Below the pieces are notes generated by a model, which was not told where the DNA came from, searched no databases, and was given only the letters and a program-made list of their open reading frames with translations. A stretch of DNA of 8,342 nt from a virus (taxonomy: Duplodnaviria > Heunggongvirae > Uroviricota > Caudoviricetes), in IMG/VR virus record IMGVR_UViG_2751185968_000009; one strand, written 5' to 3'. Positions 1 to 8,342 of the stretch are shown in pieces. The position numbers and the translations under genes were made by a program. How positions within the stretch are numbered: the first letter of the stretch is position 1; the number at the start of each line of letters is the position of its first letter.

Positions 1-306
1 AAAGGTTCTCAGTATGTATCGCTGGCCTACACACAGCGGCTTAAGGAAGCCGGATTACTGGCATCAACAGGAAGTACAGGCGACTCGTATGACAACGCGA
101 TGGCGGAGAGCATCAATGGTCTTTACAAAGCGGAGGTAATACACCGTAAGAGCTGGAAAAACCGTGCAGAAGTGGAACTGGCCACACTCACGTGGGTGGA
201 CTGGTATAATAATCGACGATTGCTGGAAAGGCTGGGCCACATCCCTCCGGCAGAAGCAGAAAAAGCTTATTATGCTTCCATCGGAAACGATGATCTGGCA
301 GCCTGA
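1..306 (+). CDS. IS3-family (rve/DDE integrase-type) transposase, C-terminal fragment; 5-prime end lies outside the window
   Basis: Frame 1 is open from nt 1 to TGA at 304-306 and reads KGSQYVSLAYTQRLKEAGLLASTGSTGDSYDNAMAESINGLYKAEVIHRKSWKNRAEVELATLTWVDWYNNRRLLERLGHIPPAEAEKAYYASIGNDDLAA. The YDNAMAES...GLYKAE block is the conserved catalytic-Glu region at the C-terminus of IS3-family OrfB transposases. Exact IS name not determined. Confidence 0.8.
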   Translation, partial: KGSQYVSLAYTQRLKEAGLLASTGSTGDSYDNAMAESINGLYKAEVIHRKSWKNRAEVELATLTWVDWYNNRRLLERLGHIPPAEAEKAYYASIGNDDLAA

Positions 307-352
307 GTTCACAGATAAAACACTCTCCAGGAAACCCGGGGCGGTTCAGTAA
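1..352 (+). mobile_element. 3-prime part of an IS3-family insertion sequence; right terminal inverted repeat expected between about 307 and 400 but not mapped
   Basis: Transposase ORF ends at 306 and a phage gene starts at 401. The left end is outside the window, so the terminal inverted repeat cannot be defined by pairing. Confidence 0.45.
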
Positions 353-358
353 CTCATG

Positions 359-386
359 AGCCGCCTTTTGGGCGGCTTTGTTGTTT
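359..386 (+). terminator. Candidate rho-independent terminator between the transposase and J
   Basis: GCCGCC (360-365) pairs with GGCGGC (371-376) around a 5-nt loop TTTTG, followed by the T-rich run TTTGTTGTTT (377-386). Seen directly in the sequence. Confidence 0.4.
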
Positions 387-400
387 ATGGAGTGTGAGGA

Positions 401-3400
401 ATGGGTAAAGGAAGCAGTAAGGGGCATACCCCGCGCGAAGCGAAGGACAACCTGAAGTCCACGCAGCTGCTGAGTGTGATCGATGCCATCAGCGAAGGGC
501 CGGTTGAAGGTCCGGTGGATGGATTAAAAAGCGTGCTGCTGAACAGTACGCCGGTGCTGGACAGTGAGGGGAATACCAATATATCCGGCGTCACGGTGGT
601 GTTCCGGGCCGGTGAGCAGGAGCAGACACCGCCGGAGGGATTTGAATCCTCCGGCTCCGAGACGGTGCTGGGTACGGAAGTGAAGTACGACACGCCGATT
701 ACCCGGACCATCACGTCGGCAAACATCGACCGTCTGCGCTTTACCTTCGGTGTGCAGGCACTGGTGGAAACCACCTCAAAGGGGGACCGGAATCCGTCGG
801 AAGTCCGCCTGCTGGTTCAGATACAGCGTAATGGTGGCTGGGTGACGGAAAAAGACATCACCATTAAAGGCAAAACCACCTCACAGTATCTAGCATCGGT
901 GGTGGTGGGTAACCTGCCGCCGCGCCCGTTCAATATCCGGATGCGCAGGATGACGCCGGACAGCACCACAGACCAGCTGCAGAACAAAACGCTCTGGTCG
1001 TCATACACCGAAATCATCGATGTGAAACAGTGCTACCCGAACACGGCACTGGTCGGCGTACAGGTGGATTCGGAGCAGTTCGGCAGCCAGCAGGTGAGCC
1101 GTAATTATCATCTGCGCGGGCGTATTCTGCAGGTGCCGTCGAACTATAACCCGCAGACTCGGCAATACAGCGGTATCTGGGACGGAACGTTTAAGCCAGC
1201 ATACAGCAATAACATGGCCTGGTGTCTGTGGGATATGCTGACCCATCCACGCTACGGCATGGGGAAACGTCTTGGTGCGGCGGATGTGGACAAATGGGCG
1301 CTGTATGTCATCGGCCAGTACTGCGACCAGTCAGTGCCGGATGGCTTTGGTGGCACGGAGCCGCGCATCACCTGTAACGCTTACCTGACCACACAGCGTA
1401 AGGCGTGGGATGTGCTCAGTGATTTCTGTTCGGCGATGCGCTGTATGCCGGTATGGAACGGGCAGACGCTGACGTTCGTGCAGGACCGACCGTCGGATAA
1501 GGTGTGGACCTATAACCGCAGTAATGTGGTGATGCCGGATGATGGCGCGCCGTTCCGCTACAGCTTCAGCGCCCTGAAGGACCGCCATAATGCCGTTGAG
1601 GTGAACTGGATTGACCCGGATAACGGCTGGGAGACGGCGACAGAGCTTGTTGAAGATACGCAGGCCATTGCCCGTTACGGTCGTAACGTCACGAAGATGG
1701 ATGCCTTTGGCTGTACCAGCCGGGGGCAGGCACACCGCGCCGGGCTGTGGCTGATTAAAACGGAGCTGCTGGAAACGCAGACCGTGGACTTCAGCGTGGG
1801 TGCAGAAGGGCTTCGCCATGTACCGGGCGATGTCATTGAAATCTGTGATGATGACTATGCCGGTATCAGCATCGGCGGGCGCGTGCTGGCGGTGAACAGC
1901 CAGACGCGGACACTGACGCTCGACCGTGAAATCACGCTGCCATCCTCCGGCACCACGCTGATAAGCCTGGTTGACGGACAGGGGAATCCGGTCAGCGTGG
2001 AGGTCCAGTCCGTCACCGACGGCGTGAAGGTGAAAGTGAGCCGTGTTCCTGACGGCGTTGCCGAATACAGCGTGTGGGGGCTGAAGCTGCCGACGCTGCG
2101 CCAGCGCCTGTTCCGCTGCGTGAGTATCCGTGAGAACGATGGCGGCACGTATGCCATCACCGCCGTGCAGCATGTACCGGAAAAAGAAGCCATCGTGGAT
2201 AACGGGGCGCACTTTGACGCGACCAGAGCGGCACGGTGAATGGTGTCACGCCGCCAGCGGTGCAGCACCTGACTGCCGAAGTCACCGCAGACAGCGGGGA
2301 GTATCAGGTACTGGCCCGCTGGGACACGCCGAAGGTGGTGAAGGGCGTGAGCTTCCTGCTTCGCCTGACCGTGACAGCGGACGATGGCAGTGAGCGGCTG
2401 GTCAGCACGGCCCGGACGACGGAAACCACATACCGCTTCAGGCAGCTGGCGCTGGGGCGTTACATGTTGACGGTCCGGGCGGTAAATGCGTGGGGACAGC
2501 TGGGCGATCCGGCGTCGGTATCGTTCCGGATTGCCGCACCGGCAGCGCCGTCGCGGATTGAGCTGACGCCGGGCTATTTTCAGATAACCGCCACGCCGCA
2601 TCTTGCCGTTTATGACCCGACGGTACAGTTTGAGTTCTGGTTTTCGGAAAAGCGGATTACCGATATCAGGAAGGTTGAAACCACAGCGCGCTATCTTGGC
2701 ACGGGGCTGTACTGGATAGCCGCCAGTATCAATATCAAACCGGGCCATGATTATTATTTTTACGTTCGCAGTGTGAACACCGTTGGCAAATCGGCATTCG
2801 TGGAGGCTGTTGGTCAGCCGAGTGATGATGCATCCGGTTATCTGGATTTTTTCAAAGGCGAGATAGGGAAAACCCATCTGGCTCAGGAGCTGTGGACGCA
2901 GATTGATAACGGTCAGCTTGCGCCTGACCTGGCTGAAATCAGGACGTCCATTAAGGATGTCAGCAATGAAATCACGCAGACCGTCAATAAGAAACTGGAA
3001 GACCAGAGTGCGGCAATTCAGCAGATACAGAAGGTTCAGGTTGATACAAATAATAATCTGAACAGCATGTGGGCTGTGAAGCTGCAACAGATGAAGGACG
3101 GACGCCTTTATATTGCGGGTATCGGTGCCGGTATTGAGAATACGCCAGCAGGAATGCAGAGTCAGGTGCTGCTGGCGGCAGACAGGATTGCGATGATTAA
3201 TCCTGCGAATGGCAACACAAAGCCGATGTTTGTTGGTCAGGGCGATCAGATATTCATGAACGACGTGTTCCTGAAACGCCTGACGGCTCCCACCATTACC
3301 AGCGGCGGTAATCCTCCGGCATTTTCCCTGACACCGGACGGGCGGCTGACGGCGAAAAATGCCGATATTAGCGGTAACGTGAATGCGAACTCCGGGACGC

Positions 3401-3879
3401 TCAACAACGTCACGATTAACGAGAACTGTCGGGTTCTGGGAAAACTGTCCGCCAACCAGATTGAAGGCGATCTCGTTAAAACAGTGGGCAAAGCTTTCCC
3501 CCGGGACTCCCGTGCACCGGAGCGGTGGCCATCAGGGACCATTACCGTCAGGGTTTATGACGATCAGCCGTTTGACCGGCAAATTGTTATTCCGGCGGTG
3601 GCATTCAGTGGCGCTAAGCATGAGAGAGAGCATACTGATATTTACTCCTCATGCCGTCTGATAGTGCGGAAAAACGGTGCTGAAATTTATAACCGTACCG
3701 CGCTGGATAATACGCTGATTTACAGTGGCGTTATTGATATGCCTGCCGGTCACGGTCACATGACACTGGAGTTTTCGGTGTCAGCATGGCTGGTAAATAA
3801 CTGGTATCCCACAGCAAGTATCAGCGATTTGCTGGTTGTGGTGATGAAGAAAGCCACTACAGGCATCACGATTAGCTGA
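401..3879 (+). pseudogene. J: Tail tip / host-specificity protein J (lambda gpJ-like), interrupted by a frameshift near 2219-2223; present as two ORFs, 401..2239 and 2236..3879
   Basis: ORF 401..2239 (612 aa) begins MGKGSSKGHTPREAKDNLKSTQLLSVIDAISEGP and follows the lambda J N-terminal half as I recall it. ORF 2236..3879 (GTG start in the track) continues [36 protein letters not shown], the next part of J, in a different frame. GGAG at 389-392 sits about 9 nt upstream of ATG 401. Confidence 0.85.
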
Positions 3880-3897
3880 ATTTTATAACCCAGATAC

Positions 3898-3925
3898 GGG
3901 CACCAGAAATGGTGCCTTTTTTATT
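3898..3925 (+). terminator. Rho-independent terminator downstream of J
   Basis: GGGCACC (3898-3904) pairs with GGTGCC(T) (3911-3917) around the loop AGAAAT, followed by TTTTTTATT; it begins 19 nt after the J stop at 3877-3879. Confidence 0.6.
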
Positions 3926-3946
3926 GCAGAAAAGCGAGAGGTAATT

Positions 3947-4546
3947 ATGCGTAAATTATGTGCTGTTATTCTGTCCGCAGTAGTCTGGCTGGTTGCCGCT
4001 GGTATGCCAGCGAGCGCAGCAGAGCATCAGTCCACACTAAGCGCCGGGTATCTTCAGACCCATACTGATATGCCAGGCAGCGATGATCTGAACGGGATTA
4101 ACGTGAAATACCGTTATGAGTTTACGGACACGCTGGGGCTGGTGACGTCATTCAGTTATGCCAATGCCAAAGATGAGCAAAAAACGCATTACAGCGATAC
4201 CCGCTGGCATGAAGATTCCGTGCGTAACCGCTGGTTCAGCGTGATGGCGGGGCCGTCTGTGCGCGTGAATGAATGGTTCAGCGCGTATGCGATGGCGGGT
4301 GTGACTTACAGTCGTGTGTCGACTTTTTCCGGGGATTATCTCCGTGTAACTGACAGCAAGGGGAAAACGCACGATGTGCTGACCGGAAGTGATGACGGTC
4401 GCCACAGCAACACGTCTCTGGCGTGGGGGGCTGGCGTGCAGTTTAACCCGACCGAATCCGTGGCCATTGATATTGCTTATGAAGGCTCCGGCAGTGGTGA
4501 CTGGCGTACCAACAGTTTCATCGTTGGTGTCGGCTATAAATTCTGA
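3947..4546 (+). CDS. lom: Lom, Ail/Lom-family outer-membrane beta-barrel protein (prophage moron)
   Basis: 199-aa ORF with a signal peptide (MRKLCAVILSAVVWLVAAGMPASA, then AEH after an AXA site) and the C-terminal GVGYKF typical of outer-membrane beta-barrels. Blocks such as NGINVKYRYEFTDTLGLVTSFSY and SVAIDIAYEGSGSGDWRT match lambda Lom as I recall it. RBS GAGAGG at 3936-3941. Confidence 0.92.
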   Translation: MRKLCAVILSAVVWLVAAGMPASAAEHQSTLSAGYLQTHTDMPGSDDLNGINVKYRYEFTDTLGLVTSFSYANAKDEQKTHYSDTRWHEDSVRNRWFSVMAGPSVRVNEWFSAYAMAGVTYSRVSTFSGDYLRVTDSKGKTHDVLTGSDDGRHSNTSLAWGAGVQFNPTESVAIDIAYEGSGSGDWRTNSFIVGVGYKF

Positions 4547-4572
4547 TTAGCCAGGTAACACAGTGTTATGAC

Positions 4573-4600
4573 AGCCCGCCGGTTCAGGCGGGCTTTTTTG
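4573..4600 (+). terminator. Rho-independent terminator downstream of lom
   Basis: Perfect 8-bp stem AGCCCGCC (4573-4580) / GGCGGGCT (4587-4594), loop GGTTCA, then TTTTTT (4595-4600). Confidence 0.65.
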
Positions 4601-4610
4601 TGGGGGGAAT

Positions 4611-7259
4611 ATGGCAGTACTGATTTCAGGTGTACTGAAAGATGGTGCAGGTAAGCCGATACAAAACTGCACCATTCAGCTAAAGGCCAGGCGCAACAGC
4701 ACCACGGTGGTGGTGAACACAGTGGCCTCAGAAAATCCGGATGAAGCCGGGCGTTATACAATGGACGTCGAGTATGGTCAGTACAGCGTCAGTCTGTTGG
4801 TGGAGGGATTCCCGCCGTCACACGCCGGGATTATCACCGTATATGAGGACTCAAAGCCGGGCACACTGAATGATTTCCTCGGTGCAATGACGGAGGATGA
4901 TGTCCGGCCAGAGGCACTGCGCCGTTTTGAACTGATGGTGGAAGAGGTGGCGCGTAACGCGTCCGCAGTGGCACAGAACACGGCAGCCGCGAAGAAGTCA
5001 GCCAGCGATGCCCGCACATCAGCCCGTGAGGCGGCAACCCATGCGACTGATGCTGCAGGCTCAGCACGCGCAGCCAGCACGTCAGCCGGACAGGCCGCGT
5101 CGTCGGCTCAGTCAGCGTCTTCCAGCGCAGGAGCGGCATCAACAAAGGCCAGTGAAGCATCGAAAAGTGCTGCTGCTGCAGAGTCCTCAAAAAGCGCGGC
5201 AGCTACCAGTGCCAGTGCCGCGAAAACGTCAGAAACGAATGCGGCAGCGTCACAACAATCAGCAGCCACTTCTGCATCCACCGCGACCACGAAAGCGTCA
5301 GAAGCAGCCACTTCAGCACGGGATGCGTCGGCTTCAAAAGAGGCGGCAAAATCATCAGAAACGAACGCAGCCTCGAGCGCCAGCAGCGCAGCTTCCTCGG
5401 CAACGGCGGCAGCAAATTCTGCGAAGGCGGCAAAAACGTCCGAGACGAACGCCAGGTCTTCTGAAACGGCAGCGGGACAGAGCGCCTCAGCTGCGGCAGA
5501 CTCAAAAACAGCGGCTGCATTATCTGCCAGTGCCGCGTCAACAAGTGCCGGGCAGGCCTCAGCCAGTGCCACCGCCGCCGGAAAATCGGCAGAAAGTGCT
5601 GCATCGTCTGCTTCAACAGCCACAACGAAGGCTGGCGAAGCCGCTGTACAGGCCAGCGCAGCAGCGAGGTCTGCTTCCGCAGCGAAGACATCCGAGACGA
5701 ACGCGAAAGCGTCGGAAACCAGCGCAGAATCCTCAAAAACGGCTGCCGCATCGTCCGCCAGTTCGGCGGCGTCATCGGCATCATCTGCGTCTGCTTCAAA
5801 AGATGAGGCGACCAGACAGGCGTCAGCAGCAAAGGGCAGCGCCACGACGGCATCCACGAAGGCGACAGAGGCAGCTGGCAGTGCGACGGCGGCAGCTCAG
5901 AGCAAAAGTACGGCGGAATCCGCGGCAACGCGCGCTGAGACAGCGGCAAAACGGGCAGAGGATATTGCATCCGCCGTGGCGCTTGAGGATGCGAGCACGA
6001 CGAAAAAGGGGATAGTACAGCTCAGCAGTGCGACTAACAGCACTTCCGAGTCACTGGCGGCAACGCCAAAAGCCGTTAAGGCCGCGTATGAGCTGGCTAA
6101 CGGGAAATACACCGCACAGGATGCAACGACAGCACAGAAAGGGATAGTTCAGCTTAGCAACGCGACCAACAGCACATCTGAAATGCTGGCGGCAACGCCA
6201 AAGTCGGTAAAGGCAGCCTATGACCTTGCTAACGGGAAATATACTGCTCAGGACGCTACGACAGCACAAAAAGGAATTGTCCAGCTCAGTAGTGCAACCA
6301 ACAGCGCATCTGAAACGCTTGCCGCGACACCGAAAGCAGTGAAAGCAGCTAATGATAATGCGAATGGTCGGGTACCTTCTGCCCGTAAGGTGAATGGTAA
6401 GGCGCTTTCAGCGGATATAACACTGACGCCGAAAGATATTGGTACGCTTAACTCAACAACAATGTCATTCAGCGGTGGTGCTGGTTGGTTCAAATTAGCA
6501 ACGGTAACCATGCCACAGGCGAGTTCTGTTGTTTCAATTACGTTGATTGGTGGTGCGGGATTTAACGTGGGGTCACCTCAACAGGCAGGTATATCTGAAC
6601 TTGTTTTGCGTGCAGGTAATGGTAATCCGAAGGGGATTACTGGTGCTTTATGGCAGCGCACATCGACAGGGTTTACAAATTTTGCCTGGGTCAATACATC
6701 TGGTGATACTTACGATATTTACGTTGCAATCGGAAATTATGCGACTGGTGTAAATATTCAATGGGATTATACCAGTAATGCCAGCGTGACGATTCATACG
6801 TCACCAGCATATTCTGCTAATAAGCCGGAAGGGTTAACGGACGGTACAGTTTATTCACTCTATACGCCATCAGAGCAGTTTTATCCGCCTGGCGCACCAA
6901 TCCCGTGGCCATCAGATACCGTTCCGTCTGGCTATGCCCTGATGCAGGGGCAGACTTTTGACAAATCTGCATACCCGAAACTTGCAGCCGCTTATCCGTC
7001 AGGCGTGATCCCTGATATGCGTGGCTGGACGATTAAGGGCAAACCCGCCAGTGGTCGTGCCGTATTGTCTCAGGAACAGGACGGCATTAAATCGCACACC
7101 CACAGCGCCAGCGCATCCAGTACGGATTTGGGGACGAAAAACACATCGTCGTTTGATTACGGAACCAAATCCACGAATAACACCGGGGCGCATACGCACA
7201 GTCTGAGTGGCTCTACGGGGTCTGCCGGTGATCATACTCATGGTAATGGTATTCGTTGA
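4611..7259 (+). CDS. stf: Side tail fibre protein Stf (lambda Stf-like N-terminus, Ala/Ser-rich shaft, tail-collar motif); ends at an in-frame TGA that looks premature
   Basis: 882-aa ORF; the N-terminus [36 protein letters not shown]...[23 protein letters not shown] matches lambda Stf from memory. Contains the motif [48 protein letters not shown], typical of phage tail-collar domains. G-rich RBS at 4602-4607 before ATG 4611. Confidence 0.85.
4950..5990 (+). repeat. Low-complexity Ala/Ser/Thr-rich coding region within stf, with recurring AAKTSETNA-type motifs
   Basis: Stf residues about 115-460 are almost entirely A/S/T/K/E/Q. Motifs recur several times ([70 protein letters not shown]). The stop-poor GCN/TCN-rich DNA generates long spurious ORFs in other frames. 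Confidence 0.7.
5988..6383 (+). repeat. Three tandem in-frame 132-bp (44-aa) repeats within stf; third copy diverges in its 3-prime third
   Basis: The unit DA(S/T)T(T/A)(K/Q)KGIVQLS(S/N)ATNS(T/A)SE(S/M/T)LAATPK(A/S)VKAAY(E/D)LANGKYTAQ starts at 5988, 6120 and 6252. The KG codon pair sits at 6006-6011, 6138-6143 and 6270-6275, exactly 132 nt apart. Copies differ mainly at synonymous positions. Confidence 0.8.
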
Positions 7260-7586
7260 CCAGGAGGCGGCGGTTCTGCGTTAGCATTTTATGATGGCGG
7301 TGGGTTCACTTATGTCCAGGATTCACAGTATCAAGTAAGCCCGGGGACTTCTTCCCGTAGATCGTATTATCAACGTATTCAGACACAGTCAGCAGGTGCT
7401 CATACCCACTCGCTGTCTGGTACTGCAGCAAGTTCTGGCGCACATGCACATACTGTAGGTATTGGTGCGCATACGCACTCCGTTGCGATTGGTTCACATG
7501 GACACACCATCACCGTTAACGCTGCTGGTAACGCGGAAAACACCGTCAAAAACATCGCATTTAACTATATTGTGAGGCTTGCATAA
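7260..7586 (+). other. stf: In-frame continuation of stf beyond TGA 7257-7259, encoding the conserved tail-fibre C-terminus; no start codon of its own
   Basis: Codons 7260..7583 are open in the stf frame and read [108 protein letters not shown], ending at TAA 7584-7586. The last ~25 residues match the lambda Stf C-terminus as I recall it. No in-frame ATG/GTG/TTG with an RBS. Confidence 0.6.
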
Positions 7587-8170
7587 TGGCATTCAGAATG
7601 AGTGAACAAGCACGGACCATAAAAATTTATAATCTGCTGGCCGGAACTAATGAATTTATTGGTGAAGGTGACGCATATATTCCGCCTCATACAGGTCTGC
7701 CAGCAAACAGTACCGATATTGCACCACCAGATATTCCTGCTGGCTTTGTGGCTGTTTTCAACAGTGATGAGGCATCGTGGCATCTCGTTGAAGACCATCG
7801 GGGTAAAACGGTTTATGACGTAGCGTCAGGGGACGAGTTATTTATTTCTGAACTCGGTCCGTTACCGGAAAATGTTACCTGGTTATCGCCGGAAGGGGAG
7901 TTTCAGAAGTGGAACGGCACAGCCTGGGTGAAGGATACGGAAGCAGAAAAAATGTTCCGGATCCGGGAGGCGGAAGAAACAAAAAACAACCTGATGCAGG
8001 TAGCCAGTGAGCATATTGCGCCGCTTCAGGATGCTGCAGATCTGGAAATTGCAACGGAGGAAGAAACCTCATTGCTGGAAGCCTGGAAAAAGTATCGGGT
8101 GTTGCTGAACCGTGTTGATACATCAACTGCACCTGATATTGAGTGGCCTACGAACCCTGTCAGGGAGTAA
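7586..8170 (+). CDS. tfa: Tail fibre assembly protein Tfa (lambda Tfa-like chaperone)
   Basis: 194-aa [82 protein letters not shown]..., nearly residue-for-residue with lambda Tfa as I recall it. Its ATG (7586-7588) overlaps the TAA (7584-7586) of the stf frame as TAATG. Confidence 0.93.
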
Positions 8171-8184
8171 TCATTGGGATTATG

Positions 8185-8232
8185 CCGCAGCACGTCTTAA
8201 GCAAGAACGTGCTGCGGTTGGATGCTATTTTT
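8185..8232 (+). other. Perfect 11-bp inverted repeat with 11-nt spacer after tfa, followed by a T-tract; possible terminator or protein-binding palindrome
   Basis: CCGCAGCACGT (8185-8195) and ACGTGCTGCGG (8207-8217) are exact reverse complements; T6 run at 8227-8232 lies about 9 nt past the stem, which is atypical spacing for an intrinsic terminator. Confidence 0.35.
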
Positions 8233-8342
8233 TCCCTGAAGCGGAAAACATTACTACAGTACCTTGAACCTTGGTTTTAACATTCTCGAAATGCTCTGAG
8301 AGTATATGTGTTAAGCCTTCTTCGGAATCTTTTGTGTTTGAA

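Follow-up and report, generated by a model that had tools for sequence, protein, structure and literature searches.

The J gene described here raises the question of how a tail-tip gene that is intact in its nearest relatives comes to lie in two reading frames: through a base lost in the strain itself, through a base lost from the sequence only, or as an arrangement from which a working protein is still made. The gene lies in the window, the whole 8,342-base stretch of DNA that was analysed, which is the tail-tip end of a lambdoid prophage and carries, in this order, the end of an IS3-family element, J, lom, stf, and tfa (Table 1). From position 349 to its end, the window is collinear with a prophage of Escherichia coli Ecol_AZ155 (NZ_CP019005.1; hereafter AZ155), with 99.96% identity over 7,994 nt and no rearrangement. 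The alignment contains one gap and two mismatches, the gap being a G at 2219/2220 within J. In AZ155, the corresponding genes are annotated as a tail assembly protein, a small hypothetical ORF, gpJ (3,480 nt), an Ail/Lom protein, a 991-aa side tail fibre, and a tail fibre assembly protein; the tail genes upstream are annotated as L, a C40 peptidase (K), and a tail assembly protein (I). Pfam scans of the ORFs in the window were consistent with this gene layout.

Table 1. Features of the window, with coordinates counted from its first base.
Feature	Coordinates	Strand	Evidence
IS3-family right end (IS629/IS1203-like)	1..348	+	Pfam rve_3/rve_2 on 1-306; matches to annotated transposases
Terminator-like hairpin between IS end and J start	358..378	+	Consensus scan; same sequence in intact relative (L001 4459-4479)
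J 5' part, 612-aa ORF (J residues 1-606, ATRAAR, stop)	401..2239	+	Pfam FNIII-A_GpJ, Phage-tail_3
Lesion site: one G of a GG dinucleotide missing, codon Gly607 (GGC)	2219..2220	+	Alignment to AZ155 and TB354; base-by-base walk
J 3' part, -1 frame relative to 401, residues 613-1159	2218..3879	+	Pfam Ig_J, Ig_J_second, Phage_Tail_Tip, Ig_GpJ_C
lom (Ail/Lom outer-membrane protein), intact	3947..4546	+	Pfam Ail_Lom, E = 1.5e-127; AZ155 annotation
stf, side tail fibre, cut to 882 aa by W883*	4611..7259	+	Comparison with AZ155 and E. coli records
stf remainder, untranslated, last 108 codons (distal fibre tip), still stop-free	7260..7586	+	Identical to AZ155; Phage_fiber repeat match
tfa, tail fibre assembly gene, intact	7586..8170	+	Pfam Caudo_TAP; AZ155 annotation

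The two frames of J were found much as the original prediction had described them. The upstream frame begins at ATG 401, ends in ATRAAR, and is closed by TGA 2237-2239 after 612 amino acids. The downstream frame opens at 2218, directly after TGA 2215-2217, and runs to the stop at 3877-3879. Its extent to 3879 had been predicted correctly, but the figure of 547 codons had been counted from 2224, whereas it actually applies from GTG 2236, the first start codon of this frame; the resulting 547-aa ORF overlaps the stop of the upstream frame (GGTGA). When the missing G was restored, the two frames merged into one ORF of 1159 codons with 0 amino acid differences from WP_000515674.1, which bears out the claim that J is split by a single-nucleotide frameshift with both halves otherwise intact.

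The deletion, which had been placed at about 2219-2223, was located to the GG at 2219/2220 by alignment to the intact J genes of AZ155 and TB354. It falls in the codon of Gly607 (lambda numbering), where GAC GGC GAC has become GAC GCG AC and, in the wider context, GACGGCGACC has become GACGCGACC. The intact reading across the site is GACGGCGAC, and the reading with the deletion is GACGCGAC. The next residue differs between the intact relatives (GGC GAC, Gly-Asp) and lambda (GGC GAA, Gly-Glu). As the intact relatives carry the Asp codon, this A/C difference from lambda is a natural polymorphism that lies outside the lesion. The single-base difference is real in the sequence as given and is no chance pattern. 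The span of J from 401 to 3879 is thus not one uninterrupted frame but is broken at 2219/2220, and because of this interruption the gene was filed as a J pseudogene rather than as a functional J.

The consequences of the break were examined at the level of protein domains. All six J domains scored above the Pfam cut-offs, in the order FNIII-A_GpJ, Phage-tail_3, Ig_J, Ig_J_second, Phage_Tail_Tip, and Ig_GpJ_C. FNIII-A_GpJ and Phage-tail_3 remain in the 612-aa product, and Ig_J begins directly after the break. The earlier statement that the 612-aa product lacks the C-terminal receptor-binding region was therefore correct, and by Pfam the product also lacks both Ig/FNIII domains and the tail-tip fibre domain. 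In lambda gpJ, the hub domains are followed by a long linker, FNIII-1, FNIII-2, a helical shaft, a straight fibre, and the receptor-binding domain (RBD); the tube is sealed by the FNIII domains, and its opening involves the linker (PMC11101478). Judged by this domain order, the truncated J would keep the hub and lose all that is needed for sealing the tube and for reaching and binding the receptor. From the structure, we infer that the deletion would abolish the function of J.

The distribution of the deletion was then surveyed among homologues. A 701-nt query around the site was compared with 5,426 complete E. coli genomes; J was found in 4,558 of them, at 13,914 places, the median genome having two. 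A second query, of 69 nt and with the site at its centre, matched the same genome set at 10,004 places (about 10,000 J copies). The deletion was present in none of the 4,495 E. coli records with a full-length match to this shorter query: all of them hold the extra base, and none is an exact match. A 40-mer spanning the deletion had no exact match in genome contigs and none in metagenome contigs. The 612-aa and 547-aa products were both absent from the gene-position collection, a look-up that may miss genes annotated as pseudogenes. The deletion is known from this single record.

Homologues naturally split at exactly this point into two genes had been named as the finding that would speak against a lesion. 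None was seen among the approximately 10,000 J copies in E. coli. The nearest J genes are annotated as single CDSs of 3,480 nt, and sequenced phages also carry a single J at this point, with the exception of PhiR63_1 (PV340573.1). The J of PhiR63_1 (L004 1502-4913) consists of two overlapping CDSs of 660 and 485 aa, with a small deletion that corresponds to about position 2345 of the window. It is the only split J that was seen, and it was rejected as a case of a natural split at this point, its deletion being a different one that lies about 125 nt downstream. Since PhiR63_1 was propagated, its J split may itself be a sequencing error in that record.

Besides the deletion, two other inactivating lesions were found in the same prophage. 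One is the IS element upstream of J. Its end, which encodes the C-terminus of a transposase (Pfam rve_3/rve_2 at 1-306) and closes with GGTTCA at 348, shares up to 99.1% identity with annotated IS3-family transposases; full-length matches stop at 348, and similarity to the AZ155 prophage begins exactly at 349. The junction at 348/349 lies 52 bp before the start of J and 14 bp past the stop of the small ORF that is present in AZ155. It was found in none of the 5,426 complete E. coli genomes, and a 40-mer across it was absent from genome and metagenome contigs. Because of the IS element, late transcription probably no longer reaches J-lom-stf-tfa.

The other lesion is a nonsense codon in stf, where TGG is replaced by TGA at 7257-7259 (mismatch at 7259; W883*). 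The intact protein has 991 aa and its gene ends at 7586; the last 108 residues are lost. This stop was found in none of the 720 complete E. coli records that hold the stretch, all of which have G rather than A at the position. A look-up with the 882-aa product, however, identified a draft contig, LPTF01000317.1 (GCA_001906265.1), that carries the same stf stop. The third point difference from AZ155, at 3594, is synonymous (CCG in the window versus CCA), and the draft again has G there; it differs from the window at one base only, 3609. As the stf stop and the G at 3594 are common to the window and an independent draft, the substitutions in the window are genuine lineage markers and not noise. 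The draft contig begins at window position 3058 and so does not reach the J deletion site; the sequence ahead of its start belongs to a multi-copy repeat, which a draft would probably have collapsed. The three point differences from AZ155 thus comprise one silent change and two knock-outs, both in the host-recognition proteins J and Stf.

Two features of the gene arrangement were observed alongside these lesions. Terminator-like hairpins lie at 358-378, 3898-3917, and 4573-4594, that is, before J, after J, and after lom, and bracket each of these genes of the module; in the intact relative, the hairpin corresponding to 358-378 lies downstream of the small extra ORF. This bracketing is consistent with moron-like insertion of lom and, in the intact relative, of the small ORF upstream of J. 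In addition, the 3' end of tfa (8005-8219) is directly repeated in the draft contig (L003 5997-6211) with 89% identity over 216 nt. The repeat sits beyond a reverse-strand gene for a SAM-dependent methyltransferase, and the second copy, a 106-aa Caudo_TAP fragment, is apparently the leftover of an alternative tail-fibre assembly cassette.

A frame change during expression would leave J functional in spite of the deletion. Since the second frame of J lies at -1 with respect to the first, a rescue would require a -1 shift between 2218 and 2236, and -1 is the direction used by the G/GT shift of lambda. Such a shift could come from programmed ribosomal frameshifting or from transcriptional slippage. 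The absence of a slippery heptamer, on which the original prediction had relied, was confirmed, as no X XXY YYZ motif occurs in 2100-2240. The 19-nt overlap of the two frames (2218-2236) contains no homopolymer of at least 4 nt, and the nearest such runs, A5 at 2181 and G4 at 2204, both lie upstream of the stop in the -1 frame. The RNA from 2205 to 2330 folded no better than shuffled sequences (z = -1.19; 24 of 200 shuffles were at least as stable) and thus gave no sign of a stimulatory structure. Homologues, moreover, are all single ORFs. With neither heptamer nor RNA structure, and with a two-frame layout that is not kept in homologues, the earlier judgement that programmed frameshifting is unlikely was upheld, and we regard restoration of full-length J by either route as having next to no probability. 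A conserved two-gene arrangement was rejected together with programmed recoding: the signals are missing and the homologues are unsplit.

It is also conceivable that the split J works as two pieces, with termination at TGA 2237-2239 coupled to re-initiation at GTG 2236, and with the hub and the fibre (613-1159) joining non-covalently. The stop and start codons do overlap (GGTGA), and the position of the break, in the linker immediately ahead of the first Ig/FNIII domain, leaves whole domains on either side. Phage T5 divides the equivalent functions among the separate proteins pb3, pb4, and pb5, which counts in favour of such a scheme. Against it, no recognisable Shine-Dalgarno sequence was found in the 20 nt before 2236, the arrangement occurs in no homologue, and the gene, being identical to the one-piece version, shows no sequence adaptation to a divided state. 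The loss of stf and the IS element upstream of J speak against it as well. In lambda, furthermore, it is the covalent linker between the hub and the FNIII domains that transmits the opening signal (PMC11101478). A working two-piece J is accordingly very unlikely, and that this prophage could still produce a non-covalently assembled J by way of GGTGA, in the manner of the separate proteins of T5, seems more improbable still. If it were true, the covalent hub-fibre link of lambda J would be dispensable.

The explanation that competes most directly with a real lesion is a sequencing or assembly artefact, in which the strain has an intact J and one G at 2219/2220 is missing from the consensus alone. 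The deletion is unique to this record, and the two halves are otherwise perfect, without a single amino acid difference after repair. The window also crosses an IS copy and the multi-copy part of J, the region where the draft contig begins, which we take to be a break at a short-read repeat boundary. That the window spans both the IS and the repeated part of J suggests a long-read assembly, for which 1-nt deletions are a typical residual error. Yet the deletion is the sole indel in 7,994 nt aligned to AZ155, no indel was found in 5,285 nt aligned to the draft contig (L003), and the window's homopolymer runs of 4-6 nt, 98 in number, are all unaffected. The lack of a second indel in the presence of 98 such runs argues against a generally indel-prone assembly, while a single isolated error is still compatible with it. 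Moreover, platform errors do not concentrate in 2-nt runs, an independent assembly bears out the remaining differences between the window and its nearest relative, and the prophage carries two further real-looking lesions. An artefact is thus possible and deserves to be taken seriously, although we think it rather unlikely.

The IS element upstream of J and the independently corroborated stf stop tilt the balance towards a real lesion, and we infer that the deletion is carried by the strain's own DNA and is no mere product of the assembly. The original prediction had offered a recent lesion as one of two alternatives, and the repaired protein, 100% identical to an intact homologue, agrees with a recent origin. 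One observation counts against simple decay: two knock-outs among three point differences are more than is usual for neutral drift. This could mean that selection in the host, rather than drift, led to the loss of J and Stf, given that both knock-outs affect adsorption proteins while lom and tfa are intact. However, three events are too few for a test, and after a polar IS insertion upstream of J the later mutations would be neutral. Neither lesion recurs in the 5,426 genomes, so there is no sign of parallel selection. Adaptive inactivation is in our view a highly improbable account.

We conclude that J has probably been inactivated by a very recent, lineage-private deletion in a decaying prophage. 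In this event, one G of the GG in the Gly607 codon would have been lost in the lineage, with a slip in replication or faulty repair as the simplest cause. Translation would depart from the J frame past Asp606 and end at 2237-2239, once the six out-of-frame residues ATRAAR had been added. The hub-forming domains would be retained in the product. Missing from it would be both FNIII/Ig domains, the helical shaft and the central straight fibre, as well as the receptor-binding domain, and the prophage would be unable by itself to make a host-recognising tail tip. The deletion would be one of three private lesions in the tail-fibre module, the others being the IS that ends 52 bp ahead of the J start and the W883* stop in stf. 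In the best reading, these three lesions are what is typically seen when a lambdoid prophage has been freed from selection and decays.

For annotation, the gene should be labelled as a J pseudogene, or corrected if the base proves to be an error. With J broken, stf truncated, and an IS upstream, the prophage is to be scored as adsorption-defective. A real lesion would be of use as a marker of the lineage, with three independent events in one 8-kb tail-fibre module and hardly any further change. Most E. coli genomes have two or more copies of J that are near-identical in this region, so the lesion can be complemented, or repaired by recombination, by another resident prophage; a "defective" prophage is not necessarily an immobile one (PMC2669165).

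Comparison with known systems places these findings in context. The closest relatives are the copies of WP_000515674.1, the gpJ of AZ155 and about 17 other complete genomes, which is 99.96% identical at the DNA level and 100% identical at the protein level once the G is restored. Unlike the window, they have an intact J, no IS upstream, and a full 991-aa stf. The phage lambda module has the same arrangement, with J located after the tail assembly gene I (by the AZ155 annotation) and before lom, stf, and tfa; in the window, the IS end replaces whatever lies upstream of 349. Lambda gpJ (PDB 8IYK, 8XCG, and related entries) is the product of the same gene with the same domain order, and the J of the window is near-identical to it over residues 1-835. 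The repaired protein aligned to the lambda gpJ chain 8iyk_J over residues 1-835 and 866-1158 (E = 0, 2172 bits). In its intact form, the J of the window has 1159 aa, compared with 1132 in lambda, and it is interrupted here at codon 607. The C-terminal third (about 3000-3879, residues 866-1159) has diverged from lambda, the protein being 27 residues longer overall, and its scores against the "A8 gpJ 713" chains 9wca exceed those against the lambda C-terminal chains 8xcj. On the basis of this sequence divergence, the intact form of this J may use a different receptor or a variant of LamB.

The -1 frameshift of lambda G/GT has the same direction and belongs to the same tail-gene operon, but the site in the window differs from it in having no heptamer, no stimulatory structure, and no conservation. 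A nearer parallel is the stf gene of lambda PaPa, which, compared with Ur-lambda, is split into two long ORFs by a single-base deletion. That frameshift affects a dispensable side fibre and leaves the phage viable, whereas the lesion in the window affects the essential tip protein J. More generally, lambdoid prophages of E. coli commonly carry frameshifts, IS insertions, and truncations, as in Sp1-Sp18 of O157 Sakai (PMC2669165). The broken J would thus be a case of ordinary lambdoid prophage decay, or possibly a sequencing error, and points to no new mechanism. The mix of lesions is the same as in Sp1-Sp18, here in another prophage of another strain, with lesions that are private to the lineage and very recent.

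Follow-up and report, generated by a model that had tools for sequence, protein, structure and literature searches.

Gene content of the window

The window, by which we mean the whole stretch of 8,342 nucleotides analysed here, carries the genes J, lom, stf and tfa of a lambda-like prophage. Related complete genomes have the block beside a disrupted ompW gene and the yciEFG-trp region of E. coli. The coordinates of the features are collected in Table 1.

Table 1. Features of the window and their coordinates
Feature	Position	Strand	Remarks
3' end of IS3-family insertion sequence	1..348	+	transposase C-terminus 1-306
gpJ tail-tip gene, split	401..3879	+	pieces 401-2239 and 2236-3879; 1-nt deletion at 2219
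lom (Ail/Lom outer-membrane protein), intact	3947..4546	+	Pfam Ail/Lom
truncated stf ORF, 882 aa	4611..7259	+	
premature opal stop TGA in stf	7257..7259	+	from G to A at 7259
orphaned 3' part of stf, 108 codons plus TAA	7260..7586	+	identical to intact alleles
tfa tail fibre assembly chaperone, 194 aa, intact	7586..8170	+	Caudo_TAP 1.3e-44

The fibre gene has the make-up of a lambdoid stf: an N-terminal domain, fibre repeats and a collar precede a needle with HxH motifs like that of T4 gp37, tfa comes directly after, and the genes stand in the order J, lom, stf, tfa. Pfam domain scores were taken on the intact allele, which equals the window sequence except for the stop codon described below; the matches are phage_tail_N (1.3e-71), three copies of Phage_fiber_2 (1.3e-51) and Collar (6.5e-12), with HxH fibre repeats as well. 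The truncated product encoded in the window keeps the prophage tail fibre N-terminal domain, an Ala/Ser-rich region, the three Phage_fiber_2 repeats, the collar domain and three HxH motifs. A Shine-Dalgarno-like motif for tfa, GAGG, is found at 7573-7576.

Some minor features of the block may be recorded here. The Phage_fiber_2 repeat, about 44 aa long and situated at approximately 5990-6390 of the window, has three copies here and in E. coli GZ04-0086 and four in UTI89, so that the fibre shaft is polymorphic in its number of repeats (Stf of 991 aa in GZ04-0086 vs 1035 aa in UTI89). Among RNA families, Rfam IS009 (RF02111) gives a full-length match at 7929-8127 on the plus strand, wholly inside the tfa coding sequence (223.8 bits vs a gathering threshold of 117). 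There are also sub-threshold isrG matches at 5195-5607 on the minus strand, opposite the Ala/Ser-rich part of stf (33.6 bits vs a gathering threshold of 100), and a weak Trp_leader match at 4519-4601, between lom and stf; the isrG and Trp_leader matches are probably chance or low-complexity effects.

An in-frame stop codon in stf

The stf reading frame that opens at 4611 runs for 882 codons and is closed by TGA at 7257-7259, which is codon 883 of 991, or 89% of the way along the gene. The base that follows, at 7260, is C (+4C in the numbering used for termination contexts). Beyond the stop, the same frame continues for 108 sense codons up to a TAA at 7584-7586, and the ATG of tfa at 7586 overlaps this original stf terminator as TAATG. 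The other two frames of 7260-7586 contain four and six stops. The sole in-frame start-like codon past the TGA is a GTG at 7572, only four codons ahead of the TAA, and because it lies so near the end, the downstream segment has no usable start.

A first-pass annotation of this DNA had drawn attention to the TGA followed by C, to the stop-free frame of 108 codons that reaches the tfa start and to the want of a start codon for it; the frame translation bears out each of these points, and all of the coordinates hold. It had also described further HxH boxes and a conserved tail-fibre end in the downstream segment. Seven HxH motifs can be counted in Stf, three upstream of the stop and four downstream, and the terminal residues do match the C-terminus of T4 gp37. 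The downstream 327 nt carry no further lesion; disabling ones there had been named by the annotation as telling against its proposal.

The segment 7260-7586 is base for base the same as in intact stf genes, the single G to A change at 7259 being the only exception. Judged by this identity, the open frame past the TGA is not a chance effect. With its frame interrupted at codon 883, the copy of stf in the window is a pseudogene by standard criteria. In intact Stf, the peptide that spans the lost residue reads ...GNGIRWPGGGGS....

Comparison with intact relatives

The nearest complete genome is that of E. coli GZ04-0086. When window positions 349-8342 (7,994 nt) are compared with positions 6001-13995 of the corresponding locus (L003), two differences appear: the G to A change at 7259, which converts TGG to TGA, and a deletion of 1 nt at 2219, inside J. 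The codon is TGG in GZ04-0086, UTI89 and IHE3034, and stf is annotated as a single intact protein in UTI89 (1035 aa) and GZ04-0086 (991 aa). The ancestral codon is thus TGG, for Trp883 of the 991-aa Stf. The first-pass annotation had supposed a single change from TGG (Trp) to TGA and had suggested an alignment with intact homologues as the way to check it; that alignment has Trp at the corresponding codon, and one G to A transition suffices.

Both of the differences from GZ04-0086 disable a gene, one by a frameshift and one by a nonsense codon, and the 7,994 nt contain no neutral change at all. This pattern is unexpected for random mutation and could hint either at selection against the tail genes or at problems of sequence quality.

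Among more distant Stf homologues, the Trp column is uninformative as to conservation. In the best 120 of 1043 hits it holds 16 W, 25 F, 5 Y and 50 gaps, in a tip loop that is hypervariable and poorly aligned; a clean match to the Trp is limited to Stf proteins of the same tip subtype and to T4 gp37.

Distribution of the TGA allele

A 61-nt query centred on the stop has 641 matching records, which belong to 638 of the 5,426 complete E. coli genomes. The TGA allele is in none of these records (0/641), and none is 100% identical to the query. The exact 41-mer with TGA likewise has zero matches in the GTDB representative genomes (one per species) and in the JGI metagenomes. In a control scan with a 41-mer in which the codon was left free, one E. 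albertii contig and 53 metagenome contigs were recovered, all of them with TGG. Together with three E. coli loci, these bring the tally to 57 loci with TGG, and TGA occurs only in L004.

A cluster lookup of the 882-aa Stf returned no record. By contig lookup, the exact 882-aa product is recorded in one draft assembly only, GCA_001906265.1, the contig of which overlaps the window by 5,285 nt and differs from it by one SNP elsewhere, at 3609. Given this difference, the assembly counts as a record of its own for the TGA allele, and since the stop is thus shared by two records, the change is probably real; on the distribution of these sequences it would be confined to one small lineage.

Position of the stop in the fibre tip

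The last 248 aa of Stf match residues 785-1026 of T4 gp37, for which a structure of the tip is available (PDB 2XGF), with E = 1.1e-83. Counted along the alignment with 2XGF, the lost Trp falls on gp37 W936, and gp37 H929, H931, Y932, E934, N937 and G938 are aligned likewise around it. The stop therefore stands on the codon equivalent to a residue described as functionally critical in the receptor-binding tip, where only aromatic substitutions are tolerated (PMC6957217). According to the same work, amber mutants at the neighbouring gp37 residues Y932 and G938 were isolated by plaque screening on suppressor-free and suppressor hosts, the needle holds seven histidine-coordinated iron sites, and domain D11 (882-1009) is inserted into domain D10 (811-881 plus 1010-1026) (PMC6957217).

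Projected onto this architecture, the truncated Stf would end at the apex of the tip. Missing from it would be the strand of the stem that returns from the apex, four of the seven HxH motifs that bind iron, and the strand with which the collar-like domain ends. The structure and genetics of T4 gp37 lead one to predict that such a product is almost certainly unable to form a working trimer. The case resembles T4 in that the C-terminus is homologous, the lost Trp corresponds to W936 and amber mutants were isolated at the nearby Y932 and G938. There are also differences. T4 is a myovirus with essential long fibres, whereas the side fibres of lambdoid phages are accessory, and Stf has a longer tip loop behind the Trp than gp37 has.

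Other lesions in the tail block

The deletion in J removes 1 nt at 2219, changing GACGGCGACC to GACGCGACC relative to GZ04-0086. The two resulting pieces match positions 1-609 and 612-1163 of the lambda_TipJ profile, and the stop of the first overlaps, as GTGA, the GTG with which the second begins. No listed genome has the deletion, and an exact lookup of the 612-aa N-terminal J fragment gave no record. Since it is seen in this window alone, the J deletion may be real decay or an error of assembly; in the latter case the picture of a decaying prophage around stf would be weaker.

At the upstream end of the window, the terminal repeat of the IS3-family element ends ...GCGGTTCA at 348 and directly borders prophage sequence, with 52 nt between it and the start codon of J. 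In the best-matching complete E. coli genomes that were listed, no such junction occurs. As the window begins within the IS, the element may be either a simple insertion or the mark of a deletion of phage genes farther upstream.

Interpretation of the stop

The first-pass annotation had offered two readings of the TGA, namely a very recent inactivating mutation and a stop that is read through at a low level, so that a minority of the fibres would be full-length. The first has gained ground, with the allele absent from the 641 complete-genome records, 53 metagenome contigs and one representative contig that share the flanking sequence, and with a J frameshift and an IS nearby. Readthrough may take place as a biochemical side effect, but nothing speaks for it as a function, the stop being unconserved and without a recoding element. 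We are therefore quite confident that the stop arose by recent inactivation of stf in a decaying prophage and is not a programmed readthrough signal.

The course of events may be pictured as follows. A spontaneous and recent G to A transition would have converted TGG (Trp883) to TGA, so that translation would end at codon 883 and the product would be left without most of the receptor-binding tip. The prophage would no longer need to make infectious particles and would be decaying neutrally, a setting suggested by the frameshifted J and the IS just upstream in the same tail block. Any readthrough by tRNA-Trp would then be an unselected background by-product. As an alternative to neutral decay, selection against side fibres is possible. 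The unscarred state of the downstream 327 nt would fit a very recent event, and it would also be expected if the segment were still under selection by way of readthrough.

Inactivation of this kind is already known, and the change is an ordinary pseudogenising mutation. In tail genes of E. coli prophages, point mutations, frameshifts and IS insertions build up in the same manner, and the present case is one more instance with no essential difference. It also adds a further example of the quick decay of lambdoid tail genes in a resident prophage. For annotation purposes, this copy of stf should be entered as a pseudogene with an internal stop, and not as two genes or as a recoding site.

Readthrough at UGA-C and other alternatives

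The alternative that fares best is a leaky stop with a biological effect. Here tRNA-Trp would read UGA-C at a low rate and a minority of particles would carry side fibres; function would then be lost only in part, or fibred and fibreless virions would be mixed as a form of bet-hedging. We consider this unlikely, although several observations speak for it. In bacteria, C at +4 is a weak termination context for UGA (PMC5289835, a secondary source), and stop-codon readthrough in E. coli takes place at 10^-3 to 10^-2 (PMC10570021). Since tRNA-Trp would put back the ancestral residue, readthrough by it would rebuild wild-type Stf, and both the downstream frame and tfa are intact. Fibreless variants of lambda are favoured in some settings (PMC2762979), which makes a mixed population conceivable.

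Against this, the source that describes +4C as weak also reports that misreading of UGA by tRNA-Trp in E. coli is most marked with A, not C, at +4 (PMC5289835); the first-pass claim that UGAC is a weak termination context is upheld by it. An extended nudL product of readthrough was seen with the weak RF2 of K-12 and was no longer visible with the RF2 of E. coli B, which is called more active (PMC5373646). The TGA is conserved nowhere else in the complete genomes, metagenomes and representative genomes that were searched. In the window itself neither a stimulatory RNA element (Rfam at E <= 1) nor a suppressor tRNA was found; the 80 nt from the stop onward fold no better than shuffled sequences (z = +0.58), and the window holds no tRNA gene of any kind. 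The fibre is trimeric, and full-length chains at a level of 0.1-1% would yield very few complete fibres. J is essential for the lambda tail tip, and given its frameshift in this window, infectious particles are not to be expected at all. On balance, it is very unlikely that readthrough restoring Stf matters biologically.

A sequencing or assembly error, in which case the true base at 7259 would be G and stf would be intact, has a small chance of being the right explanation. The two disabling and zero neutral changes relative to the nearest genome would fit such an error, as would a J deletion that is replicated nowhere else. Opposed to this are the identical TGA and 882-aa product in GCA_001906265.1, on a contig that differs from the window at 3609, and the nature of the change, since a G to A substitution outside a homopolymer would not be a typical platform error.

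One can go further than a merely leaky stop and regard the UGA-C allele as a natural leaky switch, with about 0.1-1% of Stf chains being wild type and an inducible phage releasing mostly fibreless particles accompanied by a few fibred ones, in a form of translational bet-hedging on host range. To us this seems far-fetched; if true, it presupposes that the J frameshift is an assembly error and that the rest of the prophage is intact. The preferred reading as a recent inactivating mutation has a practical side in this connection. Because background readthrough by tRNA-Trp would rebuild wild-type Stf, a stop on the codon equivalent to gp37 W936 would offer a convenient natural reporter of UGA-C leakiness in a wild E. 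coli background.

Programmed recoding of the UGA, with insertion of selenocysteine or by a readthrough site that evolved as in Qbeta coat/A1, can point to the in-frame codon and the long stretch of open frame behind it, but it has next to no chance of being correct, given that the site arose from a single private substitution, that all relatives encode Trp as TGG (57 loci with TGG vs one with TGA, and no TGA in 641 records), and that neither a SECIS nor any other recoding RNA is found near the stop in an Rfam search of the whole window at E <= 1, nor a stable hairpin after the UGA; the lack of TGA conservation effectively excludes it. In Qbeta coat/A1, low-level decoding of a UGA by tRNA-Trp yields a minor structural protein with a C-terminal extension. 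The two cases are alike in that a UGA lies in a structural gene of an E. coli phage. They differ in that the stop of Qbeta is fixed and required and both of its products are functional, whereas the stop in stf is private to one lineage and its short product is predicted to be non-functional.

Disrupted stf genes in lambda and in other strains

Loss of stf function has a well-known precedent in lambda itself. The laboratory strain of lambda is without a functional stf, and loss-of-function mutations in the gene arise easily and can be selected (PMC2762979). These mutants and the allele described here involve the same gene family, with Stf followed by tfa, and in both, one small mutation removes the C-terminal, receptor-binding part. 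The difference is that the lambda lesion is a frameshift in a propagating phage, whereas ours is a nonsense substitution in a resident prophage that has other lesions.

Broken copies of stf, of independent origin, are also seen in other strains. In IHE3034 the gene is frameshifted (L002 781-3887), and in SCPM-O-B-12142 it is interrupted by an IS3-family element (L059 7351-11771). The protein database likewise contains products of the frameshift type and an internal deletion that joins the N-terminal domain to the last ~124 residues (P0006, P0018, P0092 and P0107). Of the 1043 hits the best 120 were inspected, and truncated natural forms may occur among those ranked lower. P0107, with 43 member sequences, starts at an ATG that is out of frame and lies immediately ahead of the Trp codon in question; a further lesion very close to this site is thereby suggested.

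Follow-up and report, generated by a model that had tools for sequence, protein, structure and literature searches.

Introduction

Tail fibre genes are mosaics, and within this familiar biology the repeat described here is an ordinary, already catalogued feature. Phage_fiber_2, the 'Pf2' of Ghosh et al. 2012 (PMC3368898), is a family of ~40-residue phage tail-fibre repeats that was first noted in lambda Stf and also occurs in StfR, and the same paper describes the shaft region equivalent to that of the present gene as PCoil, a putative coiled coil. We found no later account of the Phage_fiber_2 fold in the literature since Ghosh et al. 2012, and neither the Gifsy-1 Stf paper nor the T4/lambda RBP-family paper mentions the repeat. 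Horizontal exchange of fibre genes has its classic accounts in Haggard-Ljungquist 1992 and Sandmeier 1994 (both as cited in PMC3945230), and experiments have demonstrated that lambda stf recombines with prophage stf genes (PMC3945230).

Lambda Stf carries a single unit at aa 355–394, as an earlier note on this DNA had stated, and K-12 StfR also has one. The window analysed here, a stretch of 8,342 nucleotides from the IMG/VR virus record IMGVR_UViG_2751185968_000009, encodes a side tail fibre with three.

Results and Discussion

The stf gene and its surroundings

The source of the window is a decaying lambda-like prophage of E. coli. Its open reading frames give the gene order J (401–3879), lom (3947–4546), stf (from 4611) and tfa (7586–8170), and the same J-lom-stf-tfa order occurs in the annotation of a 99.96% identical locus (L001) and in the lambda record. 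The features needed below are:

4611–7259, + strand: stf (side tail fibre) open reading frame, 882 codons and a premature TGA (ORF list, translation)
4611–5012, + strand: N-terminal prophage tail-fibre domain (PF08400, E=1.1e-71; aa 1–134, full model length)
5013–5987, + strand: Ala/Ser/Thr-rich proximal shaft (translation), with short repeats at multiples of 21 nt (heptads)
5988–6383, + strand: three in-frame 132-bp units (aa 460–591 of the stf reading frame)
5988–6119, + strand: repeat unit 1 (aa 460–503), Phage_fiber_2 core and linker
6120–6251, + strand: repeat unit 2 (aa 504–547), internal unit that looks chimeric
6252–6383, + strand: repeat unit 3 (aa 548–591), terminal unit travelling with the distal module
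6384–7256, + strand: distal receptor-binding module: a Collar domain, a His-rich region like the T4 gp37 tip, and a beta-rich part without domain assignment
7257–7259, + strand: premature stop TGA (TGG>TGA relative to NZ_CP019005, locus L001), with loss of the last 109 fibre-tip residues
7586–8170, + strand: tfa, tail fibre assembly chaperone (PHROG 105, tail fiber assembly, E=1.2e-100; L001 annotation)

The protein has the hallmarks of a lambda-type Stf, namely the PF08400 N-terminus, a position after J and lom and before tfa, and a gp37-related His-rich tip, with the exception of an intact frame: it ends at 882 aa, compared with 991 aa in intact relatives, whose stf continues to position 7586, where tfa starts. 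No complete E. coli genome matches the stretch around the TGA above 99.0% (one mismatch), and J upstream also has a 1-bp deletion. The Pfam order along Stf is PF08400, three copies of PF03406, PF07484 and PF03335. The N-terminal domain (aa 1–134), with a presumed role in tail attachment, is 87–100% identical across 80 IMG/VR loci, and the shaft contains short-repeat families (D2–D6) with spacings that include 231, 126, 84, 21, 21, 210 and 105 nt. In the distal module, the Collar domain (PF07484) occupies aa 761–808 (nt 6891–7034), the gp37-tip-like His-rich region spans aa 744–877 (nt 6840–7241; match to PDB 2xgf, E=2.8e-60), and PF03335 matches at aa 856–869.

A tandem array of three Phage_fiber_2 units

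The earlier note had described three in-frame 132-bp tandem units in the Stf fibre, and three lines of evidence bear this out. Tandem Repeats Finder reports an array at 6004–6349 (period 132, 2.6 copies, 78% matches, 0 indels, score 398), a separate repeat search of the window returns three 132-nt copies at 5986–6381 with spacings of 132 and 132, and Pfam finds the domain three times. In the stf reading frame a codon begins at position 5988, so that 5988–6383 holds exactly three units of 44 codons. Against Stf, PF03406 scores 173.2 bits (gathering cut-off 22; E=7e-52) over three matched stretches, which places the array far beyond chance; the best stretch is aa 462–502, and each of the three spans the model from end to end (positions 1–41 of 42). 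No NCBIfam family matched. With three units at an exact 44-residue spacing in a tail fibre protein, the array conforms to the description of the family as a ~40-residue repeat. Identity among units from unrelated fibres does not fall below ~70%, and the matches listed among homologous proteins include arrays of up to 6 units at 44- and 56-residue spacing, although most of the best of these homologues are incomplete proteins from contig ends, no longer than 350 aa.

In each unit a highly conserved core of ~31 residues precedes a linker of 13 residues. The final 11 codons of unit 3 resemble the inter-unit linker only loosely, and clear repeat similarity ends near 6350. Pairwise, units 1 and 2 share 76.5% of nucleotides and 37/44 residues, units 1 and 3 share 60.6% and 31/44, and units 2 and 3 share 68.2% and 33/44, so that identity ranges over 70–84% for protein versus 61–77% for DNA. 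The observation that the copies differ at many third codon positions while the peptide stays similar also holds on quantification: third positions account for 24/31 (units 1–2), 36/52 (1–3) and 27/42 (2–3) of the nucleotide differences, and Nei-Gojobori estimates between units are pS 0.69–1.0 and pN 0.09–0.19. Synonymous sites between units are saturated, and the protein sequence of the repeat core is subject to strong purifying selection. The longest identical runs between window units are 17, 8 and 11 nt.

Relatives of the individual units

Among other stf alleles, the three units have different relatives. Unit 1 has counterparts of 97–99% nucleotide identity as the opening unit in many of them, and unit 3 has counterparts of 96–100% identity as the closing unit in alleles of 2, 3, 4 and 5 units that share the distal module of the window. 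The first 99 nt of unit 2 are 90–91% identical to the last unit of three 2-unit alleles (L039, L011 and L015), which carry a distal module other than that of the window, and its final 33 nt show 94% identity to the linker in the first unit of the L013 allele. These comparisons show each window unit to be a separate, old sequence lineage with counterparts in other alleles, and unit 2 looks like a chimera produced by out-of-register recombination between alleles. Since the head and tail of unit 2 have different nearest relatives, the array looks assembled by recombination between units that had already diverged. Within the sample, unit 2 has no relative closer than 90–94% identity, which indicates that the proposed exchange is not recent or that the true donors lie outside the sample. 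Hybrids also occur among single units: those of L044, L065 and L007 are of the unit-1 type for their first 43–56 nt and of the terminal-unit type thereafter. Composition changes stepwise as well, with GC3 of 0.64 in unit 1, 0.50 in unit 2, 0.36 in unit 3 and 0.43 in the distal module, and with total GC dropping from 0.62 to 0.45 along the array. GC3 tracks the flanking modules, and this trend on its own accounts for much of the difference between units 1 and 3.

Copy number and spread of alleles

Copy number was counted in 64 complete stf genes that share their N-terminus, including the window and L001, using hmmsearch with --max and a cross-check by regular expression. It ranges from 0 to 5 (0 units in 20 genes, 1 in 25, 2 in 11, 3 in 6, 4 in 1 and 5 in 1), frequencies that are only indicative because the IMG/VR sample is redundant and not random. 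The distal module of the window occurs with 1, 2, 3, 4 and 5 units, including a series of 942, 986 and 1030 aa, and the AEKRLQKD module and the lambda-type VMDETNKK module each occur with 1 and 2. The variation in copy number across homologues that the earlier note anticipated is thus present, and the uniform copy number that would have spoken against it is not what the homologues show. Copy number also varies among E. coli genomes, where matches to a 501-base query span 501, 369 or 237 bases.

Unit 2, a marker of the window allele, is present at 95% identity or more in ~950 records among 5,426 complete E. coli genomes, O157:H7 EDL933 among them, and the window-type allele has three units in every full-length match sampled (~17). 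A different kind of array is found in L006, L038, L074, L077 and L008, where internal units are 89–100% identical to each other or to unit 1 and exact identical runs reach 53–132 nt; the array of L008 contains three 100% identical units. In the other three-unit alleles (L006, L038 and L074), unit 2 is 89–92% like unit 1 and quite unlike unit 2 of the window, which implies that three-unit arrays arose more than once. Judged from these comparisons, there appear to be two ways in which arrays gain units: recent tandem copying and out-of-register exchange between diverged alleles.

A point of non-colinearity and a model of exchange

Colinear homology between the window and other stf genes stops inside the array in 54/59 loci, with ends at 6064–6121 in 36 loci (32 of them at 6079–6092), at 6214–6235 in 14, at 6355 in 2 and, in one further locus, at 6013 early in unit 1. 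The position of these ends inside a unit is usually much the same, and some of the ends reflect differences in copy number, not different distal modules. The alignments show the repeat to be the place where stf alleles stop being colinear.

We propose, with a probability of roughly 65%, that the array is a tandem of Phage_fiber_2 units between the shaft and an exchangeable distal module and that it was formed by recombination between alleles, as follows. The conserved core would provide a shared stretch for homologous recombination between different stf alleles. In-register exchange at the core would swap the distal module, and out-of-register exchange between the last unit of one allele and the first unit of another would add a unit; the latter would be the most likely origin of the three-unit array and its chimeric unit 2. 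Units would be lost by exchange between a first and a last unit, and such loss could leave the single hybrid units seen elsewhere, which could be collapse products of this kind or in-register recombinants of two single-unit alleles. Once formed, the array of the window should be recombinationally quiet, because 17 bases is the longest identical run between any two of its units; this expected stability, judged from the run lengths and the ~17 full-length matches, fits the wide and uniform distribution of the allele.

Alternative explanations

The earlier note had offered two explanations for the silent divergence, old duplications and selection against recombinational collapse. In the simplest form of the former, one unit was duplicated twice in place and drifted silently under conservation of the peptide, without allele exchange. 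Saturated synonymous sites in a conserved protein are what such a triplication would leave, and units 1 and 2 do share more codons than random back-translation predicts (20 versus 13–14.5; P about 0.01–0.03). However, counterparts of units 1 and 3 at 97–100% identity occur both in alleles of 2, 4 and 5 units and in hybrid single units, so that the divergence of the units predates the array of the window. Unit 2 also switches its nearest relative along its length, the unit 2 of L006, L038 and L074 is unlike it, and the stepwise GC3 of the units matches the flanking modules. The lineages are old, yet their history is not simply that of triplication in place, which we consider improbable. Selection on the silent sites themselves, whereby identical arrays collapse and codons are driven apart or only diverged arrays persist, has about the same low standing. 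Efficient RecA-dependent exchange in E. coli usually needs roughly 23–27 bp, and the 17-base maximum between window units lies below that length. Alleles with identical runs of 53–132 nt have copy numbers from 3 to 5, and the diverged allele is widespread with three units in each full-length match. The number of identical residues encoded by the same codon was set against random back-translation, using three models of codon usage. For units 1 and 3 this number is 6 where 10.3–11.2 are expected, a deficit that reaches only P=0.06 (6 versus 10.3) under module-specific codon usage and concerns one comparison of three; units 2 and 3 are at expectation and units 1 and 2 are more alike than random. 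No robust deficit thus emerged across the three unit pairs and three models, and selection against collapse finds no significant backing in the codons. Moreover, the unit lineages predate the array, so the divergence need not have arisen within it, and arrays with three 100% identical units exist, as in L008. Differential survival of diverged arrays is plausible, but would be a passive filter and not codon selection.

A further mechanism, site-specific exchange by a Gin/Cin/Pin-type invertase at crossover sites in fibre genes of the kind put forward for P1, Mu, p15B and e14, is very unlikely here. Related loci do have pinR just downstream of tfaR, and the unit of Mu protein S sits in the first third of the protein (residues 111–154 of 504), which we take to be the constant part upstream of the invertible segment. 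Fibre-associated invertases have been credited with the old exchange of fibre genes among unrelated phages (Sandmeier 1994, as cited in PMC3945230). Nevertheless, a relaxed Gin/Hin-type crossover pattern gave 0 matches in the window with up to 3 mismatches, and the window contains no invertase or recombinase ORF and no significant inverted repeat in or around the array; an invertase system would have a 26-bp crossover site in the fibre gene and an invertase gene nearby. The junctions, in addition, are scattered over ~30 nt at unit ends and do not share one fixed position. A search of the window for a Gin/Pin-type crossover site and for a Chi site found neither.

The allele-recombination model could be extended, though we regard the extension as doubtful: beyond its role as a structural segment, the core may be a near-invariant 'universal joint', a recombination landing pad for the exchange of receptor-binding modules across siphovirus and myovirus fibres, with arrays as by-products of which only the codon-diverged ones persist. 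If this were true, selection would act on the evolvability and the recombinational stability of a host-range gene.

Structural and practical aspects

An AlphaFold2 monomer prediction of aa 440–640 from a 22-sequence alignment reached a mean pLDDT of only 34.5 (pTM 0.25) for what is a single chain of a presumed intertwined trimer. Sequence and profile searches of the PDB returned Mu protein S as the only solved protein that carries the repeat; weak matches to designed armadillo proteins and to IbpA were dismissed as chance. We infer the fold and the length contributed per unit, and it is reasonable to infer that copy number alters fibre length: an extra unit would probably form one more short structural segment in the trimer and lengthen the fibre between shaft and tip.

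The array opens no new question, and its value is one of detail, namely the core as the point of non-colinearity, the copy number of 0–5 and the two routes of growth. When chimeric lambda-type fibres are built to retarget phages or delivery particles, a natural fusion point lies where a unit core ends, and unit number is a natural design variable; the main text of a Nature 2024 paper on chimeric Stf does not give its fusion points. The repeat also explains frequent short-read assembly breaks in stf-type genes.

Comparison with known fibres

With respect to the Phage_fiber_2 family, nothing essential is different here, apart from three copies instead of the one in lambda and K-12 StfR. Among the closest described systems is lambda Stf (orf-401/orf-314 in lambda PaPa) with Tfa, which shares the gene order, a homologous N-terminal domain and Ala/Ser-rich shaft, the placement of Phage_fiber_2 at the junction of shaft and distal part, and the likeness of the tip to T4 gp37. 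In the lambda protein a single unit precedes VVMDETNRKAPL and a middle part unlike that of the window, which has three units and another module; nucleotide homology between the two ends at 6081, inside unit 1, and the window gene differs further in being cut by a nonsense codon.

Outside lambda-type fibres, Mu tail fibre protein S (gp49; PDB 5yvq, 8ju3 and 9ki1) has one unit at residues 111–154 (E=5e-21), matched by unit 3 over residues 101–157 in one search and 111–154 in another, and P2-H-like proteins with a PF12571 N-terminus (P0008 and P0016) have 3–4 or more units at 44-residue spacing. The unit is therefore common to siphovirus and myovirus fibres. Fibres of the Mu S and P2 H type differ from the window Stf in their N-terminal attachment domains and distal domains, and the window lacks the invertible G segment that takes part in exchange in Mu. 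Other lambdoid stf alleles of 2, 3, 4 or 5 units (among them L026, L006, L077 and L008) share with the window the N-terminus, the first and last units (97–100% in nucleotides) and the distal module. Their internal units are recent copies, 89–100% identical to each other or to unit 1 and with long identical runs, whereas the internal unit of the window, at 77% and 68% identity to its neighbours, is of different ancestry.

Three copies of a known tail-fibre repeat

The tandem repeat in the side tail fibre gene (stf) of the window is real and correctly described but ordinary: it is a known tail-fibre repeat in threefold copy, and hundreds of sequenced genomes already contain this allele. The window represents the tail end of a lambda-like E. 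coli prophage; from 349 to its end, it is 99.96% identical to a prophage of E. coli strain Ecol_AZ155 (NZ_CP019005; locus L001) whose neighbours are the trp operon and a truncated ompW gene. Four Pfam families were recognized in the stf product.

Genes, repeat units and Pfam matches
401-3879, J
3947-4546, lom
4611-7259, stf
5988-6119, unit 1, Stf residues 460-503
6120-6251, unit 2, Stf residues 504-547
6252-6383, unit 3, Stf residues 548-591
7586-8170, tfa, tail fibre assembly gene
Stf residues 1-134, PF08400, prophage tail fibre N-terminal domain
Three stretches of Stf, PF03406, Phage_fiber_2 (E=7e-52)
6891-7034, Collar domain
One repeat of Stf, PF03335

Tandem Repeats Finder placed the array at 6004-6349 (period 132, 2.6 copies, 78% matches, no indels), and a second repeat search found three 132-nt copies at 5986-6381; since 5988 is a codon start of stf, 5988-6383 holds exactly three in-frame 44-codon units. 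Units 1-2, 1-3 and 2-3 are, respectively, 84, 70 and 75% identical in protein and 77, 61 and 68% identical in DNA, with third positions accounting for 24 of 31, 36 of 52 and 27 of 42 differences and a between-unit pS of 0.69-1.0 against pN of 0.09-0.19. The earlier note's account of three in-frame 132-bp units diverged at third positions therefore stands as written. In unit 3, the final 11 codons bear only a loose likeness to the inter-unit linker, the stretch following the conserved Phage_fiber_2 core.

Because Pfam matches the units to PF03406, the repeat belongs to a catalogued family, named Pf2 by Ghosh et al. 2012, first seen in lambda Stf, of little-known structure and function at that time, and read by those authors as a globular node lying between the stalks of shadowed molecules (PMC3368898). 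P2-H-type fibres contain the unit as well, and it matches dozens of PHROG tail-fibre families; among PDB sequences, only Mu tail fibre protein S has it (residues 111-154, E=5e-21). An AF2 monomer model of residues 440-640 was unreliable (mean pLDDT 34.5). Each unit may add a serial trimeric segment, and hence fibre length. Beyond the array, the distal region (6840-7241), which includes His-x-His repeats, closely resembles the receptor-binding tip of gp37 from the T4 long tail fibre (PDB 2xgf, E=2.8e-60). Upstream, the Ala/Ser/Thr-rich shaft (4986-5870) contains several families of short imperfect repeats spaced mostly at multiples of 21 nt (heptads), a spacing that fits the putative coiled coil (PCoil) reported in related prophage fibre proteins.

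Copy number among related alleles

Units were counted in 80 fetched IMG/VR loci whose product shares the N-terminal domain, using an HMM of the window units and a regular expression as cross-check. The 64 complete genes, including the window and L001, carry none (20 genes), one (25), two (11), three (6), four (1) or five (1), so that copy number varies from 0 to 5, and the refuting case set by the earlier note, a uniform count among homologues, does not apply. The window-type distal module, the exchangeable receptor-binding part 3' of the array, was found with 1, 2, 3, 4 and 5 units, including a clean length series of 942/986/1030 residues; the AEKRLQKD (StfR-type) and VMDETNKK (lambda-type) modules each have alleles with 1 and 2 units. 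Complete E. coli genomes searched with a 501-base query across the array gave spans of 501, 369 and 237 bases, i.e. three, two and one unit. Unit 2 occurs at ≥95% identity in ~950 records (5,426 complete genomes), among them O157:H7 EDL933, 55989, and O103 and O145 strains, and three units were present in all 14 sampled full-length matches at 98-100% identity in complete E. coli genomes, and in three further ones at ~94%.

Partial proteins of other fibres reach six units, at 44- and 56-residue spacing. Two of these (P0001 and P0003, on contigs of ~95-97 kb) are six-unit fragments almost wholly of repeat, in which 44-residue units alternate with a 56-residue variant with linker AGKAPSSHTHPWNQITGVPTASLTAKG; the end of P0003 is repeat DNA translated in another frame. 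Most database matches are labelled partial, which suggests that assemblies break at repeat arrays.

The repeat as a module junction

When the window stf was aligned to every fetched locus, colinear homology broke off within the array in 54 of 59 cases. The ends fall at 6064-6121 in 36 loci (32 of these at 6079-6092), at 6214-6235 in 14, and at 6355 in two, about the last third of a unit; one locus departs from this, its homology ending near the start of unit 1 (6013). Searches of E. coli genomes gave the same end points. Across the array, GC drops from the shaft (0.62) to the distal module (~0.45), and GC3 of units 1, 2 and 3 (0.64, 0.50 and 0.36) is in line with their neighbours (proximal 0.61, distal 0.43). 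The window contains no invertase crossover site or Chi site, and no notable inverted repeat was found in or around the array; the mechanism is therefore likely to be ordinary homologous recombination on the conserved core. Lambda stf does recombine experimentally with prophage stf genes (PMC3945230).

Origin and stability of the array

In other multi-unit alleles, first and last units always share only ~60-66% DNA identity, and internal units match each other or unit 1 at 89-100%. The five-unit L008 (residues 362-581; its three internal units 100% identical) and the four-unit L077 (residues 460-635) are recent tandem expansions, unlike the diverged window array, because their internal units are 98-100% identical in DNA. 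Many alleles have a first unit with 97-99% identity to window unit 1, and all alleles with the window-type distal module have a last unit with 96-100% identity to window unit 3. Window unit 2 departs from the pattern of the other arrays, sharing 77% and 68% identity with its neighbours. Over its first 99 nt it is nearest (90-91%) to the last unit of two-unit alleles with a different distal module (L039, L011 and L015), and over its last 33 nt (94%) to the first-unit linker of L013. The simplest reading is that unit 2 is chimeric through homologous exchange out of register, in which one allele's last unit would pair with the first unit of a two-unit allele, yielding three units with a chimeric middle one. 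Single units in L044, L065 and L007 are of unit-1 type over their first 43-56 nt and terminal-unit type thereafter, and are thus recombinants within the unit. Middle units in L006, L038 and L074 are recent and unit-1-like, and three-unit arrays have arisen at least twice.

Silent divergence was evaluated by counting identical codons at residues shared between units against random back-translation. With window codon usage, units 1-2 share 20 codons versus 14.5 expected, and are more alike than random; units 2-3 share 11 versus 12.7, and units 1-3 share 6 versus 11.2 (P=0.03, uncorrected). When unit 1 is given proximal usage and unit 3 distal usage, the expectation for units 1-3 is 10.3, against the 6 observed. 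The counts give no robust evidence of codons being driven apart, nor of significant hyper-divergence, and selection for silent divergence, raised in the earlier note as a guard against recombinational collapse, is not borne out (the deficit, in units 1-3 only, has P=0.06 with module-specific usage). RecA-dependent exchange in E. coli requires a minimum of ~23-27 bp of homology. As the longest identical runs between window units (17, 8 and 11 bases) fall below this, the array should be stable; alleles with variable copy number share identical runs of 53-132 bases. Diverged arrays may plausibly have survived passively.

State of the prophage

Relative to Ecol_AZ155, a TGG>TGA change at 7257-7259 shortens the stf product from 991 to 882 residues, removing the last 109 and with them the end of the gp37-like tip, and a 1-bp deletion at ~2219 (GACGGCG > GAC-GCG) splits J into ORFs 401-2239 and 2236-3879. 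Neither lesion was found in any complete E. coli genome searched; the best match over either is 99.0%, one difference per 101 bases. Positions 1 to ~360 form the terminal part of an IS3-family insertion sequence (97-98% identity, up to 50 places per genome), which replaces tail genes and abuts the region just upstream of J. Given these three features, which together suggest a decaying prophage, that of the source strain is probably defective, unless sequencing errors account for the lesions. The repeat array itself matches intact alleles at 100% identity. In the reference prophage, a second tail fibre assembly gene, a fragmentary one, lies ~900 bp further on (L001 12355-12569); the 3' end of tfa together with the flank downstream of it (8005-8219) is 89% identical to this gene, which has the look of a relic from an earlier exchange of fibre modules.

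Comparison with known fibres

Lambda Stf has one unit (residues 355-394), as the earlier note had stated, and K-12 StfR also has one, versus three in the window Stf. The details added here, namely the core as a junction, two routes of array growth, a chimeric middle unit and codons without significant hyper-divergence, agree with the established picture of tail fibre genes as mosaics.
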